Source: Octopus sinensis (Eukaryota). Taken from it: a DNA stretch of 64,000 bases. The notes below the pieces were generated by a model. That model saw nothing but the letters and a program-made list of their open reading frames with translations, made no database searches and had not been told where the DNA came from. Below, piece by piece: positions 1 to 64,000 of this stretch; position 1 is the first letter of the stretch, and each line of letters opens with the position of its first letter. Location of the stretch: contig NC_043015.1 of NCBI RefSeq assembly GCF_006345805.1, forward strand, positions 47,554,001-47,618,000, given 5' to 3'. The translations under genes and the position numbers were made by a program.

Positions 1-166
1 CTCATATGTATCAACAGTCCACCATTCATTACATCCACTCCTCAACCCAACCCAATCTCCACAATCTTCACTTACACTCTCCTACCTTCACATATACATT
101 ATCAACCACTCATCTATCCTTGTTTTTCATTCCATACATACACCCCACACACCTTTCTCCATTTCT

Positions 167-504
167 TATTTCTTTACTGCTGATAAAGGGCTACACACAG
201 AGGGGACAAACAAGGACAGACAAAGTCGACCTCGGCAGAATTTGAACTCAGAACGTAACAGCAGACGAAATACCTATTTCTTTACTACCCACAAGGGGCT
301 AAACACAGAGGGGACAAACAAGGACAGACAAACGGATTAAGTCGATTACATCAACCCCAGTGCGTAACTGGTACTTAATTTATCGACCCCGAAAGGATGA
401 AAGGCAAAGTCGACCTCGGTGGAATTTGAACTCAGAACGTAAAGACAGACGAAATACCGCTAAGCATTTCACCTGGCGTACTAACATTTCTGCCAGCTCG
501 CCAC
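167..504 (-). mobile_element. SINE family B dimer (second unit internally deleted)
   Basis: Reverse complement of the family B unit; same junction at about 270. Confidence 0.78.
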
Positions 505-2355
505 CTTTCTCCATTCCTTTCACTTATCTCCATCTCTTACCAACCCTCTCTTACTCACCCCATATACTCTTGCAAACTCTACCCACCCTCACACTCAGTT
601 TTTCTGTTCCCACTCCCTTTTGTTCACCCTCTTGTATCATCAGGATCCACCTTGATACCACATCTCTGCTATTTTATCTCTTTTTCAAGTTCCACTCAAA
701 CTACTTTAGTAATGTAAGTAACCATGTAGCTCCTCTACAGCAGGAAACCTGTTCTATTCTCTCATCATTTAGCCTTGCATCTCCAAGCATAAAGCCACCT
801 TCTTCTCTTCTGTAGTCCCACTCAGTCAAAGTGGTTTTTGACTCATGAGCTGCATATTGTGCTGGTGTCATAGAAAAAGCACCAAACGCATGGTGTAAAG
901 CAGTTGGCATTAGTAATGGCATCCGGTCATACAAACCATGTCAAAGCAGATAATGACGCATGATACAGTCAAACCTGTCAAACTATCCAACCCAAGCCAG
1001 CATGGAAGATAAACATTAAAAGATGATGATGATTATGCAGCTACATAATTGTAATCACAGAAAACACAATGTTCAAATTTCCTAAATTATATTTTCTTTC
1101 TAATAAATGTTATTTTCTTGCAATGCTTTAAAGTTTGTAGCATTCTTTTATCTCTCCTGTATATTGCTTGCTGTTTCCTTGAACAATATGATCGATAAGC
1201 AATTATTTCCATTTTAATCTGTATCTAAAGATGCAAAAAATCATATTATGGTTATTCAATGTTCTTGAAGAAAGATGAAAACACTGGTTCTAATTGAAGT
1301 GAGTTTTGTATTTCTGATCCATGAAGAATGATATATTTTTCAATTAAAGAAGTCGTACATTAAATATATAACATTTTCAAGTTACATTCATAATAAACTA
1401 TTGAAATGATTTAAAAAATAACTGAAATCTATTACAAATTTTACCTTGAAATTAATAGATTTTGAAACAAAAATAAATTACATAAACAAAAGTGCTGCCT
1501 AAGACTGACATATGTAAGTCAGAGAGAGAGAGAGACAGTGATCTAAGGCTGAGATGTCAGCAATTGAAGAATTAGAGATTGGTGTATTTCAAAAGAATAT
1601 ACAAGGATTTTGCAATTTGGAAATAGTACCGAATGAAATGAAGAATATGGGTAATGTTTTATAAAGGAGAATAAACACATATGAATATTATTGCAGTAAG
1701 CAGTTTGTGAAAATGTGAATCTATCAAAAACAGTAGGAAAGGAAATGAATGGATTAATGTATAATGAATGAACAGCCACAAGTTGATGTTTTATAGCAGG
1801 TAAAGCTTTATTCATTAATCAATCTTCTGGTAAAAATGAGTAATGATGCTTGTAGTTAAATGAACACCATCTTAAAAATAAGATCTGTGCTTTATCAAGT
1901 AATAATAAGGCTGAATTAATTACAATGGTGCTGACATCTTGTTGGTACCTCTAGATGGTGGTATTTCAGAATTGTCAGATGCTTATTTCTATTTATGAAT
2001 GTTATATGAGCTAGAGTTATAGGTCTGAGAATTCTAGTCCATCCTCAAACTCAGTCAATGTCATCCTAAGATATTTCTCTGCCACAGGTGAAAAGCATCA
2101 TTAAAGAGAGTCCCTAGTTATGTAGAGATGAAATACGTCTTTACTACAGGTAAAAGAAGACACAAAAATATGCAAGATATAAACAAAGGCAAAAATAAAG
2201 GTAAAATGGAATATATGATGAATCTTAATACAAACACCTTATTAAAAAAAAATTTTTACTTTTTCTATAAAAATTCCCATGAAGCATAATTCTTCATGTA
2301 GAGATAGTACTAGAAAATCTCAGAGTGAAATATGAAACATAAAATACACTATTAC

Positions 2356-2444
2356 CTGAAGGTGTATTCTTGGGAGTATACATCCAAGTTGGGTTAGCAC
2401 AAGGAATTCCCCAGAACATAATTGAGTCAAGGAAAAGATGAAAT
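2356..2444 (-). CDS. Probable 89-nt exon of an unidentified gene (either MFWGIPCANPTWMYTPKNTPS from an internal ATG, or FIFSLTQLCSGEFLVLTQLGCILPRIHLQ)
   Basis: Non-repetitive block with polypyrimidine acceptor ctttcttattttag| and donor CAG|GTAAT; two open frames; product not recognised. Confidence 0.4.
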
Positions 2445-3684
2445 CTAAAATAAGAAAGGCTGTTAGTGACAGAGCAAAGAAGGAGGGTTAGAAAGCTTTA
2501 GTTTGGAGTAAAAAAAACACACACTCAACTGGTCATTTACTAATATTATGATGATATGATAAAAACTAATTCCATTTGAACTACCAAAGTAACAAGTGTA
2601 AAATTTCCATCGTTGACAGATTAATACATATTCATGAGAGATATTAGCAAGCCGGAGTTAGATGCTTCTCAGAGAAAAATTAGGAATCCGAATACAGGTG
2701 GGGATGGTTGTGATACTCAAAAATATAAATTCCTTAAAATGCCATTATGAAATAATTGTATTTAACCAAAAAAAAAAAATGAAAAAAAATTCATATAACA
2801 TTGTTTGATAAATAAAAGCAAACAGTCAAAATTTAAATGTATACCATATTGTGATAGAAAGAAGAATAAAAATGTTGTTCACCCTTTCAAAACATGAAGA
2901 AATATATATATAAACTTACTACTATTCCTCAGTATCATTCATTCATTCATTCATTCATTCATTCATCCATTCATCCATCCATCCATACATACATACATTC
3001 ATACATACATACATATCACCTGCGACGGACTGGCATCCCGTCCAGGTGAGAAACCTATACGCCAAGGAAACTGGGAAACCGGCCCTTATGAGCCAAGCAT
3101 GGCTCAAGAAGGAACATACATACATACATACATCATTTGGCATTTGTCATCCATGCTAGAATGGATTGGACAGTACAGGAGGACCCAACAAGCTAGAGAA
3201 CTGCATTGAGCTCCAACATCTGTTTCGGCATGATTTCTGTGATTGAATGCCCTCCTTTAAAGCCAGTCACCTTACAGAGTGTACTACGTACTGTTTTTGT
3301 GGCCCCATCACCAGTGACATCACCAAGTAATTTGCATAACAAAAGAGAAAAGCCTCCTTAACTGAATGAAGACTAAGTAGAAAACAAGGGTAGCTTTATG
3401 CTAGATATTGAGAGGCTAAAGTATGATAGAGGGACAAAAATAGGTGTCTTGCTGTAGAGGAGTTTTTGTTAAGCATTGTATACATTCAGAGCCCATGTCT
3501 CACAACCTAGAAGCATTACTGTTTATCCACAACCATCATACAATCTGCCTTTCACTCGGGAACCACTTATTACCAACAAAGTGAAAAATCTCTCTGAACT
3601 TACTCCAGTCTTGTTCTTATTCTAGCAACTAAGCTTTTAGAACAACCTTTTCCACTGTTAGGCTATTTTGGCAACAGAATCTGT

Positions 3685-3949
3685 CTGTGATCTTTTGGTA
3701 CAAGTACCATAACTGCCAATTACTGTTTGTTTACATTTGAAGAAGAAGATCGTCATTTTCCATAAAGCTTTTTTTTTTATATATGTGGGGTTAGGGTTAG
3801 GGTTTGGGTTAGGGTTAGGGTTAGTGTTAGGGATAGGGTTAGGGTTTGGGTTAGGGGTGGGTTGAAGGGTTTCTTTTTTCTTCAGAAATGTAAATAAACC
3901 CACGTGGATTTATAACTGGCAGTTATGGTACTTGTACCGAAAGATTGCC
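3685..3949. mobile_element. TIR MITE with 8-bp TSD carrying an interstitial telomeric (TTAGGG)n tract (about 3788-3856); Merlin-like
   Basis: TIR ATCTTTTGGTACAAGTACCATAACTGCCA (3690-3718) / TGGCAGTTATGGTACTTGTACCGAAAGAT (3917-3945); GAATCTGT at 3677-3684 and 3950-3957. Confidence 0.75.
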
Positions 3950-4398
3950 GAATCTGTATACTAACTCTAGGGATCCTCCTGAATATTCAAGGAACTCTGT
4001 TCCCCATATGCACAAAGTGTTTATTCCCTGCTGTCATTTATAAAGTCTATTTCCTTTCTTAACATTCTTGCAATTCTACAGCACCTTATGCCCGTAATTT
4101 GCACTGAGTGCGTTATATGGAATTTCTACCTTTGGGTTTTCAGCATATTGAACAGGGCAATTTTCTAGAAGGAGACTCTAACTCTCTTTTACTTGTTTAA
4201 ATCATTTGACTGCAGCCATGCTGGAGCACCACCTTCAGTCGAGCAAATTGACCCCATGACTTATTCTTTGTAAGCCTAGTACTTATTCTATCGGTCTCTT
4301 TTGCTGAACTGCTAAGTTACGGGGACATAAACACGTCAGCATCAGTTGTCAAGCCATGTTGGGGGAAGCAAACACACACACACACACATATATATATA

Positions 4399-4594
4399 TT
4401 TAGGGAGAGTTTACGAATAAAACAAAAGACAAAGACAGGTGGTGTACAAAACAAACAGATGTATTAGTATAACGCTCAGGAATAGAAAAAATCTTTTACG
4501 TTTCGAGCCTACGCTCTTCTACAGAAAGGGACACAGAAAAAATAAGGAGAGAAAAAAATGTGCGTACTGGCTAACGATCAATCATGGCGACTGG

Positions 4595-4595
<1 letters not shown>
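4399..4595 (-). mobile_element. About 200-bp (TA)n-embedded repeat with hammerhead-like motif (4492-4529), nested in a SINE
   Basis: CCTTT-CTGTAGA-A-GAGC-GTAG-GCTC-GAAA-CGTA-AAAGA on the minus strand; homologous to 33938-34122, 25507-25690 and 57985-58150; flanked by (TA)n. Confidence 0.6.
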
Positions 4596-4626
<31 letters not shown>

Positions 4627-6019
4627 GTACATATATACGATGGGCTTCTTTCAGTTTCCATCTACCAAATCCACTCAGAAGGCTTTGGTCAGCCCGAGGC
4701 TATAGTAGAAGACACTTGCCCGAGGTGCCACACAGTGAGACTGAAACCGGAACCATGTGGTTGGTAAGCAAGCTACTTACCACACAGCCAATCCTGTGCC
4801 TATGTCAAGCAGTTTCTTTGCACAAAGGAAGAGTTATTCTACAAACAGGTGTAATTTGAATGACATATGTCAGTTAATAAAAAAAGGTACACCCACTTTT
4901 ACATAACTTTTAAGACAACTCTTGTGTGCGCGTGCATGCATGTGTGTGTGTGTGTGTGTGTATGTGGGTGGGTGCCTATTATGCATAACTGCACAAACAG
5001 GTCTATCTATATAAGAAATGACATCTTTAGTCAAGGAATGGACCACATTCTGAACCGAATCTCAATCAAATTAAAACGTATACAATGCTTACAAAAAAAA
5101 ATGAGTCAACCAGAATTACAAGAGATCAGAGCAACGAATTAAAGAAAAAAAAAATCATTCCAATGCAAAAAAAAAGCCCAAAAAATATATTCAGTTCTTA
5201 TATTATTTTCAGGCAACCAAAACCAAACCAGGTCAGCAACTACTGGTGGAAACAAGCTCAGCTGTTGAAACATTGCTTCCCCCCCCCCACACACACACAC
5301 AGTAATTTCTGCTACATCAATGACCAATTCCATTGTCACCTTCGCTGCTGATGTTGACATTTTATGAACAACATCCACTCATTCCACCACTACTGTGACT
5401 ACTGCCACCATTAATACAACCACCACCACCACCACCACCACCACCACCACTACTACTACTACTACTACTGAACTATACCATTCTGACTGCCACAATGTTG
5501 TCTTCTTGGATAAGATCTACAAGGAAATTATAGTTGAAAAAGGAGAGAATATTCTCTTTTACTTGTTTCAGTCATTTGACTGTGGCCATGCTGGAGCACC
5601 GCCTTAAGTCGAGCAAATCAATCCCAGGACTTATTCTTTGTAAGGCCTAGTACTTATTCTAGTGATCTCTTTTTGCCGAACTGCTAAGTTACGGGGACGT
5701 AAACACACCAGCATTTGGTTGTCAAGCGATGTTGAGAGGACAAACACAGACACACAAACATAAATATATACGACGGGCTTCTTTCAGTTTCCGTCTACCA
5801 ATCCACTCACAAGGCTTTGGTTGGCCCGAGACAATAGTAGAAGACACTTGCCCAAGATGCCATGCAGTGGGATTGAACCTGGAACCATGAGGTTCGTAAG
5901 CAAGCTACTTACCACACAGCCACTCGTAAATATTTTCAAATCCCTGCCCTCCACTCACTGAAACTTGTATCAATCAGTGAAAGATCAGCAATACTAGAAA
6001 TTCAACAGATCAAAATGAT

Positions 6020-6075
<56 letters not shown>

Positions 6076-7085
6076 AGAGAGAGAGATACTGACTCTGCAA
6101 ATACTATGCAGATATGGAATTTCCAGCCCAAAATTGTCAGCAGATGACTATTGCTAGTTGTGAGTTTAGTTCCTGGAGATGGCTGTGTGTCGTATATTCT
6201 TCAGCAAGACGCTCAATTTCACATTGCTCCAGTTCACTCAGCTGTAGGAATGATTTGCAATGTCACTGGCACCAAGCTGCATCAGCCTTAGCCTTTCCCT
6301 TGGATAACATCAACGGTGTGGAGAAGGGAGGCTGGCATGCATGGGCAGCTACCGGTCTTCTGTGAAACAACCTTGCCCAGACTCAGTGTCACAGAGATAA
6401 ACTTTCTAGGTGCAATCTCATGGTCATTTTTTTTCTTTTACTTGTTTCAGACATTTGACTGCAGCCATGCTGGAGCGCCGCCTTTTAGTCAAAGAAATCG
6501 ACTCCAGGACTTATTTTTTCTAAGCCTGGCACTTATTCTATCAGTCTCTTTTGCTGAGCCACTAAGCTACAGGGATGTAAACACACTAAGATATATATAT
6601 ACACACACACACACATATACATGTGATGCATGACCCAGTGGTTAGCATGTTGCACTCATGATTGTTAAATCGTGGGTTTGATTTCCGATCCAAGTGGTGA
6701 GGTGTAATCTTGAGCAAAACACTTTATTTCATGTTACTCCAGTGCACTCAAATGTGAATAGGTAACCCTGCAACAAACTAGTCTTCCAATCAGGAAAAAT
6801 GTTAGACTGTTTGCCTAATTAGTAGGGTGGCATCGTTTGAAAGCTAAAGCAATGCAAAGTGGAATACCAGTTTGTGATGATGTTTAGGATTATTGGAGTA
6901 ATCTCACAGTTGATATCTAGATTGCCTGCTAGTGTTCTGTTGTCTAGACCAATATTTTTGAGTCAAACCTACTGAATTTCTGACCAGACTTCTTTTTTAG
7001 AATAATTGATTAGGGATGTATTTTACAAATATAAAATGTCTTATAGCTCTGAAGGTCAGACACCCATGAATTGGTGAGGATGATA

Positions 7086-7979
7086 TTCAAGGGTGTCATG
7101 GCATCACTCAGCAAGACCTTTGTCAGCCACTCTCCACCTATCTGTTGGGTTGTCAGGAAAGTTCGTGCCAATTTTTAAAGGAAAGAAAAAGGTCAATAAA
7201 TACTTGCCATTACATTTTTAATCAACCAAATATGAACCAATTTGTTGCACAATGCGTTTCCATCTTTCCCTTAACTTGAAAATACCCTCTTCCCAGAATT
7301 GAGGTGCCTGGAAGGGTAAGTCAAAAGGTAAGCTACTATAAAATTGGCATGAACTTTCCGGACAACCCAATATTTAAGGCTGTATATGGCTATGGTGTGG
7401 CCACATTTGGAATTTGCATCACCAATCTTGAACTTCTATCTTGCTCAGGGCATTGACCTCCTGGAAACTGTTCAGAGACATACAACCAAGCAAATACCCT
7501 CCATCAGACATTTACCATACTCTGAATACCTTACTTCCCTGGGCATAGATACATTGAAGCTCCAACATCTGGCAACTGACTTAGTAAACACCCACAAAAC
7601 TATTAACCATCATGCCAACAACCACCTTGAGCACCTTTTTCAGCTCCATGTGTCTAACATACGTGGGTATGCCTACAAAGTCAGAAAACAGCACAGCTCC
7701 CATGACTTTTGGAAACATTTTTTCACACTCAGAATTGCTGAAGCATGGAACAAACTACCTGCATCAGTTTTTTGTTGCCAAGACATTGCATCCTTTAAAA
7801 CTTCCATGCTTCCTGAGATTTGCCAACACTACACCTGATATACCCCCCTCCATATGCATGCACACATATATATCATGATTCATACACTGTTCACTTTCTT
7901 GACTTTCGTTCATAATTCTATGTACTGTACATGCACCTTTGATGAGTTGTAGTGCATCTGAGCACTATACACAATAATT

Positions 7980-8016
<37 letters not shown>
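7086..8016 (+). mobile_element. CR1-group LINE 3' relic with (ATT)n tail
   Basis: ORF 7386-7838: MVWPHLEFASPI..LETVQRHTTK..LPYSE..FFTLRIAEAWNKLP, typical CR1 ORF2 C-terminus. Confidence 0.82.
7145..7370. mobile_element. Mariner-derived MITE inserted in a CR1 LINE relic
   Basis: TIR TTGGGTTGTCAGGAAAGTTCGTGCCAATTTT / AAAATTGGCATGAACTTTCCGGACAACCCAA-TA. Confidence 0.75.
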
Positions 8017-8019
<3 letters not shown>

Positions 8020-8304
8020 AAAATATATAATGGCTTGGCTCACACTGACATGTAGTCACATACTTAAAATAAATATATAAACACACATTTAACACTTATG
8101 TACACATACACACACACACAAATTGAACACTGCTACACAGAGATTTCACTCAAACATATAAATTTACTGAGTATAGTATAACACCTTATAAACATGCTGA
8201 ATGCAGACAATAGACGCACAAACACATTCCTTGACGCTATTAAGTTAAGCTTCGCCTGATCTAATTCTGGCTAAAACTCGTCAAAGTATATAATATATAT
8301 ATAC

Positions 8305-8337
<33 letters not shown>

Positions 8338-8528
8338 AATAAGAAAACAGAGGGGATCAATAGGAGGTTCATCAAATTTTAGACATTATATTATGTCAAC
8401 TTATTTATTTATTTACTAAACTGACAATTACAAGAATATACATACATGTATAACATATTAGGCTTTACATATAAAATATATTAATATAGAAAGATACCAG
8501 TAATTATTAAAACATGTGTGTGTGTGGA

Positions 8529-8811
8529 GGCGCAATGGCCCAGTGGTTAGGGCAGTGGACTCGCGGTCGCAGGATCACGGTTTCGATTCTCAGACCGGGC
8601 GTTGTGAGTGTTTATTGAGCGAAAACACCTAAAAAAAAAGAAGCTCCATGAGGCTCCGGCAGGGGGTGGTGATCCCTACTGTACTCTTTCACCACTCTTT
8701 CTTCTGTTGGCCTGCTCGCTTAGCCAGCGGGGTGGCGTCATTCGAAGGCTAAAACAATGCGAATGCATTGTGACCAGCGATGTGTAACAACATCTGATGG
8801 TCTGGTCGGTC
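8529..8811 (+). mobile_element. tRNA-Arg-like-headed SINE (resembles octopus OR-type SINEs)
   Basis: GGCGCAATGGCCCAGTGGTTAGGGCAGTGGACTCGCGGTC (TCG loop)..GGTTTCGATTC. The same head occurs at 20270-20458(-) with a different tail and at 45950-46225(-). Confidence 0.72.
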
Positions 8812-9451
8812 CATATATAGATATAGATATATATATAGATGGAGATACATAAATAGATAGACAGATGTAATCACAGTACACACATACATGCACAGATTAA
8901 GAGAAATATGTATATAAAAATAGTTTTATAGACAGGTAATATACAAATACTAAGACACAACCCATCCTGGCATGGGTTGGACGGTGTGACCAGAGCTGGC
9001 AAGGTGGGTGGGTGCTGTACAAGACTCTAGTCTGATTTGGCATGGTTTCTACAGCTGGATGCCCTTCCTAATGCCAACCACTTTACAGAGTGTGCTGGGT
9101 ACTTTTACATGGTACCACACAGACGCTTTTACATGGCACTGCTCGGGTACTTTCACCTGACGCAGACAATAGACGCACAAACACATTCCTTGACGCTATT
9201 AAGTTAAGCTTCGCCTGAGCAAAAATCTGGCTGAAACTTGTCAAAGTATGTACGTATATATATATATATATATATATATACCACCAAGTAAGTTAGGGGT
9301 TGTGGATCCAACCCACTAAGGGATAATATTTATCCAATATACTGTTGGTATAAGACCCAAATTATTAATACACAAGTGTTTTTAATTGCAATACAATTAA
9401 CTTATTGTATTAAATGGGTGAAGGTAAAGAAATATTTTACCATTAATTTAT

Positions 9452-9652
9452 ATTACAAATAAGAAAATGGAGAAAGAATTTAGTTGGTTTTTTCAGCTTT
9501 AGGATATTAACATGTTGACTAATTTATTTAACAGAACGAGAATCATAATAACATACATATATACATTAAAATTCAATACATATAAGATAAGAATACAATT
9601 ACTTAAAGCTGATAAACCAACTAAGTTGTTTCTCCATTTTCTTATTTGTAAT
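9452..9652. mobile_element. AT-rich MITE with about 50-bp TIRs
   Basis: ATTACAAATAAGAAAATGGAGAAAG..TTAGTTGGTTT..TCAGCTTTA mirrored by TAAAGCTGATAAACCAACTAAG..TTTCTCCATTTTCTTATTTGTAAT. Confidence 0.65.
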
Positions 9653-10328
9653 TATATATATATCATCATCATCATCATCGTTTAGCGTACGCTTTCCATG
9701 CTGGCATGGGTTGGACGGTTCAACTGGGGGTCTGGGAAGCCAGAAGGCTGCACCAGGCCCAGTCTGATCTGGCAGTGTTTCTACGGTTGGATGCCCTTCC
9801 TAACGGCAACAACTCCATGAGTGAAGTGGGTGCTTTTTACGCGCCACCGGCACAGGTGCCAGACAGGGCTGGCAAACAGCCATGGTTGGATGGTGCTTTT
9901 TACGTGCCAGGTGAGGCCGGCAAACGGCCACGATCGGATGGTGCTTTTTACGTGCCGGAGATACATAAATAGATAGACAGACATAATCACAGTACACACA
10001 TACATGCACAGATATAGGAGCACAGATTAAGAGAAATATCATCATCATCATCATCATCGTTTAACATCCGCTTTCCATACTGGCATGGGTTGGATGATTT
10101 GACTGAGGGCTGGTGAACCAGCTGGCTGCACCAGGCTTCAATCTTGATCTGGCAGAGTTTCTACAGCTGGATGCCCTTCCTAACGCCAACCACTCCAAGA
10201 GTGATACAATTCACTGTCAGAAATTTGGAAATGACATGTTGTACTGCTTGGCATTTGCACCAGAAGCTTCAATACAAACATTTCAGAGTGTTTCGATATC
10301 AATCTGAGGACATGTACCAAGAATGAGC

Positions 10329-10896
10329 ATTAGTGATGGCAATGTTATGCCTCCATTCATCTTTCCATATGACCTCACACTCAACATGGAGGCCTACATC
10401 AAGTGCCTGGAGGAGGTAGTGTTGCCCTGGGTCAAGAGGGTGGCTGCTGGAAGACCCTATGTCTGGCAATAGGACTCTGCACCATGCTACATAAGCAGGA
10501 GAACCCAGCTATGACTGTCAGACAATTTCTGCAACCACATCATCCCTAACATCTGGCCACCTAACTCCCCAGAATGCAACCCCTTGATTATTATATGTGG
10601 GGTGCAGTTGAGCAAGAGAGACCAACAAAACTCCTTGTAACATCAAAGATGAACTGAAGGCAAGGATTATAGCAGCATTGACCAACTTAAACAAGGAGAC
10701 CGTCCAGAAGAGTAGCAGGAGTTTCTGAAGTCGTCTGGAGGCCGTGGTTGAAGCCAATGGTGATTTTATTGAATAAATTTACTCTTTAATATTTCAAGAT
10801 ATTTTTATATAATTTTGGTAAATATATCTGTTAAAATGAGATGTCAGTGTTATTTTCATTTTTGCATAGTTTAGGAAGTTTATTCACCAAACCCTG
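10329..10896 (+). mobile_element. Tc1/mariner (maT/DD37D-like) transposase relic with right end
   Basis: Translates with stops as VMPPFIFP..YIKCLEEVVLPWVKRVAAGRPYVWQ*DSAPC..IWPPNSPECNPLDYYMWG..RLEAVVEANGDFIE*; ends CCCTG|TA. Confidence 0.8.
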
Positions 10897-11724
10897 TATG
10901 TATATATGTATGTCATCATCATCATCATCATCGTTTAACGTCTGCTTTCCATGCTAGCATGTGTTGGCCATTCAACTGGGGTCTGGGAAGCCCGAAGGCT
11001 GCACCAGGCCAGTCAGATCTGGCAGTGTTTCTACAGCTGGATGCCCTTCCTAACGATATATATATATATAAAATACAAAATGGGACAAGAACACAAAACA
11101 TCCAGACAGGTGATACAAAAAAGGGGACAACAAAACATCCAGATAGACGATACAAAGTAAACAAGGACGGGTCATTCGGAGTTTTCTTTCCTCAGTCAAG
11201 TTCCAGATTATCTTTGCAATTTCGACATGTGTGTGTGTGTATGTATACACACGAATACATGTACACATATAAGTTGTAGGCATGGCTGTGTTTAAAAAGT
11301 TTAATTCTAATTCCTTGGTTTTGAGTTCAGTCCCCCTGTGTGCCACCTTTGGTAAATGTCTTCTATTATAGCCCCAGGCCAAACAGGGGCATGTAAGTGG
11401 ATTCAGTTAATGGAAATGGAAAACATCTTTTTGTATATCTATCTATCTGTGTGTGTGTGTGTGTGTGCGTTACACTGACACGTCTTGACTTTGTATAATA
11501 ATTGTAAACTAGCATCAACATCATAAAAGCAATGCCCCTCATTTCCATTCTCCTGGCTATGGGGAAATTCTACTTTCCTTGGAAACAGGTAAGGGTTAGC
11601 AACAGGAAGGGCATCCAGCCATAGAAAATTTGTCTCAACAAATTCTGATCCATACAAGTATACAAAAGAGATACGGAAATGAAAATCATGTATACACGTT
11701 TTTGTAGACATATGACTACATAAA

Positions 11725-12035
11725 TATATATATAATTGCGTTTATATATGTATGCAAACGTGTGTATATATGTGTGTGTGTGTGTGTGCATACATATATA
11801 TATATGCACATATGTATAAATATTTACACATATGTATGTATATATACACACGTGTGTGTATAGATCTATACATATACGTATACTATATTTATATATATCT
11901 GTATTATCTATCTATACATACATACATACATACATACATACATACGTACATACGTACGTTACGTACATACGTACATTACGTACATACGTACGTACATTAC
12001 GTACATACGTACGTACGCACGCACGCGTGTATGTA
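11725..12035. repeat. Compound (TA)/(TG)/(TACA)/(TACG) microsatellite
   Basis: Visible directly; includes CpG-retaining TACGTA palindromic units at about 11943-12016. Confidence 0.9.
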
Positions 12036-14316
12036 TAGAGATCAGAGAGTGATGACATATAAAAGACATCTGCAGGCACACAATCCATAGTCCATAGCCA
12101 TTATTTGTTAACAGCCCACGCACCTACTTTGACAATATGTTGAACTCCTTGCAAACACCTTTCTGTGTTAGAGACACGCCCAAACAAAATACTCTTTGAA
12201 GAGTATTTTTACATCCGCTCGAAAGTATTCTGAAACATTAAAATGTGATAAAACGTCCTCGTTTTCAAGCAACACTATATTGCAACGAACAGAAATTGTC
12301 GCACATCGCCCTACCTTACTTCACAGGCCTTTATGCAATTCGTGACACCCTCAAAGAGCTAACATTGTGTTGCATAAAGAGCTGTGGAATTTGGCCGTGC
12401 ATTTGAATGAAGCATGACAATTATTACGCTCGAGCAGAACTAGTAGGAGCTACTCGAGAATATCTCTCTGAATTCACAAGCACATATGATACATACAGAT
12501 TTATTTACAGCTGTCATTTAGAAAAGGAAATCACACTAGAAATAAATAAGCTGGACAGCTTAACACATAACTAGAATTATATTGACGAACGAAATTTGAT
12601 TTAATGTAAATTCCTAATCAAAGGAATTAGTTTTACCTTGGCAATCAAAAAGATAAAAGCAATATATTTTACGAGTGAAAACAGATTCCTCGATAATATC
12701 ATTTTATATTATTTATTTATTTGTTTGTTTTAAGCTAAAACAGATCAATATTGGAAAACGGTTGGAATAAATCGACAAATGTTTAATGTTCATAATTATT
12801 ACGAATTTTCGTACTATACACCTAAAATTGTCCCCAGTGGTACAAATTTTCGTTTTTAAGTCAATTCTCGTACAGGCTTGGACCTCTATGCGGTATGGTA
12901 AGGCCCACTTTAGCGGCATTATTGGCACCCAAGCAAATCACTCTACTCTAGGCTGAAGAAAGCCACAACATACATAAATCAAAATTGAGCCCTTATTAGA
13001 CTCGTGAGGCCCCCAGAGTAATTACCCATGGGCCCATGCCTTAAGACAGATAAAAGACAAGACTAACAGAGCAGGATTTGAACTCAGAACGTAGGATTAC
13101 ACTAAGAAATTTAGTCCATCATTCTACCCCTTTTGTCACTCAACTTTCAATCAAAAAAAGCATTTTCAAAATTATTTAAAATATAATAATGTTTTTTTTT
13201 TTGTTAATTGTATCTTTGAAATAAATCAAACGTTATTGTGTGTAATGTGTGAAAACAGCTTTCTATATATGTATGTGTGTGTGTATGTATGTATATATAT
13301 ATATATATATATTACACACACACACACATATACATGTGTGTGTGTGTGATCGTTTTAGAAAACTATAGACATTAGTTTCAGCATGAAAACAACTTCATGC
13401 TAAAAACAAAATATTTGAAATTGATTTTATTTAAAAGAAATTGACCTAGAAAAATGACAAGATTATTGGTGTCGGCACGGATTTACTATCAGGTAGAGAC
13501 TTTTTACATCTGGAATTTCAACAATTAACGTCCATACTGTTGATTCTAGTGGAGGAATTTAGAAAAGGAGAAAAAATTATCTACTAAATGATCAATTAGT
13601 TCTGAATCACTTGATTGAAAATATTGTATTAAAGTAGAGCTTGAAGTTTTTTAATTTAGACACCTGTGACATAATTATCGATTAAAGAAAATAATTTTAG
13701 AAAATAGAATAGATGGAAATAAACCGAATATAATGCTATACGTTTTGAAAAAGAGTCAAATGTCACCTAAAAAGAACAATGAAAAATGCGATAAAGTACG
13801 TTGCATGTCGTCAAAGATTGGGGAAAATTGTTTCGCAACACGACTGTCATGTTGTCATATATCGATATAAGGATCGGTGTTGAAAAACAAAACAAAAAAA
13901 CATATATCAATGATAATATTAATGATAATCAATATTCGATCTCGTATTATTTTGAAATATAAGTTAGGTGTATGAAAGTTGAAAGATATGTACAGATATG
14001 GAGATGAAAATACCAGTTCTTTAGTTTATTAATAAAGCCGACTTAGAAATATGAGGTCTTGTTTCCGAGTGATTGAATAATGTATATATGTATATATATG
14101 AATAAGCTATAAGTTTTAATATAAAGGAGAATCGTACGCAACATGAAGCCGATAAATATGTTTACATAGCTAAAAGCACCAAGCTGTGTGTACAACTATA
14201 ATATTTTAGAAATGGTTAGGAAGAATGAAAAGGTATGTAGAAAATATTTGTCAATTTATTGGTGGAAAATAAAGCCCTTAATGCGATACCTGGCTTATTT
14301 AGGCAAATTAACTTAC

Positions 14317-14750
14317 TTGTTTTAGAAGTGACTTATTCCAGTTTTTAATCTACTTTTTGCTGTCTATAATTTGTGCCACCGATCCAAGGTGTTTTTTATT
14401 GCCGAGGTCTGTGGACAGCGCAACAAGTGGCGGCAACAAGAGCAGCAGCAGCAACAGCAGCAATAACAACAGCAGTAGCAGCGGCAGGGGGTGGGCGTGG
14501 CTTCACTAATGTTGTCATTACTAAAGATAGACGCGTGGAACTTTAGGATTTCTTCCGCTCTGTTTACAATTTCTTCGTTAGTTCGACTGTAAATGGCAGG
14601 TATTGATGATAATTAATCTAGCCAGGCGTTGAAACGACTGAGCTTTGACGTAAACATCACGTCCTAAGTTTGAGAAATACCCTTCGTAACAAGTCGATAA
14701 TCACTGGAATCTGTCACGAAAAAAAAATAAAGTGTTTTGAATGCGAACGA
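14317..14750 (-). promoter_or_regulatory. CpG-rich promoter-like island and probable non-coding first exon of an unidentified minus-strand gene
   Basis: Local CpG retention, GC/KLF box GGGTGGGCGTGGC (about 14489-14501), CAG-rich tract, and a strong donor CAA|GTAAGT at 14317/14316. Confidence 0.5.
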
Positions 14751-15217
14751 TGTATGAAAAGTAAATATCTTTATTTACGATTTTAAAACGGTAAAAAACA
14801 GTGAATTGACAGAATCGGCAGAGCATCGGGCAAATTTCTTTGTCATACTTAACGGCTCGTTGCGGTTTCAGTACCGGCCCCAGTCAGATGGACAGGTATT
14901 CTTTCGGTGTGTAAACACAAAACGAAAGTTGAAATATTACTACCATTCGGCAATGTCCAGGTGAATGAATCGAATAAGCACCTCCCCTCCTCCTCCTTTT
15001 CCCTCAAAATTCTCTTTGGATTTGTCTGTTTTCGTCGACGAAATCACGATTTTATTAAGAATCAACTTTTCAAATTTTTAATTCACCTCACTCAATTTTC
15101 GGGTTATAACTTCTTTTCGAATTACTTTTTTTCTTCACCCTGAAAAAAAAGTTTTTTTGTTTTCAAAATTTTAATTAATCATAGCTAATTGCTTTCGTTC
15201 ATTTCATGATCCTAAAC

Positions 15218-15436
15218 CAGTGGTTTTCAACCAGGGTTCCGCGGAACCTTAGGATTCCGCCAGTACAGTCCAGGGGTTCCGCAAGAAGTTACAAAAATGC
15301 TAAAATCGACAGTAATTTTTAATTTTCCTGTGCAGATATGTGTGCATAAGATAATTAAATTATTGCACAGGGGTTCCTCGAGCCAGTGAAATGTTTTCTT
15401 GGGGTTCCGCTCCAGCAAAAAGGTTGAAAAGCACTG
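15218..15436. mobile_element. hAT (Charlie-like) MITE
   Basis: TIR CAGTGGTTTTCAACC / GGTTGAAAAGCACTG; 8-bp TSD TCCTAAAC on both sides. Confidence 0.85.
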
Positions 15437-15687
15437 TCCTAAACCAAAAGAATGCAGGTGAATCATACCACTGATCCTTTGAGATCAATAAACTATAATT
15501 CTCACAAGTACTTGATTGATTTAATATCCATTTAATGTACTCTAGATGTGAATGGAAACATAACTGAAGACCAAGTCCTTTGATGGAAGCATGCCAAGTA
15601 CCAAAACCTTTTGAAAAATTGCAAGAAGAAGGAATAACAGTCATGGCTATTCCAAGTCAAAGTTGACAGTAAACAGCACTGAATTAT

Positions 15688-16096
15688 GGCAGAATCGTTA
15701 GCACACCGGGCGAAATGCTTAGCGGTATTTCGTCTGCCGTTACATTCCGAGTTCAAATTCCACCTGGGTCGACTTTGCCTTTCATCCTTCCGGGATCGAT
15801 AAATAAAGTACCAGTTTTGCGCTGGGGTCGATGTAAATGACTTAATCCTTTTGTCTGTCCTTGTTTGTCCTCTCTATGTTTAGCCCCTTGTGGGTAGTAA
15901 AGAAATAGAAATAGGTATTTCGTCTGCTGTTACGTTCTGAGTTCAAATTCCACCTGGGTCTACTTTACCTTTCATCCTTCCGGGATTGATAAATAAAGTA
16001 CCAGTTTCGCACTGGGGTCGATGTAAACGACTTAATCCCTTTGTCTGTCCTTGTTTGTCCCCTCTATGTTTAGCCCCTTGTGGGCAGTAAAGAAAT
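15688..16096 (+). mobile_element. SINE family B dimer
   Basis: Same unit twice, with junction AAATAG|GTATTT. Confidence 0.82.
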
Positions 16097-16223
16097 ATAT
16101 TAAGCAAAATAAGCATGTGCTTAGATCATCAAGGGAATGGCATGGAAGGAAATGGTGAATGGTGTACAGCACAAAAGAAATCACTTAAACCCTACTAAAA
16201 TAATATTCGGGATGCCTTATATA

Positions 16224-16641
16224 GGCGCAGGAGTGGCTGTGTGGTAAGTAGTTTGCTTGCCAACCACATGGTTCCGGGTTCAGTCCCACTGCGTGGCACC
16301 TTGGGCAAGTGTCTTCTACTATAGCCTCGGGCCGACCAAAGCCTTGTGAGTGGATTTGGTAGATGGAAACTGAAAGAAGCCCATCGTATATATGTATATA
16401 TATATATGTGTGTGCATGTATATGTTTATGTCTCTGTGTTTGTCCCCCTAGCATTGCTTGACAACCGATGCTGGTGTGTTTACATCCCCCGTAACTTAGC
16501 GGTTCGGCAAAAGAGATCGATAGAATAAGTACTGGGCTTACAAAGAATAAGTCCCGGGGTCGAGTTGCTTGACTAAAGGCGGTGCTCCAGCATGGCCGCA
16601 GTCAAATGACTGAAACAAGTAAAAGAGTAAAAGAGTAAGAG
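16224..16641 (+). mobile_element. tRNA-headed SINE family A (most abundant; internal TA/TG microsatellite, (AAGAGTA)n tail), representative full copy
   Basis: GGCGCAGGAGTGGCTGTGTGGTAAG..GGGTTCAGTCCC..ACCTTGGGCAAGTG..tail. Other copies at about 4183-4800(-), 5553-5925(-), 23207-23634(+), 33076-33888(-), 49207-49645(+), 50955-51352(-), 53300-53795(-), 56237-56651(-), 59138-59517(+), 59830-60248(+). Confidence 0.88.
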
Positions 16642-17924
16642 TATATCTACTAAGTATAGATGCAGATGTGTTACCTAAGATTCCTTTTGAGGGTCTGATC
16701 AAAAACTTTACAATTAAAAGAAAAAAGTAGATAACTTTTCAAATATATTTCGTTTTGGGATTTGGATTGCAAGATTCTTTATGTGAGTTCGTGTGTTGAA
16801 GCATATTCTGTTGAGTCTGGGGAGAGACATTCTCTTTTAGTGCCTTATAATTTAACACTCTCACTGGTAAAATTTCCACTTATTTCTTTTTTATTTTTCT
16901 AATCTTTTTGTTGCGTCTTGCAAACTTTTCAATAGTTTTTGACTCAAATATAGATAAAGTGAAAGCATACAGAAATAAACATTATTTGTTTCCTTTTGAA
17001 AACTAAAAATTTATTCTATGATGTATTATTGATTATATTTTGAATTACATATATATATGGGGGCACCAAAATATTTTAAGTGGTTAGGGCCTCAATTGGG
17101 TTTTAATCTAGCCGTGGTTGTAAAGCACTTCCTGCCTAGTATGGAGAATCATCATCATCATCATCATCGTTTAACATCAGTTTTCCATGCTAACATGGGT
17201 TAGACCTTTTTTTTTCAATGTTTGTCTATTTATTCGCAGAGTCACATATAAAATTTTTTTTTTTAATCTTGGACTTTAATGGTTTTGATTTACTGTCAGG
17301 TGACTTTTGGCCAAACCTGTATGTAACAAATCAGAAAGGAATATGTAACACTTCAAAAAAACCATATCATAGGAAACATTTCTAGACATTTATGATTTCC
17401 TTGGTTTTCCCCAAGGGTACTAAGGGCACAGAATTACCTTAAAAGGTAATGATTTAAAACAGGCACAGTGTCTGCAAATTTGATGGAGGGGGTGTAACAA
17501 GTATTTGACCGGCACTTTATTTTAACAATTCTCAGAAGAATAAAAGACAAAATTTAATTCTGCAGGATTTAATGTAGAAATTTGCTTCCCAGCAAGTTTG
17601 CTTCCTGTTCTGAGTTCAATCCCACTGCATGGTACCTTGGACAAGTGTTTTCTATAGTGGTCTTATGTTGATCAAAGCCTTCTAAATGGATTTGGTAGAT
17701 AGAAACTGAAAAACAACATTTTGAACCAATGAACCCTTTTTTTTATGTAATCCCTGGGAGAATTCTTTCAACAATATTGGTGACTGAAAGAAACTCCTCA
17801 TACTTATATAGGTGTGTGTGTATCTGTTTTTGGCTTCCACCACCATTTGAGATCCAGCATTAGTTTGTTTACATCCCTGTAACCTAGCAGTTCAGCATTA
17901 GATATTGATAGAATAAGCACCAGG

Positions 17925-18521
17925 TGGCAAGCTGGCAGAATCGTTAGCACGCCGGGTGAAATGCTTAGCGGTATTTCATCTGCCGTTACGTTCTGAATTC
18001 AAATTCCGCCAGGGTCGACTTTGCCTTTCATCCTTTCGGAGTTGATTAAATAAGTACCAGTTACGCACTGGGGTCGATATAATCAACTTAATCCGTTTGT
18101 CTGTCCTTGTTTGTCCCCTCTATGTTTAGCTCCTTGTGGTTAGTAAAGAAATAGGTATTTCGTCTGCCGTTACGTTCTGAGTTCAAATTCCGCCAACGTC
18201 GACTTTGCCTTTCATCCTTTCGGGGTCGATAAATTAAGCACCAGTTACGCACTGGGGTCGATATAATCGACTTAATCGGTTCGTCAGCCCTTGTTTGTCT
18301 CCTCTGTGTTTAGCCCCTTGTGGGTAGTAAAGAAATAGGTATTTTGTCTGCCGTTACCTTCTGAATTCAAATTCCGCCGGGGTCGACTTTGCCTTTCATC
18401 CTTTTGGGGTCGATAAATTAAGTACCAGTTATGCACTGGGGTCGATGTAATCGACTTAATCCCTTTATATGTCCTTGTTTGGCCCCTATATGTTTAGCCC
18501 CTTGTGGGCAATAAAGAAATA
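17925..18521 (+). mobile_element. tRNA-headed SINE family B (Nin/Deu-like central domain), head-to-tail trimer with 15-bp TSD, nested in an older family A SINE
   Basis: A box TGGCAGAATCG, B box GAATTCAAATTC, CCTTTCATCCTTTCGGGGTCGATAAATTAAGTACCAG core; 184-bp period (17971, 18155, 18339); TSD AGAATAARCACCAGG. Confidence 0.85.
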
Positions 18522-20713
18522 AGAATAAACACCAGGTTTAAAAGAACTATATATACTGGAGCTGGTTCATATGACTAAAGCCAATCAAGGGGTTGCTCCA
18601 GTATGGTCACAACCCAATGACTGAAACAAGTAAAAGATTCATACAAGAACCTCCCATGCTGACAGATAGATTCATCACCATTTAACGTTCACTTTCCATG
18701 CTGGCATGGGTCGGACAGCTCAACAGGAGCTGGCGAGCCAGAGGACTATATCAAGCTCTAATGCCTGCTTTAGCATGGTTTCTATGGTTGAGTGCCCTTC
18801 CTAATAACAGCCACTTTACAGATTGTTGTAGGTGTTTTTTTTATGCAACATTTGCACTGGTAAGGTCACTGAGTAACTTGTTAGACAAAACCCATCAACT
18901 GCAAGGAAAGTAGTCCTGAGGGAGGTAGCTTTATGTTCAGTGCTGAGGGGTTTCAAGAATGCTAGAGTGCAAAGTGTTGAGAGGTTAAAAGTATGATACA
19001 ACCCACTTCAGTACTTCTATTAACTACAGACAGGAAAATGACAAAAGTCAGCACCAGTGGTGGGCTAAAATTGGCAAAGTAAAGAAACATTTAAACTAAA
19101 TACCAAAACCAGTTTTGCCTCTCACTCCCACCGCTCACACATGCACTCACACGCGAATACACACACACACACACTTTACAATAAAATAAACAGACAATGA
19201 AACAGATATTCAGTGACACAAGAAATCACAGGTGAAGGTATGTGCACTCAAGTGTGTGTTACATGTGAGTGGGTGGCGGTGGTGGTTGTGGTGGTGGATG
19301 AGGTGGTGATGGTGGTGGTGGTACATAGATTACATGTGAAAATGTGAAAATGTCTGGAAGTCAAACTAAAGTTGAAGCTATCATTAAGAAAATTCATTTT
19401 AAGAACAAAGTAAAGGCATTGAACTGACAGAATCTGGAGCACATCAGTGCTTTGCATTATGAGTTCAAATCCCACTGAGATCAGCTTTGCTTTTCCCCTC
19501 TTTGGGGTCAATGATATAAAGTATTAATAAACTATTAAGGTGGTGAGCTGGCAGAATTGTTAGTATGCCAGGCGAAATGCTTGGCAATATTCAGTCTACC
19601 ATTACATTCTGAGTTCAAATTCCGCCAAGGCCGACTTTGCCTTTCATCCTTTCAGGGGCGATTAAATAAGTACCAGTTATACACTGGGGTCAGTGTAATT
19701 GACTTAATCCCTTTGTCTGTCCTTATTTGTCCACTCTATGTTTAGACCCCTGTGGGCAATAAAGAAATAAATAATATAAAGTACCAGTTGTGTACTGAGG
19801 TCCATGTAATCAATTAACTCCACCATGCACTAAAATTGCTGGCCTTGTGCCTAAATTTGAAACCATTACCAGAAAGAACAGAGTTTGCAGAAAGAAAATA
19901 ATAAAAGAAAATACAGTTGAAATGGAACAAGCCAAAAGAAATAGTTGATAGAATTTTTAATAAGAAAGTTCCAGTAGCCCCTTCTCAAGAAATTCGTACT
20001 GAAGGAAAATTTGGAGAGGAAAAGAATTTAACCAAGGGCTGAAAAAAAAGCCCTGTCTTCCTTCCCCTTTGTGATTTGTTGTTGGCACTCCGTTGGTTAT
20101 GATGACGAGTGTTCCAGTTGATCCAATCAATGGAACAGCCTGCTCAGGAAATTAACATGCAGGTGGTTGAGCACTCCACAGACACATGTACCCTTAACGT
20201 AGTTCTCATGGAGATTCAGCACGAAACAGTGTGACAAGGCTGGCCCTTTGAAATACAGGTACAACAGAAACAGGAAGAAAGAGTGAAAGAAAGTTGTGAT
20301 GAAAGAGTACAGCAGGGTTCACCACCACCCCCTGCCAGAGCCTCGTGGAGCTTTAGGTGTTTTCACTCAATAAACACTCACAATGCACAGTCTGGGAATT
20401 GAAACTGCAATCCTAAGACCGTGAGTCCGCTGCCCTAACCACTGGGCCATTGCGCCTCCCCTATACATAGTACAAATGGCAAGCCTTAAAATTGTAAATG
20501 TAAATTATAGGATACAAAAGAACAGCGAGAAAATTGGTTGATGGCTACAGGTTACAAGAAACAAGAATAGCATAACATTCCAACCTAAAACTAGCAAGGC
20601 ATCTGCTGAGAAATTACAATCCATGTTGGCTGGCATTCATCATTACTGTTGTCATCATCATTACTTTAATTTCCACTTTTCCATGCTTGCATGGGTTGGA
20701 TAGAATTTATTAA

Positions 20714-21180
20714 TCCTTTTGTTATCAAATTTCTGTTGGGATGCTCCGTATGTCTTTCAGTTAATTTTAAATATAATAAAGAATTTAGTAAAATAATTTA
20801 GTTATCCATTTCTTTATTACCCACACGGGGCTAAACACAGAGAGGACAAACAAGGACAGACATACGGATTAAGTCGATTACATCGACCCCAGTGCATAAC
20901 TGGTACTTAATTTATCGACCCCGAAAGGATGAAAGGCAAAGTCGACCTCGGCGAAATTTGAACTCAGAACATAACGGCAGATGAAATACGGCTATGCATT
21001 TCAACCGGCATGCTAACGATTCTGCCAGCTAAGTAAAATAACATAGTTATCATTAAGCTAGTGTTAGGAACATAAATTGTGAATAAGGTTTGGTGGAAGA
21101 TTTTAATTCGGAACTTTTGAAAATGAGACATTTGTACTACATAGCCAGAGGCAGTTTCAGCTGGGTTGGTATCAAAGGGG
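20714..21180. mobile_element. piggyBac-like MITE with a nested SINE (about 20810-21030)
   Basis: TTAA|TCCTTTTGTTATCAA ... TGGTATCAAAGGGG|TTAA. Confidence 0.6.
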
Positions 21181-21550
21181 TTAAGGCAGATTTTTTTCTC
21201 TAAAGACAGATGCCCTTCCTGTTGCCAACCCTCACTAGTTTCCAAGCAAGGTAATATTTCCCCATGTCCAGACAGGTTTCTGCAGATTATAAGAAATGAA
21301 TGACACTGCTTGTATGACAGTGATACTCATTTACAACTATCATATGATGTCAAGACAAGGCAGCACAAACATACACACTCACACACACACACACACACAC
21401 ATACACAGGAGACGTAGGTTCATGTCCCATGGACAGCTTTTGACATTTTTCTGTCCAAAAGGTTTTTACAACCCAATATTTACATGTTATTTTTCATTAC
21501 TGTACGAACTGTGGTTCGAAAACCATTATTCAAAAAGGATATATATATAT

Positions 21551-22558
21551 CATCATCATCATCATCATCGTTTAACGTCCGCTTTCCATGCTAGCATGGG
21601 TTGGACGGTTCAACTAGGATCTGGGAAACCCGAAGGCTGCACCAGGCCAGTCAGATCTGGCAGTGTTTCTACAGCTGGATGCCCTTCCTAACGCCAACCA
21701 CTCCGTGAGTGTAGTGGGTGCTTTTTATGTGCCACCGACACAGGTGCCAGATGAGGCTGGCGAACGGCCATGCTCGGATGGTGCTTTTTACGTGCCACCA
21801 GCACGGAGGCCAGCCGAGGCTGGCACGGCCACGATCGGATGGTGTTTGTTAAGTGCCACCAGCATGGAGGCCAGTCGATGTGGTGCTGGCTACGGCCACG
21901 TTCGGATGGTTCTCTTATGTCCCACTGGCACAGGTACCACAAACTACAAATTCCATTGATGTTGATCGATTTCGATTTTGATTTGATTTTTTGATTCTTT
22001 GATTTTTTGATTCTTTGATTTTCACTTGCGTCAACAGGTCTTCACAAGTAGAGTTATGTGTCCCAAGAAGGAAGGTATGCACAGGTGGACTGACTACGTC
22101 CCAGGTAGGGGCCACAGGTTATGGCCTCACTTGTCCTGCCGGGTCTTCTCGCGCACAGCATACTTCCAAAAGTCTCGGTCTCTGGTCATTTCTTCAGTGA
22201 GACCTAAAGAGCGAAGGTCGTGCTTCACCACCTTGTCCCAGGTTTTCCTGGGTCTACCTCTTCCACAGGTTCCCTCAACCGCTAGGGTGTGGCACTTTTT
22301 CACACAACTATCTTCATCCATTCTTACCACGTGTCCATACCAGCATAGACGTCTCTCTTGCACACCAGATCTGATGCTTTTTAGGTCCAACTTTTCTCTC
22401 AAGGCACTTACACTCTGTCGAGTATGAACACTGACATTACACATCCATCGGAGCATACTGGCTTCATTTCTTGCAAGCTTACGCATATCCTCAGCAGTCA
22501 CGGCCCATGTTTCACTGCCATGTAGTATGGCTGTTCGTACACATGCGTCATACAGTCT
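21551..22558 (-). mobile_element. RTE-clade LINE 3' portion (ORF C-terminus, long 3' UTR, (GAT)n tail)
   Basis: [63 protein letters not shown]; tail CATCATCAT at 21551. Shorter 3'-end copies at about 9663, 10038, 10913, 24111, 31160, 35255, 43808, 46640, 49875 and 55530. Confidence 0.9.
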
Positions 22559-22563
22559 ATATA

Positions 22564-22617
<54 letters not shown>

Positions 22618-23374
22618 ATATATATATAACACACACACATACATACATACATACATATATATCTTATATATCTATATATATATACTATATATACACACAT
22701 ATTTATATGTATGTATGTATACGATGGGCTTCCTTCAGTTTCCATCTACCAAAACCACTCACAAGGCCTTGGTTGACCGTGGGCTATAGTAAAAGACATT
22801 TGCCCAGGCTTCCACATAGTGGAGCTGAACCCAGAACCATGTGACAGTAAAGCAAACTCCTTATCGCACAACCGTTCTTGATGGCAATAATATTAATACT
22901 CAAGAACAAAGAGAGTAAACTGGCAGAATTAGTAGAGCATCAGACAAATTGCTTTGTGATATTTAATTAAGCCTCTTTACATTTTAAGTGCAAACCCCAG
23001 TAAGGTGGAATGGGGTTCTTTCGGTGTATGAACACAAATTGAAAATGGAAATATTGAATCTGTTTTGCAGATGGGCAAATACTCTCCAGAGGAACAAGTC
23101 AAAGAAGCACCCCTACACCTTTTTCTTTCATCCTTTTTTTCTTTTCATAATTTTCTTTGGATTTGTTTGTTTTCAATAATAGATATTACTATTTTGCTAT
23201 AATTGGTGCAGGAATGGCTGTGTGGTAAGTAGCTTGCTAACCAACCACATGGTTCCGGGTTCAGTCCCACTGCGTGGCATCTCGGGCAAGTGTCTTCAAC
23301 TATAGCCTCAGGCCGACCAAAGCCTTGTGAGTGGATTTGGTAGACGGAAACTGAAAGAAGCCTGTCGTATATAT

Positions 23375-23410
<36 letters not shown>

Positions 23411-25257
23411 ATATGTTTGTGTGTCTGTGTTTGTCCCTTTAGCATTGCTTGACAACCGATGCTGGTGTGTTTACGTCCCTGTTACTTAGCGGTTCGGCAA
23501 AAGAGACTGATAAAATAAGTACTGGGCTTACAAAGAATAAGTCCCGGTGTCGATTTGCTTGACTAAAGGCGGTGCTCCAGCATGGCCGCAGTCAAATGAC
23601 TGAAACAAGTAAAAGAGTAAAGAGTAAAGAGTAAATCACCTTTTCAAATTTCTAATTTCCGCAAAGACATCTAAATGGTGATGAAGAATTTCTTACTAAT
23701 TGCAGGCTAACATCTACTGAATAAAAAGCATTCAGTCTGTTGCAGCATATTTCTCTAGGGCTGGTCCCTCTTTTGGTTTCACCCAGGGAAGTTCCTTTCT
23801 TCCATGTATTCTCCTCATTCATCAACTTCTCATAATCCCACATCCATGCCTCTTTCTTTTCAATGCCAGAAAGACCAAGCGAGCCATTATCATTCCATAC
23901 ACACTTCTCTCTCCTTACGATGTATCAATTCTCTCCAAAACAATGTCTTGTAATCTGCAACCCCTCACACCACTGATCTCCATGCTTGTGCCTGGAGCAG
24001 GATCCCAATCTTCTGTCTGGTTGGGGTGTTGCTTCACTTAAAGATCCAGCCTGTAGCCCCCAGCAGGTTGTCCCTTAACCCTTTAGCATTGAGATTACCT
24101 GGTCAAATGACATCATCATCATCATCATTTAACATCTGTTGTCCATGCTGGCATGGGTTGGACGGTGTGACCAGAGCTGGCAAGGTGGGGGCAGGGGTTA
24201 GAAGACTCCAGCCTGATTTGGCAAAGTTTCTACAGGTGGATGCTCTTCCTAATGCCAACCACTTTACAGAGTGTGCTGGGCGCTTTTACACAATACCACA
24301 CAGACGCTTTTACATGGCACTGCATGGGTGCTTTTACCTGATGCCACGTGGGCACTCTTATGTGTCGCCACAGGCACTTTTATGTATCAGTCATGCATTA
24401 TCTCGCAGCTTCAAGATTTCAATGATGTAATTCTTTACTTTTAGAATGACCTTGTAAGGTAGGTGTATGATACCAGATCTAGCCAGTTTGAATATAACAC
24501 AGGTAGAATACCTGGGCTGGATATGGCCTGTTTGAATGCTAAAGGATTGGGAACTTTCAGGTGTTCTCCATGCATAAAGTTTCCATCTCTTTCTTCTGTC
24601 AAATGCTTCAACTAAAAGTTCTCAGAATTTCTAATTGTTCTATGTGACTTTAAGCCTCATATCTTCATTCTCCAGACAGCTTTGTATCTCTTAGTTTGTC
24701 TAGTTCTTATTTTAAAATCAATAATTGCTAATCAATACATACTTTTGCAAAGAAAGACTCGCATTCAAATCATCAGTCTGTGTTGTATTTCTGGTGAGAA
24801 TATACTAGATCTGACATGTGTGTCCACTAGATTGATAGATGATCAGGTGGCTGGGTGGCTAGCTGGTTGGTTGGCTGGCTGGTTGGCTGGTTTCTTGAAA
24901 TTAGTGCTTCAAAGCATCGAGTCATTAGCATTACAGGAACCTCTTTCTTTGAACCAAAGCCATCACTCTGTGTAAATCTGTAAGGTGCTGTCCAACATAG
25001 CTATTGAAGTCACTCACCAGCTTCAACACTGAGGTCGTTGATATTTATCATTGAGTTAGTCTGCAAGAAAGCCATGTAGAATCGGTCTTTCTGTTCAGTT
25101 TCTTGCCCAGATAGTGGAGTATGTGTGGGAATAAACTCCACTGTCCAATCGTCCTCCAAGACTAGTCTAAGCTTAATTATCCTTGCACTATTCAGTCATT
25201 AATATAATCCTGCCATTTGTTCTGATTACCTCAACACCTAGGACACATCTTCACCAT

Positions 25258-25301
<44 letters not shown>

Positions 25302-25889
25302 CCCAGTTGGAGTAGCCATGTATCTCCTCTACATCAATGAAAAAATTCCAGTGAAACCTGTAAAAGTAGAATCAGTATATCCAATGGTAATCCAGGTGGA
25401 GTGCTGCTATGTAGATGAAGAGAGCTGCAGAAAGCTCAGGAAGTGGTTAAGATATGGAAGTCCAAAGAGAAGGAATTTAAGGCAGGATAAAACTGGAGTG
25501 CCATGCCTGATCACTAAATCCGCAAGTTTTTTTTTCATCTTCTCTCTATTTATTTTCTCTTATTCCTTTCTGTTTAAGAGCGTAGGCTCGAAATATAAAA
25601 GACTTTTACATTTTCCCCATCGTCAGACTAATACTTGTTGTTCATACACTTGTCTTCCTCTTTTCTTTTTCTATAAGTTTCAACTATCTCTTCTACAGCA
25701 AGACACCTGTTTCTGTCCCTCCGTCATGCTCTACCCTCTCATTACAAGAAGCACCCAGCACACTCTGTAAAATGGTTGGCATTGGGAAGGGCATCAAGCC
25801 ATAGAAACCATACCAAAACAGAGAGAAAAGCTTGACACAGTCCTCTGGCTCATCAGCTCCTCTCAAACCATCCAACGCATGCCAGCATA

Positions 25890-26725
25890 CTCTACTCTTT
25901 TACTCTTTTACTTGTTTCAGTCATTTGACTGTGGCCATGCTGGAGCACCGCCTTTAGTCGACCAAATTGATCCCAGGACTTTTTCTTTGTAAGGCTAGTA
26001 CTTATTCTATTGGTTTCTTTTGCTGAACCACTAAGTTACGGGAACGTAAACACACAAGCATCGGTTGTCAAGCAACGTTGGGGGGACAAACACAGACACA
26101 CAAACATGTACACACATACATATATATATATACATTGATGATGATGATATACGACAGGCTTGTTTGCAGCTTCCGTCCATCAAATTCACTCACAAGGCTT
26201 CGGTCGGCCCGAGGCTATAGTAGAAGACACTTGCCCAAGGTGCTACGCAGTGGGACTGAACCTGAAACCATGTGGTTGGTAAGCAAGCTACTTACCACAC
26301 AGCCACTCCTGCGCCTATATATATATATATATAATAATATATATATATATATATATATATTATACACATATATACGACGGGCTTCTTTTCAGTTTCCATC
26401 TACCAAATCCACACTCACAAGGCTTTGGTCAGCCCAAAGCTATAGTAGAAGACACTTGCCTAAGGTGTCACGCAGTGGGACTGAACCCGGAACCATGTTG
26501 TTGGTAAGCAAGCTACTTACCACACAGCCACTCCTGCGCCTATATGTATATATATATTATATATATATATATACACACATATATACGATGGGCTTCTTTT
26601 CAGTTTCCCTCTACCAAATCCACTCACAAGGCTTTGGTCGGCCCTAAGCTATATTAGAAGACACTTGCCCAAGGTGCCACGCAGCGGGACTGAACCTGGA
26701 ACCATGTGGTTGGTAAGCAAGCTAC
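25890..26725 (-). mobile_element. SINE family A with tandem triplication of its 5' half
   Basis: Head half repeated at about 26151-26315, 26373-26540 and 26585-26725, separated by (TA)n. Confidence 0.8.
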
Positions 26726-27082
26726 TTACCACACAGCCATTCCTGCTAAATGATGATGCCACCAAAAATAATAATGATGATGATGATAATGATGGCAATG
26801 ACGAAGATGATGATGATGGTGCTCATCTCTACCTACCTACCAAGTCATCTACTGATGAACACCACCAGTCACCTGTTTCCAGAATTCTCTCTCTGGCATT
26901 GCTTATAGTAGGTCACTTTTCAGCAAAGCTCTAGTGATCTTTGATGTTGCTATTCTTTCTGTTCTGTCAATTTAGAACATATCTATCTAATTAATCATCT
27001 TCAAACCAGACCAGAACAGACTAAGGAAGGTATACAATAGCCTTCATACGAATAGATAAGCCAAAATAAAATACAAAAGAAC

Positions 27083-27084
27083 GA

Positions 27085-27148
<64 letters not shown>

Positions 27149-27370
27149 AGGAAAGAAAGAAAGAAAGAAAGAACGAAAGAAAAAATGAAAGAAAGAAAGA
27201 ATGAAAGAAAAGAAAGAAAGAAAGAACGAAAGAAAGAACAAAAGAAAGAAAGAAAGAAAGAATAGAAGAAAGATAGAAAGAAAGAAAGAATGAATGAAAG
27301 AAAGAAAGAAAGAAAGAAAGAACAAAAGAAAGAATGAAGGAAAGAAAGAAAGAAAGAAAAAAGGAAAAAA

Positions 27371-27424
<54 letters not shown>
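27083..27424 (+). repeat. (GAAA)n polypurine microsatellite
   Basis: About 340 bp of imperfect GAAA repeats. Confidence 0.95.
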
Positions 27425-27769
27425 AGCTACAAAGAACAGCTCAATGTTTCTGTGGTTAAATTTTTTTCTTCTTCTTTTGTAGTTTTCCTGAATTGGGAAA
27501 AGTAATTTATGGTTGGCCAATTCTTGAAATGTTATATCTTTTTTTACTGTTTAAATACGTAGGCATGTGTTCATAGGTTGTACTAGGTATTAGAGCATAT
27601 ACACCCACATACTTGTGGCTGAAAGTATGTGTGTTTATTACTTACTAACTAAATAATCCTGTAATTTAAAATTAAGAAATATTTCGTGGGCACACCATCT
27701 TTATACAAAATAGGTTTTCTAGGTGTGGTTGTTATAGATATACCTCCCACTTACTCTGCATACATACAT

Positions 27770-27804
27770 TGTATACTATATAATGTATGATTATATATAT
27801 ATAT

Positions 27805-27857
<53 letters not shown>

Positions 27858-27955
27858 TACATACATACATATACATACCACACACCATATATATATACAT
27901 ATATAAATACACATACATATATATATATACATATATATATACATATATGTATTAT

Positions 27956-28008
<53 letters not shown>

Positions 28009-28181
28009 TTATATATGTATATATTCATATGATGTATATATATAGTATATATATATATATTATATATGTATATATTTTCATATATATATATATATATATA
28101 TGTATGTATATATATATGTATATATATATACATATAGTGTATATATATATTTATATATATATATATATTATATATATATAT

Positions 28182-28215
<34 letters not shown>

Positions 28216-28297
28216 ACATATATGTATATATATATATATATATGTATGTGTATTTATATATATATGTATATATATTTGTATATATATATATATATAC
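27770..28297. repeat. Imperfect (TA)n microsatellite block
   Basis: About 530 bp of TA/TATG/TACA repeats. Confidence 0.95.
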
Positions 28298-29809
28298 TAG
28301 CATGGAAAGCGAATGTTAAACAATGATGATGATGATGATTATGATATATATATATATATATACACATGAAAACATACATACATATGTGTGGTGGGGAGGG
28401 TGTATGTATGTGGGTGTGTGGGTGTGTGTGCGTGTTTGTGTGTGTGTGTATTTGTATAATGTTGATGATGACAGTTCATTTGTCAAATTTGACGGTGACC
28501 TGGCAACTTAGATACTAGATTTTATATAAGTTGTTTTTTTGTAAATGAAAACGAGCCACCGTGCACGCATCAGATACACTTTCTTGCTTTGACACAATAT
28601 TCCCCATTTTCGAGATAAAGTAAAAACTATTGAGCTTTTGTGAGAAAATACAAAAGACTAAGGAGATTGCCCGAATAGCTGAAGGCATCTCCAGAGCTCA
28701 CAATATTATCTAACATGGTATGTTGCCAGTGGCTCAGGAACAAAATTTGCTTAGGGAGTGCAAACTCAGGTCCAAATTTTTTCACAAACAAGGCCATTTT
28801 TTTTCCAATCTTAATAAATAAAAAACAGGTATAAAAGTATTTTCTATTATTATACATAGAAAAATAATGCTTCAAATGAATCCAAAAATTAGGGGTAGGA
28901 GTGTTTTTATGTTTTTATGTACACGGGCGTAGGAGTGGCTGTGTGGTAAGTAGCTTGCTTACTAACCACATGATTCCGGGTTCAGTCCCACTGCATGGCA
29001 CCTTCAGCAAGTGTCATCTACTATAGCCTCAGGCCAACCAAAACCTTGCAAGCAGATTTTGTAGACGGAAACTGAAAGAAGCCTGTCGTATATATGTATG
29101 CATATATATATGTATGTATGTGTGTATATATGTTTGTGTGTCTGTGTTTGTCCCCTTGCCATCGCTTGACAACTGATGCAATACCCAAAGCAAGAGAGAA
29201 GACTATGTTGGTTTGGACATGTGATGTGTATGAATGAGGACAGCTGCATAAAGAAGTGCTGATTACTGAAAGTGGATGGTATCTGTGGAAGAGGGGAGAC
29301 CCAGGAAGACATGGACCAAGATGTCTGGTGATATGAAATTCTTGAGAAGACCTGCCCAAATCAGCGAAACTGTGTTCTAGAAGCACTTCTCACACACTCT
29401 ACCACAACGAACCAAACTACATCTCTACTTCTCTTCTCTTCTTTACATTCCCACTTCATCTACTATGATTACCTCCCACTCTCCAATCTTGTCCTCTTGG
29501 CCCGGTGCCACTGTATCACTGCTCTCTGCTTGCTCTTACCTGTGCATTCTACCCATATGCCTTGTTTCACTCTATTATTTCCATCTGCTAGCCTCTGACC
29601 TGGGTGTTCCACCCACACATAACAAGAAAACTTTTCCCTCACCCTACCCCAACAAACCAATTTACATCTCTTCTCTTTCTCGCATTTCCTCCTTCATTCA
29701 CTATGCCTAGTTCTCACTCCCCAATTCTGTCCCCACACCCCTGCTCCTCTGTAGCACCGCTATCCGGTAGCCCCTCTAATTCTATATTTGGGATATACAC
29801 TTGGTAATA

Positions 29810-31020
29810 ATTTACCAAACCTAGGAATGCTTGTAGCATTGTCACATTCTTCAGGGGTGACATATTTCATATTGCTGACTCCCTTGATGGGTCCAGTCAG
29901 CATCCACTTTCATTGATTACTTGACCTATGTATTTTATTTTTCCCATCAAAAATTCGCATTTTGTTTCTGTCAGTTTTAGTCCATATTCAACTATTCTCT
30001 TGAATGCTTTATGTGCTTAACATATTGCACCCAAGACTTGCTCTTTATCAGAATGCCATCTAGGTATACGATGGTGAAGTTGCAATCATTTAACATCACA
30101 TCCATTATTTGTTGGAATATGGCAGGTACCACTTTTATCCAAACAGTAGTCGTTTGACTTCATACAATCCACGGTGTGTGTTGATTGCTAGCAGATGTGT
30201 GCACTCTTCCTCTAACTGAATTTGAAAGGACGCCTCTGAGAGGTCTAACTTCCCTCCATATAGTTTAGCAAAAACTTCTTCTGGGCTTAGAAATGGGTAA
30301 TTGTGTGTGAGTAAGCAGTTGTTTAACCTGGTTGAGAAGTCTGCTCACACTCTTTGCTTTTTTTTTTTTTTGCACGTACACTGCCAGGGCTGCACAGTTT
30401 GCATGGTCAATCTTTTCAATCATATTCAGGCTTTCCAACCTTTCTAGATCTTTATTGACCTGGTCTACTCCTGCAAACAGCACGTTCCGTTTGGGCCTGA
30501 AAATAGGTGTTGGATTTTCCTTGATAACAATCTTTGCTCTTGTTTTGTGTAACAGCTTAAACTTCCGTAAAAAAAAACTTTCCTGAAAAAACTTTTGGGA
30601 AAGTTTCTTTCATTTTTTTTGTCTCACTTCATTGACCTTATTTGATTGTTTGACTGCTCCGTTTATGTTATTGCGCAAAGTATTTATGGGTGTATCCCAT
30701 AAATTAAATTTTTCCATACATTCAGTGCCAAATAAATTCATGGATTGTTTTCAACACATAAACATTCACTTTTTTTGGTTCAACCTTTGAACATTATATT
30801 ACAAATGCATTCGCCCTTGAAATATAATCTTCTTCCTGTAACACCATACGCTATTTTGTTTGAACCAGATAATTTTGGTTTACTCATTTGCTCCCATGTT
30901 CTCTCATTTATAATTGTGATGTCACTTCCCATGTCTAATTGCATTCTGACACTTTGACACTAGTGTTTTCAATTCTCACATTCATGAATTTTTTGTGGAG
31001 ACATATAGAGAAACTCCATC
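29810..31020 (-). mobile_element. Ty3/Gypsy LTR-retrotransposon pol relic (protease + RT)
   Basis: Frameshifted pieces DMGSDITII (protease), PIFRPKRNV..LERLE, LDLSEASFQI..INTHRGLY..PAIFQQIMD..VYLDGILI, LQAFLGLVNYY. Confidence 0.8.
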
Positions 31021-31035
31021 AAAAACTAGTGCCCA

Positions 31036-31108
31036 TGGTCATATGGCATAGTGGTTAAAGAGCGCGGGCTACTAACCCAAAAATTCTCAGTTCGATTCCA
31101 GGCAGTGA

Positions 31109-31162
<54 letters not shown>

Positions 31163-31580
31163 GTGCTGGTGGCACATAAAAGCACCCACTACATCCGTGC
31201 CTGTGGCACATAAACAGCACCCACTACAACATGCCGGTGGAACGTAAAAAGCACCCACTACACTCTCGGAGTTGTTGGCGTTAGGAAGGGTATCCAGCTG
31301 TAGAAACTCTGCCAGATCAAGATTGGAGCCTGGTGTGGCTGTCTGGTTCGCCAGCCCTCAGTCAAAATCGTCCAACCCATGCTAGCATGGAAGGCGGACG
31401 TTAAATGATGATGATGATGATGATGATGATGAATAACAACATCAAAAAATACCTTAGGAATGAGAACCCAGGTTCGAAATTTCTCCAAGACACCTGATGA
31501 AGGCTGGAGGGTATATCAGCTGAAACGTTGTGTTAACAACAAACAAGATGAGGACAAATATCCATCAAATGTAAATAAGT
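31036..31580 (+). mobile_element. tRNA-headed SINE-like element with (AAT)n linker and 3' hammerhead, interrupted by an RTE 3'-end insertion (about 31160-31430)
   Basis: A box TGGCATAGTGG, B box AGTTCGATTCC, (AAT)n 31113-31155; the AAT/AAC-rich sequence resumes at about 31431 and leads into the hammerhead. Confidence 0.55.
31489..31534 (+). ncRNA. Minimal type I hammerhead ribozyme
   Basis: GACAC-CTGATGA-A-GGCTG-gagggtatat-CAGCT-GAAA-C-GTT-GTGTT; stem I GACAC/GTGTT, palindromic AACGTT stem III, GUU site. Confidence 0.68.
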
Positions 31581-31916
31581 GTCTTCCACTATTGACCAAT
31601 GCCTCTCAATTTCATTACTCAGAAGCCATAAAGTTAAGTTTACTTATTTCTCCCATGCCTCATTTGAATGAAATGTAAATGTGCCATAAATCATAATCAC
31701 ACACATTATGTATGCATAGGTATTAGATATTATAGTGTAGCAATCGAATCTCTTGCATTTGATCTCTCTGACAGGCCATTTTGCAAAACTTCCTACTTCA
31801 CAAGTAAGCAAACTTGAGGAAGCTACCAATTTAGCTGTCAATAATCCTATCCTGCAACAGGTTGTACTGGGTTTCATGTTACCAGTAATGCCCTCAAGTG
31901 ACTGCATATACACATA

Positions 31917-32558
31917 CAGGGGCTGAACAAAATAATGGAATCACCTTAAAATTTCAAACAAATTTATTTTAATATTGGGTAGGACCGCCTTTGGCAGTAA
32001 TTACAGCTTGAATTCTACGAGGTATGGATTCATACAAAGTTTGAATTGTTTCCAAAGGAATTTTTGTCCATTCTTCAGCTAAAACAATCTCCAGTTCTTG
32101 TAGTGATGATGGTGGAGGATATCGACTCCTTACTTGTTTTTCTGAAATGCACCATAAATGTTCTATAATATTGAGATCTGGGGACTGTGGTGGCCAGATA
32201 AGAAGTTCAACTTCACTAGAATGTTTCTTGTGCATTCAGTAACAACTTTAGCTGTGTGAATTGGTGCATTATCATCCTGAAAGATTGCGTTTCCCTCCAG
32301 AAGCAGTTCTGCAACCATAGGATGAATTTGATCAGATAAAATGCTTTAAAAGTCTTGACTATTAATTCTGCCATGAACGGAAATCATTGGGCTGGCGGAT
32401 TTCCAAGAAATAGCCCCACAGATTATCACAGATCGGAAGAAGGCAGTCTGGGTCAAATGCTTTTTTTGGCTGTCTCCACACATATACTCGGCCAGTGGTC
32501 GGAAATAAGGTAAAGGATGACTTGTCTGAGAAAATAATATTCTTCCACTGCTCTAGTG
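31917..32558 (-). mobile_element. Tc1-like (DDE) transposase relic with terminal TIR
   Basis: WKNIIFSDKSSF..FQDDNAPIHTAK..WPPQSPDLNIIEHLW..SIPRRIQAVITAKGGPTQY; TA|CAGGGG terminus. Confidence 0.88.
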
Positions 32559-33285
32559 GTATTTTGTCTGTCTTTACATTCTGGGTTCAAATTCTGCCAT
32601 GGCTAATTTTTGCCTTTTATCCTTTTGAGGTCAATAAATTAAGTACCAGTTGTGTACTGGGATTGATCTAATTGACTAGCTCCTTCCCCAAAATTTTGGG
32701 CCTTGTGCCTAGAGTAGAAAAGAATAAACCTGTTCTTCTCATCATACTTGAACTTCTTAGCCTCTCACCAAAAATCATTACCTTACCTCATTTTCCCCTT
32801 TCAGTCATGGCGTTACCACTTACAAGGCCCCCTCACAAATCTTGGGACCACAAAAAAAATGCACTCAGTACTTTTAAAGCATGCAGAAGATTTTTTTTGT
32901 TGCACCAAAAGTAGTTGGCATTAAGAAGCCATTGAAACCATGCAAGAACTCAAACATTGGAGTACAATGTGGTCCTCCAAATTCTTGGATTCTGTCAAAT
33001 CATGCAACCCAAACCAGCAAGGAAGAAAGATGTTAAATGGTGATGATGTTGATATGTGTGCGTGTGTGTGTAAATTCTTTTATTCTTTTATTTGTTTCAG
33101 TCATTTTGACTGCGGCCATGCTGGAGCACCGCCTTTAGTCGAACAAATTGACCCCAGGACTTATTCTTTGTAAGCCTAGTACTTCTTCTTTCAGTCCTTT
33201 TTGCCGAACTTATGGGGATGTAAACACACCAGCATCGGTTGTCAAGTGATGTTGGGGAGACAAACACAGACACACAAACATATAC

Positions 33286-33316
<31 letters not shown>

Positions 33317-33905
33317 CACACACACATATACATATATATAAATGTATGCATGTATATATATATATATATTATATATTTTTTATATACGACAGGCTTCTTT
33401 CAGTTTCTGTCTACCAAATCCACTCACAAGACTTTGGTCGGCCCAAGGCTATAGTAGAAAACACTTGCCCAAGGTGCCACACAGCCACTCCTGCACATAT
33501 ACATACATATATATATATTGTCTTTCACTTGTTTCAGTCATTAGACTGTGGCCATGCTGGGACACCAACTCGAATAATTTTTGCTGAATAAATCAAACCC
33601 ATGCCTATTAGTTTTTAAATGTGGTACTTATTCTATCGGTCTCTTTTGCCAAACTGCTAAGTTACAAGGACATAAACACACCAACACCAGTTGTCAAGTG
33701 GTGATGGGGGACAAACACAGACACAAAGACACATACATACACACACACACGGTTTTTTCAACCACTCACAAGGCTTTGATCAGCCTGAGGCTATAGTAGA
33801 AGAGACTTGCCCTAAGTTCCACACAGTAGGACTGAACTCAGAACCATGTGGTTGGGAAGCAAACTTCTTACCACACAGCTATGCCTGCATCTATACATCT
33901 CTCTA

Positions 33906-33936
<31 letters not shown>

Positions 33937-33937
33937 A

Positions 33938-34118
33938 TGATAGATCATTAGCTCCTACACGCATTTTTTTCTCTCCTTATTTTTTTCTGTGTATCTTTCT
34001 GCTGAAGTGTGTAGACTCGAAACGTAAAAGACTTTTTCTATTCCTGAGCGTTATACTAATACATTTGTTTGTTTGTACTCCACCTACCTTCGTCTTTTGT
34101 TTATTATTGTAAACTTTC

Positions 34119-34154
<36 letters not shown>

Positions 34155-34350
34155 AATGTGACTGCGTGTGTACTGTTGGCGATTTTTTTCCTCTGTCTTC
34201 CCTTCTCTGGATCATTCCTTCTCCTATGTTTCCGACAAAGAGCTCCGCTCGAAACGTTAAACCCTCCTTCTTTCCTTAGCGTCCAATAATACTATATTTG
34301 TTCCACGTCCTCGTGTTGTGTTTTTTGTGCTTTCTTGTTTGGATTAACTT
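33938..34350 (+). mobile_element. Two adjacent (TA)n-flanked repeats, each with a degenerate hammerhead-like motif (33994-34031; 34228-34262)
   Basis: TCTTT-CTGCTGA-A-GTGT-GTAG-ACTC-GAAA-CGTA-AAAGA and GTTT-CCGACAA-A-GAGC-TCC-GCTC-GAAA-CGTT-AAAC, separated by (TA)n. Confidence 0.55.
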
Positions 34351-34451
34351 TATATATATATATATATATATATAAACACACACACACATACATATAGATA
34401 AATGAAGAGATGACCAGATAGATAGATAGACACAGAGATGAACAGACAGAC

Positions 34452-34488
<37 letters not shown>

Positions 34489-34976
34489 TCTGTCTGTCTA
34501 TAGATAGATAGATAGACAGACAGACAGGCAGGCAGGCAGGTAGGTAGGTAGTTAGGTAGGTAGGTAGGTAGGCAGGCAGGCAGGCAAATAGAGACACACA
34601 GACAAGACAGTTACACAAGGAGACAAACTAATAGCTAAACAGATAGATATTACAGCTTTGTGCGTATGTAAGAAAAAAAAATTGCCATTGTTATATTCTA
34701 TGACTATATTCATATGTAAAAGAGAGTGAAAACGAAATAATGTGATAAAGCGTTTCATTTGTTCATGTTTCTGATATGGGTTAATTGTTTTGTGAAACAT
34801 ATTTGTAATTCCTGCAAGCAGTAGGTAATGCCTGACTTAAGCTTGATAGTGGAGTTGTGAGTTTAGACTAACCTACATAAAAAAATAATTGATAATATAT
34901 ATATGTATATTTGTTGTTCATGTGTGGGCGTGTGGGAGTCTGTCTGTCACCTTGTATGTCTGTGTGTATGTGAGTG

Positions 34977-35025
<49 letters not shown>

Positions 35026-35854
35026 TTGTGTGTACATGTATGTAATTACATCAGCAAATAATTCATAAACTATAAGAATATTTATTGAACATTTTGGTAA
35101 AAATAATTTTCTGAGACTAATTATTATATAACTACTGAAGTACAAATGTGTTTTGTTACTGAGTGTATATATATATCCTTAAAATCCTTTAAAATGTTTT
35201 AGCCCGAAGGCTGCAGCCATACTGGGGCATCACCGCTGATGATGATATATATATATCATCATCATCATTGTCGTTTAATGTCCACTTTCCATGCTGGCAT
35301 GAGTTGGACGGTTTGACTAAGGACTGGTGAGCCAGAAGACTGCACCAGGCTCCAATCTGATCTGGCAGTTTCTACAGCTGGATGCCCTTCCCAACGCCAA
35401 CCACTCCAAGGGTGCAGTGGGTGCTTTTACGTGCCACTGGCACAAGGGCCAGTCAGGTGGTACTGGCAACAACCATGCTCAAAAGGTGTTTTTTATGTGC
35501 CACCTGCACAGGAGCCAGTCTGGCGGCACTGGCAATGACCACACTTGAATGTTGTTTTTCACGTGCCAGTATGGTGACGCTGGCAACAATCACGCTTGAC
35601 TGATGCTTTTTACGTGCCACCAGCATGGGAGCCAGTCAGTGGCCCTGGCAACGATCACTCGCAGATGGTGCTTCTAACGTTCCACTGGCACGAGTGCCAA
35701 TCAGGCAGTGCTGTCAAGTCAACGACCACATCAGCGATTTTAATTTCAATTACCTCAACAGGTCTTTGCAAGCAAAGTTTATTGTCCAATGAATGAAGGG
35801 TACTCATAAGTGGGTTGGCATAGGCCACGGGTTATGGTCTCACTTGGCTTGTCT

Positions 35855-36778
35855 GTCATCCTGGTTTTCAAACAGGGTAACAGATCCCTTGCAGTCAACT
35901 ATTGCCTAATTTCATTCACCTTCCATATCATTAAAGTGTTTGAAAGGGTGGCGAGATCAAAGATAGCTGGCTTCCTGGAGAGCCACAAACTCCTAAATTC
36001 AAACCAGCATGGCTTTCGCCACAGCAGGGACTAACACAGCTCTTACAGTACATTGATGATATCCTTATAGCCTTTGGATCAGGTTTGAACTCTGGTGTCA
36101 TATATCTTGACTTCAGTAAAGCGTTCAACAGAGTTGACCATAACATCCTACTGTCAAAAGTTAGAATCTGTGGAAAACTTCTACACCGGATTGAATGTTT
36201 CCTGGAGAACAGAATACAACGTTGTGATCAGCGGAATCCACTCGAGCCCAGCAGAGGTCACCAGTGGTGTACCTCAGGGGACTGTCTTGGGCCTGCTCCT
36301 CTTTATAATCTACATAAATGACCTTTCCAGCATTGTAAACACAGCAAAGTGGAAATATTCACTGATGACTCTAAGCTCCAGAAAACTATCAATGAAGAAA
36401 ACCGAACTGAACTCCGAATGGATGACGACGCCATGGTGATCTCATTCTTGCTCACAACATCATAACCAGAAAGTGTAACCTCTCAAAAGAGCTGTTCTTC
36501 ACTCCTGCTCCAGTGTGTCGGCTGCGGGGTCACTCCAAAAAGCTCTATCTGCGACGATTTCATCTCAATCGAAGGAGAGGGGCTTTCTCCGTCCGGGTTG
36601 CGGATCCGTGGAATAAGCTGCCGGACGAGATAGTGAAGATGCCGACGACCGCTCGGTTCAAAGTCTCCCTTGACCACAAATGGCCTGAACTCTTTGCATG
36701 AACACCCTCCCTGTACATAACTCCATGTCCCCCTAAATGGCCTTGCTTTTTGCTTTTTGAGCCAAAAAATTAACTAAG
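35855..36778 (+). mobile_element. CR1-group LINE RT relic (internally deleted) with 3' end
   Basis: NYCLIS..KVFER..NQHGFR..VIYLDFSKAFNRVDH..SGVPQGTVLGLLLFIIYINDL..; RLRGHSKKL..FSVRVADPWNKLP; TAAC tail. Confidence 0.88.
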
Positions 36779-37278
36779 ATAACGTTTTACACCTGAAAAT
36801 ATTGGTTTCAAATTTTGATGCAAGGCTAGCAACTTGGGGGAGGGGGTAAGTCGATTCCATCAACCCCAGTTCTCAACAACTACTTATTTTATCAACCCCA
36901 AAAGGGATGGAGGGTAAAGTGGACCTTGGTGGAATTTGAACACAGAACGTAAAGCTGAGCAAAATGCAGCCAAGCATTTTACCTGGCATGCTTACCATTC
37001 TATTAGCTCACCTGTAACTATTAACTACCAAATTCCTCTGAGTTTCTTCAGAGCAGCTTAAAAAGCCTCATAGTATTTATTTACATTGACCTTGAAATTT
37101 CAAAAATGCTAATAGTTTTACTGGACAATTCTCATGTACCTGGCGTGATGTTCATGACAAAAATGATGTATAGGACAAAACATTTCATGTTGAAAGCAAC
37201 ACTGTAACAGCTTAATTTTTGTTGATACAAGTATTTTACAGGTGTGAAAATGTACCACTGAACATACTTTGACAGGTA

Positions 37279-37775
37279 TCGTAGGAGTGGCTGTGTGGTA
37301 AGTAGCTTCCTTATGAACCACATGGTCCTGGGTTCAGTCCCACTGCGTGGCACCTAGGGCAAGTGTCTTCTAATATAGCCTCGGGCCGACCAAAGCCTTG
37401 TGAGTGGATTTGGTAGACGGAAACTGAAAGAAGCTCATCGTATATGTGTGTGTGTGTGTATGTTTGTGTGTCTGTGTTTGCCCCCTGCCAACATTGCTTG
37501 ACAACCAATGCTGGTGTGTTTACATCCCAGTAACTTAGTGGTTCGGCAAAAAAGACCGATAGAATAAGTACACAGACACACAAACATATATATATATATA
37601 CACACATATATACGACAGGCTTCTTTCAATTTCCGTCTACCAAATCCACTCACAAGGCTTTGGTTGGCCTGAGGATATAGTAGAAGATACTTGCCCAAGG
37701 TGCCACGCAGTAGGACAGAACCCGGAACCATGTGCTTCGTAAGCAAGCTACTTACCACACAGCCACTCCTATGCC
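37279..37775. mobile_element. Adjacent inverted pair of family A SINEs
   Basis: Plus copy 37279-37570 abuts a minus copy to 37775; about 165-bp arms are reverse-complementary. Confidence 0.82.
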
Positions 37776-38002
37776 TTTAAAAAAATTGTTAAAATATTTT
37801 GTGCCTTGTAGAAGTATAACCAATCTATTTCACATAAATGTTTGACAATAAAATCTGATATGGACCCCCACCCCAACCAGGGTCATGTGGACCCTGGTTG
37901 AGAACTCCTTGTTTAGATAATGCAAATGAAAAATCAAGTATGAATGATTGTGATGAAAAGTATCATGGAATTGGTGTTTTATGGAGTAATAATTAAAAAA
38001 TT

Positions 38003-38448
38003 GAGTAGTTGTGTGCTATGAACTTAATGTGACAGTCCCATGAAGGGAATCACACCACTGCTATTTAGCCCTAGGAATCAGCAACGCTTCCTGTCGGCTG
38101 TCACACATTTCCTGTGTCCTTATGTTTACAAGGGGGAGACAAGCACCCCCACCCAGCTAAGCCTGCAACCAGAGACTAGTTTCTGAGTCTTTACTCATCA
38201 TCAGTCAGGAGTAGCATGGCCTGCTAGCTGAGATGCTTGTCTAGGCCTTGTAAAGATATAAGAATTCTAGTGAAATAAATCCACTGATTACAAAAATAGA
38301 AATACTACATTTCTAAATATCTGAGAGAGATATAAGCAGTAGTGGCACGATAGAGTAGTTGTATACTGTCAACTTAATGTGACAGTCCCATGAAGGGAAT
38401 CACACCACTGCTATTTAGCCCTAGGAAGCATCAACGCTTCCTGTCAGC
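38003..38448 (-). mobile_element. Retrozyme/Penelope-LTR-like element: 350-bp unit plus 96-bp terminal redundancy, containing a hammerhead
   Basis: 38003-38098 is repeated at 38353-38448 (period 350), with the hammerhead between the copies; no ORF. Confidence 0.6.
38152..38232 (-). ncRNA. Type I hammerhead ribozyme, intact core
   Basis: Minus strand reads CCTGA-CTGATGA-TGAGT-AAAG-ACTCA-GAAA-CTA-GTC-TCTGG: 5-bp stem II, palindromic ACTAGT stem III, GUC site at 38174. Stem I extends via CAGCTA..GGCC.TGC / GCA.GGCT.TAGCTG. Confidence 0.75.
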
Positions 38449-38977
38449 CTTGATTGTCACTGAGAGACAGCAGGGAAAGATTTAAATTTGCATGGAGAGG
38501 TTTTACTTGTGATTCCACACTGTAATACTACTAAAGAAAAGCTATTTAATTTAACGAAGCTTAAAACTCCGAGTAGGTTATTACTTAAGGTTGATGACAC
38601 ATTTGTCTTCTCTAATTACAGCAAAACTGGAAGACATACAACCAAGTTATAAAATATAAACCACATAGATGTTCATATTCAAGGAGTCATGTAAATAAAT
38701 GGAGTTGTTGTAGTCCTTTGTGTCTGTGCAATGTTGTTAATATGCCCTATTATGAGAACAATTAGGCTGATGAAACTTGTAAGTTGACCTGAATAAGTTA
38801 AAAACATATTTATTTTTGTAACTGACTTCAATACATGTTATGGTTAGCAAATTGGTGATATTAATTCATAATTTTAATCTTTAACATCAGTAAGCACCAA
38901 GCCAAGCACCTAGTTGACATACAGTTTGTAGCCACGTCACAAGAAGTGATGGAATTCTGTAAAATGAATAATCTCTA

Positions 38978-39341
38978 CTAGCACTATGATCCAGCATTGC
39001 CGGGTCATAGTGCTAGTGCATGCATATACAGCTGCGTGCGTGCACACATACATGCGAGTACTGTCCAAATCTCCAACCAATCACATACAGCTAGCTGGCA
39101 TTCAATTGGCGTATCAAGTTTCGGGCATTTTGATTGGGTTTTGGATAGAAAATTCACAAAAAAGTCACTTCTATTGATTTTTTAATGGCTTTGTGGGGTG
39201 ACTGGGGAAATGTAAAGATGTGTACGACCACCCTTGGACGGTTTTGAATGACCATAGAAAGTGCGAGCCCTCTAACTGAAAAATTGTAGATTTGTATAAA
39301 GGACACTCACACAGACATTTTGCCGTTTATATATATAGAGA
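38978..39341 (-). mobile_element. Non-autonomous Helitron
   Basis: Minus strand A|TCTCTATATATATAAA ... hairpin ATGACCCGGCAATGCTGGATCAT ... CTAG|T; no TSD; second copy at 47771-48146. Confidence 0.8.
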
Positions 39342-40009
39342 TATTTGCAACTCAAACTTTGAAAATGTAGCTGACCCATTGGTCATTCACCATCATAAGG
39401 TCATAATTAGATTTGTTCTGACCAAGAAACAAAACAATTATTTTGAAACACTAAACTATAACAAAAAATATTTATCTCCACTTAAATGTGGATGTTGTGT
39501 TAGAACAAGCTATACTGCAATAAATACCACGAGAGAAACTCTCATATTGGCTTTTGGTGCTACATGCATCCTTGTTTATATCGCTAGCAGGGAGATAAAC
39601 CCCCACTATCTCCAGCACTGAGACCACCTGATCATGTGATTTCGACCGATCTTGGCCTTGTCGATGATGGATGCTCAACAGCTAGAAATGGCAGAGACTC
39701 ATATCCCTAGAAAAACAGTGCCAAAAGAGGTACTGGTGTCGCAATTATCCAGTGAGTTTGTTAATATAGATTAGTGGTTAGCAACATTCAATTAAGGATA
39801 AAGTAAATTAGAGAACAAATATGGAAACTGAAAAATGTGAATGTTAGATGAAACTTGCACTATTTGATGCCTATTTAAGTGGAAAGGAAATAGAGAACTG
39901 TAACTGAGAGAATATCTTTAAGAGAGTAACAAAGCACTAGGAATGAAATCAGGGAGTTAGTTAAGGAGTAGGTAATAAGTGGTGGAAAAGGGGAAACCTT
40001 CAAGAGCAA

Positions 40010-40140
40010 TATTGAAAGGAAGGATAGCAAATAACATTAAAAGGAAGGATTGCAAATAACAATTTGGAAAGGAAGGATAGCAAACAATTTTGAAAGGAAG
40101 GATGGCAGATAGCAATATTATAAGGAAAGGCAGCAATTAG
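40010..40140 (+). repeat. About 24-bp degenerate minisatellite (GAAAGGAAGGATAGCAAATAACATT), about 5 copies
   Basis: Visible tandem units. Confidence 0.7.
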
Positions 40141-40459
40141 CCATAATAAAGCTTTTACTACAGAAAGCTGATATTACCACTCAAAATTTCATTAAATCTA
40201 GATAAGGGTCTACTACCATTGGGTTGATGAATAGTTTATGACAGGTATTCATTGGACAGAAGGTATGCCACAGTATGTTGTATGTATGTGTGTGCACATG
40301 AGTGTGCATGTGTGTCTTTCACCAATACACATAAGCAAAGGATCTTTCATCTTTTACCTGCTTTAGTCAATGAATTATGGCCATGCTGGGGCTACACCTT
40401 GAAGTCTTTTAACCAAACAAATTGACCGCAGAACTTTTTTTTTGTTTCTTTTCTTTTAA

Positions 40460-40680
40460 CCCTTTAGTGTTCGCATTATTCTGCCAAAACTAATGCTTTT
40501 TTATCCACATTGCTTTGAACTAATCATGCATTATCTTGTAGCTATGAGATTCTGATGAGGTAGCTGTTAATTTTTAAAACGATATTGTAGGAATGGTGTG
40601 AGAGACCAGATCTGACCAGTTTGAACATAAAACAGGCAGAATACTTTTGGCCGGATATGGCCGGTTTAAATGCTAAAGGG
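40460..40680. mobile_element. piggyBac-like MITE
   Basis: TTAA|CCCTTTAG ... CTAAAGGG|TTAA; related copies at about 24079-24546 (RTE-interrupted) and about 55218-55770. Confidence 0.75.
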
Positions 40681-41065
40681 TTAAAGTCCGATATTTATTC
40701 ATTTGATCTCTTTTGCTAAAGCAATAAGAGGACATAAACAAACCAATACCAGTTATCAAGCAGTGGAGATGGGAAACACAGATACAAAGACACACACACA
40801 CATATATATATACACAAATGATAGGCTTCCACACAGTTTCCACCCACCAAATTTACTCCCAAGGCATTGGTCAGTGTTGGGCTATAGCAGAAGACACTAG
40901 CACAAGGGGCTGCACACTGGAACTGACACCAAACCATGTGGTTGTAAATCGAGCATTTTAATCACACAGCCATGCCTGTACCTATATAAAACATCGATAA
41001 AAATAAATTCAGTATTCTGAAAATGTTGTCATCTGCACTGAGTTGTAGATGCCCTTGTGCGCTTC

Positions 41066-41480
41066 TTATTTCTTTATTGCCCACAAGGGGCTAAACATAG
41101 AGGGAACACACAAGGACAGATAAATGGATTAAGTCAATTACATCGACCCCAGTGTGTAACTGGTACTTAATTTATCGACCCCAAAAGGATGAAAGGCAAA
41201 GTCGACCTCGGCGGAATTTGAACTCAGAACGTAATGGCAGACGAAATACCTATTTCTTTATTACCCACAAGGGACTAAACATAGAGGAGACAAACAAGGA
41301 CAGACATAGGTATTAAGTCGATTACATCGGCCCCAGTGCGTAACTAGTACTTAATTTAACGACCCCGAAAGGATGAAAGGCAAAGTCGACCTCGGCGGAA
41401 TTTGAACTCAGAACGTAACGGCAGATGAAATACCACTAAGCATTTCAACCGGTGTGCTAAAGTTTCTGCCAGCTTGCCAC
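41066..41480 (-). mobile_element. SINE family B dimer
   Basis: Reverse complement of the family B unit twice; same junction. Confidence 0.82.
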
Positions 41481-41524
41481 TTTGTGCACTTCTCGCTATC
41501 TGAAATGAACCAGAGTGTGTATAT

Positions 41525-43807
41525 ACACATACACACATGCTTTATATTCAGCATTTCTATTTCCCACTTAAGTTTCATTTAGTCATTAACATTTGGATTA
41601 ATTAATAAAGAATTAAGATGTGTCGATGGTAGAAAAATACATTTTCCTATACTTAACCATTTTGGTATTGTATTGTGTAGTACAATCTGGACAAAAACAG
41701 ATGTTGATGAATCACTTATGCAAGAGGACATATCTTTCACTGTCAACTTTATTAAAGCAAATATTTTTATGAATTTTTTTTATTGTTGTTGTTAAGTGTG
41801 ATAACCTACAGGGAATTTGACAAAAGTTGCATCAAACTGAGTTGGATCATTGGAAACCTGTAACAATGAAATTACTGTTTACAAATTACAATATAAAATA
41901 AATATCATTAGAGAGGAGTATGTCTGCAACAAGTCTTCTCTGTGACAAATGTAAAAGAGAGGCATTACTAGAAGGGGCTGTTGAATAAGGAGATACAACA
42001 AAGAATGCTAAATACAAGGGCACACACATACACACAACAACAATATGCTTCATCACTTTGTCTCCAACAATTCCGTGCGACACCAGTGCAGAATCACCTC
42101 CCTCCGACAAGTCATCCTAATGAGACGTCTGCGTTGGCTGGGTCATGCCCTCCGTCGTCAACCAGGAGAATTCATCTACGAAGCAATTGCCCCAGCTCCC
42201 CTTCAGGGTTGGCGAAAGCGATGTGGTGGACAATGAAAAACCTGGCTGATGACACTCGAGGCTGATCTGGAACCCAACCTAGGCCCCCATATCTACGGCA
42301 TTCGCTGCTGGAATAAGGAGTGATTGGAGATCGCGCGGTCGTTAGCCTCAAATCGCCAGGCCTGGTTGGCGTTGGTGAGAGATGCAGCATTGAGGATGAA
42401 TGAAGCCAGCTCAACCCACCCCGGGTGAATGCTGTAAGAAGAAGAGAAGAACAACATGCTTCATCATATCTTCTGTTTAATAATCTATCTGAATGACAGA
42501 TCATACCCTGAAAGATGAAAGGGGTGGAAAGAATTTTTTCAAAGTTAGTCATGAATGGAGTTACAGTTTGGTGCAGTTTGGGTTTGTACCGAAATGTGGA
42601 TCAGATGCAGACATCATACTTCTCATGAGTTCTTGGGTAAGGAAACCACCCATAGCTCTAGATTCCATATGACCTCATAAAGGCTCTTGACAGAATCACC
42701 CAGTAGATGGAATATATATTAAATAAACACTGCAGCCTAACAATTAATTATGTAATTAAAACTACCAGTTTGTGGTGTCCTGGCAACAGGTCTATGGCAA
42801 TGTAAGGTTACCATTTAAAATAACCTGCACTCCTACTGTTAACAAGTTTTAATCTCAATAAATGAACAATTAAGCTAGGCATGAACAAACAAGTGTATTT
42901 TTTTATATTTAAACTGAGGCCACATCTTCACAGCTAAACAATTTGAGGGTCCAATTAACAGAATTGATCAATAATCCAATACCTTTACAAAGATTTGGAT
43001 TTATATTTCACTAGAGTTCACTTTTTTAGTTTCTCATTGTGTCCCCACCTTTTGCCACAACTTTCTCTCACTCTTTCTTCTGTTGGCCTGCTCGCTTAGC
43101 CAGCAGGGCGGCATTATTTGAAAGCTAAAACACTGCGAAGTGCATTGTGACCAACGATGTGTACCAACATCTGATGGCCTGGTTGGTCACATGATGTGAC
43201 ATTAATAGAATGAACAATGAATTAGCTGAGAAGACTAATTAGGAAAGTACAGGAGGTGGTCAAAAAAGCCAGCTTCTATATATGGCTGAAGCGGGAAGAC
43301 CAAAACTGGCTTGAAAGTCATGACATGCCGGCAGGAAAATAACATCACTAGGTTAGACAGGCTGACACTGATTAGCCTCACTGATTGACAGGTGACGGTC
43401 TCGTTTAGAGAATGTGTGGGCTAAGACTATGCACCTTCGTTGGTCAGTTAAAGTTGAGACAGTGTCACGTGACAACTTGCAATCCACCCAACTCAGCTTG
43501 ACCCTTTTACTGCCATTTGCAACTTTAGTCAAACTCCCTGTAGGTTATTACACTTAACAACAGCAGATTGAAAAAATTCACAAAAACTTTGCTTTAATAA
43601 AGTTGCCAGTGAAAGCTATTTCCACTTGCATAAATGGTTTGTCAACATGTGTTTTTGTCCGATTGTATACAATGCAATACTAGAATGGTTAAGCATGGGA
43701 AAATGTATTTTTCTATTATCAACACATCTTAATTCTTTATTAATTAATCCAAGTGTTAATGGCTAAAGTAGGAAATTAAAATGCAGAATAACAAGTGTGT
43801 GTGTGTA
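41525..43807. mobile_element. About 2.3-kb foldback/DNA-transposon relic with about 300-bp imperfect TIRs (41525-41830, 43518-43807)
   Basis: TTGGATTAATTAATAAAGAATTAAGATGTGT...GATAACCTACAGGGAATTTGAC is reverse-complemented at 43518-43807; nested RTE and SINE pieces lie inside. Confidence 0.7.
42070..42450 (+). mobile_element. RTE LINE 3' relic (different family)
   Basis: RRLRWLGHALRRQPGEFIYEAIAPAPLQGWRKRCGGQ*KTW..LASNRQAWLALVRD. Confidence 0.78.
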
Positions 43808-44695
43808 TCATCATCATCATCGTTTAACGTCCGTTTTCCATGCTAGCATGGGTTGGACGGTTCAACTGGGGTCTGGGAAGCCAGTAGGCTGCGCCAGGCC
43901 CAGTCTGATCTGGCAGTGTTTCTACAGCTGGATGCCCTTCCTAACGCCAACCATTCTGTGAGTGTAGTGGGTGCTTTTTACGTGCCACCTGCACAGGTGC
44001 CAGATGAGGCTGGCAAACGGCCACAATCGGATGGTGCTTTTTACGTGACACCGGCACGGAGGTCAGTCGGGGCGGCACTGGCAACATCCACATTCAGATG
44101 GTTCTCTTATGTGCCACCAGCACTGGTATCACAGCTACAATTTCCATTGATGTTGATCGATACACACAATATATTCGGTAATACAATACACTTATAGAAA
44201 ATTTTTTAAGGAAACGCTTGAATAATTATCATGTGACTCTAACATTTCAATGTTTGCTTTTATAAGCAGACACAGGTTGTATATGTCTAAAGAAATATGC
44301 TGTATTTTCCAGCATACAAGTCAAATTCTTCAGACCAAAATTTACAGTCAAAACCAGGTTAACTTATACACCAAGATGACTTTGGAGGACCAAAAGTTCC
44401 ATGTGAAATGCAGCAGATTTGGAATGATAGTGACGATGACCGAATGCTTACATTAGTTTACATGTTATACCACTATTGATTTGTATGCCAGAAAATACGA
44501 TACTCTCAGAAAATTCAGCTCATAATTTGGCTTTCTGGAAATATTAGAAGAACGGAAAAAAAAAAACAAACAACTAAAGGTGTAAATATGTTGGAGCAAA
44601 TAAATAAACAATTGTAGAATTTTGTAATATTTTCATTTTTTTTTTCTTCCTCTTCTTCTGGGATTGAATTACATCAAATTCTTTGCATGTATTCA

Positions 44696-44806
44696 TTTAT
44701 TTATGTCATAAAAAAAAATATTAACATGAAGCTTTCAGATGTTGACTGCATGAAGTGGATTTGTACACAATTAGCTATTTTTCAACTAAAATACATTTAT
44801 TTTATT
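44696..44806 (-). terminator. Candidate AP3S polyadenylation signals (AATAAA)
   Basis: Minus-strand AATAAA at 44801-44806, 44796-44801 and 44696-44701, 370-480 nt past the stop. The region is AT-rich, so specificity is low. Confidence 0.3.
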
Positions 44807-45174
44807 TATACAAAAAATATTTCTTTTACCTTTTTTTTTTTTTTTTTTTTTATGAATATCTCATATTTTTCGCTTTTTGGAAAAAATTATAGGTAAAAAC
44901 AATTGATAACAAGAATATTTTCTTTCGAAAGAAAAGAATTAATTCAAATGTTATGAAAAACAGAATGAAAAATGTATGCGCACACACACCCAAGTACACA
45001 TGCACACACAAACACACACACACACACACGCACACACATGCACACGGAGTGATAATTCAAACTATCAGGAAAGTTTAGATATGCATTATTTTATCAAGCT
45101 TACTAATACTGCAGTCAAAAAAAATGTATGGATATGCCTCAAATTACAGGCCATCCTAATTTCGATGGCTCATT

Positions 45175-45294
45175 TTAAAATTTCAGATTCCCAATAGATG
45201 GTAAATCTGGGAGTTTGATGTCTTTAATTTTCTGTGGAATGTTCATTTCTTTGACAGCTGATACAGCTCGAGCGGGTGCAGCAGCGATACCAGC
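45175..45294 (-). CDS. AP3S1: AP3S exon 6 coding part ([39 protein letters not shown])
   Basis: Acceptor tttttcag|GCT; [10 protein letters not shown] motif; TAA at 45175-45177. Confidence 0.94.
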   Translation of the reverse strand, partial: AGIAAAPARAVSAVKEMNIPQKIKDIKLPDLPSIGNLKF

Positions 45295-48200
45295 CTGAAA
45301 AATAAAATTCACAGCGTTAAATATTATAGATATAGAAGGAGATAAACTGAACAAAGGAATTTCAACCGTGTTTTGTGGTCTGCTACCACAACAGCTCCTT
45401 TATAGGATCCGGTTAGCTCAAGACATCATCAGGAGGAACCACGTCCGGTTTCGGCCCCTACTCCTCTACTGTTTTGACGTGGCGGGGCCCCTCCCTTTCG
45501 GAGGTGTCTACAGCTCTGATGTTGGGTGCGTGTCTTCTTTCTTCTTCTTTCCTCTGTTCCCTGGCCTCTTCGATATGGCATCAATGAGTGCCAGTGGATG
45601 ACTGACTGTCCCGTCAAAATTCCCTTTAAATACCTGCTGCTAGGCTCCAGCAGGCAGCCCTAGCAAGTTGTCACATGACACTGTCTCAACTGTAACTGAC
45701 CAATGAAGGTGCGTAGTCTTAGCCCACGCATTCTCTAAACGACCGTCACCTGTCAATCAGCGAAGCTAATTCAATGTCAGCTTATCTCACCTAGTGATGT
45801 TATTTTCCTGCCAGCATGTTATGACTTTCAAGCTAGTTTTGGTCTTCCTGCTTCAGCCATATATAGAAGCTGGCTTTTTCAACCGCCTCCTGTACTCTCC
45901 TTATTAGTCTTCTCAGCTAATTCATTGTTCATTCTATTAATGTCACGTCATGTGGCCAACCAGGTTATCAGGTGTTGGTACACATCGCTGGTCACAATGC
46001 ACTTCGCATCGTTTTAGCCTTCAAATAACACCGCCCCACTGGTTAAGCGAGCAGGCCAACAGAAGAAAGAGTGAGAGAAAGTCATGGCAAAAGAGTACAG
46101 CAGGGGTCGCTACCACCCCCTGCCAGAGGCTCATGGAGCTTTAGGTGTTTTTGCTCAATAAACACAACGCCCGGTCTGGGAATCGAAACCGCAAGTCTGC
46201 TGCCCTAACCACTGGCCATTGTGCTTCCATTCTATTACTGTAAAAGGGTAAAAACCCCTTCAGTTATGGACGACCATGAAATTGCACCTAGTCCAGACAA
46301 GGTTGTTTTTGGAAGACCAGCAGTCACCCATGCATACCAGCCTCTCCTCTACAATGCCACTGATGTTATCCAAGGGAAAGGCAAAGGCCGATACAGCTTG
46401 GCACCAGTGATGTCACAACTCATTTCTACAGCTGAGTGAACTGGAGCAACATGAAATAAAGTGTCTCGCTCAAGAACACAATACAGAGCCCTGCCTGAGA
46501 ATTGAACTCACTACCACATGATTGTAAGCACGATGCTCTAACCAGTGAGCCATGCACTTTCACTTCTATTAATGTATCTTTCAAATTATTTTCATTCAAT
46601 AAAAGTTTGAGTAGCTGAGGACTTCTATCTGGTTTCTATTTACGAAGACCTGTTGAGGCAAGTGAAATCGAAATCAAATTCGATGACTGGCATCCGTGCT
46701 AGTGGAGTGCTAAGAGCACCATCCGAGCATGGTTGTTGCCAGAGCGGCTAACTGGCGTCGGTGCCGGTGACATGTAAAAAGCACCATTCGAGCGAAGTCG
46801 TAGCCAGTGCCGCTGGACTGGCTCCTGTGCAAGTGGTACGTAAAAAACACCATTTGAATATGGCCATTGCCAGTACCGCCTACACTCTCGGAGTGGTTGG
46901 CGTTAGAAGGGCATCCAGCTGTAGAAACTCTGCCAGATCAGATTGGAGCCTGGTGCAGCCATCTGGTTTGCCAGTCCTCAGTCAAATCGTCCAACTCATG
47001 CCAGCATGGAAAGCAGATGTTAAACGTTGATGATGATGATGATGTTAACAAAGGAGAGGCAAATACAGAAGTAATGAAATATTAACAGACACCACAGTCC
47101 TGAAGTACTATTCCCTATCTCCATCCGTAAATAATTCTTTCTAATTTTTGTCACAAAGTCAGCAATTTTGAGAGGAGGAGAAGTCAACTACGAAGAACTT
47201 GGTGCTCAACTTGCACTTATTTTATTGACCCTAAAAGGATGAAAGGCAGAGTCGACCTCAGCAGAATTTGAACTCAGAACGTAAAGCCTAGAAAAAGTAC
47301 CACAAAGTATCTTGTCTAGTATGATAGTGATTCTCTAGCTCACTGCCTTTTCGTCTGCAAATATATATGTATGTGTGTGTGTGTGTGTGTGTGTGTATGT
47401 TTGTGTATCTGTGTTTGTCCCCCCAACATCGCTTGACAACCGATGGTGGTGTGTTTAAGTCCCTGTAACTTAGCGGTTCGGCAAAACGAGACTGATAGAA
47501 TAAGTACTAGGCTTCCAAAGAATAAGTCCTGGGGGGTCGATTTGCTCGACTAAAGGCGATGCTCCAGCATGGCCGCAGTCAAATGACTGAAACGAGTAAA
47601 AGAGTAAAAAGAGAGAGTAAGAGTATACTAGAGATAGACCATGGAAACCTAAGAATAGACAGTTGAGTTAGACCAGAGAGTATTGGAGTACACAAAAGAC
47701 AATATGCAAAAGTGGTGTTCAACTCTTGCCGGTATCTATTATAGTCTAGGCCATACAGTTTTATGAAAGATTAGCACTATGACCTGTCATTGCCGGGTCA
47801 TAGTGCTAGTGCATGCATATACAGCTGCATGCATGCGCACGTACACGCGAGTACTGTCCAAATCTCTGACCAATCGCATACAGCTAGCTGGCATTCAATT
47901 GGCGTATCAAGTTTCGGGCATTTTGATTGGGTTTTGGATAGAAAATTCACAAAAAAGTCACTTCTATTGATTTTTTAATGGCTTTGCGGGGTGACTGGGG
48001 AAATGTAAAGATGTGCACGACCACCCTTGGACGATTTTGAATGACCATAGAAAGTGTGAGCCCTCTAACTGAAAATTTGTGGATTTGTATAAAGGACACA
48101 CACACACACACACACACAGACATTTTGCGGTTTATATATATAGAGATTTGCTTTACAAAACCAGGCCTTTAAAGCCTTCATTATTCAGTTCGCAGATTTG

Positions 48201-49344
48201 ACTGATGTTCATAATGGAAATACTACTTCCAAGGGTCAGTAAAATGCAAAATATTCAACATGAATACTGGTTTTGCAATATTTTGATTGGTCTACAAATC
48301 ATAATTGGTAAAAAATAGCCAAAAGCAAAAAAAAAAAAAAAAAGAGGTAAATGCTAGTATTGCAGTAATGTTTACTGTGTAATTAATCCTCGTCAGTCTA
48401 AGGAGAATAATCACGTAGTTATTTCAATTGCCGAACAACTATAATTACAAAACCAAATATAAAGCTTCTACATGACCATCCACTCCTAGCAACAACAAGT
48501 GTGAGCAATCCAACATACAATGGATAGTGAAGAGGAAAAACCAACACACATTGATTAGTTAAAAATTACATCTATAGTAAGGAGAAAGAAAAAAGAAATA
48601 ATTAGTTTGAACCATTAATTCTGTTCAAGAAATATAAGGGAGAAAACTCTGGAGTGTAAAATAAATGTGGAAATGTAGTGTAGAGTGAGCCTGACATTGG
48701 TAACTATGGTTTTACAACTATAGACATAGTGTTACACTTAGTCGGTTAATCATAGTCACATAGGTGCAGGCATGGTTGTGTAGTAAGAAGTTCACACTCA
48801 TCAGTCTTTTAATATAATGGATCATCATCATCATCACCATTTAACGTCTGCTCTCCATGCTGGCATGGGTTGGACAGTTTGACATGGAGGTGGCTAGCAG
48901 GGAGCTGTCCAGACTCCAACTGCCGCCATGGGTGCATTAGTGCAGCACCAACATCAGTGCTTTTTAAGTGGCACCGGCACCTAAAAGACAAGCCTGTATG
49001 TATTGAAGACAGTGATTTTTCTTAGCCTGATCACGCATTATCAAGTGGAGTAAATTGCCACCAAAACACAAACAACGCTATTGAGCTACAGATATCAGTA
49101 ACAATTATAATTTTGAAGGGTAATTTTTTTGGCAAATCTCTTAAAATGCTACCATATAAGAACAAAGATGAAGAGCAGAAAAAGATAGATTTTTTTTTTA
49201 CAAAAAGGCATAAGAGCGGCTGTGTGGTAAGTAGCTTGCTTACCAACCACGTGGCACCTTGGGCAAGTATCTTCTACTATAGCCTCAGGCCGACCAAAAC
49301 CTTGTGAGAGGATTTGGTAGATGGAAACTGAAAGAAGCCTGTCG

Positions 49345-49429
<85 letters not shown>

Positions 49430-52400
49430 GTATATGTATGTGTGTGTCTATGTTTGTCCCCCTAGCATTGCTTGACAACCGATGCTGGTGCGTTTACATG
49501 CCCGTTACTTAGCAGTTCGGCAAAAGAGACCAATAGAATTAGTACTAGGCTTACAAGGAATAAGTCCTGGGGTCGATTTGCTCAACTAAAGGCGGTGCTC
49601 CAGCATGGCCACAGTCAAATGACTGAAACAAGTAAAAGAGTAAAAAGCTCAAAATGCTTCTTGAAACAATGCCATGAGTTGTGATTCGACTGGAAGCATA
49701 AATAAACTGGACAAATCACCAATCCTATGAAACAACATGCTACTGCTGCTACTACTACTACTACTACTACTGCAACTACCTTTTCAATTTGTTGATCAAC
49801 ATATTAATTGAACAACAAGATCTCTGGTATTCCAAATGAGAAATTTGTAAAACTAGATTCTCAGTTCAAATATACCCTGGTGGCACGTCTGTGCTGGTGG
49901 CACATAAAAAGCACCCACTACACTCACGGAGTGGTTGGTGTTAGGAAGGGCATCCAGCTGTAGAAACACTGCCAGATCAGACTGGGCCTGGTGCAGCCTC
50001 CTGGCTTCCCAGACCCCAGTCAAACCGTCCAACCCAAGCTAGCATGAAAAGCGGATGTTAAACGATGATGATGATGATGATGATGAATACTGGTTGGGGA
50101 AAAAAAAACCAAGTTTCTAATACAGCTTCTTCATGGAGAAATTGCAAACCCAATCCCACTTGGGATTGCAAACTCTCAGCCCAAAATTTGATACTGCTTT
50201 CCTCACTAATATTTGTTTTTTAACTAATCAATAAGTTGATTAATCATTTGGTTAATCAATCAAGCAGCTGAGTTAGTCAAAGTCATTTTGTTGCCATTAG
50301 CAACCTCATCAATCACATGCCCTCTCTACTCCAGCTCAACTTCTGGCTTAATGACAACCCTGAGATACAACAAAATCTGTTTCAACACATGGCATCACAT
50401 CAAGAATCATGCAAACCAAATCTATAAACATAAAATGCACAAACATAGAACTTACCTCAGTTTTTTCCAGCTTGTTTTGTTCATCAATTCTAGTGAGAAT
50501 TTCAGACATGTTAGTTTCCAGTACCATTCCACCCATGACTAACTCAGAAAGAATATAATGGACCTACACAAACACAAAGTTACATGTTATCAATAATGTT
50601 TCAACATTTTTTGTATATTTATATTTCTTCATAAATAATCATCAGCATTCTTCTAAAGCAAAAAAAAAAAAAAAATGCTCAAAAGTAATTTTGTTAAAAA
50701 TAAACCAAGGCTGATTCATTCAAGATTTCCAGAATAACTTTCACAGTTCTTGGCAATTACTATATTTCATTGTCATACTTTAATTTATTTTTACCAATCT
50801 CATAAAGTTGTTCTGTTTGAGATATATATATAATAATGAAGAAAGTTGCATATCAGTTAGTTAGATATATGTAGCTTTTATTAAAAGAAAGCAATTATTA
50901 AATCTACACTCTCAAGAAAATTCTTTAAAATTCCAACTTTAATTTTTTTTTCCTCTTTTTTTACTTGTTTCAGTCATTTTGACTGCGGCCATGCTAGTGC
51001 ACCGCCTTTAGTCGAGCAACTTGACCCCGGGACTTATTCTTTGTAAGCCCAGTACTTATTCTATCGGTCTCTTTTGCCGAACCACTAAGTGACGGGGACA
51101 TAAACACACCAGCATTGGTTGTCAAGCAATGCTAGGGGACAAACACAGACACACAAACATATACGCACATACATATATATACATATATACGACGGGCTTC
51201 TTTCAGTTTCCATCTACCAAATCCACTCACAAGGCTTTGGTCGGCCCGAGGCTATAGTAGAAGACACTTGCCCAAGGTGCCACGCAGTGAGACTGAACTC
51301 AGAACCATGTGGTTGGTAAACAAGCTACTTACCACACAGTCACTCCTGCACCTAATGTAAATTTTTTTTTTTTTATCAAACTGTGGTTTTCAAACTTCAT
51401 TAATTATTGAAGAATCCAACTCAACAATTCAGTTTTAATTCACTGCGAGATAAAAAAAATCTTACACAGTGAGATAGCATTTTCCCTCATGTCTTGCTCC
51501 TTTCTCACTCTTTTCATTTCTTTATTTTCTACTTCTATTCCTCTTATCATTCCTCTTAGTCATTCTCTTTCTCTATCTTGTAATTTTTCCTCCTTCACCC
51601 AATTTCTTTCCTTGCAATGCTGTCTCTTTCTGTCAATCTACTGTTTCTTTTCAATTATTTTCATTAAATATAAGTACCATATTTTAATGTGTATAAGGAA
51701 CCCGTTTTTGTGAAAAATTAGGTTAAAAAATATTGGAGTTTCTTATACATAGATAGTATTATAATCCCTTACAAAAACGTTTTTCCAAATTTTAAGCCCC
51801 CAAAATTAGGGGGTTCCTTATACACATTAAAATACAGTAATTACAAAGTTTTCTAAGTTTTATTTGGTAATACACAAATGTGTATGGATCTTTTTGGTTT
51901 GAACGGCAGTTTTTTAAAATAATTTCCACAGAACTAAACACTTTTAAACTTCGTATACTGGTAGAATGTGTTTATAAAACATCTTTTTCTCTTGGCTTTA
52001 TTGAGAAAAATCTATAGTTTGTAAGATATTTGTTGTTTTTTTCTTCAATTTCTGCAATTTCAACCAATCAATAACGTCTATTGGGGTAAAAAGCATTCTG
52101 TGCCATATGAATATGTCCCTCGTTTAAGAAACAGATTGGGTTTATTTACATTTCTGAAGAAAAAAGATACCCTTCCCCCCACCCCTAACCCTAAAACAGA
52201 TTGAAATGCAATAGATCGATACTAGGGTCATAATTATGGGTGGCAATTTCATATGACACAGCTAGAAAAAACTGCCGTTCAAACCGAAAATATCCATGTG
52301 TATAATCTTGTAACACTTAGCCATGTTATAAGAATAAAACAATATAAACCTATATTGAGTTCTTCTTTCATCATGATGTACTACGATGACCCTATTAGAA

Positions 52401-55400
52401 TCTCTCTCTCACCACCTATATAAATATATGGGTGTATATTTTTTTATATCTCCTGTCTATTAAATAATATATTTATATAGACTTACTGTCAACTCATTTC
52501 ACGCTCATCAATTCTGATGGAAAGTAGCAAGTCTGACAACTGAAAAAATTCAGTTTCTAACCCACAACATTGCAATCAGTTACAATAAAGTCAGAATTAT
52601 ACATAAGCACTTTCAATTATCAGACCTGCAAGTTTTCCTCAGAGGCTATGAAGTCCTAAACAGAAAATGAGTTGACAGTAAAGCTAACTAAATGTGTTGT
52701 TAGATACATCATGTACAGGCATTAAAATATATATATATAGATCAAAAGAGAAAGAGAACAACAAACAGTGTCATGACTTATTATACTAACTCCAATAAGT
52801 CATGATGACATCATCCCCATCATTAATTAATGTCCGCTTTCCATGCTGACATGGGTTGGACAGTTTCACAGGAGCTGGTGAGCCAGAATATTGCACCAAG
52901 CCCCTACTGGCAGCTTTGGCATAGTTTCTACTGCTGGATGCCCTTCCTAATGCAAATCACCTTATAAAGTGCACTAGATGCTTTTTTATGTGGTACCAGC
53001 ACCAGTGAGGTCACCAAGTAACTTGCAAAACAAGGCCCTTAGCTAAGTGTGAAGTAGTATTAAGGTTGTTGGCTTTGTACCAGGCGAGGAGGAGAGGTTA
53101 GGGTATAACAGAGGGACAGAAGCAAGTGTCTTGCAACGAAAATAATAAAGAACTTACCTTATCAACATGAAAAATTAAATCTAACTCACAGACATTTTCA
53201 AAACACTTGTCCAGAGTTTCAACAAATACCTAAAAGAAAAAAAAAAAGCTATATGCAAAACATCTTTAAGATTGAAACAATAACAATAGAAATATTGATT
53301 ACTCTTTTACTTGTTTCAGTCATTTGGCTGTGGCCATGCTGGAGTATCGCCTTTTTAGTCGTGCAGATCGATCTCAGGACTTACTCTTTGTAAGCCTAGT
53401 ACTTATTCTATCGGTCTTTTTGCCGAACCGCTAAGTTGCGGGGACGTAAACACACCAGCATCGGTTGTCAAGCGATGTTGGAGGGACAAACACAGACGCA
53501 CAAACATATACACACACACATATATATACATATATACACACATATATATATATATACACACATATATATATATATACACACATATATATATATACACACA
53601 CATATATATATATATTTATATATATATATATTCGACAGGCTTCTTTCAGTTTCCGTCAACCAAATCCACTCACAAGGCTTTGGTCGGCCCGAGGCTATAG
53701 TAGAAGACACTTGCCCAAGGTGCCAAGCAGTGGGACTGAACCCAGAACCATGTGGTTGGTAAGCAAGCTACTTACCACACAACCACTCCTGCGCCTGCAT
53801 CTGGAATAATGAAGATTAAATCTTCAAAGATTATTTTATGTTAGTAAGCCAGGGCCCCAGTATTGTCATATGGTGAATCCAGGATAATGTATTAATTTTG
53901 ATATGGTACTATGAGATTGGATTAACTGTGATCAAATTTGGTTTGATATATATCTCCATAACTCAGTATGTTTCTAAAAGAATCCTTCACTTACAAAGAA
54001 ATAGAACCAAGTTTTTGCCTGCATCATTCTGTGATGCACCTGAACACATTATCAGTGATGTTTCATGGTGTCATTACAGGTTTCAGGTCTTTCAACATCA
54101 GATACCCTCACCCAGACAGCCCAACTGGGGTTGATCAAGTCCTAGTTTGTATCCAATTAGCATTGCCCTTGGTAGCATGGCCCCATCCAGGGTTCATGCC
54201 TCCTGATCCACAGCCCCTTTGAGACAAACTCTGCTGTCTCCACAGCCAAACTGATGGCCCTCAGCCTACTGGCCCCTGCAATGCCAAAAACCTCTCGAAA
54301 GAGCTGTTCTTCACTCCTGCTCCAGAGCGTCAGCTGCAGGGTCACTCCGAAAAGTTCTATCTGCGACGATTTCATCTCAATCGAAGGAGAGGGGCTTTCT
54401 CCGTCTGGTTTGCGGATCCGTGGAATAAGCTGCTGGACGAGATAGTGAAGATGCCAACGACCGCTCGGTTCAAAGACTCTCTTGACCAGAAATGGCCTGA
54501 ACTCTTTGCATGAACACCACCCTGTACATAACTCCATGTCCCCCTACTTTTTGCTTTTTGAGCCAAAAAATTAACTTAACTATCATTATTTAACACCCAT
54601 TTTCCATGTTGGGATGGGCTGGACGGTCTGACAGGGGCTGGATGGTCTGACAGGGGCTGGACGGTCTGACAGGGGCTGGCTAGGTAGAAGACTGCACCAG
54701 GCTTCGCTGTCTGTTTTGGCAGGGTTTTTATGGCTGGAAGCCCTTCCTAACACCAACCATCTTATCTTGAATTATTTTTGTTTTACCTGTATGAGTATCT
54801 GTATGAGTATCTGTCTATACTGATCAAAAATTCACATAAAAACCAAAACAAAGTAAATTTTACTCACCTGAATTAGATCCAAAATACCAAGCTCACTTTC
54901 TGATGAATCAACACAAAACACAAAGTATAAAGTCGCGTAGTGCCGATATATAAGTTTGAAATCTGCCCCACCTATCAGCCTAAAATATAGAATCGCATAG
55001 TGTTTAAGATACATGTCTCAAATGTGTTTCTATATCGATTATAACATTACAATAATTACAAATTAAAATTACCTATAATACAGTATTTATACACAATATG
55101 CTTTTATCTTTAATACTTAGACCTAACAACAGGCAATGAATTTCTGGAAAGAAACATCATTTGTGTACAAGAGAGATATTTGATTTTTCATCATTGATTT
55201 CTTTACCGTGTCATTTAACCATTTAGTATTCACATTACTCCATCAAATCTTAATTATTCTCGTTGTCTTACAAGGGGGTACTGAAAGGTTCTTCGCTTTA
55301 AGGGTATCATGAAAGGCCTGGTTAAAGGACCAACTTTCCAAGTTCTTTTTCAGGGCTTTGAAAACCCGAAGGAGTGCTGTAAAAAGCATCCGAATCTAAG

Positions 55401-58400
55401 AGGGGAATATGTTGAATAAAATCATAATTAACTAATCCTCCTGTATTTCCTTTTACCCAAAGCCAGGACCTTTCCAGCACACCTTCATAAATTAATCATG
55501 CATTATTTCATAGCTTAGAGATTTCCATAATCATCATCATCATCATTTAACATCTGCTTTCCATGCTAGCATGGGTTGGACGATTTGACTGAGGTCTGGC
55601 AAACCAGATGGCTGCACCAGGCTCCAATCTGATCTGGCAGAGTTTCTTCAGCTGGATGCCCTTCCTAACGCCAACCACTCCGAGAGTGTAGTGGGTGCTT
55701 TTACGTGCCACTGGCACAAGGGCCAGTCAGGTGGTACTGGCAACGGCCACGCTCAGTGTGATTATTTATTCTTAGAATGACATTGTGGTTTCAAATGATG
55801 GATTGTGTAATGCATTGTGTTCTTGAGCAAAACACTTCATTCCACATTGCTCCAGTCCACTCAGCTGTAAATGTGTAGCCCCTGCAATGAAATGGTGTTC
55901 CATTCAAAGGGAATATTGTTATCTCGGATACTTATACAACATGGAAACCAGGTAACCAGCTCTACGAGTCATAGGACCCACCATCGTCATTGTTTAACGT
56001 CCTCCTACTATGCTGGCATGGGTTGGATGGTTTGACAGGAGCTGGTCAGAGCAGAAGACTGCACCAGACTTCTGTGTCTGTTTTGGCCGTTTTTAACAGC
56101 TGGATCCCCGCTTCCTAACACCAACCACCCAGCAGAGCAGACTGAGTGCTTTTTACGTAGCACCAGCACAGACGGGTCATAGTAATGTCCAGCAGTTGGT
56201 GACGATTCTTCTATACATGCCTTCTGAATTGGTCATACTCTTTACTCTTTCTCTTTTACTTGTTTCAGTCATTTGACTGCGGCCATGCTGGAGCACCGCC
56301 TTTTTTTTTTTTAATCGAGCAACTCGACCCCGGGACTTATTCTTTTGTAAGCCCAGTACTTATTCTATCGGTCTCTTTTGCTGAACCGCTAAGTAACGGG
56401 GACATACACACACCAGCATTGGTTGTCAAGCAATGCTAGGGGGACAAACACAGACACACAAACACAGACACGCATATATATACATATATACGACGGGCTT
56501 CTTTCAGTTTCTGTCTACCAAATCCACTCACAAGGCTTTGGTCGGCCCGAGGCTATAGTAGAAGACACTTGCCCAAGGTGCCACGCAGTGGGACTGAACC
56601 CGGAACCATGTGGTTGGTAAACAAGCTACTTACCACACAGCCACTCCTGCACCCTGGTCATGTAAACAAATTTTAAGAAAATTTTATAAAGCTACTTACG
56701 TGCCACCCTCAAGGAAATTACAAACGTTATCATCTCTTTTGGATACAAGATGGAAAGTTTCTCTGATAATCTGCTGCTGGACATCTTCAGGCTGGACAAG
56801 GAAATAGAGATTTTGATTTGTTTTTTTCCAGTTTAGAGTTAGAATTAAAAAAATATATATAAGAAAACAGAAAAAGAAAACCAAAGTCAAAATTTAATGA
56901 TGGAATTTAATTTCGTCTCCCATGCCTTTGTGAGTGTGTGTATGTGTACACATGCATGTGTGTGTGTGTGACTGCTTATAACTCAATATATTCTCTTATA
57001 TTCTTTTTTTCCTTTTGTTTGTTTCAGTCATTTTGACTGCAGCCATGCTGGAGCACCGCCTTTCCTTTTCATCATAGTTCTACTGACCATCACAGGAGTT
57101 TTAGACTGGATGTTCATGAGAACTCCTATAGGCTGATGATGTAGTTCTCATAACTGAATCTACAGGGAAATTAGAGAGGAAATTCCAGGTGTGGAAGCTA
57201 AACCTAGAATCAAGAGATCTTAAAATAAACCTAGCAAAAACAAAATTCTAGACAATAAAGATGAGAATCCTGGTACCTTCAAGGAAATGGTTTTGTTTGA
57301 AATGCAGAAAAGTAGGTAAAACATCTATATATGTTGTACCCAGTGTAAGCTGTGGGTACAAAAGAGATGCAGTGGAACCAATGACAGGCATCGGTCATGT
57401 AATGCATATGAATGAAGACAGATGTATCAAGAAATGCCTATCTCTAATTGTAGAGGGTCTGTATGGATGGGATAGACCCAGGAAGACATGAGATGAAGTG
57501 GTGAGAAAGGATCCTCAGATGTTGGGTCCCACAGAGGGGATGACAAGGGACCAAGACTTCTGGTAGTTTTCTGTGTTTAAGAAGAGGCATCAAGCTAAGT
57601 AAAGTCGGGGGTTGTCCTTGCATACAGGCATGTCCCTAGCATCCCTCTTCAGTTGAGTGATCCTAATCGTGTGGGCTTATGGGTGCTGGTGCCATGTAAG
57701 AAGCACATGTGCCAGTACCACATAATAGTGCCCATGCCAGTGCTGCATAGCAGTACCCAGCAAGTTCTGTAAAGTGGCTGGTGTTAGGAAGAGCATTCAG
57801 CCATGGTAACTATGCCATAACTGACATGGAACCCAGGCAGCTCTTCAGTTGGCCAGCTCCTGCCAAATCATCCAACTCATGCCGGCATGGAAAATGGACA
57901 TTATATGATGATGGTATATGTATGTGTGTCTGTGTGTGCACATAAACATATATATATATATATATATATATGCTGGACCTTTCATCATGTTAAACCATTA
58001 ATCTCCATACATTTTTTCCTCTCATCCTTTTCTATCGAAGAGCATAGGTTTGAAATGTCAAGACTTTTTCCACTCCTCCCAAGTGTCAAAGTAATACACC
58101 TGCTTGTTGTTCCGTCACTTGTCTTTTGTTTTCTGTACATTTGAACCATGTATAAATGTAAATGCAATGAACTAAACCAAAAAGGAAAAAAGACAACGCA
58201 GGGGGTGGAGACAAGTTCTAACAAATAAAAGAATGGAGAGAGACTTAACATTTTAGACATTAGTCCTTCATTAGAAGGAAAGCATAGGAGGTGTGAAAAA
58301 GCAGAAAAGTGGTCAGGAGCCAGGTTGGAATGTGGTTGGAGGGGAAGCCATATAGAAGGGTATCCATATTGTAAAAAAATTATGAGGGTAAGCCACAAAC

Positions 58401-61379
58401 ATGTAGAGGTGTGCAAGTGCAAAAGTATAGTAGTATAGGTTGGTGCAGAAGTATAGTGGTATAGGCGGTGAGCTGGCAGAAACGTTAGCACGCCGGGTGA
58501 AATGCATAGCAGTATTTCAACTGCCATTACGTTCTGAGTTCAAATTCCGCCGAGGTCGACTTTGCCTTTCATCCTTTCGGGGTCGATAAATTAAGTACCA
58601 GTTAAGCACTGGGGTCGATATAATCGACTTAATCTGTTTGTCTGTCCTTGTTTGTCTTCTTTATGTTTAGTCCCTTGTGGGTAATAAAGAAATAGGTATA
58701 GGTTGGTAGGAGTGTGAAGTGATGGTAAGAGTGCATGAGAAAAGTGTGACAGTGAGGTGGGTGTGGGTGTGCAGTAAAAGGGAAGACAAGAGGAATGTGG
58801 AGGGTGTGATCCAAGTGTAAGCAGGGGTATGGATGTGAGATATTGTTGCATGGAAAGGGAGGAGGAACAAGGAACAAAAGAGGGAGAAAAAACATGGCAG
58901 TTGCAGGAAAGAAGAGAAGAATAAGAAAAAAAATGGTGAAAGGATAATTACAATACAACACCAGTACAAAAGGAGAATTAGTGAGGCACATGGTGGGGTG
59001 TAACGTGTATAAACAGGTGGGAAAAAATAGTAAAAATGAAAAACTGAATAAGCGATACATAAATACACATACATATATATGCAAAAATAATTGCACACAC
59101 ACATATATATATATATACACATATATTGACAAATATAGGCGTAGGAGCGGCTGTGTGATAAATAGCTTGCTTACGAACCGCATTGTTCTGGGTTCAGTCC
59201 CACGGCGTGGCACCTCTGGCAAGTGTCTTCTACTATAGCCACGGGCCGACCAAAGCTTTGCGAGTGGATTTGGTAGACGCAAACTGAAAGAAGCCCGTCG
59301 TATATATGTATGTATATATGTTGCCCCCCCCCCCAACATCGCATGACAACAGATGCTGGTGTGTTTACGTCCCCGTTACTTAGCGGTTCAGCAAAAGAGA
59401 CCGATAGAATAAGTACTAGGCTTACAAAGAATAAGTCCTGGGGTCGATTTGCTCGACTAAAGGCGGTGCTCCAGCATGGCCACAGTCAAATGACTGAAAC
59501 AAGTAAAAAAAAAGAGTAAATGTAAATCCTTATATGTCGTTTATAAATTCTTAATTAAAATTGTATTCACCTGTAGAAAATGCGCTATAATTACCAAATG
59601 GTAATTAAGACCAACTCCATATGAAAAGGGGAGATAATCTAATCTTAAGAATCAAGACTTCTTTAATGATGACTTGTCATTAAGGAAAAGGACATTTATT
59701 GTTTGATAAGAGGACAATCGTGGACACAGGTTTCTGTCTTAATAGACGTTTTCTCCATGACAGTTGTCCAACCTTTTCTCCATTAGTCAAGGGAGTTAGA
59801 CTTAGAGAAAAACAAAAAGAAAAAAAGAGTTGGAGTGGCTGTGTAGTAAGTAACTTGCTTACCAACCACATGGTTCCGGGTTCAGTCCCACTGCATGGCG
59901 CCTTGACCAAGTGTTTTTGACTATAGCCTCGGGCCGACCAAAGCCTTGTGAGTGGATTTGGTAGACGGAAACTGAAAGAAGCCTGTCGTATATGTGTGTG
60001 TGTATGTATATATACATACATATACATGTGTGTATATATATATATGTGTGTGTGTGTGTTTGTTTGTCTGTCCCCCACCATCGCTTAACAACTGATGCTG
60101 GTGTGTTTAGGTCCCCGTTACTTATCGGTTCGGCAAAAGAAACCGATAGAATAAGTACTAGGCTTACAAAGAATATGTCCTGTGGTCGATTTGTCCGACT
60201 AAAGGCGGTGCTCCAGCATGGCCAAAGTCAAATGACTGAAACAAATAGAATATTTTTGACCTATTCGATAAAAGCATGTCAACTTAAGAGAATTCTTGAG
60301 TCTTGAAATCATCTCCCCTTCTAATATGGAGCACATTTTAATTGCTATTTGGAAATTACAGCACACCTAGAGACGGTCATAATTTTAATAAAACTAAGAA
60401 TTCGTGTTGAATGGTATATGATATACCTGTATTTGTCCATATTCAAATACATGCCATTGGCCACTTTGAGGTATTTCTCTCGGCGTTTATATATATATAT
60501 ATACATATATATACAGAGAGAGAGAGAGAGAAATGTATGTAAGTAAAGTATACATACACACACTTTGGCATCTTGGGCAAGTCTCTTACACTATAGTTCC
60601 GGGCAGACCAAAACCTTGTGAGTGGATATGGTTATCGGAGATTCAAAAGAGACCGTCGTGTTTATGTGTATTTGTTCCTGCCACACAACTACTGGTGTTG
60701 ATTTTTATTTACGTCCCCCGTAACTTAGGGGTTCATTAAAAGAGAGCGATAGAATAAGTAGTAGACTTTAAGTTAAGTAATGGGTTTAATTTGTTCGACT
60801 GAAAACACTTCAAGGCGATGCCCTGGCATGGCCGCGGTTCAATGCCTGAAACAAGCCAAAGATAAAACCACACATATCTACATACACAGCCGTGTGTATA
60901 TTTAACTCTACACAAATATTTGGATTAACACGTGAATACAAATATTTCAGCAAAAATGTAAGAGAGAGAGGAAGGAGACACGTTACACGTAACTACACGA
61001 CATAGACCTTCATAGTGTACAAGTGGAAGGAACAGTCAGGTGGATAATAGAGAGACAGGGATGAAAAGCAAAGTATGTAGTGAGGGCCAGATGGATATAG
61101 AAATATAGGGAGACATAGAGATACAGGGGAGGAGGTTATGTGATGGCGTGTAACATACAATTTATTGAAACCTCAATTCGTAACAGCTGGACAATGGAGA
61201 TCCGCTCAACATATATGTGATATATATATTTTCAAAAACCGATTTTAAAAAAAAAATGTGTTTAATATTTTCTCATCTTTTAATTAAAATATTATTTGCT
61301 GCAGCTTTATAGAAAACAATGTTTCATAATTGCCACAACTTCTAAATATCATATATATATATATCCATATATGAACTCC

Positions 61380-61444
<65 letters not shown>

Positions 61445-61775
61445 ATATATGAACTCCTGTATATATATATATATGAACTCCTTTATATATATATATATAT
61501 GAACTCCTTTATATATATATATATGAACTCCTTTATATATATATATATATGAACTCCTTTATATATATATATATGAACTCCTTTATATATATATATATAT
61601 ATATATAAAATGGTCAAAACTCCTCACACAGGAACTTAGTTTGATTCGAAAACCCCACTAGAATGGGAGAAAGCGCTAATACATGATCTAAGTTATATGA
61701 TATATATAAAAAAATGTAATATACAAATAAATATCTGTAAATATAAACCATCCGATTTTCTGAGTACCTCATTTC

Positions 61776-61827
<52 letters not shown>

Positions 61828-62347
61828 GGAGTAAACACATAAATGTGAAACAAGGTGGAAAAAAAGAGTACTCAAATACCAGTGGTAGAGTAATATGCTT
61901 TATTTATATATATATATATGATATTTAGAAGTTGTGGCAATTATGAAACATTGTTTTCTATAAGGTTGGAGCAAATAATATTTTAATTAAAAGATGAGAA
62001 AATATTGAACACATTTTTTTTAGAAATCGGTTTTGGAAAAACGAATCTCCAGAGGAAAGTGAGCATTCAGAAAGACTATCGAAATAAGAGCGTATAAAAT
62101 ATTTACAGGAATTTATTCCAGTTTAGTTAAAATATCAAATTTCAGGAGGAAAATGGTAAAAAAGGTTGGATTTTTGTTTCAACTTGAGAGAATCAAAATC
62201 CAATTTTATAAAAGTGGGAGGTGACCAGAAAAAGGCACAAGATAAAGCATTTAGTTAATTAATGTTACATCTACTCACATAAAACTGGAAAAATTTAGAT
62301 AGTCTCGGTTTTCCGTGATTATTAAATACTAATATTGCCTTAATCAT
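45175..62347 (-). CDS. AP3S1: AP-3 complex subunit sigma (co-ortholog of vertebrate AP3S1/AP3S2), 6-exon gene, 190 aa; join(62279..62347,56700..56791,54868..54979,53158..53229,50456..50563,45175..45294)
   Basis: Manual splicing gives 69+92+112+72+108+120=573 nt in frame: [190 protein letters not shown]. Recognised as sigma-3 adaptin; all introns are GT-AG. Confidence 0.97.
45340..46225 (-). mobile_element. Long composite element: tRNA-Arg-like SINE plus about 600-bp 3' extension, AP3S intron 5
   Basis: SINE head at about 46225; SINE body plus extension also present inverted at 43049-43480; GC-rich structured tail at 45370-45530. Confidence 0.6.
46245..46557 (-). mobile_element. Fourth tRNA-headed SINE family
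   Basis: Head GTGCATGGCTCACTGGTTAGAGC..GAGTTCAATTC; core TCTTGAGCGAGACACTTTATTTCA..GCTCCAGTTCACTCAGCTG; related pieces at about 6180-6425 and about 6625-6860. Confidence 0.68.
47771..48146 (-). mobile_element. Non-autonomous Helitron (same family), AP3S intron 5
   Basis: Highly similar to 38978-39341; 5' TC, 3' hairpin, terminal CTAG mutated to CTAA. Confidence 0.78.
50456..50563 (-). CDS. AP3S1: AP3S exon 5 ([36 protein letters not shown])
   Basis: Acceptor tgtgtag|GTC, donor GAG|GTAAGT; 108 nt. Confidence 0.96.
51677..51837. mobile_element. Tc1/mariner-superfamily (pogo/Tc2-like) MITE
   Basis: TIR CCATATTTTAATGTGTATAAGGAACCC / GGGTTCCTTATACACATTAAAATACAG; TA flanks. Confidence 0.7.
51886..52295. 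mobile_element. Merlin-like MITE (GG..CC termini, 8-bp TSD ATGTGTAT) in AP3S intron 4
   Basis: TIR GGATCTTTTTGGTTTGAACGGCAGTTTTTT / AAAAAACTGCCGTTCAAACCGAAAATATCC; TSD at 51878-51885 and 52296-52303. Confidence 0.8.
53158..53229 (-). CDS. AP3S1: AP3S exon 4 ([24 protein letters not shown])
   Basis: Acceptor cttttag|GTA, donor AAG|GTAAGT; 72 nt; NVCELDLIF motif. Confidence 0.97.
54290..54581 (+). mobile_element. CR1 LINE 3' end (same family as 36480-36778), AP3S intron 3
   Basis: Near-identical to 36480-36778, including the TTAACTTAACTA tail. Confidence 0.8.
54868..54979 (-). CDS. AP3S1: AP3S exon 3 ([37 protein letters not shown])
   Basis: Acceptor attttag|G, donor CAG|GTGAGT; 112 nt; contains the YRHYATLYF sigma-adaptin motif. 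Confidence 0.97.
55270..55486. mobile_element. Degenerate mariner-type MITE in AP3S intron 2
   Basis: TA-CAAGGGGGTACTGAAAGGTTCTTCGCTTT ... AAAGCCAGGACCTTTCCAGCACACCTTCA-TA imperfect TIRs. Confidence 0.5.
56700..56791 (-). CDS. AP3S1: AP3S exon 2 ([30 protein letters not shown])
   Basis: Acceptor cttgtccag|CCT, donor AC|GTAAGT; 92 nt. Confidence 0.96.
57070..57912 (+). mobile_element. Degraded RTE LINE (RT, Cys-rich finger, C-terminus, 3' UTR), AP3S intron 1
   Basis: [37 protein letters not shown]; [14 protein letters not shown]; [20 protein letters not shown]. Confidence 0.75.
58463..58699 (+). mobile_element. SINE family B monomer, AP3S intron 1
   Basis: Full head and core; ends AAAGAAATAGGTAT. 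Confidence 0.8.
61229..62040. repeat. Foldback element: about 135-bp near-perfect inverted repeats around a (TA)n/ATGAACTCCTTT minisatellite, AP3S intron 1
   Basis: 61229-61364 is the reverse complement of 61905-62040 with few mismatches. Confidence 0.8.
62279..62347 (-). CDS. AP3S1: AP3S exon 1 (ATG; [23 protein letters not shown])
   Basis: ATG at 62347, donor TAT|GTGAGT; canonical sigma-3 N-terminus. Confidence 0.96.
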
Positions 62348-62610
62348 AATTTCGTTAAAGAAATAACGGGACAGCGATGTTATCGTTCCATTCTTTGATT
62401 GATGTTGACAACAGTGATGGCGTCATGACAGTCGACGACAGAGCCGCCTCTGCTGGTTTCTCGAAAAGCGCTTCAGCCGAACAAAGAATTTACTCATGCA
62501 CAAAGGTTACTATATCTGCATAATCAGGATCCGCAACAACTCCCCTGACAGTTACCACGATCCTCCGTGGCCGTGTCCAACATACTTTATGCATTTGGCG
62601 TCATATATAT
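62348..62610 (-). promoter_or_regulatory. AP3S 5' UTR / proximal promoter, CpG-enriched, with two CRE-like TGACGCCA motifs
   Basis: CpG-rich unique sequence upstream of the ATG; ATGACGCCA on the minus strand at about 62418-62426 and about 62596-62604. TSS unknown. Confidence 0.55.
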
Positions 62611-62950
62611 ATATATATAACAAAAATGCATATACGAAAAATCATATCTGTAGAAAAATCAGAATTGTAGAATTCTTTGTCTTATTATTTGGATCATATT
62701 TTATCATCATCATCATTTAACGTCCGTTTTTCATGCTAGCATGGGTTGCACAGTTTGATAGGTGCTGGCTAGATGAAGAGTTCCCCAGGTTCCACAATGG
62801 TTTACCGTAGTGAAATCAGTATTTTCTATATCTGAAATATTTCCGTATTAGTCTGGAATCCGACAGGGTTGAGAGATCAAAACTCAGCTTGAGTGCTTTA
62901 TTGGAAATACCCTACTAGGACATTATGTATGTACACACACACACACATAT

Positions 62951-63957
62951 CATCATCATCATCATCATCGTTTAACGTCTGCTTTCCATGCTACCATGGA
63001 TTGGACGATTTGACTAAGGACTGGCGAACCAGATGAGTGCACCAGACTCCAATCTGATCTGGCAGAGTTTCTACAGTGGATGCCCTTCCTAACGCCAACC
63101 ACTCTGAGAGTGTAGTGGGTGCTTTTACGTGCCACCGGTACGAGGGCCAGTCGGGCAGTACTGGCAACGGCCACGCTCAAATGATGTTTTTTCTTTGCCA
63201 CCTGCACAGGAGCCAGTCCAGCAGCACTGGCAACGACCTCGCTTGAATGTTTTCTCATGTGCCAGTAAGGCAAAGCTGGTAATGATCACACTCGAATAGT
63301 GCTTTTTACGTGCCACCAGCACAGAAGCCAGTTAGCTGCTCTGGCGATGATCATGCTTGGATGGTGCTCTTGGCGCTCCACTAGCACGGATGCCAGTCAT
63401 CAAATTTGATTTTGATTTCACTTGCTTCAACAGGTCTTCGCAAGCAGAGTTTAGTGTCCAATGAAGGAAAGGTATGCATAAGTGAGCTAGTTACATCACT
63501 GGCATAGGTCACGGGTTATGGTCTCACTTGGCTTGCCGGGTCTTTTCAAGCACAGCATATTTCCAAAGGTCTCTGTCACTAGTCATTGCTTCAGTGAAGT
63601 CTAATGTTCGAAGGTCATGCTTCACCACCTCATCCCAGGTCTTCCTGGGTCTACCTCTTCTACAGGTTCCCTCAATCCCTAGGGTATGGCTCTTTTTCCC
63701 ACAGCTATCCTTGTCCATTCTCACCACATGACCATACCAGCGCAGTCGTGTCTCTTGCACACCACATCTGATGCTTCTTAGGTCCAACTTTTCTCTCAAG
63801 GTACTTACACTCTGTCGAGTATGCACACTGACATTACACATCCATCGGAGCATACTGACTTCATTCCTTGCGAGCTTACACATGTCCTCAGCAGTCACGG
63901 CCCATGTAGCATGGCTGTTCGTACACATGCGTCATACAGTCTACCTTTTACTCTGAG
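62951..63957 (-). mobile_element. RTE-clade LINE 3' portion (same family as 21551-22558)
   Basis: ORF 63524-63928 TWAVTAEDMCKLARNEVSMLRWMCNV..RLRWYGHVVRM..GRPRKTWDEVV; (CAT)n tail. Confidence 0.9.
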
Positions 63958-64000
63958 TGATATATATATATATATATGTATTTATGTATACATATATATA

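Follow-up and report, generated by a model that had tools for sequence, protein, structure and literature searches.

What kind of element leaves a hammerhead ribozyme between two copies of the same short sequence, 350 bp apart, in the DNA of an octopus? The question is raised by positions 38003-38453 of a stretch of 64,000 nucleotides from Octopus sinensis (the window, here and below, is the whole of that stretch), where a sequence-only reading had seen a hammerhead on the minus strand and had proposed that its flanking repeat arose by reverse transcription around a circular RNA. In this article, I will argue that the insert is probably an aged, 5'-truncated copy, about 1.3 units long, of a non-coding family, likely a non-LTR retrozyme inserted by the enzyme of a Penelope-like element (PLE).

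The insert as a whole occupies 38003-38453 on the minus strand and spans the 350-bp unit of an ORF-free hammerhead repeat about 1.3 times, with its 3' end at 38000-38003 and its 5' truncation at 38453 as given by contig depth and loose ends. Its terminal repeat, R, had been described as exact; the period of 350 bp holds, whereas the exactness does not, since 38003-38098 and 38353-38448 are alike at 89 of 96 places and share an exact core of 57 nt (38021-38077). By the contigs of other copies, discussed below, the redundancy extends to 38103/38453, where 91 of 101 places are alike and 10 differ. The 3' copy of R (38003-38103, minus strand) bears the main fixed 3' end of the family, whose equivalent place is 38350, and the 5' copy (38353-38453, minus strand), placed by the repeat comparison and by family letters, is the truncated start of a second unit; at 38449-38453 it is the 5' copy that agrees with the family letters and the 3' copy that differs. 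AT-rich target DNA lies at the 3' junction (37985-38002, with ATT at 38000-38002), and no target-site duplication longer than 2 nt was found at the insert ends 38003/38453. The 350-bp unit has a GC content of 42%, one type I hammerhead and, as had been claimed from the sequence, no ORF: the longest stop-free frame wholly within it has 52 codons and is without a Pfam match. The locus carries a single hammerhead in its 1.3 units, with no second one in cis, and no second copy of the unit was found elsewhere in the 64-kb window. Of 44 frames compared with Pfam, 36 were taken from the 112 with at least 85 codons and 8 were shorter ones at or near the element; none of those beside the element had a match above cut-off, and no frame of a helper PLE, with reverse transcriptase and GIY-YIG endonuclease, was found among the 44. 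The surroundings hold other repeats: two inverted copies of a SINE-like repeat stand directly left of the insert at 37282-37771 (arms of 199 nt, 86% complementary), and a stable 41-nt hairpin at 38977-39017 (z = -5.5) opens a 222-bp repeat that recurs at 47772-47993 with 94% identity and is possibly the end of another mobile element.

The 350-bp unit is a high-copy family. Contigs from four of the 24 runs listed (X1, X4, X6 and X7, with four organism labels) were aligned to 37830-38760 at 80% likeness, giving 2611, 2703, 482 and 2078 aligned contigs. Depth over 38022-38453 exceeds that of the unique right flank by a factor of 10^2-10^4, with a fall at 38453; in X4 and X7 the hammerhead core reaches about 940-990 times and R about 12,000-14,000 times the depth of the single right-flank contig, ratios to be read as orders of magnitude only and not as copy numbers. 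Relative to the core, R has 10-14 times the depth in X1, X4 and X7 and about 25 times the depth in X6, the one run guessed to be RNA. Loose ends at 38453 go on as the sequence from 38104 onwards, contigs lying on the second R run into the sequence found after the first, and the joints listed include some that go back by 345-349 letters in 6 contigs. X1 record 1 and X4 record 9 run across the junction from R to the unique part of the unit, and X1 record 3 and X4 record 14 across that from the unique part to R; sequence unlike the unit makes up only 1-2% of the aligned total. Since both unit junctions are present in other copies, the redundancy belongs to the element and is not a duplication of the target, and the same family junctions fix the limits of the insert at about 38003-38453. 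The hammerhead core is kept as well, with no variant at its letters among the 29 in-unit variants of the 40 listed (103 in all), so that the earlier proposal of a multi-copy 350-bp hammerhead unit, present here as a 1.3-mer, has been borne out by junctions and by a conserved fold.

This locus is itself an aged, 5'-truncated member of the family. Its right junction is bridged by one X4 contig (38406-38760) with 10 other letters and 13 gaps, which places the insertion in a diverged relative or allele too, so it is not recent; an X7 contig would count as a second bridge there if it were one letter longer. Recurrent loose ends at 38393-38394 and 38443-38445 in all four runs suggest at least one R subfamily with small deletions or divergent letters. 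No contig with two hammerheads was found among the 32 of 7983 pieces listed, and pattern scans for the motif returned nothing from metagenome or viral contigs. X6, which is RNA by guess, covers the unit and not the flanks; its contigs give no strand, level or ends, and it was given no weight on either side of the circle question. Several other signals were set aside: a joint from 37950 to 38577, with a 26-letter side and unknown letters between, was rejected as an empty site; a depth trough at 38214-38277 was rejected as an RNA start, as it coincides with indels and broken alignments; and a depth step at the cut site (38168 versus 38190) is within the noise of neighbouring places.

The hammerhead itself was recognized from its sequence, a descriptor scan with shuffles, and family variants. 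On the minus strand, the type I core (38174-38204) runs through C3-A9 (CUGAUGA, 38204-38198), helix II (38197-38184), G12-A14 (38183-38181) of the GAAA at 38183-38180, and helix III, A15.1-CUAG-U16.1, which forms the palindromic ACUAGU at 38180-38175, to C17 (38174), with the cut predicted between 38174 and 38173. Helix I pairs 38210-38205 with 38173-38168 and is followed by an internal loop of 38213-38211 opposite 38167 (38167-38213 in all, minus strand, from the sequence and family letters), beyond which the predicted fold adds about 40 further bp as a long extension between 38117 and 38264 on the same strand. This is the three-helix type I layout, a CUGANGA/GAAA/UH core flanked by helices with helix I open, and the internal loop at 38211-38213 presumably takes part in a loop I-loop II contact. 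The full core with a palindromic helix III, as first claimed, can be read directly at 38204-38174, and the extension of helix I is real, although it spans about 38117-38264 and not the 38152-38232 given for it. The word "intact" suits the core and not helix I, which at this locus has U-U mismatches at 38207/38171 and 38210/38168 and forms 4 of its 6 pairs. A strict type I descriptor, custom-made and set after the motif had been seen, has 2 matches in the 64-kb window (the 38174-38204 motif and one at 31494) and none in 300 dinucleotide shuffles. The proposed check by Rfam hammerhead models yielded no hammerhead match at any threshold tried, whether the window was scanned at the gathering score or stretches of 1201 and 101 bases at E<=10. 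Weak Rfam snoRNA matches (13-15 bits, far below gathering) were rejected, for they rest on the UGAUGA letters.

The letters of the family bear on what this ribozyme was before it aged. In four runs the majority letter differs from the locus at 38207 (94-97% of depth) and at 38168 (71-94%), and these two letters close both mismatches to give a 6-bp helix I; at 38193 the majority letter (94-100%) leaves helix II with 4 bp and a loop of 6 nt, and helix III of the family is a single pair with a palindromic loop. The base of helix II is U-A at the locus and not the usual G10.1-C11.1, position 10.1 being C in 34-66% of depth with no change of its partner listed; the axolotl HHR_Amex2 is also described without the G10.1-C11.1 pair, having a U-U mismatch (PMC7229834). 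The canonical metazoan hammerhead is defined, in the available text of PMC4209133, by a helix I of 6 bp, a helix II of 4 bp and a helix III of 1-2 bp with a palindromic loop. Because a 6-bp helix I, a 4-bp helix II and a 1-bp palindromic helix III fit that definition, the hammerhead in its majority-letter family form is, by its letters, canonical type I, and the term "minimal" that had been applied to it has to be dropped.

A second hammerhead-like motif, of the minimal PLE type, lies at 31488-31535 on the plus strand, with CUGAUGA, an extra A, a 6-bp helix II, the letters GAAACGUU with a palindromic ACGU, and a 5-bp helix I, but it has U at position 17. Folded freely, it is not significantly stable (z = -0.5). 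Immediately before it stands a SINE-like repeat ending in (ATG)n, and a DDE_3 transposase fragment at the Pfam cut-off (31969-32235, minus strand) lies about 450 bp away; the motif shows no sequence relationship with the 38003-38453 element.

Folding places the motif in a larger structure. The region 38110-38270 folds with z = -5.3, and the 350-bp unit folded as a circle gives z = -5.0 or -7.8 depending on phase, with 12 neighbouring 350-mers ranging from +2.5 to -3.9; in the circle fold the hammerhead core is placed at the tip of the long helix at about 38117-38264. The family changes listed, 23 after removal of one duplicate row and of five rows equal to the second R copy, were compared with this fold: 8 leave a pair in place, 5 create a new one, 6 fall at unpaired letters, and 4 disrupt a pair, 2 of these in helix II. 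Random changes would break 9.2 pairs on average against the 4 observed (P about 0.012), a test that rests on the fold predicted from this copy and on unphased contig letters and is hence supportive and no proof of covariation. Family variation mostly keeps the predicted fold, as far as this model goes. In a folding model that ignores tertiary contacts, an inactive pairing is more stable than the active hammerhead by 13.4 kcal/mol at this locus and by 7.9 once the majority letters are put into helix I. To judge from its letters, this copy is probably a poor cutter, because it has two helix I mismatches and no partner in cis. Selection on cutting is suggested by what has been preserved across the family, namely a helix I of 6 bp, the core, and the self-pairing of the entire unit. 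The long helix at 38117-38264 would also suit A-to-I editing, and no editing signal appeared in X6 (guessed to be RNA), with 12 A>G and 8 T>C changes versus 11-15 and 8-11 in the other runs.

How copies of the family ended up where they are is recorded in their ends. The main 3' end is at 38350, where loose ends in 26, 24 and 19 contigs (X1, X4 and X7, respectively) continue into long, mutually unlike, AT-rich flanks; in X6, 5 contigs leave at 38352 into GA repeats (among the 24 of 865 loose ends listed). A second 3' end at 38298 is marked by 3 of the 32 pieces listed, which begin there after 350-401 unrelated letters, possibly at 2 loci, and by the X1 depth, which rises from 28,539 at 38268 to 117,798 at 38305. 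There are then two fixed 3' ends, 52 nt apart, with AT- or microsatellite-rich flanks, and between them a 52-nt "tail" (38298-38349, minus strand) delimited by the end positions and the depth step, with two small hairpins (38333-38317 and 38315-38297) that are not significant on their own (z = -1.1). I infer that this tail is a candidate binding and start region for the reverse transcriptase of a helper. Depth declines from R to the core, as variable 5' truncation would give, and 7 of the 15 joints listed are inversions (14 further joints lie beyond these), all joints being called at 80% likeness, a level prone to noise. The joints 38160/38395 and 38206/38391 are necessarily 5'-to-5' inversions, because their shorter sides (83 and 93 letters) exceed the 58-62 family letters available to the right. 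The fixed 3' ends do not coincide with the predicted cut but are set 174 and 226 nt downstream of it, and the locus crosses the cut site intact, so the template of this copy was an uncut or a re-joined RNA.

These marks are those of PLEs. According to two reports, PLEs are marked by partial tandems, by inverted copies truncated at the 5' end and by a tail that may or may not be present (PMC8557442), the tail being defined by two internal starts of reverse transcription, with the nick made in AT-rich DNA (PMC11167929). The octopus family has two 3' ends with a tail between them, AT-rich targets, 5' truncation, partial tandems and inversions, and it is the fixed 3' ends, AT-rich targets and inversions, none of which figured in the sequence-only reading, that point to PLE machinery. 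Other remnants in the window are of a different kind: broken LINE-like reverse transcriptase sequences, apparently not PLE-like, remain at 35944-36701 and 54157-54543, with weak RVT_1 matches below cut-off at 35944-36436. An interstitial (GGGTTA)n run of 11.5 copies stands at 3788-3856, which I take to be the TTAGGG telomere repeat.

From these elements a mechanism can be proposed for a retrozyme family that is likely non-autonomous and PLE-mobilised, with self-cutting and RNA circles as predictions. Head-to-tail copies would be transcribed from the minus strand, and two hammerheads would join by their ACUAGU palindromes, with cleavage after C17 releasing 350-nt monomers, which a host ligase could close into circles, as described for axolotl (PMC7229834, in the part available). 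A PLE reverse transcriptase-endonuclease would bind the tail hairpins and nick AT-rich DNA, and reverse transcription would begin internally on the RNA, at a point 174 or 226 nt downstream of the cut, pass the cut/ligation junction into the next unit and usually stop early. Early stops would leave mostly short, R-centred stubs, and few copies would exceed one unit, as the one at 38003-38453 does. A circular template is plausible in this scheme, and an uncut tandem transcript accounts for the 1.3-mer equally well.

That equivalence is where the nearest competing explanation begins: the same family and the same PLE helper, with no circle at all, the template having been an uncut head-to-tail transcript, or the enzyme having switched templates, and the hammerhead being a passenger or acting at a different step. 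I regard this as a serious possibility, if somewhat short of an even chance. It would explain why the genomic ends lie 174 and 226 nt past the cut and why this copy crosses the cut site intact, and it has precedents among PLEs, where mutating the hammerhead of an Anolis PLE left its insertion normal and RNA that had not been cut served as the main substrate in vitro (PMC11167929) and where partial tandems form routinely (PMC8557442). With circle-free partial tandems and an uncut-RNA substrate on record in these two sources, the earlier claim that the redundancy arose by copying round a circle is not established. The 10 differences among 101 places between the R copies would fit two different template units, as an uncut transcript would offer, but age would explain them too. 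What speaks for circles is that the kept 6-bp helix I, core and self-paired unit fold suggest selection on cutting and that all three animal retrozymes tested in the available part of PMC7229834 give circles. A different possibility is that an autonomous PLE stands behind the family, with the unit as nothing more than its pseudo-LTR and the copies as truncated 3' ends of this coding element, for which one may cite the 10-14-fold excess of R over the core in the three runs other than X6, the PLE-like character of all insertion hallmarks, and the 841 loose ends beyond the 24 of 865 listed, among which links to an ORF could sit. It is less likely, because downstream of R the family goes through the tail and the hammerhead back to R after 350 bp with no ORF, and 1-2% of the aligned sequence, no more, continues as something unlike the unit; moreover, animal PLE hammerheads are usually minimal (PMC7761336 and PMC4209133, as far as the available texts go), whereas the family form is canonical. 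I therefore consider it improbable, without dismissing it.

Two simpler accounts have very little left to stand on. In one, the 96-bp repeat would be a long target-site or local duplication around an inserted hammerhead fragment of 254 bp, which the repeat-insert-repeat layout permits and for which the larger target-site duplications reported for animal retrozymes (PMC7229834, available part) offer some precedent; yet no part of the family is as abundant as R, which in other copies adjoins the inner part on either side, and family contigs rule out a long target duplication unless they come from other repeats that merely share R, which leaves this account barely credible. In the other, the hammerhead would be a chance match in an unrelated repeat, as the lack of an Rfam hammerhead match and the after-the-fact descriptor might lead one to suspect, but the 300 shuffles of the 64-kb window gave no match at all, majority letters complete helix I at two places, and no listed change touches the core letters, so that coincidence is just as hard to believe.

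What, then, does a PLE-inserted non-LTR retrozyme in an octopus add? Retrozymes are known from many animals, including a mussel, and one more family is a modest addition. The family is likely new within the known retrozyme class, since no cephalopod retrozyme is described in the titles and abstract openings of the literature searched, and the motif was not found in the supplementary files of the published papers searched; the O. vulgaris repeat library and the supplement of PMC7229834 are places that could hold it. The useful part is the insertion footprint: PLE mobilisation of retrozymes has so far been based on co-occurrence and sequence kinship, and a footprint in an ORF-free hammerhead family opens it to a direct test in which a PLE enzyme is given this RNA. 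One can go further and picture an octopus family in which copies with the ribozyme number about a thousand and 3' stubs ten thousand, with a hammerhead that, in amphibian style, works only as a dimer, abundant 350-nt circles, and a PLE-type enzyme running round the circle from two internal sites, although this fuller picture is speculative and I doubt that it will hold in every part. If true, a dimer-dependent canonical hammerhead in a mollusc would soften the split between monomer-active invertebrate and dimer-active amphibian ribozymes, and a PLE-type enzyme running round circles would be a direct footprint linking the circular retrozyme RNAs of animals to PLE machinery.

The cephalopod background, so far as the available texts reach, includes 235 hammerhead-1 loci counted in the giant squid genome (PMC6962438) and 190 Penelope-like families in an Octopus vulgaris repeat paper whose available text leaves ribozymes unmentioned (PMC13282606). 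Non-LTR retrozymes are multi-copy units of 150-450 bp with a GC content below 50% and one hammerhead, all of which is found in the 350-bp family, and by analogy the octopus element is likely akin to those of axolotl, mussel and coral. With the axolotl Rtz_331/HHR_Amex1 and the 350-390-bp repeats of mussel it shares a small ORF-free unit, a GC content below 50%, one type I hammerhead, high copy number and a self-paired fold, and with HHR_Amex1 a one-pair helix III ending in a palindromic tetraloop; HHR_Amex1 cuts poorly alone and well as a dimer (all from the available part of PMC7229834). The octopus family differs in having this weak, amphibian-type helix III in an invertebrate, where most retrozymes are said to cut as monomers (PMC7761336, available part), in closing helix II with a pyrimidine opposite A, in that most of its copies appear to be 3' stubs, and in that its tandem dimers, cutting and circles are predictions. 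Among hammerheads, it shares type I topology, a palindromic helix III and a likely dependence on dimers with the minimal ones of PLEs and differs from them in its helix II of 4-5 bp and in its 6-bp helix I with an internal loop (PMC4209133, in part).

In its manner of insertion the family resembles the pseudo-LTRs of Anolis Poseidon and other PLEs, which, in the available parts of PMC11167929 and PMC8557442, likewise have two fixed 3' ends past the cut, AT-rich targets, a partial tandem, 5' truncation, inverted 5'-truncated copies and no clear target-site duplication; unlike Poseidon and PLEs (PMC11167929, in part), it is ORF-free, with a tail of 52 nt versus 30-40 and a hammerhead that is canonical versus minimal. 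A PLE origin or mobilisation of animal non-LTR retrozymes has been proposed by Li, Clavereau and Pollet (bioRxiv 10.64898/2026.07.22.740005), and the retrozymes of that work, as the available text presents them, share with the octopus family the proposed PLE link and monomers scattered through the genome. By its rule that an active locus has two hammerhead-bearing units the octopus locus would fail, and in the same text 8 of the 9 Xenopus retrozyme dimers tested did not cut. That proposal rests, in the text available, on co-occurrence and pLTR phylogeny, mostly in vertebrates and with no mollusc among the groups it names, whereas the octopus case is an insertion footprint.
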